Origin: Candidatus Thorarchaeota archaeon
Lineage (GTDB): Archaea; Asgardarchaeota; Thorarchaeia; Thorarchaeales; Thorarchaeaceae
Assembly: GCA_963726195.1 (NCBI GenBank)
Contig: CAVSBO010000004.1
Location: 351,723 to 415,722 of the forward strand
Direction: 5' to 3'
DNA length: 64,000 nt
In this document: piece by piece, positions 1-64,000 of the stretch
How positions within the stretch are numbered: the first letter of the stretch is position 1
Layout: each line of letters opens with the position of its first letter
Translations under genes and position numbers: made by a program
The notes under the pieces: model-generated
Databases searched by the model: none
The model's input: only the letters and a program-made list of their open reading frames with translations
Told to the model about the DNA's origin: nothing

Positions 1-82
1 CTTGTTCATTCGCGCCACTTAAATATCGGCGTGCGTGCGCTCCTTCAAGATGCAACTAGGCGACTTGACTAGGTGACTTAGC

Positions 83-1470
83 TTGATTGAACTTCGTGGA
101 TTACTCTACAAGACTTTGGAGAATATAGTTGGGCCGGAAAACGTATCCGACAAGGATTTTGACCTTGAGGCCTACACTCGGGACTTGAGTTCAGCTCCAG
201 AAAAGAGAGCGTCGTTTGTTGTCCGACCCAGTACAACAGAGCAGGTTTCAACCATCCTTAGAGTGGCAAACCGGTATAGGATACCGGTCTATATCAGAGG
301 TGGTGGTACCTCGCACTGGGGAGAATGGCTTCCGGTGCAGGGTGGAATACTGATGGATATGACCTCATTGAACCAAATTGTGGAGATCGATGAGAGGGAA
401 TTGACCGCAACAGTTCAAGGCGGCTGTACCTGGTTCAAGCTTAGAAATGAGCTCAAGAAGCACGGTCTATCATGCGAGCCGAGAGAAATGGGTGGTCGCG
501 CCATAACGGTTGGAGCTAGCATAACGAAAAGGGGTTCAGGTTCCATAGGAGTCACCAAGCGAGGAAGATTAGGATGGGACGTTTTGGGTTTAGAGGTTGT
601 CTTGCCTACAGGCGAGATAGTAAAGACAGCCGCCGTCGAGTATCTTGGACTCAGACCTTTCGACAGTGGGGGAATAGGGCCAAACTTGACCCAGTTCTTC
701 ATCGGTTCAGGGGGGAGCTGGGAGTGATTACGGAGGTCACCCTGAGAGTCACGCCAATTCCATTGGATGCCTACCTGTACTTCGATTTCCCGGGGCTTGA
801 TAATGTGGAGAAAGTCGGAGATGAAGTGACCAGACCTGTGGGCGATGAGTTGGTCTTTCATCTGGAGTACACCAAAGGTGGATGTCTGTCAACTGGAGCG
901 GGGGCAGAATGCAGGGTCTGGACGTATGGTTACACCGAAAAGGAACTTGAGTTTCGTTGCGAGAGGATAAGAGACATCTGTGAGAAAGCCAGCGGGAAGG
1001 AAGGCGATCCCAAGAAAACAGAGGTGAGTCATCATCGCGATCATGGCTATCTATGGGGTGGTCTGACTGACTACTTCGAGCCGGGCCCAATCGACTATGT
1101 CGGCGGATATTGTCCAATCTACTCGCTAAACAAATTCTTTGAAGTTTGGGAAGAGGTTGTGATCAAGAAACACGGTTGGATTCCTCCTCCAAAGGCCGGC
1201 TTCGGGGGATGGTTGATTCCCAGAGGCTGGGGAGTTTTCGGGGAATTTCGTTATATCGACCCGGATGAGCGCCCTCGTGTCAGAGAAACCGCCGAGGAGC
1301 TCACGAAGAGATGGTTTGAGCTTGGTTTCATGCCTTGGCGGTTGGGCGATCACCTGTTCCTAGCGAAATACTCGATTCCGAAACTTGGCGGCTGGTACGA
1401 GCTTGTCAAGCGGTTGAAGAAAGAGCTGGATCCAAACGACATTCTGAATCCCGGGAAAATGATCCGATAA
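83..1470 (+). CDS. FAD-binding oxidoreductase (GlcD/D-lactate dehydrogenase-like), split by one frameshift at ~711-716
   Basis: The N-terminal ORF has FAD_binding_4 motifs (VVRPSTTEQV, RGGGTS, VLGLEVVLPTGEIV, FIGSGG). The next frame continues ELGVITEVTL and ends KKELDPNDILNPGK. One G is missing in a G-run. Confidence 0.85.
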
Positions 1471-1484
1471 ACGGAGGCAAAGGA

Positions 1485-2627
1485 ATGCAGATTTCTAGTT
1501 ATTATAACCAAATTTGGAAGTGTGGCAGATGTGGTTACTGTGGGGGAGGCTATCTCGAAGACCGTTGTCCCGCTCGATTCTTGGGCCGATTTGAATCCTC
1601 GACTGCCAGAGGGAAGCTTCTCATCGCAAGAGCCCTCATGAATGGGGGATTGGGCCCCTCCGCTGAGCTCGCGAATAGGGTCTATGAATGTACACTCTGT
1701 GGATCTTGCGAAACCATCTGCGATAGAATCATCCATTTGGACCTGGTGGATATCCTAGAAGCCCTTAGAGCCGACTTGGTGGACGCCGGGCTTGGACCAA
1801 TGCCTAGGCACAAGGAAATACTGGATTGGATCAAGAAAGAACACAACCCGTACATGGAAAAACATGAGGACAGACTGAAATGGATGCCTCAAGGTAGGAA
1901 TGTTTCGGGAAGAAGCAAGATACTGTATTTCACGGGATGCACAACTCCATACAGACAGCCTGAGATTTCAAGGGCTTCTATGCAAGTGATGGAAGCCGCC
2001 GGAGTTGAGGCTCTGATTGCTCCCAAAGAATGGTGCTGCGGTTCGATTGCCTTCAGGACCGGTGCAAGAGATGCGGGATTGGACCTTGCGAAGCATAACG
2101 TTGAATTGTTTAAGTCTCTGGGAGTAAACACCATTGTAACCCATTGTCCGGGATGCTATAGAACGCTCAAGCTGGACTATCCCAAGCTTCTGGGAGACAT
2201 GCCGTGGAAGGTTCTTCACTTCTCGGAGTTTGTTGAGGACCTATTAGACAAAGGCAAGCTTCAGTTCGATGGTCAAATCGACGCGAAAGTCACTTACCAT
2301 GATCCATGCCATCTAGGGAGACACGCAGGTGTGTACGATCCCCCTAGAAGAGTCCTCGAGTCGATACCCGGGTTGCAGCTTGTAGAGATGGAACGTACAC
2401 GTGAGGAATCGTGGTGCTGCGGTGCTGGTGGAGGTGTGAAGTCTGCATTCCCTGATTCAGCACTGAAGGTCGCGAATGAAAGAATCAAGGAGGCCGAGCG
2501 GACCGGAGCACAATATCTCGTTACAACTTGTCCATTCTGCAGACAAAACTTGAAGGATTCATCTGATTCGTCGGGTGGACATCTACAGGTTTGTGATTTG
2601 ATGGAGTTGCTGGCGCGCGTGACTTGA
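1485..2627 (+). CDS. Fe-S oxidoreductase with 4Fe-4S dicluster and two CCG domains (GlcF/HdrD-like)
   Basis: Motifs CGRCGYC...CP, CTLCGSCETIC, WCCG, YHDPCHLGR, CCGAGGG and TTCPFC. A GGAGG site precedes the ATG at 1485. Confidence 0.9.
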   Translation: MQISSYYNQIWKCGRCGYCGGGYLEDRCPARFLGRFESSTARGKLLIARALMNGGLGPSAELANRVYECTLCGSCETICDRIIHLDLVDILEALRADLVDAGLGPMPRHKEILDWIKKEHNPYMEKHEDRLKWMPQGRNVSGRSKILYFTGCTTPYRQPEISRASMQVMEAAGVEALIAPKEWCCGSIAFRTGARDAGLDLAKHNVELFKSLGVNTIVTHCPGCYRTLKLDYPKLLGDMPWKVLHFSEFVEDLLDKGKLQFDGQIDAKVTYHDPCHLGRHAGVYDPPRRVLESIPGLQLVEMERTREESWCCGAGGGVKSAFPDSALKVANERIKEAERTGAQYLVTTCPFCRQNLKDSSDSSGGHLQVCDLMELLARVT

Positions 2628-2889
2628 GGCGCTTTCAGCTGAATCGTCAGGTCTCTGCGTGTCAATATGCGGGAGAGACCATCGACTTCCAATGCAGACA
2701 GTATGAGTTAAACGACCATTGTGTGCTTATCAAGAATAGGTGCTACAACGATGCAGGCAGACAGGCTGCTCTCTGCTCTGTGCAAGAAGGCACAGAGTCA
2801 TGACAGCCTTCCTTGGCTAGCTACATATCTCAGTTGCAGCAGTTTGTCGGGCGAAAGATACACGGAGTCGAGTCCCCCAGAAGGCAACA

Positions 2890-3438
2890 TCGACACAAAG
2901 CAGATTGGGCCTTGGCTCCTAGTGACCGTTAGCATAAGTTACAAAGGAACGACAGATGGTCCCAGCACGGATCGTGCTGGTGGTGACCCCTATTCTGCAC
3001 AAGTGCGATACGACTGGATTGGTCCTGCTGCTTCCACCCCCCACACGGTCACGAATCCGGAAGAACTGAATGCATGGGCCCTCCTCGGCACATTCTATGT
3101 CCGCGAGTATACCGATGTGGGGAGTTGGGGAGTGCATGAGGGGAGTTGGGTTCAGAATCTAAGCGAGGATGGAACCGTGTTCATTCGAGAGGGAAATGGG
3201 CGATTCCAGGATGAGCTGCCTGAATCCAAATCGACCCGAAGAAAAGTCGTGCTGAAGATGCCTCAGCGCTGAACCAAGAGCAGATATGATAGGTCCCTGC
3301 GTTGATGTTCTACAGAGTGGAGCCGATATGAAAAGGCCCCGGGTGACATGAGTCGGTTGGCGATTGCTGGCGGGAGTGCGATGGCAGTAGTCGCTCTGGT
3401 CGTTGTCTACTAGGTGTGTCCAGCGAAGCCGCACATAG
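2890..3438 (+). pseudogene. Possible decayed gene for a surface-anchored protein
   Basis: The distal part of ORF 2721-3272 looks protein-like. A broken hydrophobic anchor (RLAIAGGSAMAVVALVVVY) and a basic tail follow in other frames. Confidence 0.3.
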
Positions 3439-3677
3439 TCACCATTGCCCAGAAGCATTCACTATTCGTCATGTCCCGCGATTGCCTCTGACTCATGGAC
3501 GCTCTGAGATTCGAGCGATTGTTGGTTAGTTTTTCGCTGATTCTAAAGAAAGGATTGCGATGTACATTATGACCCATTCCTTATGTACCCGGATGCTCGA
3601 TTGCTTCAACCGTTAGGGCAAACGGTTTACCGAATTCGGCCTAACGAAATAAGCGGTATTGGAAAGAGGCGATATCG

Positions 3678-4274
3678 ATGTCGAGCAAAGCTGAAGAAGC
3701 GCAGCTGATGCAGGAATTCTTTCAGAAGTATCCGGACATAGGCAAGACGTACAATGAGAACATACTTGCCAGTTTCAATAGGAGCCCGAATCTTGCCGAG
3801 ACAGTACGCGGAATGATAACGTGGCACAACGGCATGATCGACTCACTAGTAGCAAAACCAGTCAAGAGGTTCTTAGAAGAGACGCTTAAGTCCCCTGCAG
3901 GCATGGCTGACAAGAAGGAGTTCAAGGAAGCTGCCGCCAAGTTCAGAGAAGCGATAAAGAAGTCACACGAGAAGGACGATGGGTTCAGAAAGCAGCTGAA
4001 AGATGATAGCCTGTCGGAGTGGGTTTTCTTCGCCGGAGAATTCCTTACATCCATGCGAGCAGACATGACCAAGATGAAGGAAGAGCAGAAGAAGTCGAAG
4101 GATCTGTACTTGATAGTCTTGCACAGGTACTGCTCCTCTCTGTTCAATGCCGCTAGAAACAGCATCAGGGATGAGACCGGCGTCAATGATCTCTTCCTGA
4201 AGACAACGGAACCTCTAGTCAAGTGGTTGCAGATGATAAAACCTGCGTCAATCGAGGCCATCTGGGGTCTATAA
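3678..4274 (+). CDS. Hypothetical alpha-helical protein
   Basis: 198-aa ORF with a natural charged, helical composition. No recognised motif. Confidence 0.75.
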   Translation: MSSKAEEAQLMQEFFQKYPDIGKTYNENILASFNRSPNLAETVRGMITWHNGMIDSLVAKPVKRFLEETLKSPAGMADKKEFKEAAAKFREAIKKSHEKDDGFRKQLKDDSLSEWVFFAGEFLTSMRADMTKMKEEQKKSKDLYLIVLHRYCSSLFNAARNSIRDETGVNDLFLKTTEPLVKWLQMIKPASIEAIWGL

Positions 4275-4323
4275 AAAAGGATTTGGTTTCTTCACTTCAA
4301 CGAAGCTCAGAGAATAAAGAAGA

Positions 4324-4347
4324 ACGACCCGGAGTTCACCGGGTCGT
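4324..4347 (-). terminator. Perfect 9-bp stem-loop between convergent genes
   Basis: ACGACCCGG-AGTTCA-CCGGGTCGT, followed on the minus strand by a pyrimidine/U-rich tract. Confidence 0.55.
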
Positions 4348-4362
4348 AAGGAATCTCTAGAC

Positions 4363-6678
4363 CTACTTTATCTTCTTGACATAAACGACGTATAAGACCT
4401 CAATGGCAATGGCACCCACTGCAACTGGCAGTGCTATGCTGCCAAGCACTGCGAAGATGTCTGGTCCAGGTGCACTCAGAGGCTGCAGCCAGGCCAGTGT
4501 GTGACTCTCCATTGGAGTTATCTGAATCCAGAGGAATCCTGCAGTCGCTAAGATTCGTCCTAACTGGAGATGAAGAATCGCGTACTCGGAAATGGCACCG
4601 AACTGGAACGAGATTCGAGGCAGAGATCCGACAAGCTCGTCATTCAGGTCCGCCCACAACGTGGAGTGAGTTCTGGAGTCATAGTGGCTGTAGAGAGTAG
4701 CTGTGAACGATGAGACGTCAGCGGTTCTCACAGTAACATTGTACCACGTTCCAGGTGTCATGTTCAGCCTGACTGCGATGTAGTTAGGGCTCGTACTCGG
4801 CAAATTGAGAGTGAAGTTGTTCGAGGCAGCTATAGTCCGGATGTCTAACGACGCAACCCCGTTGTACCATTTGTCAGTGTATTGCCGCCAATCAACTGTG
4901 AACCTGATTGGGCGGTCGACGTATTCAACAAGGGCGCCAGTGTTGTTATACACACGAAATGACATCGTCAAGAAGGCATAGTTGTCCGACCACAAGCGAC
5001 TTGTGAGAAACGATGACCAATTCGCGTAGGTTGGATGTGGCTTCCAATTAACCCCATCCCACCGGTTGGCGAGAGTGACACTAGTACTCCAAATAGGCGT
5101 GTAGAACTTGTCGTAGGCTCCTATTTGGATCGTCACTGTGATATTATTGAGCGTGTCGAGGTGCAGTGTCAGGTTGTAGTACTCACAGGGGCTCGTGGGA
5201 ACCCTGAAACCACCGAAACGGATCAGGTCAGCCGTCATCGTATCCGTCACTATCGGCGCGAAGCTGAACTCAATGTACTCCGATACTGTTCCAGCGATAT
5301 CAATGAGGACCACATAGTCGCCTGCTCTTAGAAAGTAGCTCGCTGATGCTTGAAGTGTAGAGCCATCTGTTATGCTCTGAGACTTGAAGAATCCATCCTT
5401 GTTGACTCCGAACACTGTAATGCCGAAGTCACTTCCCACACCAGTGGAGTTAGCTTTCAGCACTGAGTCTTGCGCCACGTTCAGTCGGTAAGCTTTCTGA
5501 ATGGCCGTACTGAACGGGTTCTCAAGCAGGAATTCGTGGGTCAGAGGCAGGTCCACGGCGCCGTTGTCCTTGTGGTACAAAGTGTACTGGACGTTGTCTC
5601 CACCATAGACAGTCACGTAGAGTGGTCCTCCTCTGTAGAAGAACCGTCCATTGCTCGGAGAAACTGAGTCACGCACATACTGAGATCCGCCGTTGTAGTT
5701 GTACTCATAGGCGTCACTCGTCAACAAGATGCCTGTCGTTTGAGGGACACCGTTTGACACTTCGGGGTAGTTGAATGCATAAGTCACCGATGCAACATCG
5801 TCGGGAGATGTCACCTTGTAGGTGTTCACAGTAGGTGCCATCTCTTGATGGACTAGGCTGCCAGTATCACTGCGGACAATCAATTCACCAGTCGGAAGTG
5901 TCCCTTGCACTACCTCTCCGAGTCCGATTGTCGTAACTGTCGTTGAGACTGGGTACAGGTCAAAGATTGCGAAGGTACCTGCGGCGTGATTCGCTTGCAG
6001 GACAACAATGTAGTTGCCGGCAATTGCGGGTCTAAAGGGAACAGCGAGTATGTCACCGCCGGTGCCAGAAATTCCATTCACATGCCTGCCGAGCGGATCA
6101 TAGACTGTTGCACTCCAAGATAGGCCGTCTTGGAGCGAGCTGACTATGAGGTTTACGAACTCTTGACCGCTTATCGCCACCACGCCGAAGTAGACGTACC
6201 CGCCTTCCATCACAACACCTGTGTGCTGGCCAACGGTAAGGACGAACGACCTCCGCTCCAAAGTTGTGTTGATGACGGCACCACTTCCGTCACTCCCAAC
6301 AAAGTTGAAGAAGTCAGGTAGATATGCGGGATTTCCAAAAGGTCCGTTAGAAAACCCAGAAAACTGCTGCCAATTGAAGTTCGGGTTGCTTGGAGCTGAC
6401 AGTGAGCCGGTCGTTCTGGCCCATCCTGTGGCATCATATGAGTAGAGTCGATAGTCTAGGTCTTCATTCACATGCATCTTGCTTGAGGACGCGAAATCCA
6501 ATGCGTTCGGCTTGACAAACACATACGTGAAATTGTTAGTTCCGGGCGCTATGGCTTGATTGTATTTCTCAATTACTGAACTGGCCTGAAGTGCCGATGC
6601 TGGAGCAGCAAGAGAGCCCAGCATTAGGAAGAGCGGCACGATTAGGCCCAGCAATATTCTCCTGTCAATGTGTCTCAT
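4363..6678 (-). CDS. Large secreted/surface glycoprotein with C-terminal membrane anchor
   Basis: N-terminal signal peptide, a beta-rich S/T/N/Y-rich body with many N-x-S/T sequons, and a C-terminal TM helix followed by KKIK. Confidence 0.8.
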   Translation of the reverse strand: MRHIDRRILLGLIVPLFLMLGSLAAPASALQASSVIEKYNQAIAPGTNNFTYVFVKPNALDFASSSKMHVNEDLDYRLYSYDATGWARTTGSLSAPSNPNFNWQQFSGFSNGPFGNPAYLPDFFNFVGSDGSGAVINTTLERRSFVLTVGQHTGVVMEGGYVYFGVVAISGQEFVNLIVSSLQDGLSWSATVYDPLGRHVNGISGTGGDILAVPFRPAIAGNYIVVLQANHAAGTFAIFDLYPVSTTVTTIGLGEVVQGTLPTGELIVRSDTGSLVHQEMAPTVNTYKVTSPDDVASVTYAFNYPEVSNGVPQTTGILLTSDAYEYNYNGGSQYVRDSVSPSNGRFFYRGGPLYVTVYGGDNVQYTLYHKDNGAVDLPLTHEFLLENPFSTAIQKAYRLNVAQDSVLKANSTGVGSDFGITVFGVNKDGFFKSQSITDGSTLQASASYFLRAGDYVVLIDIAGTVSEYIEFSFAPIVTDTMTADLIRFGGFRVPTSPCEYYNLTLHLDTLNNITVTIQIGAYDKFYTPIWSTSVTLANRWDGVNWKPHPTYANWSSFLTSRLWSDNYAFLTMSFRVYNNTGALVEYVDRPIRFTVDWRQYTDKWYNGVASLDIRTIAASNNFTLNLPSTSPNYIAVRLNMTPGTWYNVTVRTADVSSFTATLYSHYDSRTHSTLWADLNDELVGSLPRISFQFGAISEYAILHLQLGRILATAGFLWIQITPMESHTLAWLQPLSAPGPDIFAVLGSIALPVAVGAIAIEVLYVVYVKKIK

Positions 6679-6910
6679 GACACATCCTCACCTCTTCCGA
6701 GGACTATTGTATGAACGGTTATCAATCAATCGTGCACAGACGGACTGGGATTGTTCACTTCTTGCCTTGACATGCAATCCGGATGGAGTGTCATGGGCTC
6801 CTCGTTCATTTCCACGCGCGAAAAGCCGAGAATGACGTCATGGAAATGTGGCAGGAAATCGGAGCCTATAGTTGTCGGTGCTGAGCTTACCTGCGAGCAG
6901 AAAGACCTGC

Positions 6911-7585
6911 TTACGCCTCAGGCTTGTCTGCAAGAAACAAGTATGCCACAAACCTGCCGACTAGCCCAATTCCTACCCAGTACAGAAGTACCATGCTTCC
7001 CACCACGGGCACATACACATCAATTGACTGTACGTTCAGGATTGGCACAATGTACGTTGCTGGGTAGATGGCCGCGAGAAGCAGCAGACTCACTATGCCA
7101 CCGTGGCAGAGTACCGCTCCCCAGTCTCTTCTGCAATAGACTTCCCACAGGTTCTGGACCAGAAACACGTTCATGTATCCGACTACTTCGACGATGCCGA
7201 ACAAGATGATGGCATAGCCAACATAGGTCCCAGTCATACCTCCAAACAGCCTGCCGAAGTAGTTCACGTAAATCCACATCCAGAATGATGCTACTACGGC
7301 GAATGAGAGATACAGCCCGTGGTAGAGTGCAGTCGGCACATCTCTCCTGATATGGAAATCTCTTATTGGTCTGCTCTTTCGTATCCGCGCAGCGGCCTCT
7401 TTTTCAGCTGATATCGTGACTGCCGAACCTCGGTCCTGTTCAAGCTTCGACGGGACTGAGAGCCACTTCCCGCAGTTCTGGCACTGAACGGTTCCGTCCG
7501 CGGCAATCTTGTTTCTATGATAGAAGTATGTCGCGCCGCAGCTGGGGCATGTGACCGATTGACCTTCTCTGTCATATTGTTCCAT
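6911..7585 (-). CDS. Zinc-ribbon domain membrane protein
   Basis: CPSC...CQNC ribbon followed by about 4 TM helices. Likely start is MEQYD at 7585. Confidence 0.7.
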   Translation of the reverse strand: MEQYDREGQSVTCPSCGATYFYHRNKIAADGTVQCQNCGKWLSVPSKLEQDRGSAVTISAEKEAAARIRKSRPIRDFHIRRDVPTALYHGLYLSFAVVASFWMWIYVNYFGRLFGGMTGTYVGYAIILFGIVEVVGYMNVFLVQNLWEVYCRRDWGAVLCHGGIVSLLLLAAIYPATYIVPILNVQSIDVYVPVVGSMVLLYWVGIGLVGRFVAYLFLADKPEA

Positions 7586-7760
7586 CCGATTCGCCTCCTT
7601 TTGCTCAAGGTCAATTCTCTTGGAATTCGCGCGAGAGGCTATAAAACATCCGAAAACGGAATTCTCTGCAGCTCTTGGGCCTTGAACTCGGCACTTCGCC
7701 CTTTCCAAGCCAAAGGCTTTTCTTTTCCATCGTGGATTTGGCATTCACAGCTCTTCTGAG

Positions 7761-8882
7761 ATGAATTCTGCGTTGGTCGATGAACGAATTCAGCGTCTCG
7801 CTCGCCTCACTATTGAGTACTCAATTGGAGTGTCTAACGGACAGCTAATCGCAATCAACGGACCCACCCTCGCTGAACCTTTGGTCCTCGAGCTCGTACG
7901 CGAAGTCCTCAAGGCGGGAGGTCACCCGTTCACCATTGTCAGTATCCCCAAGTCGCAGGAGATCTTCTACTCACTCGCGCAGGATCACCAGCTCGACTAC
8001 GTCAACCCCATCAACCGCTACGTGTTCGAGACAGTTGACGCATATATCACGGTTTTTGTAACGGATAACCTCAAGATTCTCTCCGACGTCGACCCCGCAC
8101 GCATAGCCCGCGCGGCCAAAGCCCAGACCGAGACCCGGAAGATAATGATGCAACGCTTCAAGAAAGGCTGGTACGCGCTCGTTCCTTTTCCCACACCCAG
8201 TCTTGCGCAAGAGGCCTCCATGGGAACAGAAGAGTACGAAGACTTCGTCTATCATGCCTGTCTTGTTGACAGAAAGGACCCTGTAAAGGAATGGCAGAAG
8301 ATCAGCACAGAGCAAGCGAAAGTCAAGAAGTACCTCGACACCAAACGCTCCATACACTTCGTCGGCAATGATGTCGACCTCACAGCAAGCGTCGCCGGGC
8401 GCCAATGGGTGAACTGTGATGGCCACCTCAACATGCCCGACGGCGAAATCTTCACTTCACCTGTCGAGAATGGGGTGGAAGGCTCCATCCGCTTCAGCTA
8501 CCCCGGCATCTACATGAGCAAAGAGGTCGGCGACATAGTCCTCACCTTCAGCAAGGGCAAAGTCATCAAGGCCACAGCCGCCAAGGGACAGGACCTGCTC
8601 GACCAACTCCTCAAGATTGATGAGGGCGCTCAGCGACTCGGCGAAATCTCCATCGGCACGAATCCCGGCATCACCAAATTCACAAAGAACATGCTCTTCG
8701 ACGAGAAGATGTCCGGCACCATTCACTGTGCGCTTGGCAACGGCTTCGAAGAATCCGGCAGCAAGAACGAATCGGCCATCCACTGGGATTTGCTTGCGGA
8801 CATGACACACGGTGGTCAAGTCTATGCCGACGACGAACTCTTCTACAAAGATGGGAAATTCCTGCCAAAGGTTATCGGTTAG
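7761..8882 (+). CDS. Aminopeptidase, M29 family (AmpS/AmpT-like)
   Basis: NMPDGEIFTSP, LGEISIG, LFDEKMSGTIHCALG and SAIHWD motifs. Confidence 0.92.
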   Translation: MNSALVDERIQRLARLTIEYSIGVSNGQLIAINGPTLAEPLVLELVREVLKAGGHPFTIVSIPKSQEIFYSLAQDHQLDYVNPINRYVFETVDAYITVFVTDNLKILSDVDPARIARAAKAQTETRKIMMQRFKKGWYALVPFPTPSLAQEASMGTEEYEDFVYHACLVDRKDPVKEWQKISTEQAKVKKYLDTKRSIHFVGNDVDLTASVAGRQWVNCDGHLNMPDGEIFTSPVENGVEGSIRFSYPGIYMSKEVGDIVLTFSKGKVIKATAAKGQDLLDQLLKIDEGAQRLGEISIGTNPGITKFTKNMLFDEKMSGTIHCALGNGFEESGSKNESAIHWDLLADMTHGGQVYADDELFYKDGKFLPKVIG

Positions 8883-9003
8883 GATTTCTGAAAGGTTGTT
8901 GGACAAGGTTTCGATAATCACAAGCACTGACGAATCCGGGTACGGAATCCCCTAGAGTGAGCACACTATGAAATGACTTCTAATGAAGCATCGACCACGC
9001 CGA

Positions 9004-10482
9004 CTAGGTGGTCTCTGTGTCATCTGCGGCCAACTGGAAACCGTCTTCTGACGTGGCTTTCTTGATTGTGACCTCGATGTCCTTAGCCTTTGGAATCGGG
9101 TTTGAGAAGCCGACCCTGATAAGAGCAGTACCTGCGAGAGCGATGACCGATACCAAAGCGAATGTGGGCCCGAATCCGTATTCAGGAAGGAAAGAGCTGA
9201 AGAACCATATCAAGGGGAGTGCACAGAGAACCACGAGCGTGGGCCTTAGAGAATAAAGGCTGTTTCTGATTCTGTTCGGGATTACGTCTATGAACACACG
9301 TTGAGTCAAGATATCGGCGAATGCCCCGAGGAAGTCTGTAACCATGAAGACAAGGAAGATAATCGTCAGCGGTATCACAGACTCCGCTGGAACCTCGAAG
9401 AGCATGATACTGGTCAGCGGGATGAGAACTGATATCATGTGAGCCTCCTCAAGAGTCGGCGCCTTGAAGATGAATGTGGTTGCTGAAAGCAACAGAAAGA
9501 ACGCAAACCCGCCGAACTGCAATAGTCTGAGACGTGGAACCCACTTGACCGGATTGAATCTGCGTGACCAGATTCCACTTCGTTCCTGAGCCGCCACGTT
9601 CGGAATGAATACCAATGTCCTGAAACCCGAGATACCCACGTAACTCAGAAGATACGTGAAATAGAAAGGAAACAGGATGATGTCCCACCATAGTTCTCCG
9701 GTGGCAAAGAGAATTGTTTCACCCAGAATGGTGAAGAACACGAAGCGGCTAGAGCCAACGAACTTGAGCCCGTCAATCAGTACACGCGAGTATCCGCCCG
9801 ATAGCGCGTTCTGTTTCTTCCGCAGATCCGCTGCTTCTGGAAAATCCTTAATGACCCTCAATACGACTAGAGCGAGAACCATGCTCATTATAGCTTGGAA
9901 CCTGAAAACCCATCTCTCCGAATACATGACGGCGAGCCAAGCACCGGGAAGAAGAACCAGGGTTGACACGATCTGGAATATCATTCCAGAGCGACCCTGC
10001 ATGACGCCATACATTTTCCTGTCTTTGTCATGAGGCATAGCTACGCGGTAGTTGTTGTCGAACCATGCGCCCCAGGCCCCGCTTTCTTGGGATTGTGCTA
10101 CTCCCATTACTACGTAGATGACGACAAAAAGCAAGTATGGAGTTTCGGCTGTCACAGTTGATGTCAGCCAGAAGGCAATGGCATAGCAGGTAAGCGCCAT
10201 CGCGATTATGTATCTCTGGCCGATGTAGTCTCCAAGCGCGCCACTAGGATAGTCCAGAACAGTTCTTATGACGAGCTGGATTATCACTAGGAATCCTACC
10301 ATGGGTAGGCCTGCCATCAGATCACCGCCACCAAGCGAGGTAGCAATGAAAATCATCCAGAAGGTGGTGGAAATCATGAACGTCGCTGCCATGGTGGGCA
10401 TCAGGAGAACCATAGTCCGGACTAACCGGATCGCTTTGTCCGTGGGTTCCTGTAAGCCGAAGAATCTGGCGAATCTGCCCAT
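9004..10482 (-). CDS. MFS transporter
   Basis: About 12 TM segments, with the DYPSGALGDYIGQR motif A variant and SQESGA. Confidence 0.8.
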   Translation of the reverse strand: MGRFARFFGLQEPTDKAIRLVRTMVLLMPTMAATFMISTTFWMIFIATSLGGGDLMAGLPMVGFLVIIQLVIRTVLDYPSGALGDYIGQRYIIAMALTCYAIAFWLTSTVTAETPYLLFVVIYVVMGVAQSQESGAWGAWFDNNYRVAMPHDKDRKMYGVMQGRSGMIFQIVSTLVLLPGAWLAVMYSERWVFRFQAIMSMVLALVVLRVIKDFPEAADLRKKQNALSGGYSRVLIDGLKFVGSSRFVFFTILGETILFATGELWWDIILFPFYFTYLLSYVGISGFRTLVFIPNVAAQERSGIWSRRFNPVKWVPRLRLLQFGGFAFFLLLSATTFIFKAPTLEEAHMISVLIPLTSIMLFEVPAESVIPLTIIFLVFMVTDFLGAFADILTQRVFIDVIPNRIRNSLYSLRPTLVVLCALPLIWFFSSFLPEYGFGPTFALVSVIALAGTALIRVGFSNPIPKAKDIEVTIKKATSEDGFQLAADDTETT

Positions 10483-10575
10483 GGCTGGATATCTCTTTCT
10501 ATTTCTTCAGTTCCCGAAGTCTCTCCATTAAGAAGCTTGGCATGACCGCCATGCTCTTCCAATGCCGGCCAACTC

Positions 10576-12294
10576 TCATGGTCTCATTTCGTAGAGCCCT
10601 TTTAGAGAGTAGACTTCATTCCAGACCTGGTTGAATCTCGCTTCGTCGACGTGTGGCTTCCTTATGCACCTGAGGAGTATCTCTTGCTGTTTCTCTGTAG
10701 TGCTGCGTTTGGAGTACAGCTGCAGAGCATATCGCGAGAAATCTCGTATCATGAAGTCGAATATCTGATCAAGCAAGACTTCACTGATGTTATATCTTCT
10801 GAAGTTCTCAAGTATGAGTTGTCCATACACCACGAGAGTGAATAGCTCACCTGCATTCAGACTGAAATCTAGGTCGGCCCCTTGTTCCTCTGTGGGTGTG
10901 GCGTCTGTCATGAACTCATTGAAGACCTGAACCTGCTCTTTGAAGACGTCAACATTTGGCAGGCTGACGGTGTCGTAAGTCTCATGGTAGTCGTGAAAGC
11001 GTATCTGGCTAGCGCCCTTAGTTGGCCCCTGATTGAACATGAACTCGTCATGCTTTGCTTCCTTGACAGTCGGGATTTCAGGACACTTCTCAGGCATGAA
11101 GAAGTAGGCGGGCATGAACTTGATTATCTGAGCCATGTTAACGTGGACGGTTCCCTCCAGCTTGGGCAGGGCTCTGATGTCTCTCGCTGCCGCAGAGAAG
11201 TAAGTTTCACCTTCGAAACCTCTCGCCGCAATCACATCCCAAAGCAAGTCGATTACTTTCTCTCCCTCAGTCGTGACTTTCATTTTCACGAGGCTGTTGT
11301 ACAGAATGTAACGACGGTCCTGTAGAGATGCTGTTCGCATATAGTCCCCTGCACGCAAGGCATAGAGCTTCATTGCCACGAGGCGCGCATATGCGTCGAC
11401 AAGTAGGCTGCGTATGTGTGAGAAATCAGTGACGTGCTGTCCGTACAGAACCCGGTTCGCGGCATGGTTAATGGCTTCATACAGTGCGTGGGTACAGATG
11501 CCGATAGAGGCCCATCCTAGATTGAACTTGCAGACGTTGACCGTGTTCAACGTGCAATCCCACGCCTCTCGCCCGGTCGAAAGAATGTCTGCATCAGTTA
11601 TTGGATAATCATTCAGCTTGTACTCAGCAACGTAGGACTGCACGGCAACAACGCTCCTCACACACTCATAGTTCGGATGCTGAGAATTGACGACAAAGAA
11701 CACATAGCTTCCATACTTTTCGTCAGACGGATCGGTTGGTTTGTCGGTCTTTCCAAACACCGAGACAAGGCTCGCTACATTGCCATTGCCAATGTAGTAC
11801 TTGCTGCCTCTCGCTTTGTACTTACCACGACCGAGCACCTTGAGGAGCATTTCACTCGAATAGATGTCTGCCCCGTGCTGCTTTTCGCTGAGTCCGAAAG
11901 CGAACACTCCGCCATTCTTCAGCAGCTGAGCAGTCTTACGCTTCACACCTTCGTTCTTGCTCATCCAAATGGGGCTAAGACCAAGGGCTGAAACCTGCCA
12001 TGTGTACCAATAGTGCAACCCGTAGAAGGCGGTTATCTCGTTGAACTCCATGTTGCGCCATGTGTCCCATCGGCAATCCTTTTCCCCATATTGTGTCGGC
12101 GTCAGAAGCTTGTAGAATATCTCCTCATTCTTGATGAAATCAAGGAAATCCTGGTACCAGACCATGGCGTGGTCATCGTTCCTCATCTTGACATTTCCCT
12201 TATTCTCGAAGAACTGGACTGTCTTCTCCATGATTTCTTTCGACGCATCATCAGGATATGGTCTGGTGAGGTCGTTCGGATTCAGCAGGATCAT
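10576..12294 (-). CDS. Acyl-CoA dehydrogenase
   Basis: FAFGLSEKQHGAD, GSKYYIGN and RALPKLEGTVHVN motifs. Confidence 0.9.
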   Translation of the reverse strand: MILLNPNDLTRPYPDDASKEIMEKTVQFFENKGNVKMRNDDHAMVWYQDFLDFIKNEEIFYKLLTPTQYGEKDCRWDTWRNMEFNEITAFYGLHYWYTWQVSALGLSPIWMSKNEGVKRKTAQLLKNGGVFAFGLSEKQHGADIYSSEMLLKVLGRGKYKARGSKYYIGNGNVASLVSVFGKTDKPTDPSDEKYGSYVFFVVNSQHPNYECVRSVVAVQSYVAEYKLNDYPITDADILSTGREAWDCTLNTVNVCKFNLGWASIGICTHALYEAINHAANRVLYGQHVTDFSHIRSLLVDAYARLVAMKLYALRAGDYMRTASLQDRRYILYNSLVKMKVTTEGEKVIDLLWDVIAARGFEGETYFSAAARDIRALPKLEGTVHVNMAQIIKFMPAYFFMPEKCPEIPTVKEAKHDEFMFNQGPTKGASQIRFHDYHETYDTVSLPNVDVFKEQVQVFNEFMTDATPTEEQGADLDFSLNAGELFTLVVYGQLILENFRRYNISEVLLDQIFDFMIRDFSRYALQLYSKRSTTEKQQEILLRCIRKPHVDEARFNQVWNEVYSLKGLYEMRP

Positions 12295-12482
12295 TTCGAG
12301 TCATCTCTTGCGTTCGCGCATTGTCAAGAGTCTCTAAAATGCATTCTGGATGTCAGGTCTTGTTGACATGGCACTCAACTATGGAAGGCAAACCAGCCAT
12401 AGCTCGGGCAGCCTCATGGTTGCACCACCGATGCTGTACACGATTGTGAGTCGTTTCTGAGATTGCAGGGGCAGCATCAAGC

Positions 12483-12980
12483 CTACCATGGTGCAGGGGG
12501 AGGAGGAGGACCACGGATAACGGCCGACTTGAGCGAGTCATAGTCGGCTTTGCAGGCCTCGATCTTACCTTCACCGTAAACTGTCACATGAAGGGGCGTC
12601 CCTTCTCCGAATTTCACTACGTACGCGACCTTCGTAGTAGTGAGAATATAGCAGGCAAATCCGCCGGCGATTGCGATCATAGCAACCGCTGCTACAACAT
12701 ACATGAAGAAGAGGATAGCATCGTATCCTCGGTAATAATACAGACTTCCTGCCATGAGCACCGCTAATAGAAAGACGATCCCGCAAGATCCACAACCGGA
12801 GAAGATGCATATCTTGAGGTCGCGCTTTTCCTTATTGATAATAATATGCGTGTCTGACGCCTGCACCAGTGCGTAATCAGTGCCTGGCTGGCCACCCTTC
12901 AGCCATTGGATGATCCTACTTGTCACTTGCTGTGAGCTGAGTTCTGTGGGTACGTCGAACTCGTCAATCCGCATTGCCAC
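12483..12980 (-). CDS. Hypothetical 2-TM membrane protein (paralog of 13488-13991)
   Basis: MRIDEFDVP start, Cys-rich juxtamembrane segment, two TM helices and a Pro-rich C-terminus. Confidence 0.75.
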   Translation of the reverse strand: MAMRIDEFDVPTELSSQQVTSRIIQWLKGGQPGTDYALVQASDTHIIINKEKRDLKICIFSGCGSCGIVFLLAVLMAGSLYYYRGYDAILFFMYVVAAVAMIAIAGGFACYILTTTKVAYVVKFGEGTPLHVTVYGEGKIEACKADYDSLKSAVIRGPPPPPAPW

Positions 12981-13010
12981 TTCGTGTTCCTCCTAGGCAA
13001 CTCTCTGTTA

Positions 13011-13385
13011 CTAAGACCTCACCGGTCCCTCGAATGCTGCCTTGGTGAATGGCTGCATCAGATAGATTATCACAATGAGGGCAATGATAATCCCAGGTAT
13101 CATAGCTATCAACATGACTATCCCAAACAGCGGGTAAATCATGAAGAATAATGCTGTGGTTCCGAAGACATTGATGAATTCGAAGACTATCGCCGCCTTT
13201 CGGGCCCATGGTTTCATTAGCAGGAGAGATATGCCGATGATGATAGCCATTATGGCGAATACCCCAACGTATGCGAAGTATAGTATTCCGTAATACGTAG
13301 CCCCTCGAAGGGATTCGAGGTTCAAGCATGCTCCAAGTATTAGAAGAAGTGAGAGTATACTTACACCCGTTGGTGCTTTTGTCAT
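13011..13385 (-). CDS. Small 4-TM membrane protein
   Basis: APTGVSILS...LMKPWARKAAI...YLMQPFTKAAF pattern typical of small archaeal membrane proteins. Confidence 0.7.
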   Translation of the reverse strand: MTKAPTGVSILSLLLILGACLNLESLRGATYYGILYFAYVGVFAIMAIIIGISLLLMKPWARKAAIVFEFINVFGTTALFFMIYPLFGIVMLIAMIPGIIIALIVIIYLMQPFTKAAFEGPVRS

Positions 13386-13487
13386 GAGGCTTCCTCCCCA
13401 AAGTCAGGGACGTGATTCCCGACCTCCAACTGCAAGCGATTCTAAGGCTAGCTAATAAACTCTTCTGGATAACCCGTGCAGACACCA

Positions 13488-13991
13488 CTACGCAGGCGCT
13501 GGAGGAAGAGTATCACTGAGGATTGCGGACTTAAGAGACTCGTAATCGACTTCGGAAGCTCCGACGACCCCCTCACCATAGACTGTTATACGGAGAGGCA
13601 TTCCCTCGCTGAATCTCAGTACATAGGTGATTATATGAGGTTTGAGAAAGAATAATCCCACTCCAGCGGCCATGACTACTCCTGCGACAAGAAGGCCAAC
13701 GGATGCCAAGGCGATAGCAGTGTTATAAGCGTGGATGTAGGGACTTGACGCCATCACCAGGATGGCCATCATCGCGAAAATCATACCGGAGAAGCACGAT
13801 CCGATGCAGGTAAAGCAGCATATCCATGAGTTGTGCTTGTCCTTTCTGATATTCATATGCTGGTCCGACACTTCCATCAGTACGTAGTCATTACCGGGCT
13901 TGCCAGCTTTCAGCCAGTGGTCAATTCTTGTCTTCACATCCTGCGAGCTCATGCCTGATGGAACTTCAAAATCGTCGATGCGCATTGACAT
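13488..13991 (-). CDS. Hypothetical 2-TM membrane protein (paralog of 12483-12980)
   Basis: MRIDDFEVP start with the same architecture. Shares the TVYGEG and DY(D/E)SLKSA motifs. Confidence 0.75.
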   Translation of the reverse strand: MSMRIDDFEVPSGMSSQDVKTRIDHWLKAGKPGNDYVLMEVSDQHMNIRKDKHNSWICCFTCIGSCFSGMIFAMMAILVMASSPYIHAYNTAIALASVGLLVAGVVMAAGVGLFFLKPHIITYVLRFSEGMPLRITVYGEGVVGASEVDYESLKSAILSDTLPPAPA

Positions 13992-14207
13992 GCTAGAACC
14001 CCCAATTCCACTGGGTGTGTTTGAGTCTTCGTATCTTTTCAATGTTGTCATTTCGATCGTGCCTATTCAGCCTCTAGCGAAGGGCCAAAGCTCGCCGATG
14101 GTCCAAAGAGTTGAGCGCTATCACACGCTATTAGAGGACAGAAGTCATCTATCTTTGGACGAATAGGACGCCACCAGCTTGGTAATGCATGCTGTCGATC
14201 ATCCTTC

Positions 14208-14876
14208 TCAGGGATAGCTGATCTGCCACCCAGGATGGAATGACTGTACCATGGCTAGGAGTTCAACGATAGCACCATTGGAGAGGTATAGAGAGGGGTC
14301 TCCAAAGATGTTGTCCTGAATGACACCGAAGTGTATGTGCGCACTGACTCCCACCATCAGAAAGGATGCAATCGGATCTCCTTTGGCGACCCACGTGCCT
14401 ATGGCAACCTTGAACATCGCGACCTGCTGAGCGCGGCCTGCAGTCTGGTTCGTCCAAGGCTCAAATCCGTAAGTGATTAGGACGCTGGCATTGAACCTGA
14501 TGCCAAGATTGACAGTGTATCTGTTCTCCTTGTCAGCTCCAAAGTCCATGAGATCGATTCGTTCTACTTGGCCCGGTGCGGCCGCGATGACAGTCGTATC
14601 GTTCTTGAAATCGAAATCAATACCGTTGTGTGCGAAACCCCAAGGGCAACTGTTGGATGTGCTCCACGCTTCGTGGAAACTCCTCATGTCCGAACGATTT
14701 AGATAAATCACGCCCATGTCATTCAGTGTCGTCGGGTCATACCTGCCTTGCGGGTCAAACCCCGTGGGCTGGGTTGTGGTCGTTGTCGGCGTTGTAGGTA
14801 GATACCTCACAACTGCAAGTACAGCGATTGCACCAATCATAATAGCTGCAACTACTAAGCGTGCTCCATTGCGCAT
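14208..14876 (-). CDS. Membrane-anchored M23-family metallopeptidase
   Basis: N-terminal TM plus Thr-rich linker. Zn ligands HNGID and HIH, also AAAPGQV and VAKGDPIA. Confidence 0.82.
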   Translation of the reverse strand: MRNGARLVVAAIMIGAIAVLAVVRYLPTTPTTTTTQPTGFDPQGRYDPTTLNDMGVIYLNRSDMRSFHEAWSTSNSCPWGFAHNGIDFDFKNDTTVIAAAPGQVERIDLMDFGADKENRYTVNLGIRFNASVLITYGFEPWTNQTAGRAQQVAMFKVAIGTWVAKGDPIASFLMVGVSAHIHFGVIQDNIFGDPSLYLSNGAIVELLAMVQSFHPGWQISYP

Positions 14877-15073
14877 GAACCTGTGTTCCCCAGCCGGGTT
14901 ACATAAGCTTTTGTTCTCTAGGTGCGGGAATTCTGTGTCTTGCACAGTTCAAATCAAGAACGGATCCGAGACGAGATTCGGCCCGCTCACAGACAGATGG
15001 CCTGCCAGAATCTCTATCTTGAACCATGTGATATCATGCCCGCAAAGAATGCAGGTGTGAACATCAGGGCTTG

Positions 15074-15719
15074 TCAGGGATAGCTGAAGCTGCCAACCCG
15101 GATGGAATGATTGTTCCATGGCTAGCAGTTCCGCGATAGTGGCGCTGGACATGTAGAGAGTGGGGTCTCTCCAGATGTTGTCCTGAGTGACACCAAAGTG
15201 TATGTGCGCCGACCCTGCGACCATTAGGAAATTCGCGACTACATCTCCTTTCGCAACCCACGTGCCAACGCTGAATTTGAACATCGCAAGCTGCTGATCC
15301 TGATCTGCTGTGTGGTTTGTCCAGGGCTCGAAGCCATACATCACTACCACACTGGCATTGAACCTGATGCCGACGATAATAGTGTACCTGTTCTCAGTGC
15401 CCGCCCCGTTGTCCCTAACTTCGATTCGTTCCACCAGACCAGGCGCGGTTGCAAGAACCTTTGAGTTGTTCTCGAAAAAGAAGTCAATTCCGTTGTGAAC
15501 CATACCCCAAGGGCATGAATTAGACGTGCTGAATCCTCCACGGAATGAAAGAATGTCTGAACGGTTGACATAGATAACTCCTACATCATTCAGTGCTTTC
15601 GGGTCATATCTTCCCTGCGGGTCGAATCCGGAGCCTGTCGGCAGGTATCTCACGAGTGCCAACGCGACAAGGATACCAAGCATTACAGCCGCTGCCGCGA
15701 TTTGTACTCGTCTCTGCAT
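15074..15719 (-). CDS. Membrane-anchored M23-family metallopeptidase (tandem paralog; 1-nt insertion near the C-terminus)
   Basis: Has HNGID and HIH. Removing one T at ~15087 restores GWQLSYP*, matching the neighbour's GWQISYP*. Confidence 0.82.
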
Positions 15720-15874
15720 GAGCTAGCTGGTTACAGATGTGTTGCATAAGGCTCTTGTCGTGGATAATGGCCATGATTCCAGACAGGTTCTTAATGGTGC
15801 CTGATGCAGTCCGCGCGTAGCTGGCTGATAAAGAATCAAAGCGCCAGAGCTTTTGCTCAGAGGGATATGATGGT

Positions 15875-16441
15875 TTGACTAAGGCGAGCATGGTTACAAG
15901 AGCCCTCGGAATCATCGGGAGCCCACGTCGTGGTGGAAACACAGAAACCTTGGTTGACGAGGTTTTGAACGGAGCAAGAGAAGTCGGAGCGTCGACCGAG
16001 AAAGCTGTCTTGAGCGAAATGAACATTTTTCCGTGTAAGGCCTGCGATTCATGTCGCAAGACCCGCACGTGTGTACAGAAGGACGACATGGCAGGGCTTT
16101 TGGAGTTGATGTCGCAAAGCCGCGTCTGGGTCTTTGGGACACCAGTCTATTGGTGGGGACCAAGCGCTCAGTTCAAGGCCTTTGTTGATCGTTGGTACGG
16201 TGCAAAGCGAACAGTGTTCCGTGACCGCAGTGTTGTTCTGATTATTCCTTTAGGATCTGAGAGCAAAGACATCGCACGTCACACTGTTGGCATGCTAGTA
16301 GATGCGATGGACTATGTGGGTCTGAACCTTGTAGCCACGATTGTTGCCCCCGGATTAGAGAAAGCGGGTGCAGTACGGAAGCAGGTTCAGGTGATGGAGG
16401 AGGCTCGCCAAGCAGGCATCAAGGCTGCGAGAGACCAATAG
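15875..16441 (+). CDS. Iron-sulfur flavoprotein / NADPH-dependent FMN reductase (flavodoxin fold)
   Basis: GSPRRGGNT, PCKACDSC...C and GTPVYW motifs. Confidence 0.9.
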   Translation: MTKASMVTRALGIIGSPRRGGNTETLVDEVLNGAREVGASTEKAVLSEMNIFPCKACDSCRKTRTCVQKDDMAGLLELMSQSRVWVFGTPVYWWGPSAQFKAFVDRWYGAKRTVFRDRSVVLIIPLGSESKDIARHTVGMLVDAMDYVGLNLVATIVAPGLEKAGAVRKQVQVMEEARQAGIKAARDQ

Positions 16442-16484
16442 TCGAGCAGACAAGTAGACAGATATACGAGTTAGCCGTCTATCA

Positions 16485-17168
16485 TTGAAGGCGAACTCTA
16501 TGGCTGTATCAGTTCGATGGTTAGGACACGCCGGATTCGAAATCAAGGCCGATGGAAAAGTGATCTATATCGACCTATATCGTACTGACAAACTCGCAGG
16601 GCGGGTTCCGGAGGTATCAGACCTTGCTACGGTCGTGCTCGTGACTCATTCGCATCCTGACCATTGCGACCCTGATGGTATTTCTAGTGTCCTGAGTGAC
16701 GACACTGTCATCATTGCACCCAAAGATTGCGGAGAGAAAATCAATAGAGACATCAGGTCGCTGACGCCGGGTGAACAGACCACAGTTGAGGGCATCAGAG
16801 TGAAAGCTGTGCAGGCCTACAATGTAAAGCGTTTTCGTTCTCCCGGAAAACCTTTCCACCCAAAGGGATTTGGAGTGGGATATCTGATCACCGTAGAGGG
16901 CAGAACAATCTATCATGCAGGCGACACTGATATAATTCCAGAGATGAAGGAACTGGGCCCAATAGATGTTGCTCTTCTACCATGCGGTGACACCTATACA
17001 ATGGACAACACAGAAGCTGCGGAAGCGGCTCTGACCATCAAGCCGCGGGTGGTTGTTCCAATGCACAATTGGGATAAGGACACTGCTGACTTTCGTAAGA
17101 AACTCGAGAGACAGGGTGGCATCAGGTTCGTATCGCCTAAGGAAGGCGACGAGTTCGTCATTCAGTAA
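16485..17168 (+). CDS. MBL-fold metallo-hydrolase (UPF0173-like)
   Basis: WLGHAGF, THSHPDH, YHAGDT and VPMH motifs. Confidence 0.9.
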   Translation: MKANSMAVSVRWLGHAGFEIKADGKVIYIDLYRTDKLAGRVPEVSDLATVVLVTHSHPDHCDPDGISSVLSDDTVIIAPKDCGEKINRDIRSLTPGEQTTVEGIRVKAVQAYNVKRFRSPGKPFHPKGFGVGYLITVEGRTIYHAGDTDIIPEMKELGPIDVALLPCGDTYTMDNTEAAEAALTIKPRVVVPMHNWDKDTADFRKKLERQGGIRFVSPKEGDEFVIQ

Positions 17169-17298
17169 TCAACAAGCATCTTGACCAAGGCGAGCCTCTT
17201 TCTTTCAATGGTCTACTATCTATCCAAGAGATGTCTAGAACTCCGCGTGAGTAGATGAGTTTACATAGCTATGATTCTCCGAGCAGTCGGCGATTCTC

Positions 17299-18342
17299 AT
17301 GGTCAATACCAAAGGTAGGTACTTTCTCCCAGCTCTCTTCTGCCTAATAATCGGAGGATTTGCTCTGCAAGTCATTATCCTCGCCACATCTCCACTTCCT
17401 CCGGGCTCCGTCATGTCTGTGATGGGTATGCCTACGCAAAACTTCATTTTTCTGCTGCTCGGCATCTCATTGCCTATTCTGGCGGTGGAGTACTACTTCT
17501 TTGCTATCCCACTTGCTTCCATGTTTCTGTTTGCAAATCGGGCTGTGAAGGCTGCATCGTACGAGATGAATATCATGAACATCGGCCCAGTGTTTGGAGG
17601 ACGCCATATGATCCGAAGAGCTGCTGCTCCTGCTCTATTCAGCGTCGCATCATCCACGATGCTCCGTGAGGTAGTAAGAGGATATCTTGGTATTGCACCA
17701 TTCCCCGGGACCGATCTCATGAGCCAAGCAGCGTTGTCTCTTATGAGCGCCCTCATTTTCATGCCCATTGCTTTGCTAATCTTCATGCCGACTTGGGTGC
17801 TGAACGATTCCGGTATTGTGACTCACCTGAAGAGCAGCAGAATGGACGTGCGCCAGTGTCCTGACACGCAGGGAGTCGGCCGTTGGGTATCAAGCATCTT
17901 CGGTGGCTATGCAATGATTGCCTTTCCAATCACTATGTTCACGACGTACATCTACGATCCATATGTTCTTTCGAGCGAGGTTCCAACTGTGTCCGGACTG
18001 TTGGGCGCTCTCACTCTCGTGTTTGGAGTGCCTCTGTTTGTGATGGCATTCGTTGTACCGGTCATAGTTGTGAACGAGCATTCTCAGGACAAAATCAGAA
18101 GGAAGATGGGACGCCTAGCCATCAAGCTGGGCGCGACAACTATCGAGAAGGAAACCATCAAGAAGACAACACGTGTATCCGGCGAAGGGATCTTGGCCGA
18201 GGAAGGTGGGAGGGAGATACTAACAAGCGCCAAGACCGTCGACCTTGAGAAGAAGATGAAGATTGAGGAGCAAGAGGCGGAGGAAGCTCGGAAGAGGGCC
18301 AAGCTCGGAAAGAAGCTGAGGAACAAGAAGAAGAAGGATTAG
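17299..18342 (+). CDS. Hypothetical polytopic membrane protein with K/E-rich C-terminal tail
   Basis: About 6 hydrophobic segments and a highly charged tail. Confidence 0.75.
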   Translation: MVNTKGRYFLPALFCLIIGGFALQVIILATSPLPPGSVMSVMGMPTQNFIFLLLGISLPILAVEYYFFAIPLASMFLFANRAVKAASYEMNIMNIGPVFGGRHMIRRAAAPALFSVASSTMLREVVRGYLGIAPFPGTDLMSQAALSLMSALIFMPIALLIFMPTWVLNDSGIVTHLKSSRMDVRQCPDTQGVGRWVSSIFGGYAMIAFPITMFTTYIYDPYVLSSEVPTVSGLLGALTLVFGVPLFVMAFVVPVIVVNEHSQDKIRRKMGRLAIKLGATTIEKETIKKTTRVSGEGILAEEGGREILTSAKTVDLEKKMKIEEQEAEEARKRAKLGKKLRNKKKKD

Positions 18343-18660
18343 GGTCGGGTACGGGAGAACTGGGGTACAGTCCACTCCCGTGCGCGGCGACGAGAGGTGA
18401 CTCGTCAGCATTGTTAGCCACCAGTCTGACCTTGAAGACTTCGAGAAGAAGATGAAGCTCAAGCAGGGAATTGCTGCGTCTGGAGAAGAGAGTGAGAACT
18501 GTCTTGAGAAACGTTTGCCGGGTCTGAGACAGTTGCGACTCCAGATTCTGCACCAACGTCAATAGCCTTCTCCCGCAGAGTCCATGATGCGGGTTGTCAG
18601 TGTTTATATGCCGAGAAGCGAAGGCCACAAGCGAAAGCGTGACTTGGACGGGAGTACCTA

Positions 18661-19374
18661 TTGTGTAGAATACCTTGGATTGTCATCATGCTAGGACTGA
18701 TAGTTGTCCTGCCAATGCCAAGCGTCTACGCAGCCAACACCCAAGGTCTTCAATGGGCTCTCAAGACTGGGGACAGACTCGACTATGTGGGCACCCGCTA
18801 TTGGAACAACTCGATGGGTCACGGTATGATCAGCGGGAAGGTGTACCTTCTCGTGGGCTACCTTCCGTCATTACCTGACATACTGACCAGTCTACGTGAA
18901 TTGGATTCTGTCCGAACCAAGACCTATTGGGAGAACGGGTCAGTCCTACCTGATGGTCTCGCGTTCTTCACCTATCTCCCGATCAACATGCTCCTTGACC
19001 TCAATATTCCCTTTTTTCTCCCAGTTGGCAACTGGTCTTTGGTGGGAAGTCTGCCGTACGTCAATGCAACATACACAGGGTATGTCATCGAGAACGAGTC
19101 TACATGGAGTAGACACTACGACTTGGTGCGTCGTACCCTCGCTTTCAACGAGACTGTGAGCTTCCTAAAATCAGACGGCGCGCTGTATCATTACCGGAGA
19201 ACTCTCAATATTACGGAGAGAACCCTCAATATTACGGATATCCAAGACCAATTCTATGGGTCTGAAATCTCTCGCATTGGTGGAGGGATTGACAGTGTTA
19301 CTCTCGCGGCCATTGCCAGCATTTCTGTTGAACTTGTTGCGGCGGCAATCATAATCAGAAAGCGTCGACGGTAA
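18661..19374 (+). CDS. Secreted/surface protein with C-terminal TM anchor
   Basis: Signal peptide, many N-glycosylation sequons, and a C-terminal hydrophobic helix followed by RKRRR. Confidence 0.7.
   Translation: MCRIPWIVIMLGLIVVLPMPSVYAANTQGLQWALKTGDRLDYVGTRYWNNSMGHGMISGKVYLLVGYLPSLPDILTSLRELDSVRTKTYWENGSVLPDGLAFFTYLPINMLLDLNIPFFLPVGNWSLVGSLPYVNATYTGYVIENESTWSRHYDLVRRTLAFNETVSFLKSDGALYHYRRTLNITERTLNITDIQDQFYGSEISRIGGGIDSVTLAAIASISVELVAAAIIIRKRRR
19197..19238 (+). repeat. 21-bp tandem duplication inside a CDS
   Basis: GAGAACTCTCAATATTACGGA / GAGAACCCTCAATATTACGGA, encoding RTLNITE-RTLNITD. Confidence 0.8.
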
Positions 19375-19563
19375 TCACGGTATCAAAGTCTGCTGGTGCA
19401 TACTAGTTGTCAGTAGAGAACCGCTATTCGATATCTAGATTTCAAGTGACTTCGCATAGACTCTTAACCTCAGGGACTGGATTGCGACTGAAGCGCACAT
19501 CGAGTCAGCTTGGACTGCGCCTCTTCCCTGTGGAAAGAAAAAGGGGGGAATCTAGGTTCTTTC

Positions 19564-20227
19564 CTAAATCCACGGTACCCAGTGCATTACTTTGTTGAGG
19601 ATGATAAACGCAAAGATTACGTCAATCACGGCGTTGAAGAAGAGCCAGAGGCGGGTTTGCACCCTGCTGAGAACACTTCCTCTCTTCGATTTTCATCTCG
19701 GTCTTCCCGCTCTGCATCTTCTTCCTCTCTTCCACTGGTATCCTGAAAGGTAGGTGAATGAGGTAGGTGCCTTCCAGTGCCTTGTACAGTGCATCTCCTG
19801 TGACCCCTTCAACGAACCATCTTGCTGCGGTCAATGTGCCGCCTTTCTTCATACCTTCACCCTTCTTTGGATCACCCGAGCCTGCCCATACAGGCCACTC
19901 GTCCAGGAATAGGTGCGATGCATTGCCGATGAAGAACAAGGCCAGTGATGGCGCTATGTAATCCAAGACAGTGATTGGCGAGAGGAAGTATGTTATCAGG
20001 AAGAACACAAGTGCGATTAACGCAGAGTGTGTCCTAATGTCTCTATGCGAAAGGTACTTCGTTTGTTGGTCATAGTCTGGCAAGTCTGCTCCCCACAGGG
20101 CAGCCATGATTCCGACAGTCATCCAGAGCAGATTCTCTTCGTGCCAGCCCGTATGCAAGTTCCACACTATTGCGAACGATAGGTACATCAAGAACCCGAA
20201 GGTTAAGTGCCATGTTCGATTTGCCAA
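19564..20227 (-). CDS. Membrane-bound metal-dependent hydrolase (YdjM-like); frameshift at ~19675
   Basis: H...GADLPDYD...HRDIRTHS...SHLFLD motif set. Removing 1 nt gives a final TM helix ending VPWI* at 19564. Confidence 0.75.
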
Positions 20228-20396
20228 AACACTACGCTCCTCAAGCGGCAGTCTCGACTGCCGTGTTTGAGTGGTTGGGAGTTTGCCCGATATATAAGCT
20301 CACTTTCTTTTCTGCCACTGCAATAGTTGAAAGGTACCGTCTGTTTGCCTCCTTCAATTCTGTTATTAGTTCCCCGAGTCCGCCTTCTGAGACCAA

Positions 20397-21329
20397 TTGA
20401 GGAGAATGCCAGTCACGATGCCTCGGCTCCGCATGTCATACGTTCTTCTGACTTTTACGATGCTAGTGTGGGCTGGCGGCTGGGTCTCAGGCAAACTTGT
20501 GACGACAGTTGTGCCTCCTTTCACTGCGGGATTCATCCAGTACTTGCCTGCAACTATTCTGCTCTTGACGGTTGTATCGTCGAGACGGTCAGAAACAGGT
20601 CATCATTATGGCAGAGCAGAGGTCAAGGGCTTTGTACTGCTTGGGTTGACCGGGTTCTTTGGTTACAGCATACTCTTCTTCGTGGGAGTACGTCTCACAA
20701 CCGCGGCACAGGGTGTGATAATCTCGGGAATCTCGCCGGCCGCTGTTTCCATTTGCGCTTATGCCCTCGACAAAGAGGTTCTTGAATCTCGCTGGCAATA
20801 CTCCGGATTCATCCTGAGCTTTGTCGGAATCATCTTCGTAATCGGGATTCAATCATTGCTTGACTTTGAACCGTCCTACATGATTGGTAATCTGATAGTG
20901 CTCGCATCCATGTTCTCATGGGGATTGTACTCTGCAATCGGCAAGAGGGTGACACAGACGGTCACAGCACTGGAGGCGATTGCCGGGGCAGCAACCACGG
21001 GAACGATTATGTTTTCCGTCGGCGCGGTAGCGGAGCAGTTCTGGAGTCTGCCGGGATTGCAGAGCCCACTCTTCTGGTTCAACATACTTTACTTGGGAAT
21101 CTTGGGCAGCTTCATGGGCGACACACTGTATCTTCAGGCCGTTAGCAGAATAGGGCCGACACGGACTGGTGTGTTCCTGAATCTGGTTCCGATCTTCGGA
21201 GTAATCCTGTCAGCTCTGATACTGAACGACCCAATCTACTGGACTTTCATCGTAGGAATGATCTTGATCATAGCAGGGATTCTGGTCATCAATCATCGTC
21301 CGAAGTCAACGGCCACCGTGAATTCATAG
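20397..21329 (+). CDS. DMT/EamA family transporter
   Basis: 10 TM segments in two EamA repeats, with IGPTRTGVFLNLVPIFG. Confidence 0.9.
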   Translation: MRRMPVTMPRLRMSYVLLTFTMLVWAGGWVSGKLVTTVVPPFTAGFIQYLPATILLLTVVSSRRSETGHHYGRAEVKGFVLLGLTGFFGYSILFFVGVRLTTAAQGVIISGISPAAVSICAYALDKEVLESRWQYSGFILSFVGIIFVIGIQSLLDFEPSYMIGNLIVLASMFSWGLYSAIGKRVTQTVTALEAIAGAATTGTIMFSVGAVAEQFWSLPGLQSPLFWFNILYLGILGSFMGDTLYLQAVSRIGPTRTGVFLNLVPIFGVILSALILNDPIYWTFIVGMILIIAGILVINHRPKSTATVNS

Positions 21330-21404
21330 CCAAATGGATTGGCCACCGGATGTAAATGGACTGAGAAGCCAACATACTGAGTGCGCGTCATCATCGAATC
21401 CGCA

Positions 21405-21671
21405 CTACTCGAGCACGAACACCTTGTCGTTTTCCTTCACGGGACTCTTGACCTTGATAGCTATTTCCTGACCAGGTGTCCCTTGCTGGATTGGCTTCCT
21501 ATCTATTTGCATTGAGTCGATGACCTGTTCCACTGTACCAGCAGGTCCCTCAATGCTGATTTTGTTGCCCATGCGAAGTGGCTGTTCAAGCTTAATGGCG
21601 GCCACACCAATGTTACTGAAGAAGCGGGTTACGATGCCGACTTGCTTCTTCTTTACCTTCTTCGCGGACAT
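21405..21671 (-). CDS. Small EF-Tu domain II-like beta-barrel protein
   Basis: VGIVTRFFSNIGVAAIKL...SMQIDRKPI...GQEIAIKV...DKVF. Confidence 0.75.
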   Translation of the reverse strand: MSAKKVKKKQVGIVTRFFSNIGVAAIKLEQPLRMGNKISIEGPAGTVEQVIDSMQIDRKPIQQGTPGQEIAIKVKSPVKENDKVFVLE

Positions 21672-21804
21672 GGGACTATCTTTCGTGGAACCTACTGAAA
21701 AGCACTGTGCTCATCACTGCACATGAATCACGAGCTGAATGCGGCCTCGCACAATAGATGTGAGTGAGAGTCCATCTTGCTTGCGGCAGTGCGTTTCCTC
21801 AATA

Positions 21805-22863
21805 TCACTTATAGCCCGGACCGAACTCAGCCTTTGCAAGAGCACTTGCAACTTCGAACTGGGCTATGTTCCCTGAGAAATCGTGAACTGCCTTTCCGAA
21901 TACCAGTTGGAACTTCTCGGAGAAGTCCTTAACTTTGTCCAACAGCACTCTGTAGGATTGCCTGGCTATGAGGACTGAAGTGAAATCTGGTTCGTGAGCG
22001 AACAGAATGTTGAAGTCTCCAACTGACAGGTTGTTGAGGCCTGCTTGGCTCTGCGTTATTTCTTTGAAAAGCTCTTGGACTCCTGCTATGCCCGCTGCTG
22101 CGAGACTCTCATCCATGTTGACTGTGGACACGAACTTGTAATGGAATAGCAGGATGCCGCTCGAGTGAATCATGTAGAGTTCGAGCATCTGGTCGGTCCA
22201 ATCTAGCTCATCAAGGGCGGGTGACCCCAGTATGGCAGTGCCCAAGATTAGAAGCCCCCCGACGAGCAGAAGACCGCTCAGAACATAGACTTGGGGGCCA
22301 AGGCCTGAGTATATGAAATCGCTACGACCGAGGTAGCCCACGAAGCCGACAAGAAATCCGACCAATATGACCCTCATGCTGCTTCTCACACTACCGGTCG
22401 TGCTACTCACAAAGAATCTGAAGAACAATGCAAGAATCCCGAATGCGACGACACTGGCTACGAGTGCGAGAGTTGTCAGCAGCTCCCTTGGTGCTAGCGC
22501 AGAGGTTACAGCAATGACTGTGCTCATAGCTGACGGAATATGGTGCAGATGATACGGCAGAATCCTCTCAAGGGCAACACAGAAGCCCGCGAGAGCAAGA
22601 ATCATTGACACATAGCCTGCCTTGACCCACAGCAACGATACAGAGCCTGTGGTGTAGAAGTCCGACATGATGAAGCAAGAGGAATTTGAGGCCATTCCGA
22701 ACATGAAAACAGACCAAGCCAGCCTGACATCTGTGAGCTTCCTGAGTGGGCTCCTCATCCATCCAAGAACGAGCGTGACCCCAAACAAAAGCGTGTAGAG
22801 CACGACGGCTGAGTCGAGCACCAACACAATGTCCCTTACTAGCGGAACCACAAAGTCGGGCAT
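21805..22863 (-). CDS. Multi-pass (~7 TM) membrane protein with C-terminal longin-like domain
   Basis: Seven hydrophobic segments, then a soluble LYMIHSSGILLF...AGIAGVQELFKEI...FSEKF domain of ~125 aa. Confidence 0.72.
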   Translation of the reverse strand: MPDFVVPLVRDIVLVLDSAVVLYTLLFGVTLVLGWMRSPLRKLTDVRLAWSVFMFGMASNSSCFIMSDFYTTGSVSLLWVKAGYVSMILALAGFCVALERILPYHLHHIPSAMSTVIAVTSALAPRELLTTLALVASVVAFGILALFFRFFVSSTTGSVRSSMRVILVGFLVGFVGYLGRSDFIYSGLGPQVYVLSGLLLVGGLLILGTAILGSPALDELDWTDQMLELYMIHSSGILLFHYKFVSTVNMDESLAAAGIAGVQELFKEITQSQAGLNNLSVGDFNILFAHEPDFTSVLIARQSYRVLLDKVKDFSEKFQLVFGKAVHDFSGNIAQFEVASALAKAEFGPGYK

Positions 22864-23207
22864 ACTTGACCTCCCAAGACCTAGGCGAGAAAGCCTCTAG
22901 GGGATACGTCTAGTATTCAAGTTGGGCTATTGCTCACTAAAGCATTCTGCGTACGAATGTCTCCTTCAGCACTCAGTGCAACGACATGATGCTTGGTGCG
23001 GACGGGCAGGTGACATTATGCGGTTCTCAGGCTGTCACCGTTTCCTTGTTGATCAAGTTGTGTGTTTTTGCAGCCGCTTGGTAGGCAGCACGTTTCCTGC
23101 CTGACGCCAAGCTTTCTGCCATTCGTTGTCGCTGGGCCACTATGTGCACACAAAAAAGACAAGATAAAGGCTCAAGTGAATACTCGTGCCGTCAAACAAG
23201 CGGTTGA

Positions 23208-24170
23208 ATGACGACTTTACGAAGTGCGGAGAGAACCCAAGTGACATTATCCGGGATCGTAACCAACATTCAGAGATTCTCCACTGAAGACGGTCCGGGT
23301 ATTCGGACCACAGTATTCCTCAAAGGTTGTCCGCTCAGGTGCCTTTGGTGTCAGAACATCGAAAGCATTGATACAACACCGCAAGTAGTCTGGTACGCGG
23401 TCAAGTGTATTGCAGACCAGAGCTGCGTTCAAGCCTGCCCTGAGAATGCTCTTGAGCTAACACCGACGGGCATGAAGATCGATCGGAGCAAGTGCACGGC
23501 ATGTGGCAAATGCGAAGCTGCTTGTCCGACAAACGCGATCAGATTGTTGGGCCATGCTTGGAGTTCTGACTCTCTCATTCAAGAGCTTCTGAAGGATTGC
23601 GTCTTCTTTGAAACATCGGGCGGAGGGGTAACCTTCTCGGGAGGAGAACCCACAAGTCAGGTCGAGTTTGCGATTGAAGTCGCGTCAGGACTTAGGATGG
23701 AAGGAGTTCATGTAGCGATTGAGACCTCGGGCTATTGCGGCAAGAAGGTCATGGAGCGAATCATATCATCCGTAGATTTGATACTGTACGATTTGAAGGT
23801 CATGAACCCAGATAGGCATCTGGATTACACAGGAGTACGCATCGACACCGTCCTAGCCAACGCTCGTTTGCTCGCATCAAAGACAGTGCCATTCTGGGTG
23901 CGCACGCCCGTAATTCCAGAACATACTGACAGCGAAGAAAACATCAGAGCGATAGCTAGGTTTGTCTACAAGAATATGCCCCGTGTCGAAAGATACGAAC
24001 TCTTGGCCTTCAATTCACTCTGTGTCGACAAGTATACTCTCCTAGGACTTGACTATTCGCTTCGCGGTCTTCAGCCTATCACACGTGAAGCAATGGAGCA
24101 TTTGGCCCATGTTGCGGCAGAGGAAGGCTTAGCGAACGTTGTGTGGTCTGGAATGACGCGCAAGTCGTAG
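23208..24170 (+). CDS. Glycyl-radical enzyme activating protein (radical SAM with ferredoxin insert)
   Basis: DGPGIRTTVFLKGCPLRCLWCQN, CTACGKCEAACP and GGGVTFSGGEP. Confidence 0.92.
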   Translation: MTTLRSAERTQVTLSGIVTNIQRFSTEDGPGIRTTVFLKGCPLRCLWCQNIESIDTTPQVVWYAVKCIADQSCVQACPENALELTPTGMKIDRSKCTACGKCEAACPTNAIRLLGHAWSSDSLIQELLKDCVFFETSGGGVTFSGGEPTSQVEFAIEVASGLRMEGVHVAIETSGYCGKKVMERIISSVDLILYDLKVMNPDRHLDYTGVRIDTVLANARLLASKTVPFWVRTPVIPEHTDSEENIRAIARFVYKNMPRVERYELLAFNSLCVDKYTLLGLDYSLRGLQPITREAMEHLAHVAAEEGLANVVWSGMTRKS

Positions 24171-24277
24171 CATGGGCAGGCATCTTCGATGGGCTTGTCC
24201 CTTTCACTCCGTGCTGACGCGGTCCTAGAAGAAGACTGATATGGCACAGAACAAGACGCTAGCGAAGAGGTTCGGTC

Positions 24278-24814
24278 TTGAAGTCATGGAGCTATAGGTC
24301 CAAGGATGGACGACCAGTAGCCGTGCGTTGCGCAGGCACTGGCGATGCCAGGCTACTCCATGACGGCTTCTGCGATGTCGTGAGCGAAGGACTGTGGCTC
24401 CCCACTTTTGTGTCCACTGCCACGATATCAGATTGGGCCAACTGGATACAAAGAGCATCAGTTGGTTCCGAGGCAATCCTCGTCGCGGAAATTGGAGATC
24501 GGTATGCGGGACACTTGACACTCCAGCCCGAAGAATGGATGGCGTCAAGGCATGTAGCAAAGCTTGGTATCATCATCATCAAGGGCATGCGCAACCTAGG
24601 AGTGGGGAGAGCACTCATGATTGCTGCCGAGGACGTAGCCCTCGACAAGGAGTATGAGAAGATAGTGCTAAGCACCTTCAGCGACAACGATCTGGCTTTG
24701 TCATTGTACCAGTCATTGGGTTACCGGACAGTCGGATATCGAATACATCACTTCAAAATGGAACGAGGTTATGTAGATGAAGTCCTCATGGAAAAAACCC
24801 TCCAAGAAGCCTAA
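24278..24814 (+). CDS. GNAT family N-acetyltransferase
   Basis: RNLGVGRALM acetyl-CoA motif and NDLALSLYQSLGY. Confidence 0.88.
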   Translation: MKSWSYRSKDGRPVAVRCAGTGDARLLHDGFCDVVSEGLWLPTFVSTATISDWANWIQRASVGSEAILVAEIGDRYAGHLTLQPEEWMASRHVAKLGIIIIKGMRNLGVGRALMIAAEDVALDKEYEKIVLSTFSDNDLALSLYQSLGYRTVGYRIHHFKMERGYVDEVLMEKTLQEA

Positions 24815-25361
24815 GACCGGGACTGATAGAACGGGCAACCACCTTTTCTGGCAGACGATTGTGGAGTCCTTCCACGAATCCCCTGGCAGACTCAAAGTAG
24901 CTCAGTCCATATTGATTCACGGATTTCACGTGGAGTCGGCAGGGGTCATCAAGTGCAGGTCCATCAGGATTCCCATGAAGTCTATCGGTGACGCCCTCGG
25001 TATAGACAGGCGTACGGTACGTTCAACAACCGAGGCTATTTGTTCTGATCCCAAGCTGTTCGAGTTATTCTCTCGAATAGAGCCTGCGGGTCCATCTCTT
25101 GAGAAGGTCAGCAAGGTTTTCGGATATGGAGTAGTGAAGGTCTACGTTGAGTCACCGGAGCTTCCGGGCATTCTTTCTGAAGTGGCATCCACGATTGCCG
25201 GCTATGATATTGCGATCAGACAGGTCGTAGCAGAGGACGCTGCCATATACGAAGAACCCTGTCTGAAGATAATCACTCAGGAACCTCTCTCAGGATCCGT
25301 CATTGATTCACTCAGGGCAATAAGGGGTGTTAGCAGGGTCGTAATCGACAAGCCTTCGTGA
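24777..25361 (+). CDS. ACT-domain regulator of amino-acid metabolism (COG2150-like)
   Basis: IGDALGIDRRTV HTH-like segment followed by an ACT domain (PGILSEVASTIA...IRQVVAED). Confidence 0.82.
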   Translation: MKSSWKKPSKKPKTGTDRTGNHLFWQTIVESFHESPGRLKVAQSILIHGFHVESAGVIKCRSIRIPMKSIGDALGIDRRTVRSTTEAICSDPKLFELFSRIEPAGPSLEKVSKVFGYGVVKVYVESPELPGILSEVASTIAGYDIAIRQVVAEDAAIYEEPCLKIITQEPLSGSVIDSLRAIRGVSRVVIDKPS

Positions 25362-25383
25362 GAAGTCAATACGTAGTGCGATA

Positions 25384-26718
25384 TTGAGGAAGACTGAAAA
25401 GCCCCAGAAGAGGCCGCCGACGGCGGCGCATGCGTTGACTGATGCTGATATCGGACCGCACTTGTCAGACCAGCCAGACGAGATCATAACAACAGGCACA
25501 GTCAATGTAGGCATGCATCAGGTCTGGACACTTGCAGTATGCATGGCCATACTCCAGATTGGCTTTGGAATCGTCATTCCGATTTTCCCGTATTACATTC
25601 TGTCAATGAATCTCGGCGGTATGGAGCTCGGCATTCTAGCCGCAGCATATGCCATGGCTCAAATCCTTCTAGCAGGACCACTTGGACATCTTTCCGACCG
25701 AACTGGTCGAAAGCCCGTGCTCGTCACTGCAATGCTTGGCTTTGCCGCAGCAAACGTGCTGTATTCTCTGGCTAATGATGTATATGTCATGATTATTGCG
25801 CGAATAATAGAGGGTGCAGTCTCAGCAGGGTTCTTTCCTGCAGCAAATGCATTTGTCGCAGATGTGACCGCCGCATCTACCCGTGGAAAAGCAATGGGTT
25901 TCCTGAGTGCCGGTGGCATGGTCGGCTTCATCATCGGTCCTACTCTGGGAGGAGTCCTAGCAGAGTTCTTTGGCCTGAGACTACCGTTCGTTATCACGGC
26001 CTTCATCACTCTTGTGACACTTGCCGCGTTACATCTGCTCATTACAGAACCCGACCATCAACGCGATTCGGCCCACAATGAAGGAGTGCATGTCTTTGAA
26101 CTGCTCGGCCGCCATGCAACCGCATATGCTGCCTTGGCTGTCTCAGTGTTCGCTAATATTTTCGCTCTTGGTATACTTGAGGTAGCCTTCACGTTGGACG
26201 CCGTTCAGAGATTCAAAGTGACCCCTCTTGAGATTGGCCTGTTCTTTGGTGTCGTTGGAGTTGTTACCATATGCGGCAGTATCGGATTCGGCCTAGAGTC
26301 TGATAAGGTCGGCAGGAAATGGCCCATTGTGCTAGGGTCATTTTTGGGAGCGGTATCGATGCTCTTGTTCATGGAGGCTACTGATCTCACTGGTCTCCTT
26401 GAGGGCGCAGTAGTGCTCGGTCTGGCAATTTCGATGAGAGGGCCGACAACACAGGCTATGGTCGCGGATCTTACTGACAAGAATGCCTACGGTGTCGTAA
26501 TGGGCGTCTTTGGGATGGTCAACAACACAGCCTACGTTATAGGGCCTCTACTCGCAGGCTACTACTATTCAAACACTGGCGTAGCCACTTCGAGCCTTCT
26601 GCTTGGGTCGATAGTCTCTCTCGCCGGTTGCGTGACTGCCATAGCCGGGCTTCCAAGCGCCAAGCCAAATCCCAGGGCCCACCATACAGAGGACGTAGTC
26701 TCTGATGCATCTGTCTGA
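25384..26718 (+). CDS. MFS transporter (DHA1-like)
   Basis: GHLSDRTGRKP motif A, GFIIGPTLGG and 12 TM segments. True start may be ~25513. Confidence 0.9.
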   Translation: MRKTEKPQKRPPTAAHALTDADIGPHLSDQPDEIITTGTVNVGMHQVWTLAVCMAILQIGFGIVIPIFPYYILSMNLGGMELGILAAAYAMAQILLAGPLGHLSDRTGRKPVLVTAMLGFAAANVLYSLANDVYVMIIARIIEGAVSAGFFPAANAFVADVTAASTRGKAMGFLSAGGMVGFIIGPTLGGVLAEFFGLRLPFVITAFITLVTLAALHLLITEPDHQRDSAHNEGVHVFELLGRHATAYAALAVSVFANIFALGILEVAFTLDAVQRFKVTPLEIGLFFGVVGVVTICGSIGFGLESDKVGRKWPIVLGSFLGAVSMLLFMEATDLTGLLEGAVVLGLAISMRGPTTQAMVADLTDKNAYGVVMGVFGMVNNTAYVIGPLLAGYYYSNTGVATSSLLLGSIVSLAGCVTAIAGLPSAKPNPRAHHTEDVVSDASV

Positions 26719-26734
26719 GCACAGGCATACTTGA

Positions 26735-27619
26735 CTAAGTAATCTCAGCAGCCACATAAGCGACGACTTGCCCATGATCACCTGTCACGTCACCGCTGTT
26801 CATGTACTTTAGCAGATTGAACTGAGTGGCTCCTCGTTCGATGGCGAACACCAATGCCGCGGCAATCGGTCCTGCTCCACAGATGGTCAGTCGGTGGCTT
26901 TGCACGAATCTCAGGAATCCTTCCGGGTCTAGGTTCTCAAGGTATTCAATTGCTTGGTTGTCTTTCTTCCTCGCGCTTTCTGCTGACTCGAAATGAGTGA
27001 AGTCAGAACTCGCAATTACCACTATGTCATTGTCCTTGGCGACATTGGCGACAGTCTTACCAATGGACTCGCATGTCTCATAGCTTTGGTCGCTAACGCA
27101 AATCGGAACGAAGCTTAGGTCCTTGCCAAAGACGTACTGGAGAAAAGGCAGCTGAACCTCGATTGAGTGTTCTCCACTATGTGCAATGCAATCGGGCATC
27201 GCATATTCATTCTGCTCAAGGATGAGCGGCCCGATCTTCCGGTCATACTTGATTGGTCCGAGAGGCGTTTCCCAGTTATCTTCACAAAGTGCAAGGCGAG
27301 ATAGGTCCAGACCCCTGCCTGTGTGGTTTGGACCGAAGATGACTATGTGCTCAGGCCGCCCGTCTTCGTAGAGATTCAGATAGCTATGGGCTGCCGCCAT
27401 GCCTGAGTACATGTATCCTGCATGAGGAGAGACCAGTGCCTTGATGCTTCTCGTTTTTCCTGGGCCGCCCTTTGGAAGGCGCCCGGGACCGGGGCTTTTT
27501 GTGAAGCAGTTCTCTAGGCGCTGGAGTAACGCGTCCGGCTTTCCTTCGTAGAAGGACCCTGCAACCACAGGCATTCTTGTCATCAATAATCCCTGACTAC
27601 GGAGTGCGGTGCCTGACAA
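26735..27619 (-). CDS. MEMO1 family protein (AmmeMemoRadiSam protein B)
   Basis: PVVAGSFY, PHAGYMYSG, GPNHTG, EHSIEVQLPFLQ, SSDFTH and TICGAGP. Confidence 0.93.
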   Translation of the reverse strand: MSGTALRSQGLLMTRMPVVAGSFYEGKPDALLQRLENCFTKSPGPGRLPKGGPGKTRSIKALVSPHAGYMYSGMAAAHSYLNLYEDGRPEHIVIFGPNHTGRGLDLSRLALCEDNWETPLGPIKYDRKIGPLILEQNEYAMPDCIAHSGEHSIEVQLPFLQYVFGKDLSFVPICVSDQSYETCESIGKTVANVAKDNDIVVIASSDFTHFESAESARKKDNQAIEYLENLDPEGFLRFVQSHRLTICGAGPIAAALVFAIERGATQFNLLKYMNSGDVTGDHGQVVAYVAAEIT

Positions 27620-27680
27620 AAAAGGCTTCGGTCACCGCTTCCAGCACGGCTGGTCTAGAATCAAGCCCTATCTGTTTGAA

Positions 27681-28991
27681 TCATTTCTTCAGACTGATCT
27701 GGACATGCTTCACGAGTCCATCCATCTTGACTTGGCGCGTTTCTTTGGTCCGCATGTCGCGAACACTGACCTCGCCCTTTTCGAGATCGCGTTCGCCGAT
27801 GATTACTGCATATCTTGCCTTCTTCGAGTCAGCGACTTCGAGCAGTTTCTTCAGGTTCCTTTCCATAAGGTCAATCTCACAAGAGAAGCCAGCCTTGATG
27901 AGCTCCGACTGCAGCTTGGCGGCATATCTGACCATTGATGGAGTAATCGGGGCAAGAAACACATCGAGGGTCGGCGTGAGTTTGTCGCCGAGGCCTCTTG
28001 CGAGCATGACATCAATAAGCCTACCAATGCCTAGCGAGATGCCAGTCGCAGGTGTTGCCGGGCCTCCGAACTTCTCAATTAGGTTGTCATAGCGACCGCC
28101 CCCAGCGATCGATCCAACCTTTGGCTCGCCAATGAATGCACCTTCAAACACGGGGCCCGTGTAGTAATCGAGTCCCCGTGCGAGAGACATATCGAATTCA
28201 ACGAATTTGCCCACGCCCGCTTCCTCGAAATTAGTCGCCATGGTTGACAATTCCTCCACTCCGCGGATGCCGACCTCGGATCCATTCAGAAGTTCCCTGA
28301 ATTGCTGAAGGACGGACTCACCTTTGCCTCTCAGAGTAATGTTATCCATCAGGAAGCCGCTCTCTTCCTTGCCAATCCCTCTGGTCTTGAGTTCCTCAAG
28401 TACTCCATCCCGCCCAATCTTGTCCAGCTTGTCTATCGACCTGAAGCATTCGAAGGCTAGAGCATCGGGCACTCCTGCTTTCTCAGTAAGCCCCTTCAGA
28501 ACCTTCCTGTTGTTTATGCGAATCAAGTAATCATTTCCCAAGACTCGCCTGAAGAACTCAAGTGCTACAAGGACCACTTCTGTATCTGCAGCCATGCTGC
28601 TTGAGCCTACTACGTCAACGTCTGCTTGTGTGAATTCCCGGTATCGACCTGCTTGGGGTCTGTCATATCTCCAGACCTTGCCAATTGCGTATCTCTTGAA
28701 GGGCTTTGGTAGAGTGGGGTTGGAAGCCACGATTCTGCCCAAAGGCACTGTCAGGTCAAACCTAAGGCCGACCTCACGCCCGCCCTTATCCGTGAATTTG
28801 AAGGTGTCTGATTCCACCTCTTCCCCGCCCTTAGCAGCAAGAGTTTCCCACAGTTCCATCACAGGTGAATCCAGTGGCTCGTAATTGAAGAGTCGAAAGA
28901 CCTTCACCGCAGTCTCAATGAGATAGTCATTGACATACTCCTCTGGACCCATGAGGTCTCTCATACCTCGTACTAATCTCATCTCACTCAA
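27681..28991 (-). CDS. hisS: Histidine--tRNA ligase
   Basis: RGMRD, LRFDLTVP, GRYREFTQADVD, RGLDYYTG, GGGRYD and a C-terminal anticodon-binding domain. Confidence 0.97.
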   Translation of the reverse strand: MSEMRLVRGMRDLMGPEEYVNDYLIETAVKVFRLFNYEPLDSPVMELWETLAAKGGEEVESDTFKFTDKGGREVGLRFDLTVPLGRIVASNPTLPKPFKRYAIGKVWRYDRPQAGRYREFTQADVDVVGSSSMAADTEVVLVALEFFRRVLGNDYLIRINNRKVLKGLTEKAGVPDALAFECFRSIDKLDKIGRDGVLEELKTRGIGKEESGFLMDNITLRGKGESVLQQFRELLNGSEVGIRGVEELSTMATNFEEAGVGKFVEFDMSLARGLDYYTGPVFEGAFIGEPKVGSIAGGGRYDNLIEKFGGPATPATGISLGIGRLIDVMLARGLGDKLTPTLDVFLAPITPSMVRYAAKLQSELIKAGFSCEIDLMERNLKKLLEVADSKKARYAVIIGERDLEKGEVSVRDMRTKETRQVKMDGLVKHVQISLKK

Positions 28992-29149
28992 AGCAAAGTC
29001 CTCCAGAATCAGTCGCAACGACAAGCAGCGTCTGGTCTGTCTTGGGATAATCAGAATTCAAGATGAACAGAGCCACGACCGCTCACGCTTGTCACCAAGC
29101 CGGCTAACGTGTCTCTGTTCTTTAAGTCTTCCGCTTGTCATCAGTCAGT

Positions 29150-30502
29150 CTACTCAAAAGATATGTATCCTGTCTGGAGCAAGATGAGATAGATGACAAT
29201 AGCAGCGCCCATCAGCAGCACATCCTTTGTGGCCATTTTCGTCAGGTCGCGCGGGCCTTGGTAGTCACCAATGAAGACGTAGATGATCTTGTTGAATACC
29301 GATGTGGTTGTGGCGATAATGACTGCGTAAGCCGCTGTCACAAGTGTAATGGCTCCTGTGGAATAGGAAACTGCAGCGATGGAGACCACTGCTCCTGCCG
29401 AAGCGAATCCTCCGATGAATGCAGCGACTATCATTCCCAGCTGATTGAAAGATTGCTGAGCCCAAATCGCCAGCAGCGAGACAAGTGAGAAGACAACTGC
29501 AAACCGGAACGCGGCGTGCAGAGAGAATGGTGAACCGAACCCGGCTTGGATTCTGGTGCTGAGGTCTTCTTTGGATTCCGGCTTCGTTCTTTTCCCTGCT
29601 TCGTACAAGAACCTCAACATGCCCACAAATGTGAGAATGATCAGTGGGCCCAAATACAGTCTGAACAGCTTGAGACTAGGATCGAGAATTACAACCAGTA
29701 ATCCGTTTCTAAGCGCCATTGCGATGTTGGCGAGTATTACGGCCAGTGACATCCTGCCCGGGTATTTCTCCTCGAGCGCGTTGTGAAAATCCACGATGCT
29801 TGACACCGTTGCTTCGCTATTCGCAAATCCTCCGAAGAATCCGAAGAAGTAGGGACCGCGGTCTTTGTACTTCTTCACAAGTATGTAGTTGGCAAACGAA
29901 ATGGACAGTAGGATGACAATCAGGAGGTAGGTCTCAAATAACGGAAATGCAATTGCGCCGATATTGACAGTCGGGTACTGCGTGAGGATTGGCCACAGAA
30001 AGGCAATCAGAACCATCAGCTCGGCCGCGCCAATCATTTCCTCGTGGCTGACAGCAGCCACTGCGGATGCCAGTTCCTCTTTGAAGCTCAAGACCAGAAA
30101 CACGAGGAACGATATCGTCATCGCGAAGACTTCTAGTTCTCCGAGGGGCCGAATTGGTGTCGCCGTAGAATCCATACCCACCAATGCGCCTAGGACGAAG
30201 GATATGGCAAACACGACTGATGTGGTCAGGCCCTTCCGAGTGGTCCTGAATACCTTGTACACAACTGAGACCGTGGAGATGACGATGGAAATGCATATGG
30301 CGTAGATGAGGACGTACGGGTTATTGTAGACACGATATATGTAGGCGGCTACGGTGCCGAGCAGGCTGTGAAGTCCGAATGTCCTCACTCCCAAGGACAT
30401 CTCTTCTGTCATTCGCTTTTGTCGCTCAAGACCTATCAGAGCGCCTACTCCAAACCCGACTAGGCACATCATCACGAGGTCAGGAGTGACAATTACCTGC
30501 AT
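29150..30502 (-). CDS. MgtC/SapB-DUF4010 family membrane protein
   Basis: GALIGLERQ...GVRTF N-terminus, GFFGGFANSEAT and many TM segments. Confidence 0.85.
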   Translation of the reverse strand: MQVIVTPDLVMMCLVGFGVGALIGLERQKRMTEEMSLGVRTFGLHSLLGTVAAYIYRVYNNPYVLIYAICISIVISTVSVVYKVFRTTRKGLTTSVVFAISFVLGALVGMDSTATPIRPLGELEVFAMTISFLVFLVLSFKEELASAVAAVSHEEMIGAAELMVLIAFLWPILTQYPTVNIGAIAFPLFETYLLIVILLSISFANYILVKKYKDRGPYFFGFFGGFANSEATVSSIVDFHNALEEKYPGRMSLAVILANIAMALRNGLLVVILDPSLKLFRLYLGPLIILTFVGMLRFLYEAGKRTKPESKEDLSTRIQAGFGSPFSLHAAFRFAVVFSLVSLLAIWAQQSFNQLGMIVAAFIGGFASAGAVVSIAAVSYSTGAITLVTAAYAVIIATTTSVFNKIIYVFIGDYQGPRDLTKMATKDVLLMGAAIVIYLILLQTGYISFE

Positions 30503-30614
30503 ACACTATCACCATCGGGATCTACGACAACGCATTCAATGGCTCTTAAGGGGTACTATTACGCATCTCGTTGCCATTTGGCTTTTTACGGAAAAAGAAG
30601 ATGGAAGTTGGATT

Positions 30615-31277
30615 CTATTCCAACTTCGTGCTTTTTAGCAGAATTGACAGGGGAATATCGAAATGCTGCCCGGTTGGTAGGGTTCTTCTCACGGTCATGG
30701 GAAGTGCACCTGCCTTCAGTTCAGCCTCAGCGAGGGCAAACAGTCCTTTCGGGGCAGTGCTCATATCGATGAGTACGGGGGCGCCCATTGATATCTGAAG
30801 TGCACGAGCACCAATCACTCTGGCTCTCTCGTACTTCGTCAACCACTTCGGACCGATCTCTATACCCATCTCTTTCTTCTCTCTGTCATACCCGGTCTGC
30901 AATGACGCGACTTCGTCCTCGTGAGCCAGCTCGGTTGCAGGAGGCAGTTCTACCTTTTCGGGTTCGGCATCGGTGCTCTTCTTGCGTTTAGCCTTCTTGC
31001 CCTTCTCTTCCGCTTCGGCCGCGGACTCCTCCAAGAAGGACTTTGCTTCGTTGATTATGACCTCTGCCTTTGCCTCGCTCAGACCAGGAACTGCACCAGC
31101 TAGCGTTTCGGCATCCACTGCAGCAATCTTCTCGACATCGCCGTAACCGGCAGCTGCAAGCTTCTCAGCAGTCTTTGGTCCCACGCCGGGAATCTTGGTC
31201 AGGACGAAAGACCGTTCTGGTTCTTCCTCGATGAACTCCTCGTTCTCGTTCTCTTCCGGGTCGAAGTCTTCTGCCAT
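30615..31277 (-). CDS. rpo6: RNA polymerase subunit Rpo6 (K) with acidic N-tail and fused helix-hairpin-helix domain
   Basis: C-terminal [22 protein letters not shown]...[10 protein letters not shown] signature. N-terminal [12 protein letters not shown]...VPGLSEAKA HhH pair. Confidence 0.92.
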
Positions 31278-31310
31278 TAGTCGCACCTTTTCGTCATACC
31301 AACGGGGTCT

Positions 31311-32978
31311 CTAGTCTTGGTCGAGTTCCCTATCGTGTTCTCCCTTGCCCTTGCCGCCCGGAGAGCCCATTCCCTTCTTGCCTTTGGAGCTAATCACATC
31401 GTCGATTTTCAGAATCATCTGTGAGGCCTCTGCGGCAGAAGCGATAACTTGCCTCTTGACAAGTGTTGGTTCAATGACGCGAGATTTCTTCATGTCGCCA
31501 ACCTTCCCCTTTTCAACGTCGATTCCGAATGTGACCTTGCCTTCGGAGTGTGCCGTTCTAAGGTCAACAAGCGTATCAATTGGTTCGAGGCCAGCGTTCT
31601 CCGCAAGCGTTGCAGGGATAGACTCTATTGCATCTGCGAACGAGTTCACAGCGTACTGCTCTCTTCCTTCGAGAGTCGATGCCAACTGACGGAGCTTCAT
31701 GGCTACCTCGGTCTCGACTGCACCTCCTCCGTAGTTAATCTTCGGGTACTTCATGACATCACGCACAACCCAAAGAGCATCGTTCACGACACGGTCAACT
31801 TCGTCGACAACGTGTTGAGTGCCACCCCTGATTAGGATGGTTACTGCTGATGAGAATGGCGTTCCCTCGACGAAGACCATTTTGTCATCGCCGATTTTCC
31901 TCTGCTCAACGAGCTTTGCTTTTCCGAGGTCTGCCTTAGTGAGCATGTGAATCTTTGAAACGATCGCAGCTCCTGTGGCCTTGTGAAGTCTCTCCACATC
32001 TGACTTCTTGATTCTTCTAACGGCTAGGATACCATTCTTGGCAAGATAGTGCTGGGCCACGTCATCAATCCCTTTCTGGCAGATTACGACGTTCGCTCCT
32101 GATTCAATGACTTTGTCAACCATGGTCTTGAGAAGTCTCTCCTCCTCACCAAGGAAGTCCTGCATCGACTGAGGATCATGAATCGCAATCTTGGCCGTGA
32201 TCTCTGTCTTTGTAATCTCGAGTGGACACTCCAAGAGAGCTATCCGGGCCGCTTCCACCTTTGTTGGCATACCCGGATGAATAACCTCCTTGTCAAGGAC
32301 GATGCCCTTCACGAGTTCGGTTGACAGGAACGACAAACCGTGCTGCTTCTGACGAGGTAGGTTTTCCATGTCAATCTCTTCACCGGGCTGCAATGACTTG
32401 GCCACAGACATGACTGCGTCCACTACGACTTCTGCTAGAGTATCTCTTGAGGTGGACACAAACTTGCTCGACATTGCGGTCTTAGCAACGTCAATCAGCA
32501 GCTTCCTGTATCCGGGGTCCTTAGGATCCACGGTCTCAGCCGCAGAATCGATGATCTGCGAGGCTTTGTCAGCTGCTTTCCTATAGCCGCTGATTATCGT
32601 GGTGGGGTGTATCTTCTGATCCAGAAGCGTCAGAGCTTGCTTCAGCAGCTCACCCGTGAGGACAGCCGCGGTGGTTGTGCCATCGCCCACCTCAGAGTCG
32701 ACTGTCTTGCTAACTTCTATTACCATCTTTGCGGCTGGATGTGCGATATCCATCTCCTTCAGAATCGTAGCGCCATCGTTGCTGATCGTTACGTCACCAA
32801 AAGAGTCCACAAGCATCTTGTCCATGCCCTTTGGACCCAAGGCTGACTTGACTGCTTCAGCAACTACCATTGCCGCCATGATGTTGTTTCTTTGGGCATC
32901 CCGGCCAGTGTTCCGTTCTGTGCCTTCTCTGAGTATCAAAACCGGAACACTTTGGCCACCCTGTTGACTCACAATCAT
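31311..32978 (-). CDS. ths: Thermosome (group II chaperonin) subunit
   Basis: [29 protein letters not shown] and ILKIDDVI. Confidence 0.96.
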
Positions 32979-33029
32979 TTCCTCCGTTTGGAATAATCAT
33001 TGACCTAACCTAGACGGGTTCAGCCAAAA

Positions 33030-33061
33030 CTGTACATGGACTTCGTGTACAGCATTTAAGG
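33030..33061 (-). promoter_or_regulatory. Inverted repeat CTGTACA-N9-TGTACAG adjacent to a TATA-like box upstream of the thermosome gene
   Basis: Palindrome at 33030-33052. A minus-strand CCTTAAAT at 33054-33061 lies immediately upstream. Confidence 0.45.
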
Positions 33062-33154
33062 ATTATCTTCGAACCTCGCCGATAATTGGGCGGCTGCCTT
33101 TGTTGCAGTAAAAAAGTTGTCGGCAAGAACACAATGGGATGAGTCACTCAGGGT

Positions 33155-34078
33155 TCACAATCCCGAAATGATAAGCCTCCGCAGCACGATGTTGTCACCT
33201 TTCTTTGCGTCGAGGGCTTGGGCTATGTGGGGGCACTTGGCTTTCAACACGTAGTAGGTCTCGACACCCGATTCACTCTGAATCTCAGGAAATGTCTCCA
33301 CATTCGCTTGTCCCTTGGAGATTACGAGTTGACTTCTTGCGACCAGTTCGAGGAACTGGCGGCTTACCCATTTCTTAGGAACTCCGAGTGCCCAAGCCCC
33401 TGTGTTGGAAACCTCTGCAAATTCCTCAATGCCTGAACCCATCACATCTTCTTCCGTCGCGTCATTCACCATGGCTCTGGCTTTGACAACGAAGTTGATT
33501 GTCCATCCCATTTCCTTGGCGAACTTCAGGAAAGGTATGTCGAAGTAGGTCTCTCCGGCGTTGTCAGCAAGGTATGTCAACAAGCCTGCCCTCGAGTTGA
33601 GCGATTTCCATAGCTGCTTCGAGTTGTCAATCGCGAATCCCTCTTCGATTATGCGGGTGAACGAAGACCGGAGGCCGCCCAAGTCAGGTTCGTAACTCGC
33701 TGTGTTGTAGTCTATCAGATTGCCTGCAATTGCTGCTGCGAGCGCCGCCCTGAGACGGTCATAGCCAAACTTCGACGTTACCTGCTCATCGACCCAAGGC
33801 AGAGTCTTCTTGGCAGCCTCAATGCTGAGTCTCTTTATTTCGCTCAGGGGGTTTTCAGCTCCCTTCAAGGAATACAGTTCTTGATACAACAGAATTGATA
33901 GATCGACGGGAGGTGTCCTCTTCTTGTAGCCTTCGGAGAGTCGCTTGAATGCTAGCCTATACAGCTCAAACTGCTCCTCCTTGTTCTTGGATATGAGTGG
34001 CAACAGCGTCTGAAGGCTGTTCAGGATGCACGAAGAGCATTCGGGTATGAGGGGAACCTCAATATCATTCGTCGACAA
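33155..34078 (-). CDS. ARMT1/DUF89 damage-control phosphatase
   Basis: ECSSC N-terminus, AIAGNLID, DNAGE, NDAT, SKGQAN and KAKC. Confidence 0.9.
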   Translation of the reverse strand: MSTNDIEVPLIPECSSCILNSLQTLLPLISKNKEEQFELYRLAFKRLSEGYKKRTPPVDLSILLYQELYSLKGAENPLSEIKRLSIEAAKKTLPWVDEQVTSKFGYDRLRAALAAAIAGNLIDYNTASYEPDLGGLRSSFTRIIEEGFAIDNSKQLWKSLNSRAGLLTYLADNAGETYFDIPFLKFAKEMGWTINFVVKARAMVNDATEEDVMGSGIEEFAEVSNTGAWALGVPKKWVSRQFLELVARSQLVISKGQANVETFPEIQSESGVETYYVLKAKCPHIAQALDAKKGDNIVLRRLIISGL

Positions 34079-34569
34079 CGGCCTCGGCCCCCGGCTGAGG
34101 TTCGAGCTTCTTGGTCATGAGGTAAGCGTCCTCACCATCCCTATAGTACCCTTTGAGAACGCGTTTGATTTCAAACGCCATGTTCTCGTAGATGGAGACT
34201 GCGGCTTCGTTTGATTTCCGAACCTCAAGGAAGCACTCAGCCGCGCCGTAGATTGACATGCTGTCCATTGCTGCCTTCACGAGGTCAGACCCCACACCTT
34301 GCCGGCGGCTCTCTGGCATAACTGCTACAGAAACAATATGCCCTTTCTTCACAGGAAGGCGACCGTAGCTGGATACTCCTCTTTCTATCCTACACATAAT
34401 GTACCCGATAACGCGGTTGTCGTCAAGGGCAACAAGGAACGCCTTTGGAGCGTGATAATAAAGACCTAGGAAGAAGTCTGTCTGGGTAGTTTTCAGGAAG
34501 GCAAGTCCTGTTGATTTCCATTACGCTCTCTAGGTCGTCTCGTTCGAACTGCCTTAGGACCCAAGCCAT
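34065..34569 (-). CDS. ard1: N-terminal protein acetyltransferase Ard1/RimI; frameshift at ~34480
   Basis: MAWVLRQFERDDLESVMEINRTCLPENY in the upstream frame, then GHIVSVAV, LEVRKSN and YYRDGEDAYLM. Confidence 0.88.
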
Positions 34570-34730
34570 GATTGTTACTCCATTCGCGTTCGGGTACTCA
34601 TGGCGGCATGATTGCGGTTTTTATGAGTTGTGCCGAGGACAGATTACGGCACCTGAATCGATGCAAGGATATGGCAGATTAGGTGCGCAGGAGCTAATCT
34701 CTTATCTGCTTCTTTCTTAGATACGGCGGC

Positions 34731-35300
34731 GTGACAGCCATACTTGTTGGGGGCACACCGGGGACAGGGAAATCAGAGGTTGCCGCGATATTGGGCGACC
34801 GGTTGAAAGCCAAGGTCGTGTCGCTGGGCGAACTTGCCAAGCAGGCAGGCTGTATCAGCGAGCAGGACATAGAGAGGGACACAGATGTCATTGATGAAGA
34901 CTGCTTGGTTGACGCGATTCTAGATTTCCTTGAAGGAGAGCCAGACCGCATCATAATCGAAGGTCACTACGTAGACCTTGTACCATACGACTCTGTCGAT
35001 CGGGTTTTCATTCTGCGAACGCACCCCGAGGCACTGAGAGAGCGCTTGGCAGCACGAGGCTACTCAAAGGAAAAGGTGGCGGAAAACATAGAGGCGGAGG
35101 TCATCGGGGTGTGTCAGATGGATGCCATCGAGTCATTTGGTGAGGCAAGGGTGTTCGAGATCGACACAACAGACCTCACTCCAACGCAAGCGGCAGACAA
35201 AATCGTTGAGATGATGAAACCTAGAACGCGTTCGCCGAGGTACGACTGGATGGAGCTCCTCGAGAGCGAGGGAAGACTTGATGAGTTCTTGAGCGATTGA
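34731..35300 (+). CDS. Atypical adenylate kinase AK6/Fap7 family
   Basis: GTPGTGKS P-loop, IIEGH and RGYSKEKVAENIEAE. Confidence 0.92.
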   Translation: MTAILVGGTPGTGKSEVAAILGDRLKAKVVSLGELAKQAGCISEQDIERDTDVIDEDCLVDAILDFLEGEPDRIIIEGHYVDLVPYDSVDRVFILRTHPEALRERLAARGYSKEKVAENIEAEVIGVCQMDAIESFGEARVFEIDTTDLTPTQAADKIVEMMKPRTRSPRYDWMELLESEGRLDEFLSD

Positions 35301-35340
35301 GCTGAGGAGATGGTGCGCGGCTTTGCATGAGAACACCTAA

Positions 35341-35880
35341 GTGGATCTCCGGCCGCAAAATGGTGGATGGTCTGACACCTTGCCGACGAAGGTAAGAATA
35401 GTAACTGACAACGGAGCCATTATGCTCGAACTCTGGTCTGACGACGCGATAAACACCGTGAGGAATTTCGTCGAACTGGCAGAGAGTGGGTTCTACAATG
35501 GGCTCAAGTTCCATAGAGTAGTCCCGGACTTCGTGATTCAGGGCGGAGATCCACAAGGCACTGGCATGGGCGGACCAGGTTATGCGATACCGTGCGAGAC
35601 CAAGGGTCCCAGACAGAAACATTTCGAGGGCGCTCTCTCAATGGCCCATGCAGGACCAAACACTGGTGGAAGTCAGTTCTTCATTGTGTTGAGCGAGAAG
35701 AACTGCAAGCGTCTTGACGGCAGGCATACCGTCTTTGGAAGAGTGACGCAGGGACTAGACGTTGTCAAGAAGATCAAGCAAGGCGACAGGATGATCAAGG
35801 TTGAGGTTCTTGAGATTGATCCTGTGGTTGCAAAGCAAGTGCTGAAGAAGATGCCAGTTGCTAGGTTACACAATACATAG
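35341..35880 (+). CDS. Cyclophilin-type peptidyl-prolyl isomerase
   Basis: [32 protein letters not shown] and HTVFGRV. Confidence 0.95.
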
Positions 35881-35967
35881 CAGCTACGTGGAAGGCCTCG
35901 CTAAACCCGATGCCATAGAGCCTGTCTTCCTGTGGCCGGGCGCTGGTGATGCCTAACCCGAGATATG

Positions 35968-36588
35968 TCACTCTTTGTTCCGAAGAACAACTGCAAGAAC
36001 GCATAGGAGAGCAACCAGAAGCATTGTGAATGGTGTTCCTGTCGGTGAGTAGGTAGCTGATGGGTCTACCTCCAGCGCAAACGAAATCAGGAAGTAGACA
36101 GTCATTCCGGACATTGCCATCATCATGCCTGGTATTAGAGAGATCCACGCAAACTTGGGATTACTGTAGGCTAGGAGACCACAAACAATCGTGATGGCGC
36201 CTGCGATGACCGGGAAGAGAAAGAACACACTGCCTGATTTCACGAACCCGTCGACGAAGTTGTCAAAGCCAGCATCGGGAGGGTGCACCATTACGACAAG
36301 GAACTCAGTCCAAATGGACAAGAACCCTGCAACGAGCAGGGTCAGCAGCGACCACCTGTATTTTACAAGTCCGAGTTCCTTTTTCCGCAGCTGCTTCCGC
36401 AGTTCCTTCGCCTTTCTTATCCTCTTGGCCTGCTTGCCTTCTTCTATGGAACGTTCACTTCTTGTGAGGCCGTCGTCAGTCTTCTGCTCTTCCTGCACCG
36501 ACTTGACAATCTCATCAGACATGTCTGAGGAATCTTCTGTGTCCGTTGGCCTCTCATCTTTCTGTTCCATAGGCATCAGATTCACCAT
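35968..36588 (-). CDS. Hypothetical membrane protein with charged N-terminal coil
   Basis: Acidic/basic N-terminus followed by about 4 TM helices. Confidence 0.7.
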   Translation of the reverse strand: MVNLMPMEQKDERPTDTEDSSDMSDEIVKSVQEEQKTDDGLTRSERSIEEGKQAKRIRKAKELRKQLRKKELGLVKYRWSLLTLLVAGFLSIWTEFLVVMVHPPDAGFDNFVDGFVKSGSVFFLFPVIAGAITIVCGLLAYSNPKFAWISLIPGMMMAMSGMTVYFLISFALEVDPSATYSPTGTPFTMLLVALLCVLAVVLRNKE

Positions 36589-36632
36589 CGAATTGTCTCT
36601 TATTTAAGCGTCAGTGTCTGCGCGGAGTCCTG

Positions 36633-38963
36633 TCAGTCTGACATGAAAATCGATGATTCGATTCTCTTCACGACAGGGTCTTCCAGTGCTCTCTCGACAT
36701 GCCTCTCAACGTCCGCTCGGTTGAGCGCACCGTAGACGTCTTGCGCACGAGTCATTCTTCTCCGGCCGTTGAGCGCACTAGCAACTGTCCGAACCAGTTT
36801 CGGCTCGTGACCGAGGTACAGCGAATAGGTAATCGCATCAGTCACTCTCTCAAGGTAGGCAGTCGCTTTCTTTTCATCCGAGCTTTGTGTGACCTTGCTA
36901 TGGAGTTCGCTGAGGCTTCTGAAGAGAAGAGCGAGTGGTCTGTCCTCCTTTGGATACACGATTGGTAGGTCTTCGAATATGCCTGTGTTCATGCAGGTTG
37001 TTAGCTGGGAGTAGTTGGTCAAGTAGCGAGTGCACACATACCTGACCATTCGCGAGTTGAGTATTGCACCCAGCGCCTCAGGGTCGACGCTCTGGTCGGT
37101 TGGCCGAATTCTTACAGCTCCACCCCCGTGGATCATTCCCTTTGGTTTCATCACACACCTGGGATAGGGATAGTTCTTCGTGGCAAGAAGAAAGCGATTG
37201 GAATAGGACTCCGTCAAGGCATGGTCCTGTTTGAACCACTTGTCTGCATGAATGAGGTGTTCGGAGTCAATGGTGTAGCGCTTCACACTACGTCCTTTTG
37301 TGGCATACGGAATAGTGTAGTCCCCTTCGCTCTTGTCACGAACGTGGTCCTTGGGTATGTCCTTTCCACGTGAGGCGGTCAAGAGGTCTCTAACACTTCT
37401 TTGGAGTATTCGGCCGAGAACATCATCATAGTAGAGAACAAAAATCCTTGCTGACCTCAGGACATCCCATGGGACTTGATTAATGCTCTCCACTCCCGGC
37501 CTTCTTGACACTACTCTGATATTGTGTCCTCCTGTATCGTCTTCCGCGGTGCAAAAGAGACTGACCATCTCAAGTGTAACGCCCTCGAACGGACTGCCCT
37601 CGTCGACTATCTCCCACATCTTCGTGTGGTCACGCAAGAACGACCTCGTCTTGGAGAACTGGTGGACCCTTAGGACACTATTCGGCACGATGAACCCAAT
37701 TTCGCCGCCTTCCTTCAAGAGCATCTCGGAACGAACAATGAAGAAGGCGGCAGTATTCCAGGTTCCTTCTTCTCCTCCACTTACGAGCCCTCCATATGTG
37801 TCAGAAAGTTCTCTCCTTTCAGAAGTACTCAAGATGCTCCCGTAGGGAGGATTTCCAATCACGATATCAAAGCCGCCAACTTCATCATTAATGATGTCAC
37901 TGAATTTCAGGTGCCAATCAAATGAGTCAGGTTCCGATGATGGTCGTTGAGTCGCTTCTATGCTTGCTGAGCTCTCCATCTTTCTGGAGCTCTGTCTTCG
38001 TGTCTTCTTCAGCGATTCTGAGACCGGAGCTCCAATGAGGCTATTTCCGCATCTTATGGTTTCATCAAGTCTAAGTTGCTGCGGTTCTGAGTTCTCAGGC
38101 AGTGATGAAAGATACCAAAGCCTCAATCTCGTTTTGCACAGGTCTATTGCTCCTGCCATTATGTCGACGCCATTGAGATTCATGTTTATTACGTTCCTGC
38201 GGAGAATGTGAAGTGGGGATTGATCTCCGAGAAGCAGTCTCGCGGCTTCGAGCCATTCACCAGCCGCAATCAGAAACACGCCTCCACCTACGGCGGGGTC
38301 GAGTATCTTCACATTCCGAAGCAGATTGAGAGCTTCCTCACGTTGTTCTTCTGTGATGGATGATAGCTGCTTCGGGTCGATTAGGTCGATGCCTGTTCTT
38401 GAATTCAGCCAGTGACGCAATGAGTTGCTGACTATGTACCATGTTATGTAGTCTGGCGTGTAATAGGAACCAGTTCTTCTATTGTTTCGTCTCAATCCTT
38501 TTGGCTGGAGCAATGCGAAACTCGATTCGTCTCGGACGTTCAAGAGTGCACAGGTAATGTTCTCGTAGATCCAGTTGAGGAATCCCGGTGTCACGCTTTC
38601 CTTCGTTACGCCCAGTACGGAGTCTGCCGAGAATAGTGACTGAAGTTCTTCGTGATGTGTACTGGCCGATGGTTCTCTGATCCCCTGTTGCACAAGCTGT
38701 TTCTGAGAGTCATTCTCGTCCGGCCGCTCACACATTGCCGCAACTAGTGATTCATTGACGACTTCTATTACCTCAAGGAGCCTGTCCTTCAATGGTCGTG
38801 AGTTATCCATTAATTGAGCACGTTCGAGAGCGAAGGCCCAAATATCTGAGCCCAATCGCTCGTAATCTGGCAGGTTGTAAAGGAGCTTGTAAAGTGTACT
38901 CGCTTCAATGCGGGGAAGAAATGAGGACATCACGTCCTCCAGAGTCGCAGTCATCTTGCTCAC
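36633..38963 (-). CDS. N6-adenine DNA methyltransferase (Eco57I/TaqI-like, gamma class)
   Basis: GSYYTP, ILDPAVGGGVFL (motif I), GNSL, DIVIGNPPY (motif IV) and a C-terminal TRD-like region. Confidence 0.88.
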   Translation of the reverse strand: MSKMTATLEDVMSSFLPRIEASTLYKLLYNLPDYERLGSDIWAFALERAQLMDNSRPLKDRLLEVIEVVNESLVAAMCERPDENDSQKQLVQQGIREPSASTHHEELQSLFSADSVLGVTKESVTPGFLNWIYENITCALLNVRDESSFALLQPKGLRRNNRRTGSYYTPDYITWYIVSNSLRHWLNSRTGIDLIDPKQLSSITEEQREEALNLLRNVKILDPAVGGGVFLIAAGEWLEAARLLLGDQSPLHILRRNVINMNLNGVDIMAGAIDLCKTRLRLWYLSSLPENSEPQQLRLDETIRCGNSLIGAPVSESLKKTRRQSSRKMESSASIEATQRPSSEPDSFDWHLKFSDIINDEVGGFDIVIGNPPYGSILSTSERRELSDTYGGLVSGGEEGTWNTAAFFIVRSEMLLKEGGEIGFIVPNSVLRVHQFSKTRSFLRDHTKMWEIVDEGSPFEGVTLEMVSLFCTAEDDTGGHNIRVVSRRPGVESINQVPWDVLRSARIFVLYYDDVLGRILQRSVRDLLTASRGKDIPKDHVRDKSEGDYTIPYATKGRSVKRYTIDSEHLIHADKWFKQDHALTESYSNRFLLATKNYPYPRCVMKPKGMIHGGGAVRIRPTDQSVDPEALGAILNSRMVRYVCTRYLTNYSQLTTCMNTGIFEDLPIVYPKEDRPLALLFRSLSELHSKVTQSSDEKKATAYLERVTDAITYSLYLGHEPKLVRTVASALNGRRRMTRAQDVYGALNRADVERHVERALEDPVVKRIESSIFMSD

Positions 38964-39240
38964 CCAGCGTGACGCATCTCACGTCACCGAATGTCCTGTG
39001 GATGCTTACGTGTTCGCCAAGCACCCACGCGTAATCGAACATCAGATTGGATAACAATGATTTGACAATGCGACAGGGGTCAGTACCCTTCTCAATCTCA
39101 ACGTATACCATGCCGGCTGAGCTGCTGTGAGCATAGCGAACCGCTGTCCCGTTGATGAATGCAGTGTGCTCAGCAGCATCAGCCATGATTCCGCGGCTCT
39201 TGAGAAACTGCAGATTGTATTTCGTGGCACAATCCCCCAA
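38905..39240 (-). CDS. Small hypothetical protein overlapping the methyltransferase start
   Basis: 111-aa ORF filling the gap between the hydrogenase and MTase genes. No motif recognised. Confidence 0.35.
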   Translation of the reverse strand: MGDCATKYNLQFLKSRGIMADAAEHTAFINGTAVRYAHSSSAGMVYVEIEKGTDPCRIVKSLLSNLMFDYAWVLGEHVSIHRTFGDVRCVTLGEQDDCDSGGRDVLISSPH

Positions 39241-39367
39241 TGTCTCACTGAGCTCTGGTCACATCGGAGCCTCGGCTCGCTGCACGAGGAGGTCTCTCCG
39301 CACATCCAGCCGCCTGAGACGGGACCTTGCACCAGATTGTGAGTCCGATTCCTTTGGGACGATTGGC

Positions 39368-40661
39368 TCACTTATAGTCAACGCTCACGAGGTGAGCACT
39401 GCAGCTTATGCACGGATCATACGCCCGGGCAACCATCTCGAACTGAAGCTCAAGGTTCTTGTTTTGGCCCTTTGCTAAAAGATCGTCGCCGCCCTTACGA
39501 ATGAACGCCTCAATGTCGTCCAAGAACATGGCCGTGGGAGTGATTATGTCCGCAGAAGTGATTCTCCCATCTTTCATCTCGTAATGGTGAATGAGCGTGC
39601 CACGTGGTGCCTCGACACCGCCTGTACCCATGCCAGTCTGCTTTGTAGGCTTGGCTATCTTCGGTTCCTCTTGTCCCAAGAGCTTGTCTACTATCGAAAC
39701 GATTCCTTCGAGTGAGAAGACAGTCTCAACTGCTTGAGCAAAGTTGTTGTACAGAGGGTTTCTGGGCCAGCGCTTGTTGTATAGCTTCTTGTCAGCTCTT
39801 CTTGGCCTCGCCTTTCAGACGATCGCCGAGCAACAGGACTCGTGCGAGTGCGCCAACGGTAAATGGTTTTCCGAGGTAGGCACAACGCTTAGCGAAACTG
39901 TGGGCTACAACGCGTTCCGTAATCGCGCTTTTGTAGTTGTCAATCGGCTGCTCTTTGCCATCTGATGTCAGTAGAGTATCGCCATAGTAATCATATTCCG
40001 CGTGGGGTGGCTTGAGGCAAAGGAACTGAGTGTCCCGTTCCATGAAGTCAGGAACCTGAAGTGTTGCAAGCAGGTCAATGGTTTCAAGGGCGAATGGAAT
40101 CAGTTCGGATGCTTGGTCGCGTATTGCCACAAGTGTTTGGTCATCCGGATACTTCCCAAAGCCTCCGAGTATTGGGTTCTCTCCGTGGATCATTCTTCCG
40201 CCCATTGCTCTCATTACGGTGTTGCCGAACTTCTTCAGTTTCAGCGCATTCGTAACGACCTCTCCGTACTTGTCTGTCATGGCGACGGCATTTGGATACC
40301 CGAGGAAGTCAGGGAGTGCGAGAAAGAAGACGTGAAGACTATGGCTCTCTATCATCTCGCCGTGGTGCATGAGCTGTCGGTAAGTTTTGGTCAGCTCAGG
40401 TACCTGAACACCAAGTGCCTTCTCGAGACCTCTTAGGGCTGAGTACTTGTGAGATAGGTTGCAGATTGCACAAATCCTTGGAACAAGGCTCAAGTCCTCT
40501 TCCGCGGTCTTACCCACTGCCAATGCTTCGAATAGCCGCGGCCCCTCCAAAACTTGGACCTCAACATTGCTGACTTTGTTACCCTTGATGTCTACCTTAA
40601 TGCCCCCGTGTCCTTCTACTCTTGCTAGGGGTTCAATCATGATACTGTTCTTTGCTGCCAA
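39368..40661 (-). CDS. hydA: [NiFe] hydrogenase large subunit, group 3b (sulfhydrogenase alpha); frameshift at ~39793
   Basis: ARVEGHGG, L1 RICAICNLSH, EAPRGTLIH, and L2 DPCISCSAH with a short C-terminal extension. Removing one G rejoins the two ORFs. Confidence 0.93.
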
Positions 40662-40672
40662 TCACAGTCACC

Positions 40673-41458
40673 TCACTTGAGATCCTTGATGTACTGGAGC
40701 ACCTTCTGTCCTCCATAGTTGTGTATGCGTCGCATGATGTCGTCCTTCGGAATCCCGTAGGATGCTAGCTGCTTGACTATGCTGGCGAAATTGCCATCTC
40801 GGCTGGGACCCCAGCATCCAACACACGGAAGTCCCACGTTGATACAAGCAGAACCGCAGCCTCCTGTCGTCACGGACCCGAGGCAGAACTTCTTGTCAAC
40901 CAACAAGCAACGGTTCTCGTTCATCTTGCACTCATGACAGACAGGATGCATGTAATCATCGGGTGAAGCCCCATGAATGAGCCTGGACAGAAGAGCGAAT
41001 GTCTGTGATGCACTGATGGGACAGCCAGGCAAGTAGTAGTCAACAGTAACGTGAGCATCGACGGGGGTTGCTTCGATGGGGTCAGTGATGAACTTCGTTT
41101 CCCCGTACACCTGCTTCAGTCTCTTGGCGAATTCGCCGTCTGCGGAGAACATTGCTTGAGGCCCACCGCTTACCGCACAGTTGCCCATCGCCACAAGCAC
41201 CTTCGCGCGATTGCGAATCTCCTTAATGTGCACCTTCTCCTCTTCGGTGCTGATGCTGCCCTCGACTAGCGCAACATCAAGTTCGTCTTCCATCGGGCGA
41301 CTAGACGCCATCACAAAAGACCTGATGTCAACAGCGTTGAACAAGTCCAGCAAGTAATCCTCTGAGTGAATGATGAGCAGCTGGTCACCAGCGCATCCCG
41401 TAAAGCCATAGATGCCCACTCGAGGCTTTGCTGAAACTTTGACCTTCTGTTCTGTCAT
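40673..41458 (-). CDS. hydD: [NiFe] hydrogenase small subunit (sulfhydrogenase delta)
   Basis: TGCAGD, VEGSI, GNCAVSGG, LPGCP, VCHECK, and CLG...GCGSAC...PCVGCWG. Confidence 0.9.
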   Translation of the reverse strand: MTEQKVKVSAKPRVGIYGFTGCAGDQLLIIHSEDYLLDLFNAVDIRSFVMASSRPMEDELDVALVEGSISTEEEKVHIKEIRNRAKVLVAMGNCAVSGGPQAMFSADGEFAKRLKQVYGETKFITDPIEATPVDAHVTVDYYLPGCPISASQTFALLSRLIHGASPDDYMHPVCHECKMNENRCLLVDKKFCLGSVTTGGCGSACINVGLPCVGCWGPSRDGNFASIVKQLASYGIPKDDIMRRIHNYGGQKVLQYIKDLK

Positions 41459-41459
41459 C

Positions 41460-42311
41460 TTAAATCAACTCCCTGAAGTGTAGAGTATCCCAGTATGTGA
41501 AGATGGGTCCGTCAATGCAAGTGTAGAGGTGATCCAAGACGCAGTGTCCGCACTTGCCAATGCCGCAATGCATGCGTCTCTCTAGTGACATCTGAATCTG
41601 TGTCTTTGGGATCTTGAGGTTCAGGAACTTCTCGATACAGAACCGGTACATGACCGGTGGCCCGCATACAATCGCGTTAACATTCGATGGGTCGATTGGG
41701 GGAGCTTAGAGAAGAGAGTAGTTACAACTCCTACGCTCTCAGTCCACTTCCCTGTTGTATCCTTGTCGACCGTATATAGGCAAGTTATGTCGTCTCCGTT
41801 CCTTAAGCTGGAAGAACTCTGTCTTGAAAAGAATCTCATCTGGGTTTCTTGCGCCGTATAAGAAGAACACCCTACCAAACTGGTCTCTATTGTCCATTAC
41901 GTAGTACAGGATTGACCTCAAGGGCATTACTCCAAGCCCTCCAGCAACAATCAGGATATCCTTTCCAATCATGTCTTCGAGAGCGAAGCCTTGCCCATAT
42001 GGGCCTCGGATGAAAATCGTGTCGTTGTCCTTCTTCTGGAAGATTGCCTTTGTCGTCTTGCCAACTCTGCGTATTCCAAATTCAATGATGCCTGGACGGC
42101 TCGGGGTGGAGGACAGACAGAAAGGCGATTCACCTACTCCCGGCAAAGACACCATCATAAACTGGCCCGGCCTATATGTGAAGGACATGGCCCGGTCCAT
42201 GTTCATGTGCCTGACTTGGAGGAATCTGTGATTGTCAATTAGATCGTATTGACGTACGATTCTCGCAGGTTCTGGTTGGAACGGATTCTGATACTCTTGC
42301 ACTGTGCTCAT
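41460..42311 (-). CDS. hydG: Sulfhydrogenase gamma subunit (FAD/NAD(P)-binding, 2Fe-2S); two frameshifts (~41795, ~41700)
   Basis: PGQFMMV, IRGPYGQGF and AGGLG, then CGPPVM and MHCGIGKCGHC...CIDGP across frames. Confidence 0.9.
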
Positions 42312-43342
42312 AGCTTGGGCACCTCCCCGCTCGTAAGAGCCTCTGAAATCGTCACCACGTTGATGTCAACGGGACAGTATTCAACACACCTGCCGCAACC
42401 GACACAGCCCGGCTTTCCGAACTCTCCGCCGTAAGCCTTGAGTTTGTGGGTATACCAGAGTTTCAGCCGGTCTGCTCGCGCGCCTCGAAAGTTGTGACCC
42501 CCGGCCACGAGGCTATAATCAGCAAACATGCAGTTATCCCACATTCTTTCCCGTCTTCCTTTCGAGGCGTTCGTTACCTCAAAGTGATCAGTGACGTTGT
42601 AGCAGTTGCAGGTCGGGCAGACCATAGAGCACTGACCACAGGACAGGCATTTGTTGGCAAAATAGTCCCAGACTTCACTCGCATAGGTCATGTCCATGAT
42701 GTCTGGCATGTTCCCGAAGTTGAAGGATTTCTGGAAGGAGGCATTGCGCTTCTCGCGCCACTCAATGTATGCGCGCAAGTCTTCACGCGTGACCTTGTCG
42801 TCAAAGAACTCTTCTTTTTCGTGAATCATATCGTAACCTATACTGGAGCCAATCCACACCAGATAGAAGTCGCCGACGTCGACAAAGAACAGGTCAAAAC
42901 CTTCCTCAATCATGTCCGTGTTAGTACTCTTGCAGAGCGCGTTATTGCAGACAGCACAGGACCAGCCTATGATGACCGAGTTCTTTCTCTGTTCCATGTA
43001 GTAGGGATCTGGAGGAACACTTCCAAGAACTCTGTCCAAGGTTAGTAGACCGTGAATCTCGCAGGGATGCAAGCCGACGACAACCCTCCTCTCAATCATG
43101 GAGTAGTCCGGCATGAAGCCCTTCTCGTCGAACTTGAACATGTCAAACTTCATTGGATGAAACAGCTTCTTCGCGGGAATCATGGTCTTCTCACACAAGT
43201 TCGGGACCAACTCTGCTGCATTCTGGGCCTTGTCATACGTCAATATGCCGTTCCTAGTCACAGGACCATAGAGGGCTCCGAACTTCTCTGTACTCTCGAG
43301 GAACACCTCGAGGAACTTGGGTTCCATCTTTAGTATTCGCAC
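42308..43342 (-). CDS. hydB: Sulfhydrogenase beta subunit (4Fe-4S, AsrA-like)
   Basis: GLHPCE, CLSCGQCSMVCPTCNC and CVGCGRCVEYCP. Confidence 0.9.
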   Translation of the reverse strand: MRILKMEPKFLEVFLESTEKFGALYGPVTRNGILTYDKAQNAAELVPNLCEKTMIPAKKLFHPMKFDMFKFDEKGFMPDYSMIERRVVVGLHPCEIHGLLTLDRVLGSVPPDPYYMEQRKNSVIIGWSCAVCNNALCKSTNTDMIEEGFDLFFVDVGDFYLVWIGSSIGYDMIHEKEEFFDDKVTREDLRAYIEWREKRNASFQKSFNFGNMPDIMDMTYASEVWDYFANKCLSCGQCSMVCPTCNCYNVTDHFEVTNASKGRRERMWDNCMFADYSLVAGGHNFRGARADRLKLWYTHKLKAYGGEFGKPGCVGCGRCVEYCPVDINVVTISEALTSGEVPKL

Positions 43343-43575
43343 GTGAAGACACCCGACCGATACAGCCTGAGTTGGTTTGGCTCGAAACTTCCCGACTTAT
43401 ATAATCGATTCCGAGAACAATGAACATCAGGCTCGACCTATGTCGTCTCCTTGGAGACTTGTTAAACTGAACGGACGTGTGAGCGGCCTTCCATTGAATC
43501 TCGCAGTGCGGTGCGGGAGGCAGAATCCTATGATTGTTTATAAGCGCCGGACGGTGTTGCCGCAGACGAGCGGCT

Positions 43576-46090
43576 ATGACAAAAGCAGCATCACTAATGC
43601 TCATTACATTATTCCTCTCCTCCGCGTTGTTGGTCGTGCCGATTCCATTCTTGAACGGAATGATTGCAGCCTCCAACATCAGTGTCACGGGGAGTTCCGG
43701 AACCCGCACGTTCGAACCGTCTAACTCCACTCTCATGTATTCACACCCGGCACGTGTTGCAGTTTACAACGAGAACAAATACCACACTTCCACATTATGC
43801 AACCACAGGTATGCTCTCAAACAACGTGACCAGTGTTTACAATCTGCTTCACGGTGCAGGCTGTCAGGTCACTTGTCTGAATGTCGGCGACATATTGAAC
43901 CACAGGCTAAGAACGGCCGATTTCGACATCCTTGTCCTTATGGACAACCTGCCTCGTGAGAAGATTGTGAACCAGGTGAAGGACTTCTGGCTCGGTGGAG
44001 GTGGCATCCTAAGTCTGGACAGTGGCATCAGCTATGTCTGCTACGCAGGAATGATTCCGCCCGAATCTGCGGGTAGCGAGAACCACAACGTCTACTGGAG
44101 TTATGTCTACTCAACCAACCAAGTGATATACGCTCGCCACCCCGTCACCAAAGCTTACACTCTCAATCAAGTGATAGCTGACAACTACGACTGGGCCGCT
44201 TTCAACTGGACCGCTCTCTCAGCAACTTCGGTAGGAAGCCAGTGCGTTAGACTCACCGTAACTCAGGCCAATTCCACCTGGGCCAATGGTGTCGCTTTCG
44301 ATCCATCGTCTAAAGGCGGCCGCGTAGTCCAGCTGTTCGCAAGCCAAAACCCACTGCCTGACATCGAGAAGAACCTCATCAAGGATGCAGTCGGTTGGCT
44401 CTGTCCGCACCCAAAGGCTAGAATCGTCTACGATCTCACTCACTATCCAAACTTTGTGGTTGACTCATGGGATCCCCCTGTTTACAATGAATCGGGCGGA
44501 TATGCTATCTTACGAGACGCACTTGTCTCGCGTGGATACACTTTCGACAAGCTGTACCCGTCAACCAGTGGAAACCTCACTGATGCCAACCTCGCTCCTT
44601 ACGATGTCCTCATTGAATTGCTGCCGATGGCTGTCTTTAGTGCGTCTGAGAAGAATGTTGTAGCGAACTGGGTGAACTCAGGCAAGGGTCTCTTAGCCTC
44701 GGGTGACAACGTAGGCTATGCGCAGAGAGCGGATTCAAGACTGAATGATTTGCTCTCCTTTACACACATGAAAATGAACCTGACCCTTGACGGTCTCAAT
44801 TCGGTCGCCTACCACACGGTCCATCCGACCGTAGAGGGTTGCACCGGCTTGTCCTTCGCGGCTCCAGGCTTAATAAACTACAGTTCGCCAGCTCAGCCTA
44901 TTTGGGGCAATTCTGCAAGAAACATAGTCGCCGCTGGGGAGACCTGCGGGAAGGGTCGTGTGATTCTCCTCAGTGACATCAACTTCCTGGAGGATTCTTT
45001 CATTGGCTCTGCCGACAATAAGCAATACGGCATTAACCTCTTCAACTGGCTACCTTCAGGACAATCCAAGACACTGGTCTATGTCGACGACGTTTATGCT
45101 CCCAACCTTTACAGAACGCCCGTAGCCCAAGCAATGAATGACCTCGGCCTTTCCTGGTATCTGACTGGTGTCGTACCTGACTATAGTTACTTCAACATGT
45201 CATTGTGTCTGTACAACTGGTCCCTCGTAGTTGTTGACAACCCCACTTGGCCTTGGTCGAACGTATTGGCGACCCACGCAGAGATAATCAACTACATCAA
45301 CGCAGGAGGCCGGTTCATCATGTCCTATTACGACATGAATTCGTATCCTAGCAGCCCCCTGTGGCCCCGGCTGGGGTTTGGATACCAGGGGAACATGCCG
45401 AGTTCGCAGCCTGTCTACATATGGCAGCCCAGCAACCCTGTTTTCACCATACCGAACAGGTACGGTGCCAACCGATTCGTTTCTGGCGGCGGCTTCATGG
45501 ATGAGGGCGATGTGTTGAACGTCTACGCTAATGGTACGGCCTTGGCAGGCATGACCTTGACGGCCAACGCGACTCAAGCTGCTATCGTCGTTGGGAACAA
45601 CGGACGGACGTTGTACAACGGATATTTGATCGACGACTTCGGTTATGACACCGACAATTCATCGTATGTAGACAGCTTCGAACTTTGGGAGAACGAGATA
45701 GCATTCATGCTTCCTCATCCCACAATCGACAGCCCCACAGATATCGAGTACGTCGTCGGCACCACAGGCCATACTATTCTCTGGCACCCGTCGAGTGACA
45801 GACCGTTCAATTTCAGCCTGACAATCAACGGCAGCGATACAGGCCATGGGCCGTGGGCTGGAGCGTCTATCTCGCTCAACGTCGATGGTCTAGCGGTCGG
45901 CAATCACACTTGCATTGTGAAAGTCTGGGATCTCATCGGATACAGTTGCTCTGACACAGTGATTGTGAGAGTTCAAGCCGTCCCGGCAGGTCCCTTGAAT
46001 GTCACAACGCTGGCATTGATTGCATTGGCGGTCATCGCAATCTTGGTAATCCTGTACTTCTACATGAAGAGAAGTAAGAGTAAGAGCTAG
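43576..46090 (+). CDS. Large secreted/surface protein with repeated GATase-like/DUF4350-type domains, Ig-like domain and C-terminal anchor; frameshift at ~43774
   Basis: The signal peptide MTKAASLMLITLFL in the upstream frame joins the 808-aa ORF. Three repeats carry GGGIL/GKGLL/GGRFI cores. C-terminal TM plus KRSKSKS. Confidence 0.75.
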
Positions 46091-46098
46091 TTTGAAGC

Positions 46099-46140
46099 GG
46101 GACCCGTCGCAAAGGCGGGCCCCTATTCTCTTTCTTTTCG
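46099..46140 (+). terminator. GC-rich hairpin followed by a U-rich tract
   Basis: GGGACCCGTC-GCAAA-GGCGGGCCCC then TATTCTCTTTCTTTT, just after the stop at 46090. Confidence 0.55.
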
Positions 46141-46300
46141 CTGGAATCCAATTTCTGACTGTGTGCCAGCGGATTGTTGGCTGTCCCAAATGCGGACCAC
46201 AGATTCGCTATTCCTTCACGTATTGGATTCTGTTCTGAATGAATCCGACCGCATTGCTTAACAGAAGCAACTATAACACGGAGGACCTTAGGTTCACTTC

Positions 46301-47509
46301 ATGAGCGACTACGATGTCATCATAGTGGGGGCGGGCCCAGCCGGTTCAACGACTGCCAGAAGAGCCGCACAGGCCGGACTTAACGTGATGCTGGTTGACA
46401 AGGCCAAGTTCCCGAGAGACAAGCCCTGCGCAGGAGGCATACGCCATTTTGTCACAGAGCTGTTGGACTTCGACCCAAAAGAGACCCTGCACAGGCGCAT
46501 TAGTGGGCTTGCACTGTTTTCGCCGTCGGGATTTCGCGTTGACTGTGTCCCACAAGATCGTTCGAAACAGGGATACACCGTCATGCGCGAAGAGTTCGAC
46601 AATCTGCTTTTCCAGCAGGCGGTTCAAGCGGGTGCTGAGGCAAAAGAAGAAACAAGCATTGTCAAGGTTGAACAGAACAAAGAGCGAGTAGTCGTCACGA
46701 CATCAGAAAACGAGACAATGTCAGCAAAATTCATGGTGGGCGCGGACGGAATCAATAGCGTTGTCGCAAAGGAATTGGGCTTCTATCGGGGTTGGGAAGG
46801 AAAGACGGCTGGTGTTGCAATCGAGATGGAAGTCGAGGTTGGAGCCGACAAGGTCAGAGAGATTTGCGGCGAACCGAGCGGCTATGATGCCGATCTTCTT
46901 TTGTTGTGGTTCGGTGACCTGCCCAACGGATACATTTGGTGTTTCCCGAAGAAGTCCGTGCTAAGTCTCGGGGCGTGGTGTAGGCAGGACATTGCGCGCG
47001 ATGTTCGAGGCACATTCAACAAGTGGTTCGCCAAGTTCAAGGAGCAGTACTCTATTGACCCAGACATTGTTTCAGATTCTTCTGCGCGCTTTCCCATTGT
47101 TCCGGCCAAGGAAATTGTGAAGGGACGTGCGCTCCTTGTGGGTGATGCCGCGGGTTTGGTGGATGCATTTACGGGTGAAGGAATACCGTACGCGATACAT
47201 TCGGGCATAGTCGCTGCTTCCGTTCTGAAAGATGCGGTCAAGAATCCTCGATTGTTGCGCAACTATCGCGATCAGTGCAGAAAGAGCATTATCAACGACC
47301 TGATGGTTTCTTCATCGATGGCCAGTCTATTTTACAAGCGCACAAAGAACATGGAAACACTCTGCCGGTTCTTCAGGGACGACTCGTATGCCAACTTCCT
47401 GATCGCAGCTTTGATTGGTGGGTTGCTGGCACCAAAGACCGTCAAATCAAAACTGACACGAAGAATAATGCGAAAGAGACCAAGGGCAGCTCTTTCTCTT
47501 CTTGTCTAG
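46301..47509 (+). CDS. Geranylgeranyl reductase family flavoprotein
   Basis: GAGPAG, DKPCAGG, GADG, YIWCFPK and GDAAG...FTGEGI. Confidence 0.88.
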   Translation: MSDYDVIIVGAGPAGSTTARRAAQAGLNVMLVDKAKFPRDKPCAGGIRHFVTELLDFDPKETLHRRISGLALFSPSGFRVDCVPQDRSKQGYTVMREEFDNLLFQQAVQAGAEAKEETSIVKVEQNKERVVVTTSENETMSAKFMVGADGINSVVAKELGFYRGWEGKTAGVAIEMEVEVGADKVREICGEPSGYDADLLLLWFGDLPNGYIWCFPKKSVLSLGAWCRQDIARDVRGTFNKWFAKFKEQYSIDPDIVSDSSARFPIVPAKEIVKGRALLVGDAAGLVDAFTGEGIPYAIHSGIVAASVLKDAVKNPRLLRNYRDQCRKSIINDLMVSSSMASLFYKRTKNMETLCRFFRDDSYANFLIAALIGGLLAPKTVKSKLTRRIMRKRPRAALSLLV

Positions 47510-47604
47510 TCCGACAGCATGTGCACGAGACCGATCGGAAATGATGCAAAATAAGAACAAAGAAGGAAAGGGTGGACCAGACAGGTCCTGCCCTACAAGT
47601 TATA

Positions 47605-48486
47605 CTACCCTACCTTCTGCCCGCATTCAGGACAGAACTTGGCTCCCTTTAGTTCTGCTCCACAGTTAGGACAGAACTTGGTTCCCGCTGGTGCACCGCG
47701 TGCTGCTCCGCCACTCTGTGGTGATGCCATATTGCTGACTGCACCCATGAAGCCCATTCCTGCGCCGAAGCCGGCACCCGGACTCTTGCCGAGTGATTCA
47801 GCCGCGCTCTTCATGGTCTCCATTCCAGCGAGCTGGCCACCTTCAACCTTACCAGTCTTGAGCCAGAAGAGTCTGTCACGGAACTGGTCAGTGGTATCAA
47901 TTCCTTCGAACTTGAGGTCTACGAGTTCGAGCCCCAGCCGTTCGAAGTCCATCCGGACACCGGTCTTGACTTTCAAGGAAGTCTCGTCGAGCTGAGTGAA
48001 AACTGTCTGCAGGTCGTAATGGGCGAATTCGTCAATGATTTTCTCGTTCATGAATGAACGCAGGTAGTCATCAACCTTTGGAGTTGTGTAGGCGTTTTGG
48101 TTGCCCACGACCTCGTTTGTGAATATCTTCGGCTCTTTGATTCGGAACCAGAAGTTACCATGAAACATTAGCGGTGCAAGGTCTGAGGTCTGTCCTCTGC
48201 CGCCAAACTTGCCTTGGAACTGAGATCGCGACACGAAGACACAGGTCGCCTCGAAAACGTCGCCCTTGACCTTCTTCTGAAGATAGCCAAACAAACCTGG
48301 CATGGCGCTTGTTGTCAGCTTGAATCTCCCTGCGATGAAAGAGTCGAGTGCTTTTCCATCTCTATAGAAGATAGCAGCTTGATTCTCCATGACAACCAGC
48401 TGAGCGCCCCACTTTATTCGATTATCCGGGAAGCGCCAAACGATGTCGTCTGCGCTTGCATTGGTCCATTCGACTGCATCGGCCAT
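47605..48486 (-). CDS. SPFH (Band 7, YdjI-like) protein with C-terminal double zinc ribbon
   Basis: IVWRFP...QLVVMENQAAIFYRDGK, a Gly-rich linker and FCPNCG...FCPECG. Confidence 0.88.
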   Translation of the reverse strand: MADAVEWTNASADDIVWRFPDNRIKWGAQLVVMENQAAIFYRDGKALDSFIAGRFKLTTSAMPGLFGYLQKKVKGDVFEATCVFVSRSQFQGKFGGRGQTSDLAPLMFHGNFWFRIKEPKIFTNEVVGNQNAYTTPKVDDYLRSFMNEKIIDEFAHYDLQTVFTQLDETSLKVKTGVRMDFERLGLELVDLKFEGIDTTDQFRDRLFWLKTGKVEGGQLAGMETMKSAAESLGKSPGAGFGAGMGFMGAVSNMASPQSGGAARGAPAGTKFCPNCGAELKGAKFCPECGQKVG

Positions 48487-48714
48487 TTGTTGCACCCGTG
48501 TTTGGAATACTGCGGCCTATTGGGCTGTAATCTGTTTTAAAGATTGACATGCTCTGATTCGCAATCGCCCAGTTCAGCCCTCAGGTCGGTTGAGCACCAT
48601 TGGGTTCGTGTCCACTATATAAGGGGAAGCCCAACCGTCATCTATGAGGCCAGCTTCATCGGGGAACGAAGAGGAAACAGAGCAGATGGCACTCATCGTG
48701 CTGGAGGCGAGACA

Positions 48715-49113
48715 ATGCCGAAGTGGACCTACGGCCAGAGGCTGCTGATAGATGAGAATATCCTCTTCGTGGGCATTTTCCCCAGCATCATCGTCTTCAT
48801 CATGTTCGGCTATTCTGCTCTGATTATACTGATACAATGTGCTCTGGTCATGGTTTTCCGCGAGGCATATCTTGTTCCACGCGGTCTGAAGTACGCTTTC
48901 GCAAGAAAGACGGCCTTTCTCAGTGCTGCCATTTCTTCGGGGTTCTTTTTTGTGCTTGTTGTCAACGGCTTAGCGATCACTAGATATGGTCATCCTTTCA
49001 TATTGCCAGAAATCCCGGTTCTCACTCTCTTTACCTCGTCCTTCGTATTATTGGGCTTGTTTGTATGTAGATACATCCGACTCTTGTACTGTCCCTATGT
49101 GCCTCCCGACTAA
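48715..49113 (+). CDS. Small hypothetical membrane protein
   Basis: About 4 hydrophobic segments from MPKWTYG. Confidence 0.55.
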   Translation: MPKWTYGQRLLIDENILFVGIFPSIIVFIMFGYSALIILIQCALVMVFREAYLVPRGLKYAFARKTAFLSAAISSGFFFVLVVNGLAITRYGHPFILPEIPVLTLFTSSFVLLGLFVCRYIRLLYCPYVPPD

Positions 49114-49152
49114 TTGGACCATGATTCAACTGAACACGCTCAACACACGGAA

Positions 49153-49917
49153 TCATAGGTTGAAGGTCATCATGTCCTCGCCAAGAACAACCTCGGTCCC
49201 CTGACCTGCGCTGACAGTTGCAATCACTTTGTCGATATTGAAAACGACTTCAGGAAAGACATGAACCAGAATGAGTTTCTTGGGCTGGGCTTTCTTGACA
49301 ACATCCGCCAGCTGGCTCGGCGATGTATGAACCCCCTCTGTGTGCCGTCCGTCCAACCAGTTGCATTCATGAATGAGCACATCGGCCCCGGTCGCAAGCT
49401 CGATGACTTCCTTGCAGGGCGCCGTGTCACCTGAAATCACTAGGGAACGTCCTCCTTGTTCCACTCTAAAAGCCCTTGAATCCACAGTGCCGTGTAGAGT
49501 CTTGCGACACAACACCGTGAACAATCCCGTCTTGACGGTATCTCGTTCTCTGAGTTCCGTAACTTCAACATTGACCTTTCCTCTCAGGTAGGGAAAGACT
49601 ACTTCATTGAGAGTTCGGAACCATTCGCGAGCAGGAGGAGGGGCGTAGAGATGCAGGGTCTTGTCGTACGCCGATAGCCACAGTGTCTGATACAGAGTCA
49701 TGAAGTCCGACGAATGATCGATATGGAAATGGCTGATGAAAACGCTGTCGAGGGACTTCACATCGGTACCGGTCTCGACGAATCTGTGAAGCACGCCCGA
49801 TCCTATGTCGAACAAGAACGATTTGTCGCCCTGCTCAATGAGGATGCCTGACTGCACTCGCTTAGTGTCGGGCAGTGATGTGCCGGTACCCAATAAGGTG
49901 ATTTTCATTCCTATCAT
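49153..49917 (-). CDS. MBL-fold hydrolase, RNase Z/AtsA-like
   Basis: LLGTG, SHFHIDH, SGDT, LIHEC, HTS and LVH. Confidence 0.85.
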   Translation of the reverse strand: MIGMKITLLGTGTSLPDTKRVQSGILIEQGDKSFLFDIGSGVLHRFVETGTDVKSLDSVFISHFHIDHSSDFMTLYQTLWLSAYDKTLHLYAPPPAREWFRTLNEVVFPYLRGKVNVEVTELRERDTVKTGLFTVLCRKTLHGTVDSRAFRVEQGGRSLVISGDTAPCKEVIELATGADVLIHECNWLDGRHTEGVHTSPSQLADVVKKAQPKKLILVHVFPEVVFNIDKVIATVSAGQGTEVVLGEDMMTFNL

Positions 49918-50084
49918 GGTTGTTTCCGACGGGCCGGGTAATCAGTCTTCGTATACAAGTCTGAAGGGCACGCAGAAAGTGCACGGACCCTGACTTCCAC
50001 GATCACTGGGGCGGGCGGCGGCATTCTCCCCCGCTTCGCACCACTTGGCCTAGCTTGCGACAGTGATTCTTCAAAAAGAGAGCG

Positions 50085-50117
50085 GGATTGTCAGGGAAAG
50101 ATATCCCATGACAATCC
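50085..50117 (-). terminator. Stem-loop downstream of 50127-50687
   Basis: GGATTGTCA...TGACAATCC stem with an inner GGGA/TCCC, followed on the minus strand by CTCTCTTTTT. Confidence 0.55.
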
Positions 50118-50126
50118 AAAGGGCTT

Positions 50127-50687
50127 CTACTCCTGATAACCCTTCAAAAATCCATCACGCTGGTTCCACTTTTCCTCGAGGCGCTGCACAATCTGCCACA
50201 TTCTGTAGGTGTAGTCCCAAGCATCGTTGAACTTGCCTTGGTTCATCTTGTCGGTGAATTCCTCGACTACATCATTGATGGCACCGATGTCGTCAATTAT
50301 GACCGCATCGAACTGATACATTCTGTCGAGGGATTTGTTGCCGATTTTCTCTTTCGAGCCCCAAGACGAATAGCCATAGTCTGCATATCTTATGCCAGAC
50401 TCAATCTTGTCAGTCAGAGCGAGCATTCGGTCAAAGGTGTCATAGGTCTTCGTCAGATTGTAATCAACCATCATGCCCTGCAGCTTCTCGAGATCTTGTT
50501 TCACCATGCGGAGCTGGTCCGCAAGAAACTCACGAAGTACTTTGTCTGCGGCGCGGCGTTCTTCTTTCGATTGGTACCCGTGCCATCCGGGGATGTAATG
50601 GGTAATCATTCCGAAGAAGCCACCCTTGATGTCCTTGGCTGTTTTCTTTCTGATTCGTATAGCAATGGGTTCGGTTACTTTGCCCAA
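50127..50687 (-). CDS. Conserved alpha-helical hypothetical protein (IPGxxGY..KE.RR..D family)
   Basis: IPGWHGYQSKEERRAADKVLR and IRYADYGY motifs in a helical bundle. Confidence 0.75.
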   Translation of the reverse strand: MGKVTEPIAIRIRKKTAKDIKGGFFGMITHYIPGWHGYQSKEERRAADKVLREFLADQLRMVKQDLEKLQGMMVDYNLTKTYDTFDRMLALTDKIESGIRYADYGYSSWGSKEKIGNKSLDRMYQFDAVIIDDIGAINDVVEEFTDKMNQGKFNDAWDYTYRMWQIVQRLEEKWNQRDGFLKGYQE

Positions 50688-50896
50688 CTGTGGTTTCTCC
50701 TAGAGAATTGCTCAACCCCTCTGTTTGGCACAGGACAGGGGTTGACGTATGTACGAGGTAGCCACCTTTACTTAAAAAGAATCTCTCGTTCGTGTCCGCT
50801 TCATTTCTGTTACAGCATGGTGACGCCGCAAAGGTGGTGTCAAAGAATGAGGAAGAGGCATCGGGCGGATGCCTCTAGAGACGTGAAATCGATTCC

Positions 50897-52102
50897 CTAC
50901 CAGAGCTGGTACTCGCGTTTTATGAAGCCCTTCCAGACGTAAGGTAGCTTCGCAATAACCTCTTCGCAGATGCTTTCGACGGAGCTCTTGACTGAGTTGA
51001 GATTGACGTTACCAAACAGTTCAATGTTAACTGCCTGCGGTTCCGTTATCGGGGCACCTATCTGGCTCACAACATAGCAATAGACCTGCTTCAACTCGGG
51101 ATACTCTTTTGCTATCCGGTCTACGATTTCCTTCGCGGCGACGTTGTAGGTCTTGCCGACATGTGAAACAGGGTTCTTACCTGCTGCGGCTTCAAGTGTC
51201 ATCGGCCTGTACGGAGTAATCAGACCATTGGCCCTGTTACCACGACCGACCTGACCATCATCACCGTGTTCGGCTGACGTGCCAGTCACGGTGAGATAGA
51301 ATAGACCCTTCTCCGGGTCATCCGCAGTGTTCACAGCAACGGTCACAGGCATCTCAGTAACCTTGGCCGCGTGGTCAATCAACAGGTCCTTCACCGTCTG
51401 CATAACGTTTGCATATTCATCGGCATCCCTTGTTTCCGTTGAAATCACGGCTACGGCCACCTGAAGGTGTATCTTCTTGCCCACTCGCGTACCCATGACT
51501 TTGATATCCTCACCAATCTGAGGCCACTTCTTCTTGACCGCGGGAGAATTCAGAAGCTGTTCAGATTCCAGAACGAGCTTTTCTGTCGCTGTCATAGGAG
51601 CATAGGCAACACCGAAGCTCGTGTCGTTCGACCTCGGGATTTCCACTCCTGCATCGAAGTTGCCAACCAGATCTGTGCTGCCAGCTCGTATCTTGTAGTC
51701 GATAATGAGATCCGAATTAACATCAAGATGAGGCAAGTCTTTGCTCATCCATTCACGTGTGTGTTCGACTGCGAATTTTCCCACCGGGACTTGGCGTGTG
51801 AAATCCTTACCAACGACATCCACGGCGCGGCCACTCATCAGAATGTATATCGGCTCGATTACGTCTCCTCCTCCAAAGTGAACGTTTGATAGGCCTCCTG
51901 CAAGGAGAACCTTGTCGACGTTGTGATGCTGGACTCTGCCAAATTCCTTGATGTAGTACTCGCTAAGGCGTATCGAAAGTTCTTCAGCAGCCTTGTCGCA
52001 GAGAGTGTCGGGATGGCCTTTGCCTTTCCTTTCGACTATCTCCACCTTTCGATCTGCTACGCAGATGCCTTCTCCTTTCGTGACTTCTAGATTCAGGCCC
52101 AT
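50897..52102 (-). CDS. mat: S-adenosylmethionine synthetase (archaeal type)
   Basis: [35 protein letters not shown] and [14 protein letters not shown]. Confidence 0.96.
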
Positions 52103-52226
52103 AAGGCTCAACTCACTTTCTTTTCGTCGTGCCCAGAGAGAGTTTCTTAAATAGCTTTGGATAGAGATTACTGCCAGTAATCGTTTTCTTTGAGAAGATG
52201 ACTGGTGAGAATCGGAGAAGAGCACC

Positions 52227-52763
52227 ATGATACTCACACCTGAGCTGGTAACTGCGATGAGACGACAAGCTGGCATGACACAAGGGGAACTTGCGCGCGC
52301 GGTGGGGGTATCGCAGTCGTACATAGCACGTATCGAGTCCGGCACTCTCGACCCGAAGCTCTCGGTCGCCAACAAGATCTTGGAGGTTCTAAGCGTACAG
52401 TCCGGCCCGACCCTAAGTGCTGTCATGACAGCCGACCCGACTACTGTTGACGCACGTGATTCTGTGGCCAGTGTCATCCCTGTGATGCAGGAGCGTGCCT
52501 TCTCTCAAATGCCAGTTGTAAGGAGCGGAAGAGTCGTCGGCATCATTACTGAACTCGATATTGTTCGCAATCTCAACCGCAATCTTGCTCAGGTCTCCGT
52601 GCAGGCAATCATGGATCCTGTTGCACCCCCAATGTTCGACGAGAACACGCCTCTAAGCTTCATCCTACCCCTGTTTGAATCGTTCCAAGCCGTACTCGTT
52701 CAGAAGCAAGGACGTCTGATTGGAGTTGTCACGAGAGCTGATGCCATGAAATCTGTGCACTGA
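52227..52763 (+). CDS. XRE-HTH plus CBS-pair transcriptional regulator (COG3620-like)
   Basis: RRQAGMTQGELARAVGVSQSYIARIESG followed by two CBS domains. Confidence 0.92.
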   Translation: MILTPELVTAMRRQAGMTQGELARAVGVSQSYIARIESGTLDPKLSVANKILEVLSVQSGPTLSAVMTADPTTVDARDSVASVIPVMQERAFSQMPVVRSGRVVGIITELDIVRNLNRNLAQVSVQAIMDPVAPPMFDENTPLSFILPLFESFQAVLVQKQGRLIGVVTRADAMKSVH

Positions 52764-52925
52764 AGCGCATATGGACAGATGAGAAGCGATTTGATAAGAC
52801 TTGGCGCGGAATTTCGTTGTTGACACGAGAATGATGGTGGCCCACCTGGAGTGCCCCTTTGTTTTCATGTCCTCGCAGGAGAGGTTATAAGTCGTCGAGC
52901 GAAGTTCGCATCGAAGGGAACGGAT

Positions 52926-53582
52926 TTGACTCAAGAACTCGAAGTCTTGGAAGATCTCCGCGAGGGCATCGACTCCTTTGTTGAGCGCTGGTCCAAGATA
53001 CAGAGGAACTCAGTCAAGTCCATTCAGGCAGTGACCAACACCCTTGTCCAGATTGAGCATCTCGACGGTCCTATGGGCAAGCTCGATGGTTTCAAGGACA
53101 TTAGGGAAAACGCTCGGGGAAAGCTCTTGGTCACGCTCTTCGACAAGCTCGTGCCATCTCTCGAGGCATCAATCAGGGAGTTCACCAAGCTGATGAAGAT
53201 GTTCGAGACTCTCAGACAGAAGGTTTCAAGCATCCAGACATTTGCTGAATCATTGAGAAGCGATGTTCAGGATTCGCCGGAACTCGAGGACCTCATTGGC
53301 TTCCTCGATCTTATTGTAATGAGCGTGCATGACATTCTGAACATGTTCGAGGCTGAGTTTCTGGTCAAGATAACAATCTACAACGATATCGAAGAAGGAG
53401 CGGCTGATGTAGGCATCATCAGCAACTATCTCACCATCTGGACTGCCGAGCCGAACATTGAACCGCACGCTCTGGAGAAGCTCCTGAAGGATCTTGATGA
53501 GCATTACGAGCTCCTTCGAGAGATATTCCAAGGCAAGACTGGCATCAGGATTCCGGATGTCTACAAGAATGTGACTTTCTGA
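52926..53582 (+). CDS. Helical-bundle protein resembling eukaryotic CINP/C1orf109
   Basis: C-terminal HDILNMFEAEFLVKITIYNDI...YLTIWTAEPNIE pattern. A TATA-like TTATAA lies at ~52885 upstream of the TTG start. Confidence 0.65.
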   Translation: MTQELEVLEDLREGIDSFVERWSKIQRNSVKSIQAVTNTLVQIEHLDGPMGKLDGFKDIRENARGKLLVTLFDKLVPSLEASIREFTKLMKMFETLRQKVSSIQTFAESLRSDVQDSPELEDLIGFLDLIVMSVHDILNMFEAEFLVKITIYNDIEEGAADVGIISNYLTIWTAEPNIEPHALEKLLKDLDEHYELLREIFQGKTGIRIPDVYKNVTF

Positions 53583-53673
53583 GCGTCCACAATCTTCTGA
53601 ACCATCATACTTAATTGCCTCGCCAGTCGGTCATGGACAACTCTGGCAGACGCGAGTTGCGAACGAGGAATTG

Positions 53674-54825
53674 ATGATGGCCGACAAGGACGAAGAGATG
53701 GTCGTGACCCCTTGGGAAGTCAGAGGAAAAATCGACTACGATCGTCTTATCGAGTTGTTTGGCACACAGAGAATCGACCAGAAGCTAAGAGAACGGATCT
53801 ACAAGGCTGCAGGTGAGAAGCACTTTCTGCTTGAGCGAGGGCTATTCTTTTCTCACAGAGACCTTGGTTGGCTACTTGATGAACATGCAAAGGGAAACCC
53901 GTTCTTCATCTACACGGGCCGGGGGCCCAGTGGCCACGTCCACATAGGCCATCTCATACCTTGGATGTTTACGAAGTGGCTACAAGACCGATTCAAGGCA
54001 CGCCTTTATTTTCAGTTGACAAATGACGAGAAGTTCTTCTTTGAGGAGGACTTGACAATCGAAGATGTACACCGATTTACTTACGAGAATTCCTTGGACC
54101 TTCTAGCGCTCGGCTTCAAACCTGACAATACCTTTCTGATTAATGACATCAAACACATTGACTTGCTGTATGAGCTCGGTGTACAAGTGGCCAAGAAGGT
54201 GACATTTTCCACTGCAAAGGCGGTCTATGGTTTTGAGAACTCGATGAATATTGGAGGCATCTGGTATCCTGCCCTTCAAGCAGTGCCTGCATTCCTGCAT
54301 TCTTGGATTGTCGGCAAGAACGTCCCTTGTCTGATTCCATGCGCCATAGATCAAGACCCTCATTGGAGAGTCACTCGGGATGTTGCGGACAAGCTGGGTT
54401 ACTACAAACCTGCTTCAATCCAGAACAAGTTTGTCCCCGGTCTGGGCGAAGGTGGAAAGATGTCTTCTTCCGATCCAATGTCAGCCATCTTCACAACTGA
54501 CAAGCCCAAGTTGGCTCGGAAGAAAGTGATGAACGCATTCACGGGTGGCAGGACTACAGCTGAGGAACAAAGGAAACTAGGCGCGAACCCCGACGTCTGT
54601 TCGGTCTTCAAGTACTACGCTTTCATATTCATGCCTGACGATAAAGAGCTTGCAGACATCGAAAGCAAATGCAGAAGCGGCGAGATTCTCTGTGGAGAAT
54701 GCAAGCAGATACTCGCACCAAGGATGGCCGAATTCTTGGAGCGCCATCAGGCCGCACGAGAAGAGGTGAAGGATCGGGTGGAGGAATTCTCGGCGGCGCG
54801 GCTTAGGGACGAAATAAGAAGGTAA
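53674..54825 (+). CDS. trpS: Tryptophan--tRNA ligase (archaeal/eukaryotic type)
   Basis: VTPWEV, YTGRGPS, HIGH, AIDQDP, KMSSS and CGECK. Confidence 0.97.
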   Translation: MMADKDEEMVVTPWEVRGKIDYDRLIELFGTQRIDQKLRERIYKAAGEKHFLLERGLFFSHRDLGWLLDEHAKGNPFFIYTGRGPSGHVHIGHLIPWMFTKWLQDRFKARLYFQLTNDEKFFFEEDLTIEDVHRFTYENSLDLLALGFKPDNTFLINDIKHIDLLYELGVQVAKKVTFSTAKAVYGFENSMNIGGIWYPALQAVPAFLHSWIVGKNVPCLIPCAIDQDPHWRVTRDVADKLGYYKPASIQNKFVPGLGEGGKMSSSDPMSAIFTTDKPKLARKKVMNAFTGGRTTAEEQRKLGANPDVCSVFKYYAFIFMPDDKELADIESKCRSGEILCGECKQILAPRMAEFLERHQAAREEVKDRVEEFSAARLRDEIRR

Positions 54826-55020
54826 GGCGGTCAGCAGTTCCGGGCTTGTCGATGTGAGTCCGGTCGCAGTCTATTCTGTTAGGTTAGCTTCACAAGAAAC
54901 GCTACTTAGAGAAGTCACTGTACGAAACGTAGTGTAGTTTTATTAAGGGCGTATGAGAGCAGACGTACCGGACATGCGTGACACGATATTGTCCGATCGC
55001 AAAGCGTGGAGAACTTGAAA

Positions 55021-56049
55021 ATGGGGACAGAAACAGAGATAGCGGACATTTTCAAATGCCCGGTCTGCAACGGCAACGTACGAATCGGTCCCGATGATGT
55101 GGTCATCACTTGCACTTACTGCGGTAGCACTACGACCATAGAAGGCAAGGCAATTGGAGATCATCTCATGGAATTGGCCATAGCTGACAAGGAGCGAATA
55201 GAAGGACTTCGCGCCTACCTTGGCAAGCACAAGGGAGTGAACAAGGCCCTCGTGCAAGGCGCGGAGATTGTCGAGAACAACTTGATTTTCGTTCCAGTCT
55301 GGACGTCCAAAGTCAAAGCCGATACTTGGTACAAGGGTTACAAGACTGTGTCAGTTCCGGTAGAGCGAACGAGGATGGTGACGGATTCTCAAGGACACAG
55401 CCACACGGAAACCTATACCGAGTACGAGACTGGTTACGTGCCAGTACAGAGCGAGATTCATTCAGACACTGATGAGCCTCTCTTGGCGAGGAAGGGCTCT
55501 CATTTCTACGGTTTGGAACAGTACCTCAAGACGATTAACGTGAACGACACTCAGCGATACGACTTCGAGAAGATTAAGGATCTCAATCCCATAATGCTCA
55601 ATGCTGAGATCGGGGCTGATGAGTACGAGGGGACGATTAGCGGTGTGGTCGCTGACAGGCATAGAGCAGAGGCCCAGCATAACGTCAAAGAGCTGTTCGA
55701 TTGCAACACGACGACAAACGTGCGAGGAACTACTTACCTTCAGGCACCGTTTGCGCTCATTCGATACAAGTTCGGTGGTGGTCTTTTCAAATGCGCCATG
55801 GACGGACACGCCGGCAAGGTGCTTATCGGAGAAATTCCAATCACCCGGGAGCAAAGAGCTTTATGGGCACTGCTCGGCTTTTTTGGAATCATCGTAGCCG
55901 GTGTCGGTGGTGAATTCTTCTACCAAGGATATCTGAACAACGTGGCCAATCTTCTAATAGGAGGCATAGCGGCCATTGTGTTAGGAATCGTAATGACGAT
56001 TCTCGGCGTCAGGATACTTGTCATGCCCGAGCGAGAGGAGAAGGGGTGA
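55021..56049 (+). CDS. Zinc-ribbon membrane protein, YdjG-like
   Basis: CPVC...CTYC, FVPVW, a P-x-x-x-x-x-Y...DG.G..GE.P motif and two C-terminal TM helices. Confidence 0.75.
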   Translation: MGTETEIADIFKCPVCNGNVRIGPDDVVITCTYCGSTTTIEGKAIGDHLMELAIADKERIEGLRAYLGKHKGVNKALVQGAEIVENNLIFVPVWTSKVKADTWYKGYKTVSVPVERTRMVTDSQGHSHTETYTEYETGYVPVQSEIHSDTDEPLLARKGSHFYGLEQYLKTINVNDTQRYDFEKIKDLNPIMLNAEIGADEYEGTISGVVADRHRAEAQHNVKELFDCNTTTNVRGTTYLQAPFALIRYKFGGGLFKCAMDGHAGKVLIGEIPITREQRALWALLGFFGIIVAGVGGEFFYQGYLNNVANLLIGGIAAIVLGIVMTILGVRILVMPEREEKG

Positions 56050-56054
56050 GAAAG

Positions 56055-57037
56055 ATGACGAAGTGTGCGTTTTGCGGTGGTGACATCAAAGCAGGGCCTG
56101 ACGACCTTCTGCTGATATGCCCATTCTGCGGCACGGCACAGACAGTTCAGGGTGCCAACTCAAGGAGCATTACATGATTCGTGTTCACTTCGATCAGAAT
56201 AAAGCCTACACAACGCTGACAGATTGGGTCTCAAAGCAAATCGGTGTGCCACGTGATCTTGGAGCGAATGCTCACATGCTCAAGGCGGAGCAAGTCTGGT
56301 ACCCGTTCTGGGTGAGTCGTGTCGATGCTCATTCCTCCTACAATGGCCTAGGCCGTGATGCAACGTTTCACGACGAATGGCCGCAGTATCGCGGCGCGTA
56401 CAAGAGAATCAACTTCTTCTGGAAACCTGAGTCGGGCGAGGTCACGAGAGACTACGAGATCAAGTCACCTGCTGTGGCGGAGATTGACCAAGACATAAAA
56501 TCGATGGCGATTCCAACAAGGGCAAAGGAATACTTCAGTCATGACCAAGCCGCTCAGTACGGTGGCAGCGTTCTCAATAGCCAAGTGTCTGAGGAAGGTG
56601 CTAAAGCGACTGCGAAGCAGATTGCACTTGACAAACAGACTGCTCTAATCATGCAACATGCGCCGAAGATTGAGTCCAGAAACGACCAGATTGACGTGGG
56701 TGATACATTTCTCGTTCATGTTCCAGTTTGGCAGATCCAATACCGGTACGGTAGCAGGAGCTACAAGGCCTCAGTGTCTGCGTCGACTGGATACGTTATT
56801 GAGAGTGAGTATCCGCGCTCAGCAGCGTTCAGGGCGATGGGGCTCGGACTTGGGTTCTTTCTGCTGGTCATTGGTGCTGGTCTGTTGGCACTTGGTCTTG
56901 GTCTCGTACACATACCTGTCGTACCAGAGGGGGTCCTTGTGGGCGGAGGTATTGTGACAGGAGGCATGCTTACAGCAGTCGGTCTCCTCTTCATGTACAA
57001 GGGAGCATCCAAGAAGGAAGCCAAGGAGAAGGAGTAG
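56055..57037 (+). CDS. Zinc-ribbon membrane protein, YdjG-like paralog; frameshift at ~56157
   Basis: MTKCAFCGG...CPFCG in the upstream frame joins LKEHYMI. Also WYPFW, HVPVWQIQY and two TM helices. Confidence 0.75.
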
Positions 57038-57075
57038 AACACTGGCCCTACTTCTCCACAACCCCTCGCAGATTC

Positions 57076-58236
57076 CTAGACGGAGACAGTGGGGGTTGGT
57101 ATAGGTGCCCAGACATCTTCGAGCCCTACGCGAGAGGGTATCGGCGATTCGCGGGCTACTGCTCTGAGTTCCGGAGTCAGAATAGAGTTCAGGATGCGGG
57201 ACATGTTTGCTCTGGTATCCAACAGAATGGGGTCGGATTCTACTGCTTCGTCCACACCTGCCCTGACTAGCCAAGGTCCCAGCAGTTGGTTTAGCTGCCC
57301 TCGAGAGTGGTGGAAGACTACGACATGGGAATTGGCCTTCTGTTTGGTCAGGTACTGGTACGCTGAGAACCGTGCATGGTCTGCATAGATTGACGTCTTT
57401 GGATCGGTCGTGGGATGCCGTGGGTCTTCCAGACTATAGCCGCCTGACTGAGACCCGTTTCCTGTTTCCGCCCTAAGGTAGTCCACTCTCGGGTCCCCTG
57501 GCTCGAGCAGGACCACGAAAGTGTCTCCATACAGACTTGCAGTGTGAATAGCATAAGTGTCAGATGAGGCTCTTTCGACAATATCCATGAGCGCATTGCT
57601 GACGTAGGCGTCGATTGCCGCTTTGTAGGCTCCCCTGAGGGGTACGAATCTTCTGCTGTTGAGCTTACCCAGAAGACCCACAGACAACAAGCGGGCAACT
57701 TGGTCAAGCGTGTAGTCGTAGTCAAGGAGCTGACAGATGCCCTCGGATGCAGGGATGTCTTTCCCTGTAATTCTCTCTGCGACCTTGGTAATCTCAGGCT
57801 CGGAGAGGACTTCAATTGACTTGACGGTAACTGACGGGCTGGATGGGAGCAGGGCAGGTTGGGTCTGAATTCTGACGGGGGGAATGTCCCCTGCTTCAAC
57901 GCGGATTGCAACTGGCCTGACAGAAAGAGCTATTGTCTGGAGAGCACGAACAGTGTCTGCGGGATACATCTCTCGGGCGTTTATCGGTGTGACGAATCGA
58001 TACAGGGAGCGTCTCATTGTGATGACCGCTTCGCGGTCTAGGCCTTTCCAAGCTCCGGGATGATCGTAAATGGAAAGGTGTTCCGAAGCATCTGTGGAAG
58101 CAAGAACGCCCGCGAGTACGTAAGGATACTTGGCGGGCTCAACACAAATACCCGGGGGACTGAAGACTGTGAGAGGCTTCCTCGCTGGCGTTTGAACCAG
58201 TTGAACTTGGGTGGTCATTACTTGTCCAATCGACAT
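57076..58236 (-). CDS. Nre (NreA-like) archaeal DNA repair protein, divergent
   Basis: SPPGICV..KYPYV, DHPGAW, LLSVGLLG...RRFVP.R...AID and LGPWLVRAGV resemble Nre_N/Nre_C. Confidence 0.68.
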   Translation of the reverse strand: MSIGQVMTTQVQLVQTPARKPLTVFSPPGICVEPAKYPYVLAGVLASTDASEHLSIYDHPGAWKGLDREAVITMRRSLYRFVTPINAREMYPADTVRALQTIALSVRPVAIRVEAGDIPPVRIQTQPALLPSSPSVTVKSIEVLSEPEITKVAERITGKDIPASEGICQLLDYDYTLDQVARLLSVGLLGKLNSRRFVPLRGAYKAAIDAYVSNALMDIVERASSDTYAIHTASLYGDTFVVLLEPGDPRVDYLRAETGNGSQSGGYSLEDPRHPTTDPKTSIYADHARFSAYQYLTKQKANSHVVVFHHSRGQLNQLLGPWLVRAGVDEAVESDPILLDTRANMSRILNSILTPELRAVARESPIPSRVGLEDVWAPIPTPTVSV

Positions 58237-58458
58237 TCTAGGCCGACCTGCTCTTTTCCAGACTGAGTCGTCCTACTGTGAGCATTGCTAAGTCAGTTGT
58301 CCAGCACCAGAGTATCACCATTAGAATGAGCGCGTCCTGGGGAGAGGTTCCCGAAAGTATCTGTCTGGTCGGAATCGCTTTGCGGCTGTCGGAATCGACC
58401 GAGCGTACTGACACAATGCTCCCAAGCTTTATGTGGCGCACAGGGCAGAGAGCCCGTC

Positions 58459-60067
58459 TTGGGAGAGTTAGCTCTGACGAACCCGAAGACAACAGTCCCT
58501 AACATAAGTTGGCAGCAGATCACCAGCTGCCTCTCAGATTGGCTGAGAAGAAACAAAGAGGTGCTTGAGCTTCTCGTGCTCTCCTTTTCGTTGACTCTCG
58601 CGTCGTGTGCATTCTATTTGTCTGTGCTACTAACATGGACTCAGCCAGGGTTTCCTCTTGATGATTCATGGATTCATCTCCAATTCGCACGCACTATCTA
58701 TGAAGGTCACCCATGGGAGTACTCACCGGGTATTCCATCGACAGGCTCTACAAGCCCGCTGTGGTCCATACTGCTCAGTTTTCTGTTTCTCTTCACTCGG
58801 GATTCAGTAAACCTAGTATGGGGAACGTATATTCTGTCAATGGTGTTCTACTGCTCCTGCACATTCTTGGTCGGTCTGATAGTCAGGAGCTACACACAGC
58901 ATACCGTTTGGGGTTGCTTCGCTGCGGCAACCTTTGTTCTGTTTCCTAGGAACACTTGGCTGATGCTCTCTGGCATGGAGACGCCTCTTTTTGTTTTCAT
59001 GCTAATGCTCTCCATCTACCTGCTCGGCAAGACAGAGATGAAATACGACCCTGTCTTAGGGGTTGTCGCAGGATTGGCGTACTTGTCTAGACCTGAGGGT
59101 ATCCTGATAATTGTGGTCTGCCTTCCAGTAAGGATTCTCATCATCGCGGCCAAGAAGCAACTTGACCTCCGACGATTGGGTTCATTTGTCTTGGCCGGAG
59201 TGCTGGCTGCTTTGATAGCAGCTCCGTGGGTGATGTATTGCCTGAACACGACTGGCTATCCCTTGCCCGACACTTTCTACGCAAAGATTCACGTACCAAC
59301 CTCACTTGAGATCGAATACTGGGACTTCTGGTGGATTGCATGGCTGAGCCAGTTTCCCTTCATCAGCATTGGTGCAGTCACGGGCATCTATCTAGCCGCG
59401 AGGGGCAAACCGTACGCATGGCTACTTGGTATCTCCCTTTTTCTTCTATACAGATTCTCGATTCCATACGGGGCGCTCATCAACAACGCAAGGTATCTCG
59501 TGCCAGTTTTCGACTTGCTGCTCGTCACTGCGGTTGCGGGGGCTGCTTGTTCTCATTCAGCGTGCATACCAGCAAGTGAGTTCGCCAATGGCCGGGTTGA
59601 ATGAACGGGCTCTGACCACTTTCGTAATTGTTGGTCTGATTATGATCCCGCTTCTTCCCCAGTATTTCGGTCAAGCGCCTTTCTATGGCAACGCCGTGAA
59701 GAACATAAATGAGCAGCAGGTTCGCATCGGCATATGGCTGAGATACAACACTCCCGAGAATGCGGTCCTTGCCGTACATGATGCAGGAGCGCTGCGCTTC
59801 TTCTCTGAACGTTCCATAATAGATCTGGCTGGATTAGTTACCCCTGGCGTGGTTCATGGTAACATGACTGTTGAACAGACTCTCATCTACCTTAGGCATC
59901 AGGGCTGCGATTACTTCGTGTTCTTCGACGAGTTATTCGTGTATGGTGCATACCTACTTGGTGCTTACAAGACACTGTACACAGTTCACCTCACAGACAA
60001 CGTCATTAGTGGAAGGGACACGATGTCTGTATTCTGGGTGAACTGGAGCATGACGAGCTATGTCTGA
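58459..60067 (+). CDS. GT-C-like polytopic membrane glycosyltransferase; frameshift at ~59545
   Basis: DDSWIHLQFAR, GSTSPLW, SGMETPL, RPEG, PDTFYAK and RYLVP, then DAGALRFF...DLAGL in the next frame. Confidence 0.78.
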
Positions 60068-60184
60068 CCTGCGCATCAGTACGACGCGAACGCAATCCAT
60101 ACGGAGACTGCTGCCTTCTCAGGGCCATGGATTGATGAATAAATTTATGTGGCCTGCTGCTAACTCCGGCAACGGGAGAGCCAC

Positions 60185-60634
60185 TTGACAGACGTGAAGG
60201 CGCAAATCTCGGAGTACCTCGATTTCTTGAAGATGAAATACACCTACAAGGATGGAATCTTCGAGCTCTTGTTCAGTGAGAGGAAGGACGAGCGCCCTGC
60301 CGCACCTGGACGTACGACAGAGGAGGGCTATTTCCGCTACACCATATGGATCAAACCATCGGAAAAATGGGTCGAGGTCTACTGTGATGTCTACCCGTTA
60401 GCCAGCATACCCGCGGAGAAGAGAAACGCTGTTCTCTTGGATCTTCTCGGATGCAACAGGAAATACTCAGAGGTTTGCTTCGATTACGAGGAGTCCAAAG
60501 GGATGATTGGGACGTCCCAAGAAATGATGGCTCAAGGTCTCAACTTCGATGAATTCCGTGAGGAGTTCCTAGCTGTACCGTGGGCGGTCAAGAAGTTCTG
60601 GAGTGAAATAGCAAAGAAGCATGGCCTCAAGTAG
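60185..60634 (+). CDS. YbjN/type III secretion chaperone-like domain protein
   Basis: 149 aa with an alpha-beta(3)-alpha-beta(2)-alpha pattern and LL..N motif. Confidence 0.55.
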   Translation: MTDVKAQISEYLDFLKMKYTYKDGIFELLFSERKDERPAAPGRTTEEGYFRYTIWIKPSEKWVEVYCDVYPLASIPAEKRNAVLLDLLGCNRKYSEVCFDYEESKGMIGTSQEMMAQGLNFDEFREEFLAVPWAVKKFWSEIAKKHGLK

Positions 60635-60636
60635 AC

Positions 60637-61848
60637 TCAGAGATTAGCGACACACGACTCCAGTCTGGTTGTCAGTTGTTCGTACAGATCCATAGGGTCG
60701 TGCACGCTGACGAAGCCTCCTGCATAGACGTCGTTGCTTCCGCCTCCTTTTCCTCCCATCTGCTTGACGATATCGCTGACGATGCTCCCTGCTGTCACTG
60801 TGATATCATTCGTCACAATTATGAAATTTGATTTCTCTCCGGGCGACATTAGGAGGACTACTGAGGGACCCGTCAGGTGCATTTTCTTCACAAGGCGCTT
60901 CATTCTGTTTGTATCAAAACCCGGCAGGTACTCACGAACAAAGGAGACTCTTCCAATTTGCTTTGAATCTTGTCTTTCATTGACCAAACGCTCAACAGTG
61001 TCAAGTAGTTCGTTCCGTTCACTCCAGGCTGTCTTGCTCTTATCCAGCACTGCCCCCAACTGATCGAACTCGTAGGGATACTCGTACTTTCTTGTCAGAA
61101 CTGCATTGAAAACACTGGAGACCAGCTCGAATGCCGGCTCGCCCGCCACGAACTCAAGTCGGGCACTGGAGTCCGTGAGCTTGTAGTCAATCACCTTGAA
61201 CAGCCCGATGTCTCCGGACCTGAGCACATGAGTGCCCGAGCAAGCTGAGCTGTCTGCGTCCCCTATCTTGACTATCCGCAGTTCTTCATGTTTGGAAGTC
61301 ACTCCTTCCCTGACTCTTACCGCAGGATCAAGCTTCGAAGAACTGACTACTTCGCTCGTCACAGGAACATCGAGTGAGACCGTGTGCTGAACCTCCGACT
61401 CAGCTGTCAAAATATCCTCCACCGTCACGGACCCCCCAATGAGTTCGACCGTTCCGTGTTTGCCATCAATCCAGATGTATCCGGGTTGTAGCTGCGGCTT
61501 GAGCTTCTTCAGCGCACCAACGAACAAGTGCTCTGCGCTGTGGTTCCTCATTACCGCTCTTCTCCAGTCCATGTCGATTAGCAGAGTGGCTTCTGTGTGC
61601 CCTGTTACAGGCTGCTGAGCAACCAAAGTGACACCTTGTTCTCTCATGACAGTATCGACGAATGGGATGCTCTTCTTCCCGATTCTCAGTTCGCCCCTGT
61701 CCCCTGCTTGACCGCCACCTTCGGGCCGAACGACCTGCTCCCGGATACGGACTTCAAAGGACTTGCCCACTGGCTGACAATCCAAAATGGCAACTTTGAA
61801 TTCGCGAACTAGCGGGTCGCTCCAATAGAGAGGGGTTTTGCTTTCCAT
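60637..61848 (-). CDS. alaX: Alanyl-tRNA editing protein AlaX with DHHA1 domain
   Basis: PEGGGQAGDRG, HSAEHL, CSGTHV and GGKGGG. Confidence 0.9.
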   Translation of the reverse strand: MESKTPLYWSDPLVREFKVAILDCQPVGKSFEVRIREQVVRPEGGGQAGDRGELRIGKKSIPFVDTVMREQGVTLVAQQPVTGHTEATLLIDMDWRRAVMRNHSAEHLFVGALKKLKPQLQPGYIWIDGKHGTVELIGGSVTVEDILTAESEVQHTVSLDVPVTSEVVSSSKLDPAVRVREGVTSKHEELRIVKIGDADSSACSGTHVLRSGDIGLFKVIDYKLTDSSARLEFVAGEPAFELVSSVFNAVLTRKYEYPYEFDQLGAVLDKSKTAWSERNELLDTVERLVNERQDSKQIGRVSFVREYLPGFDTNRMKRLVKKMHLTGPSVVLLMSPGEKSNFIIVTNDITVTAGSIVSDIVKQMGGKGGGSNDVYAGGFVSVHDPMDLYEQLTTRLESCVANL

Positions 61849-61918
61849 GGCATCTCACTCAGCCGAAACACACAAAACCCGCCTTAAACTCGACTCTCAT
61901 CAACTGGTGACGCCGCAG

Positions 61919-63170
61919 ATGGTTGGACTGCTCAAGAGAGACCCGATCTCAAAGGCGAAGAAGCATATTGAGAAGGCTTTGCATGAGCTTGAGGGAAACT
62001 ACCCTGGTTATGCGAGCGAAGAATACGAGCACGCCGGAAGACTGTTTTTGGAAGCAGAGGAAATCGACTTCGCTGTGAAGTACTTCCGAGAGTCCGCGAA
62101 CTGCGCTCTCCAGTCAGAAGACCACGTTCGTGCAGCGGACATCAAAATCACTGCAGCAGAGGCGCTCGTCAGCGATGGCCGATTTCAGGAAGCAGGAAGC
62201 ATGTACTCGGAGGCATCTGATCACTACCACCATGAAAAGAGGGTGAACGAGTCTGCACGAGCCCTATCGACAGCAGTCCTCTGCTACCTTGCAGCCAGAA
62301 GCTTCGAGACCGCTGTCAATCTTCTTAGAAAAGCGGAGGGTAGAGTGACAGGGTCTTCGCAGGCAAAGGCTCCTACGCTTAATCTGGCATCTGCGGGTGT
62401 TGCAATTCTGTGTGAGGGCGAGGATGTCAAACCCAAACAGTTGCAGAAAGCAATAGACCAATTCAAGGGCAAGCCGTCAGAGTCCGCTCTGCTGGACTTC
62501 ATCGCATCTTCTCTCAAGTTGGCCCTTGACACCGATGTTGTCATAGAGTGGGCTGGCCAAAAGAATGACAATGTTCTCGTGAAAGAGCCGATCGAGTTCG
62601 AGGTCAAGTACAGCTGCCCCGATTCGGTTCGCGTTGTCGATTATCGGGTCTCGTTGTCATCAAATCTGGTTGTGTCGAAAATGCCGAAAATCACTGGCGG
62701 CGCTGCAACAGGAGACTCCTGGCTGATGGAAGTGACTCCAATCTTGGATGGTAGTGGGATGGTAGGGCCTATCAAAGTCAGATTGGAAGGCGAGAAGGTT
62801 CTCGTCAACAGGCAGAGTAATGCGATCAAGTTCGAAATATCTCCGGCACCACCGCTTCTCGAGGTGACTTTGAACCCGCAACAAACATCCTGCGGGGTGG
62901 GTGATGATGTCGTAGTTGATGTTGTACTGAAGAACACCGGACATGGTCCAGCAAGCAACCTCACTGTGACTTCCGAACTGTCTGACGGACTTCAGCTTTC
63001 ACTAGGAAATGGCCAGAAGACGATCCAGTTCCTTGCTACAGGAGAAGAAATGCGGTTTCTACTATACATCAAAGCATTGGCTCGTGGGGATGGTTCTCGT
63101 CACTGTCAAGACAAAAGAACCGAATCATGATATAGAGTTGGTGAAGACAGCCCTGATTAGAGTCACCTAG
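61919..63170 (+). CDS. Alpha-SNAP-like TPR solenoid fused to two Ig-like (CARDB/DUF11-type) domains; frameshift at ~63093
   Basis: Repeated A..Y..A helices, then beta-sandwiches (VVLKNTGHGPASNL). Removing one T extends it to ...IRVT* at 63170. Confidence 0.7.
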
Positions 63171-63916
63171 GGCTTCTTTTGACCTGTCTTCCTGCGCCTC
63201 TTCTCTCTCTCTTCAAGGATGCTCAGACAAGCATCCATGACTCCCTGAATTGTTTCTTCCTGCTTGAACATCTTGAGAAGATCGCCAGCATCGTCAAACC
63301 GGTTTTCAGTTAGGGCTTGACTGAATGACAACAACGTCTTCAGCCAATCCCACGTTGTCTTGTCAACAATCCTTCTTGCCCTGTCTATTCTCTTCTTTGC
63401 CTCTGGGGCCTTCTCAATCGTCGCGAAACCCATCGCTGCAAGAGAGAAATCTATGACAGCTCTCTCCGCCTTTCCATCCTGTACTGCTTCTTCGGCAGCC
63501 TTGTCATACAGTTTCGCCATATTGTCGGCGCATGTCAGGAAGTATTCTGCATTGCCGAGCTTGTGACATGCATGCGCGGCCCAAAGGTATGACTGTGCCG
63601 CAGTTTCAGTCAATCCCGCCTCTAAGGCTTCCCTTGCCGCATTCTCGAAGAGAGTGAGCGCAGTTGCCTGTTCGTCAACCTGACGATACTGACTTGCCGC
63701 CTCAAAGTAGGCCATGGCAGCAGTCTTGTGGTCGCCTTTCTCATAGGTCATCTCAGCATATCTGTGAAAGTACTCGGCTGCCTTGCGAGTCATCTCGACA
63801 ACGTGATCCAGATAACAGCTTGCCGCTTGCTTATACTGATTCGCGGCTTGGAAGTACTTCTCTGCCTCGGCGAATTCACCTGCGAGCCTTTCCCACTGGC
63901 CACACTCATCTTCCAT
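63167..63916 (-). CDS. Alpha-SNAP-like TPR solenoid protein
   Basis: AANQYKQAASCY, AAMAYFEAASQY and AAQSYLWAAHAC repeats. Confidence 0.72.
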   Translation of the reverse strand: MEDECGQWERLAGEFAEAEKYFQAANQYKQAASCYLDHVVEMTRKAAEYFHRYAEMTYEKGDHKTAAMAYFEAASQYRQVDEQATALTLFENAAREALEAGLTETAAQSYLWAAHACHKLGNAEYFLTCADNMAKLYDKAAEEAVQDGKAERAVIDFSLAAMGFATIEKAPEAKKRIDRARRIVDKTTWDWLKTLLSFSQALTENRFDDAGDLLKMFKQEETIQGVMDACLSILEEREKRRRKTGQKKP

Positions 63917-64000
63917 AATCGTCAAGCTCCGGACGGCAAGTCTCTAGACTGCACTGAAACGCTCAACTAGACCTGAGTTGGGGCGTGTGAAGCACAAATA

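Follow-up and report, generated by a model that had tools for sequence, protein, structure and literature searches.

The window analysed here is a stretch of 64,000 nucleotides from Candidatus Thorarchaeota, and its minus strand carries at 30615..31277 the gene for RNA polymerase subunit Rpo6 (rpo6, also rpoK). Translation and domain profiles identify the product, 220 amino acids long, as a fusion of a helix-hairpin-helix (HhH) domain with Rpo6. The frame read from 31277 to 30615 has 220 codons and zero internal stops; the original prediction had described an uninterrupted open reading frame of this length, and every motif quoted there is found in the translation. A GGTG resembling a ribosome-binding site lies just 5' of the ATG at 31277 and favours this codon as the start over the GTG at 31286. 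Directly upstream is a thermosome subunit gene (31311..32978, minus strand) and downstream an MgtC/DUF4010 membrane protein gene (29150..30502, minus strand), both conserved neighbours; HisRS and then a Memo-like gene follow the latter. This context points to no interaction partner. The thermosome gene also precedes rpo6 in Asgard families whose Rpo6 bears no HhH, and the adjacency is kept in several families beyond Thorarchaeota (f6, f11, f28, f29 and f31).

Some smaller features of the window deserve mention. A 9-bp inverted repeat at 30604-30627 overlaps the stop codon of rpo6 and is flanked on both sides by T-rich runs; overall it does not rise above the shuffle background. The promoter and terminator scan, which is of bacterial type, is uninformative. 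Further along, a GNAT acetyltransferase (34065-34397) seemingly has its N-terminal part in another frame (34423-34569), possibly owing to a frameshift or an assembly error.

The fusion begins with an acidic, low-complexity N-tail (aa 1-23; 31209..31277, minus strand) that carries a net charge of -11, is poorly conserved and has pLDDT <50 for aa 4-18. It is followed by an (HhH)2 domain of the RadA/Rad51-N HHH_5 type (aa 24-83; 31029..31208, minus strand), with a net charge of -3 and near-invariant G33, K35, K39, G65, S67 and K70. The tandem HhH read from the sequence is borne out by Pfam HHH_5, which scores 57.1 bits against a cut-off of 27 over residues 26-79, and by a five-helix fold with two hairpins (helices at 3-7, 15-23, 29-34, 37-43 and 49-71 in domain numbering). 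Next come the end of the long fifth helix and a conserved basic patch (aa 84-101; 30975..31028, minus strand). This patch, defined as at least 5 K/R within 8 residues, was quoted as part of the predicted linker and is present in 118 of 119 homologues; lying after the last helix, it renders residues 24-101 of the present protein neutral as a whole. A Pro/acidic linker (aa 102-131; 30885..30974, minus strand) conserves P106, L111, P113, L126, T128 and G129, and is probably docked in part on the polymerase.

The remainder of the protein (aa 132-220; 30618..30884, minus strand) is the Rpo6/RPB6 core with its C-terminal beta-finger. It is as canonical as had been proposed, since NCBIfam RpoK (NF002207) scores 98.4 bits against a cut-off of 71 over residues 132-219 and the core superposes on RPB6/Rpo6 chains with an rmsd of 1.5-1.7 Å in Foldseek; Pfam PF01192 (RNA_pol_Rpb6) covers residues 143-176 at 27.2 against a cut-off of 26. 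An AlphaFold2 (AF2) model places the five-helix domain at 22-93, a coil at 94-128, and then the usual core, with two central helices (148-163 and 181-189) and a beta-finger (strands 195-199 and 205-209). Its pTM of 0.41 means that the HhH domain and the core have no fixed relative position, in keeping with the proposed flexible tether. A homodimer prediction for the HhH domain scored 0.01 and carries no weight either way. Two homologues have the HhH domain twice.

A search of the 2.9-Mb assembly (88.9% complete) with a core profile finds one Rpo6, namely the fusion. Because the assembly holds no second copy, the fusion is most likely the working subunit, and its sole-copy status suggests that it would be built into the polymerase in vivo.

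The architecture is a family-wide trait. Searching 400 genomes across the phylum with the fusion profile gives a match in this genome and in 79 of the other 85 family members; within the family, PF01192 detects an Rpo6 of any kind in exactly these genomes. All 80 of these genomes carry the fusion, 78 at full length and 2 cut by contig ends inside the HhH; these two partial matches might be taken for truncated fusions, but they reflect contig ends. Not one stop codon lies within the fusion among the 80 genomes. The best 120 of 336 homologues match across 84-100% of the length, and homologues with names are almost all Candidatus Thorarchaeota. Chance or misassembly is thus excluded as the source of a fusion that recurs, full length and stop-free, in 78 independent genomes and in homologues of near-complete length. 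The fusion is confirmed as real, family-wide and conserved.

Database entries of 82-84 amino acids (P0325, P0327) look like split or short forms; they are mis-started or assembly-gap calls of the full fusion. A contig assigned to a bacterium, TA06 bacterium DG_26 (GCA_001304335.1; L180:997-1749), holds the thorarchaeal block of thermosome, rpo6 and MgtC; it is probably misbinned, and its 82-aa gene call results from a late start.

Outside the family, the survey of Asgard Rpo6 architectures gives a different picture. Among the matches listed at a looser threshold (to about 4e-27), no Rpo6 of another Asgard family has an N-terminal HhH, and the earliest start of a listed non-family match, at position 67, corresponds to a Lys-rich tail. 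In the sister family, represented by one genome, rpo6 occupies the same locus, in the order thermosome, rpo6, MgtC/DUF4010 and HisRS, but its product has an acidic tail and lacks HhH. In a tree of 136 domains, the HhH modules of Rpo6 share a single long-stemmed clade (100/99). A single gain of HhH on Rpo6 in the family ancestor is the simplest history.

The module itself is far more widespread than its attachment to Rpo6. Besides RadA, this genome has two copies on Topo VI-A and one on a multi-pass membrane protein; across the class, genomes contain 4-20 HhH matches. Topo VI-A bears up to 7 copies and eL32 between 1 and 4; further hosts are eS25, HEAT-repeat proteins and very large proteins (>2000 aa). 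Copies on eL32, eS25 and HEAT-repeat proteins are scattered in the domain tree, and those of one genome frequently group together, a sign that the module was copied repeatedly and recently. The tag is promiscuous, yet on Rpo6 it was fixed early.

Several of these hosts are of interest in their own right. Topo VI-A with 2-7 basic N-terminal modules occurs across Thorarchaeota (in this genome at C3:511463-513682, L105; elsewhere L100 and L159-L178). Thorarchaeal eL32 has 1-4 N-terminal and eS25 1-2 C-terminal copies, and HEAT-repeat and membrane-anchored proteins of >2000 aa are tagged as well (L085-L098, L110). A multi-pass, MFS-like membrane protein carries a C-terminal HhH (C3:56800-58410, L111; L103, L113), also in the sister family. 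Copy number is highest (11-20) in genera g10, g13, g14 and g15.

Such mobility raises the question of whether the Rpo6 copy is simply tolerated, as a passenger or a tag for stability: a mobile module that inserted into a permissive tail and whose only constraint is to remain folded. The many unrelated hosts, the clustering of copies by genome and a sister family that manages without the domain would suit such a history. Against it stand the absence of any loss in 80 genomes and the rate of evolution. Across eight pairs that are close and mutually independent, the HhH has a dN/dS of 0.063, the basic/Pro segment one of 0.061 and the core one of 0.057, so that the HhH on Rpo6 is under purifying selection like the core, whereas the N-tail is the least constrained part (dN/dS 0.24, 34% identity). 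Surface lysines, moreover, are near-invariant only in the Rpo6 copies; K70, for example, is kept in 100% of Rpo6 modules versus 17% of Topo VI-A modules. A passenger is very unlikely on this evidence.

The conserved surface invites comparison with recombinases. K39, G65 and K70 of the fusion align with K40, G65 and K70 of human RAD51, and are conserved in 95%, 100% and 100% of 46 Rpo6 modules. Invariance at the surface is greatest in the Gly/Lys set of the hairpins, which touches DNA in RadA/RAD51. At the positions of RAD51 K64 and K73 (Sso K60), the residues are non-basic. The net charge of Rpo6 modules averages -2.9, compared with +4.7 for Topo VI-A modules, and E38, E49, D55 and E57 are conserved acidic residues.

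Structural searches name more than one relative. Archaeal RadA N-terminal domains superpose over 57-59 residues with an rmsd of 0.8-1.0 Å and TM 0.72-0.76, a Topo V repeat ranks second, and the top profile matches are likewise Topo V and RadA. VIA-align, a full-alignment structural search, places NusA AR1 (with lambda N) and AR2 (with alpha-CTD) first, with Z of 10.7 and 9.9 and rmsd of 1.5-1.9 Å. The original prediction had seen in the domain a functional analogue of the bacterial alpha-CTD. This analogy is not supported, as the fold matches are RadA/Rad51-N, NusA acidic repeats and Topo V repeats, and the module is lineage-wide rather than polymerase-specific. PF03118 (RNA_pol_A_CTD) has no match in the protein at E<=0.1; alpha-CTD is absent among the fold matches listed, which leaves room for homology.

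The structural ranking brings forward a protein-interaction function like that of NusA acidic repeats, in which an acidic face would recruit some basic protein, be it a transcription factor, a histone or a component of repair or of the ribosome, or would fold onto the protein's own basic patch as a switch. The net negative charge and the four conserved acidic residues agree with such a role, and the genome that encodes the fusion also encodes a histone. The literature further places a contact region for TFE on Rpo6, with an AF3 model reported to suggest additional contacts with Rpo5/RID (PMC13257274). However, the most invariant surface is the hairpin set that contacts DNA in RadA/RAD51, and sequence identity is 42-45% to RadA-N versus 24-33% to NusA AR. 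The NusA acidic-repeat profile TIGR01954 reaches 17 bits, below its cut-off of 48.15, and gene context hints at no partner. We regard a protein-binding role as somewhat unlikely.

The ribosomal hosts of the module suggest another function. An RNA-binding arm might hold the nascent transcript near the stalk or exit channel, or help to couple the polymerase to ribosomes whose eL32 and eS25 often bear the same module; it occurs on these proteins in several genera, and on haloarchaeal eL32. Rpo6 adjoins the polymerase stalk. Its location at the base of the polymerase clamp (PMC8754651) would also suit this arrangement. We nevertheless consider it unlikely, given that eL32 and eS25 of this genome lack the module while Rpo6 has it, and that the mutational data considered for the fold concern dsDNA, whose binding by Sulfolobus RadA requires K27, the equivalent of RAD51 K40 (PMC1964548).

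Nucleic-acid binding by the HhH of Rpo6 is plausible, and we give roughly even weight to the proposal that the domain is a weak, sequence-independent tether to DNA or chromatin, functionally like Rpo13, and to all else. The proposal draws support from the RadA-NTD fold, the conserved K39, G65 and K70, the near-universal basic patch and the core-like dN/dS. It is further supported by the single clade of Rpo6 modules as against the scattered eL32, eS25 and HEAT copies, and by other Asgard Rpo6 that bear a C-terminal HhH or Lys/Ala-rich tails. RAD51 K70 is located at the DNA of the nucleosome and is important when RAD51 binds nucleosomes (PMC10990931). Precedents for appended DNA-binding elements exist: the C-terminus of Rpo13 binds dsDNA non-specifically (PMC3479171), and eight Topo V (HhH)2 repeats raise the efficiency and salt range of phi29 polymerase (PMC8313265). 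The proposal is weakened by the net acidity of the domain and the non-basic K64/K73 equivalents, by the best structural Z going to the protein-binding NusA AR1/AR2, and by the presence of the module on ribosomal and membrane proteins, which makes it not clearly DNA-specific. Tethering just one HhH motif of Topo V to T7 RNAP, in addition, did not improve salt tolerance (PMC12630135).

On this reading, the protein is the ordinary Rpo6 of a thorarchaeal polymerase, whose charged N-terminal extension captured one mobile (HhH)2 module in the family ancestor and has kept it since. The Rpo6 core would assemble at the clamp base, as in all Rpo6/RPB6 structures, with the distal linker docking on the enzyme. 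The lysine face of the HhH (K35/K39/K70) and the basic patch would then weakly grip the backbone of duplex or histone-wrapped DNA beside the polymerase, with no sequence preference. Because the domain is tethered to the polymerase, even a weak grip could stabilise polymerase-DNA complexes during loading, retention or processivity, a role shown for the Rpo13 tail in Sulfolobales.

Thorarchaeota are not alone in adding HhH to Rpo6. One or two copies stand at the C-terminus of Rpo6 in one genome of family f10, six protein clusters and one fragment (loci L066:652-1227 in G049:C41 and L182:4001-4723; proteins P0121-P0126). The nearest named relatives of these proteins are Kariarchaeaceae and Heimdallarchaeota LC_2, and close relatives have no HhH or a long Pro/Ala/Lys repeat tail in its place (P0127, P0128). 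The Kari-type HhH groups with other non-thorarchaeal Asgard HhH domains. It lies apart from the thorarchaeal module in free trees, with a common origin not rejected (AU p=0.07); a grouping of the thorarchaeal module with RadA, a possible donor, is likewise not rejected (AU p=0.29). On a plain reading, the opposite termini and the HhH-less relatives around both point to two separate fusion events.

Other Rpo6 architectures were encountered as well. In Asgard family f23, a frame for the lactate racemase LarA (557 and 584 aa) ends in the Rpo6 core, at L027:82-1755 (G283; Lar_N, LarA_C and Rpb6 by Pfam), L068:2121-3875 (G282) and L065:3243-3986 (G280). At L126:1129-2706 (G052:C157), the core lies inside a 525-aa frame with an additional N-terminal domain and a C-terminal Cys cluster, of which Pfam names only Rpb6. 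The C-terminal region of that frame is presumably akin to a PD-(D/E)xK nuclease.

A broader synthesis can be envisaged from both fusions. Asgard polymerases may twice have gained a Rad51-N-like Rpo6 module, N-terminal in Thorarchaeota and C-terminal in Kariarchaeaceae-like archaea, as a built-in reader of histone-wrapped DNA that would use the nucleosomal-DNA lysine of RAD51 and help the polymerase to engage or cross archaeal chromatin, all within a lineage-wide system of HhH tags bringing polymerase, Topo VI, ribosomes and membrane proteins to the nucleoid. Taken as one claim, this synthesis is speculative and a little less probable still than an RNA-binding arm.

The acidic tail had also led to the suggestion of an evolutionary intermediate toward eukaryotic RPB6. 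No TFIIH p62 is known from archaea. Human RPB6 binds the PH domain of this subunit via Phe13 in an acidic string (PMC8754651). Acidity itself is common, being found in the N-tail of 109 of 119 homologues. An RPB6-like tail is nevertheless not supported: an acid-flanked Phe, as in the p62-binding motif, occurs in only 7 of the 119, mostly the nearest relatives of this genome, within a tail of low constraint. Long charged N-tails of Bathy-, Thaum- and other Asgard Rpo6 are moreover described as lacking homology to RPB6 tails (PMC13257274). No HhH is present in eukaryote-type RPB6 among the representatives compared. In a core tree of 86 columns, whose bootstrap has not settled and whose 'Euk' and 'TACK' row labels follow the author's reading of the sequences, the closest relative of the family is its HhH-less sister (100/98), with eukaryote-type rows placed elsewhere; a clade of eukaryotes and Thorarchaeota on these columns is not rejected (AU p=0.22). 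With both the sister and the eukaryote-type proteins lacking HhH, the notion of an intermediate is not borne out; it is without positive support, and we consider it extremely improbable.

The existence of the fusion is already published. Shematorova and Shpakovski (2026; PMC13257274) note the domain in passing on Thorarchaeota Rpo6, with MHA1137641.1 as example. Theirs is the only paper linking the two that was found in a literature search with subscription papers outside its reach. It treats the same protein family in a few sentences on one example, and its available text gives no RadA-N/HHH_5 class, survey, selection analysis or experiment, nor the C-terminal fusion or the mobile-tag context. 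The question of prior annotation has a divided answer: the fusion is in print, whereas databases name the protein only as subunit K, with both domains detected by Pfam. The present analysis adds a survey of the whole family, the result on selection, the context of a mobile tag and the second fusion.

Rpo6 is among the most size-conserved polymerase subunits, and a fixed extra folded domain across an Asgard family is a real departure in archaeal transcription. The second fusion at the opposite end suggests that Rpo6 is a favoured site for such additions. The surprise is limited, both by the prior publication and because Thorarchaeota append HhH modules to proteins quite generally, this fusion being one instance. 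Nor does it explain where the RPB6 tail of eukaryotes came from.

Set beside known systems, the protein is a variant of a known subunit. It shares core sequence and fold with archaeal Rpo6/RpoK (NF002207) and eukaryotic RPB6, and differs in about 130 additional N-terminal residues that include a folded domain, and in having no conserved p62-binding Phe motif. Its HhH resembles the RadA/Rad51 N-terminal (HhH)2 in fold (rmsd about 0.9 Å), sequence identity and K40/G65/K70 equivalents. Unlike that domain, it lacks the K64 and K73 equivalents, is joined to a polymerase subunit and has a one-residue insertion before the second hairpin, an insertion common to most thorarchaeal modules and the Topo V repeat. 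NusA AR1/AR2 and the bacterial alpha-CTD are also HhH-class domains on a flexible tether near RNA polymerase; they are, however, bacterial, and the AR domains bind proteins. Haloarchaeal eL32 with an N-terminal HhH and the (HhH)2 repeats of Topo V show the same type of module added to core machinery, though on other host proteins. Rpo13 of Sulfolobales is a separate subunit without HhH; added to the polymerase in one lineage and equipped with a basic tail for non-specific dsDNA binding (PMC3479171), it would offer the closest functional model for HhH-Rpo6.

Follow-up and report, generated by a model that had tools for sequence, protein, structure and literature searches.

A gene in the window, a stretch of 64,000 nucleotides of a Candidatus Thorarchaeota contig, almost certainly belongs to a conserved, single-copy Asgard family of helical-bundle proteins with full-length homology to CINP as well as C1orf109. 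In humans these two small helical proteins are the lid subunits of a ribosome-maturing ATPase, the SPATA5-SPATA5L1-C1orf109-CINP complex (55LCC). Asgard homologues of CINP have been published before, and the gene itself, referred to below as CINPL (CINP/C1orf109-like; Table 1), is not news. According to Koestlbacher et al. (bioRxiv 10.1101/2024.07.03.601958; Nat Microbiol 2026, PMC12962969, Fig. 4h), CINP homologues occur among prokaryotes only in five major Asgard clades, and the eukaryotic sequences group with Hodarchaeales. The initial annotation, which regarded the family as eukaryotic, is out of date in this respect. Both studies find a full-length CINP homologue by profile and structure that is patchily distributed across several Asgard clades. 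In that available text, however, Thorarchaeia are not named, C1orf109 is not discussed as a co-descendant and no archaeal partner is proposed; our literature searches also found no paper that links Asgard Cdc48 to Drg1 or discusses the CINP/C1orf109 duplication. The additions made here are modest and consist of the co-ancestry of C1orf109, the presence of both interface halves on one chain, and the absence of the human docking partners.

Table 1. Coordinates of CINPL, its sequence elements and adjacent genes in the window.
Feature	Position	Strand	Basis and remarks
Archaeal AdoMet synthetase, neighbour	50897..52165	-	Pfam; synteny in Thorarchaeia only
HTH-CBS regulator, upstream neighbour	52227..52763	+	Pfam; synteny in Thorarchaeia only
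Archaeal promoter-like element (purine-rich BRE-like stretch and TATA box)	52874..52891	+	Sequence and conservation; putative function
CINPL gene	52926..53582	+	218 aa, TTG start, helical bundle; open frame, Pfam, PDB, profile and structure matches
Codon for W22, helix-1 Trp common to the CINP and C1orf109 families	52989..52991	+	Alignments
Helix 1-helix 2 loop, residues 51-67 (G-x-L-x-x-F-x-x-I)	53076..53126	+	L53/I59/A63 align with the CINP-binding C1orf109 L63/L69/L73
C-terminal signature, residues 140-179 (M-x-E-x-E ... Y-L-T-I-W-x-x-E-P)	53343..53462	+	Alignments
Class I (W/Y) tRNA synthetase, probably TrpRS, downstream neighbour	53671..54825	+	Adjacent in some Thorarchaeia

The description of CINPL as an all-helical ORF of about 218 residues with its own TATA-like box holds. 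The frame has 218 open codons from the TTG, with which the starts of homologues coincide (lengths mostly 218-219 aa), and the AlphaFold (AF2) model is an all-helical bundle (pLDDT 88). A GTG start at 52851 was ruled out, as both the homologue starts and the TATA position favour the TTG. The TATA-like element itself (TTATAAG, 52885-52891) follows the BRE-like purine-rich stretch, and its sequence and distance to the gene are kept in most of about 30 thorarchaeal loci examined. Because of this constant spacing, CINPL is probably transcribed from a promoter of its own, and the longer GTG frame probably goes unused, as judged from the sequence. A sigma-70 promoter scan, whose model is irrelevant for archaea, gave nothing above chance. 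Among 5.8 billion proteins searched, 147 homologues were found; identity among the 120 listed ranges from 67 to 99%, and the named homologues among the matches listed are nearly all from Thorarchaeota.

Searched as a single sequence, CINPL has CINP as its four best PDB matches (E 0.03-0.06) and the C1orf109-like family PF15011 as its best Pfam match (E 1e-4), at 22.6 bits against a gathering threshold of 27. The relationship becomes distinct with a profile of 25 aligned Asgard members, which include distant ones gathered from whole genomes. This profile matches human CINP in the PDB at E 3e-9 over 177 positions (profile positions 8-184) and human C1orf109 weakly (E 0.08), and PF15011 (CA109-like) in turn matches 23 of the 25 members (best E 1.7e-14). 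Run against 1.84 billion representatives, the Asgard profile retrieved Asgard proteins ahead of eukaryotic proteins, some of which are named CINP or C1orf109/AIRIM; the named matches are all Asgard or eukaryotic, among representatives of which many are nameless and with the systematic genome search confined to Asgard archaea. A reciprocal C1orf109 profile finds the CINPL gene at E 9e-19. HH profile-profile comparisons gave 1e-26 for Asgard versus CINP and 1e-23 for Asgard versus C1orf109, which equals or exceeds the 3e-21 for CINP versus C1orf109; these scores are inflated since the eukaryotic sequences were chosen by the Asgard profile. The best natural structural matches of the model are likewise CINP and C1orf109, both with Foldseek (TM 0.64 and 0.63; E only 2e-3) and with VIA (Z 14.7, rmsd 3.1 over 170 residues, and Z 13.7). 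A de novo designed bundle, however, reaches Z 13.8, less than one Z unit below CINP, and the fold alone is therefore not decisive; the sequence evidence carries the argument for homology. A chance likeness of generic helical bundles or coiled coils might account for the weak single-sequence and Foldseek E-values and for the score of the designed bundle, yet it is refuted by the whole-length profile match, the large-database, profile-profile and reciprocal searches and the non-heptad residues in common (W, M-x-E-x-E, W-x-x-E/Q-P), so that its probability is negligible. Thus, the resemblance to CINP and C1orf109 proposed by the initial annotation, whose quoted archaeal motifs are all present in the ORF and whose human sequences agree with the PDB chains, is a significant match in profile and structure and not merely a generic coiled-coil similarity.

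The similarities are distributed over both human proteins. Human CINP (PDB 8CIH, 8RHN, 9LGO, 9GWJ) shares with CINPL about 17% identity, the helical fold, the helix-1 Trp and a C-terminal motif, M..E..K / Y-L-x-x-W-x-x-[QE]-P. The CINP-type form of the latter, Y-L-x-x-W-x-x-Q-P, appears in CINPL as Y168-L169-T170-I171-W172-x-x-E175-P176, with E in place of Q. Across 122 Asgard sequences W172, E175 and P176 are nearly invariant and Y168 and L169 highly conserved, so that the YLxxWxxxP motif is conserved in these archaeal homologues. The archaeal protein differs from CINP in keeping a C1orf109-type loop that human CINP has lost, in lacking the basic N-terminal extension of CINP and in having an extra C-terminal tail. 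With human C1orf109/AIRIM (PF15011) it shares the fold, the L-x-x-F-x-x-[LI] part of the helix 1-2 loop and the lysine/leucine pattern of helix 2, whereas the C-terminal Trp motif kept in CINPL is degraded in C1orf109.

Within Asgard archaea, the profile finds a match in 120 of 301 genomes, with essentially one gene in each. CINPL is present in 71 of the 76 genomes of its own family and in seven other families, and was not found by profile in several large Asgard families (0/68, 0/28, 0/11 and 0/11); the family labels used here are tied partly to names (Thorarchaeota, Sifarchaeum, Asgardarchaeia, Hodarchaeota). The eukaryotic C1orf109 profile picks out the very Asgard genomes that the Asgard profile does, and in each of them no gene besides CINPL. 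Weak single-query matches in three further families (f5, f9 and f14) disappeared with the profile and were taken as coiled-coil noise. In family f16 (L044-L046) and in one thorarchaeal genus (G075, G170), an in-frame insertion of about 30-40 residues lies between the long helices 3 and 4. Outside the 301-genome sample, MAG GCA_048938655.1 contains two divergent family members, one of 225 aa (L139:8001-8678) and one of 195 aa with a shortened helix 1 (L143:8001-8588). Both fall among Hodarchaeal-type sequences, which points to a separate duplication or else to a mixed bin; a real duplication would parallel the eukaryotic CINP/C1orf109 split. A long-branch member (P0153, L144:1984-2592) on a 2.6-kb Logan contig from SRR11241200 is preceded by six short co-oriented hypothetical ORFs of membrane and zinc-ribbon types, a layout resembling that of a virus or mobile element. 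No hallmark gene was seen on these 2.6 kb, searches of viral contigs with the thorarchaeal alignment and the divergent P0153 gave no relatives, and no further P0153 loci were found in metagenomes. Among eukaryotes, a chytrid protein annotated as MutS msh5 (P0158, KAJ3088950.1) starts with a full CINP-like domain (residues 9-197), which represents either a fusion or a gene-model merge.

In a tree of 109 sequences, the family falls into three parts, namely the Asgard members, a CINP group and a C1orf109 group, of which the eukaryotic groups were identified against the PDB (CINP/C1orf109 at E 1e-47 and 1e-24). A mixture-model tree of 70 sequences supports the three parts at 99/93 (Asgard), 97/75 (CINP) and 97/91 (C1orf109) and places the Asgard members on their own side, outside the CINP clade and outside the C1orf109 group. 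Diverse eukaryotes are included in both paralogue groups. Because each archaeal genome has one gene and both paralogues are spread across eukaryotes, the simplest scenario is a duplication on the eukaryotic stem. CINPL is thus probably a descendant of the gene that existed before this duplication, and the two eukaryotic paralogues would go back to that gene and have separated before the last eukaryotic common ancestor. This reading is limited by a tree without an outgroup, whose eukaryotic sample was picked by the Asgard profile. A single Asgard ancestor of both adaptors had been proposed by the initial annotation, and the single copy and separate branch make this the best-supported reading, short of proof. 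The Hodarchaeal sisterhood reported by Koestlbacher et al. is not resolved in the present tree, and AU tests rejected neither a clade of CINP with the Hodarchaeal-type sequences (p 0.18) nor one of C1orf109 with them (p 0.19). Alternatively, CINPL might be an orthologue of CINP only, with C1orf109 as a paralogue of separate origin that is masked by its greater age or faster evolution. The direct profile scores, which favour human CINP over human C1orf109, the CINP-like C-terminal Trp motif and a midpoint root among the C1orf109 sequences would be in line with this alternative, as would the treatment of the family as CINP in the published work. It is unlikely, however, since the second paralogue must then have been lost in all Asgard lineages searched, where the C1orf109 profile recovers the one gene alone; moreover, the N-terminal half of CINPL matches PF15011 and the C1orf109 loop, and the structural scores to both human proteins are tied.

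In the human complex, the helix 1-2 loop of C1orf109 (L63, L69, L73) packs on CINP to form a T-shaped dimer, two of these dimers form a funnel held by the N-domains of SPATA5/SPATA5L1, and CINP and C1orf109 are each monomeric alone (PMC11055677; for the N-domain binding also PMC12019325). Mutagenesis (PMC11055677) is the source of the interface residues, which comprise the three loop leucines and CINP L162/S181/S184, the latter needed for complex formation. V147/N167/T170 of CINPL are the aligned equivalents of these CINP residues, not identities, and adjoin the nearly invariant W172, E175 and P176. On the loop side, L53 and I59 are conserved in the 122 Asgard sequences, and the third position (equivalent to L73) is small (A/T/S) in Thorarchaeia and mostly Leu in other Asgard archaea. 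The SPATA5-contacting E147 of CINP is not conserved (M132 in CINPL). The alignments suggest that the two halves of the interface in the human heterodimer are combined on one archaeal chain, as in a self-associating adaptor that predates the duplication. It would combine a C1orf109-type donor loop (L53/F56/I59) with a CINP-type acceptor groove (V147/N167/T170, beside W172-E175-P176). Since both surfaces would lie on the same chain, CINPL may associate with itself head to side, T-shaped like the human heterodimer, to give a homodimer or a small ring.

The genome contains two full-length Cdc48 genes, on contigs C16 (55813-58005) and C4 (264650-266836), and both match VAT and p97 best, not SPATA5. 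The C16 copy scores 621 bits against human AFG2A and 635 against p97, the C4 copy 599 and 671; the C16 copy is thus only slightly nearer to human AFG2A, and for yeast Drg1 the C4 copy scores better. AFG2 orthology is judged here from these scores. The N-domain of the C16 Cdc48 (L053:4814-7006) is very conserved (82-93% among Thorarchaeia), and the gene adjoins genes that, judged by sequence motifs, are FEN1-like, RPA/OB-fold-like and eIF2-beta-like. The N-domain of the C4 copy (L054:5151-7337) is more variable, and this gene lies beside Hsp20-like and zinc-finger/M50-protease-like genes. Two other Asgard Cdc48 genes (G025:C47:3860 and G211:C9:116707) have frames of about 1240 aa instead of the usual 740 or so, which suggests a large insertion such as an intein. 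Among the matches listed, members of the C16-type clade come from seven of the eight CINPL-bearing families and also from families without CINPL, and no Cdc48 paralogue clade tracks the presence of CINPL (74 further matches exist). Cdc48 N-domains occur in all 70 of 70 Asgard genomes, including families without CINPL, and no Cdc48 gene lies near CINPL in about 58 loci that cover all CINPL-bearing families. A predicted complex of two CINPL copies with the N-domain of the C16 paralogue scored 0.08 against a mark of 0.32 and gave no answer in either direction. Thus, the Cdc48/AFG2-like partnership put forward in the initial annotation finds no support in gene neighbourhood or co-distribution, no AFG2-specific orthologue was identified, and the partnership would be an extrapolation from the human complex only. 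In that complex, CINP docks on residues 452-474 of GTPBP4 and helps to extract RLP24. The Nog1 of the CINPL genome has 346 aa (in 24 Asgard genomes its open frames span 229-462), and Rlp24 is absent from 26 of 26 Asgard genomes, each of which has one short L24e. The archaeal protein has therefore neither the GTPBP4 tail nor Rlp24 to bind, and the function of CINP at the human ribosome cannot be transferred to it without change.

A lid homologue and Cdc48-family ATPases of N-D1-D2 architecture coexist in one genome, as in 55LCC (PMC11055677, PMC12019325). The latter has two lid genes whose products form a heterodimer, whereas the archaeon has one lid gene by both profiles, VAT/p97-like ATPases, no Rlp24 and no long Nog1 tail. 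A CINPL ring could rest on the N-domains of a hexameric Cdc48/VAT and serve as a funnel for substrates, though not an essential one; of the two paralogues, the widespread one on contig C16 would be the better candidate, and the substrate would be other than Rlp24. A bolder and rather doubtful reading is a 'proto-55LCC', an ordinary Cdc48/VAT homohexamer capped by a ring in which copies of a single CINP/C1orf109 ancestor associate with one another. On this reading CINPL would serve archaeal Cdc48 as a dedicated N-domain adaptor, and duplication of both lid and motor would have given rise to the eukaryotic 4:2:2:2 machine. The whole chain of homology, pre-duplication ancestry, self-association and a Cdc48 ATPase step can be put forward only tentatively. 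With the same ancestry CINPL might instead have another job. As a helical adaptor or scaffold that associates with itself, it might serve a partner other than Cdc48, for example in translation, replication or the assembly of ribosomes, and recruitment to an AFG2 ATPase would then have taken place only on the eukaryotic stem. This is quite possible. In its favour are the patchiness of CINPL beside a universal Cdc48, the lack of synteny with Cdc48, of a clear SPATA5/SPATA5L1 orthologue and of the human docking partners, and the mapping of the best-conserved residues to the self or heterodimer interface. However, the one role that structures have established for either eukaryotic paralogue is exercised on Cdc48-type N-domains, and the neighbourhoods differ in every lineage and point to no alternative partner; our best guess places an adaptor on Cdc48 barely ahead. 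Should both lids descend from the single archaeal gene and its product self-associate on Cdc48, the two proteins would provide a minimal model for the origin of the asymmetric 55LCC, which in humans is mutated in neurodevelopmental disease. The adaptor-free state of yeast Drg1 would then represent a loss, and CINP would not be a human-specific factor.

In Thorarchaeia the gene order is AdoMet synthetase, HTH-CBS gene and CINPL, often followed by the tRNA synthetase. Outside this group the neighbours differ between lineages, and synteny provides no functional clue. In the loci of family f12 (L034-L036), CINPL is flanked by three phosphohexomutase-like genes and one nucleotidyltransferase-like gene, recognised by their N-terminal motifs, with an eS26-like ORF nearby. 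Elsewhere in the window, the minus strand carries a gene for an SPFH/Band 7 protein with a zinc ribbon (47605-48495) and one for a helical protein without family (50127-50687). Downstream of the tRNA synthetase, a tandem pair of membrane proteins, of which the first has a zinc ribbon, is encoded on the plus strand (55006-57037), followed on the minus strand by an archaeal Nre DNA-repair protein (57076-58236; PF04894/PF04895).
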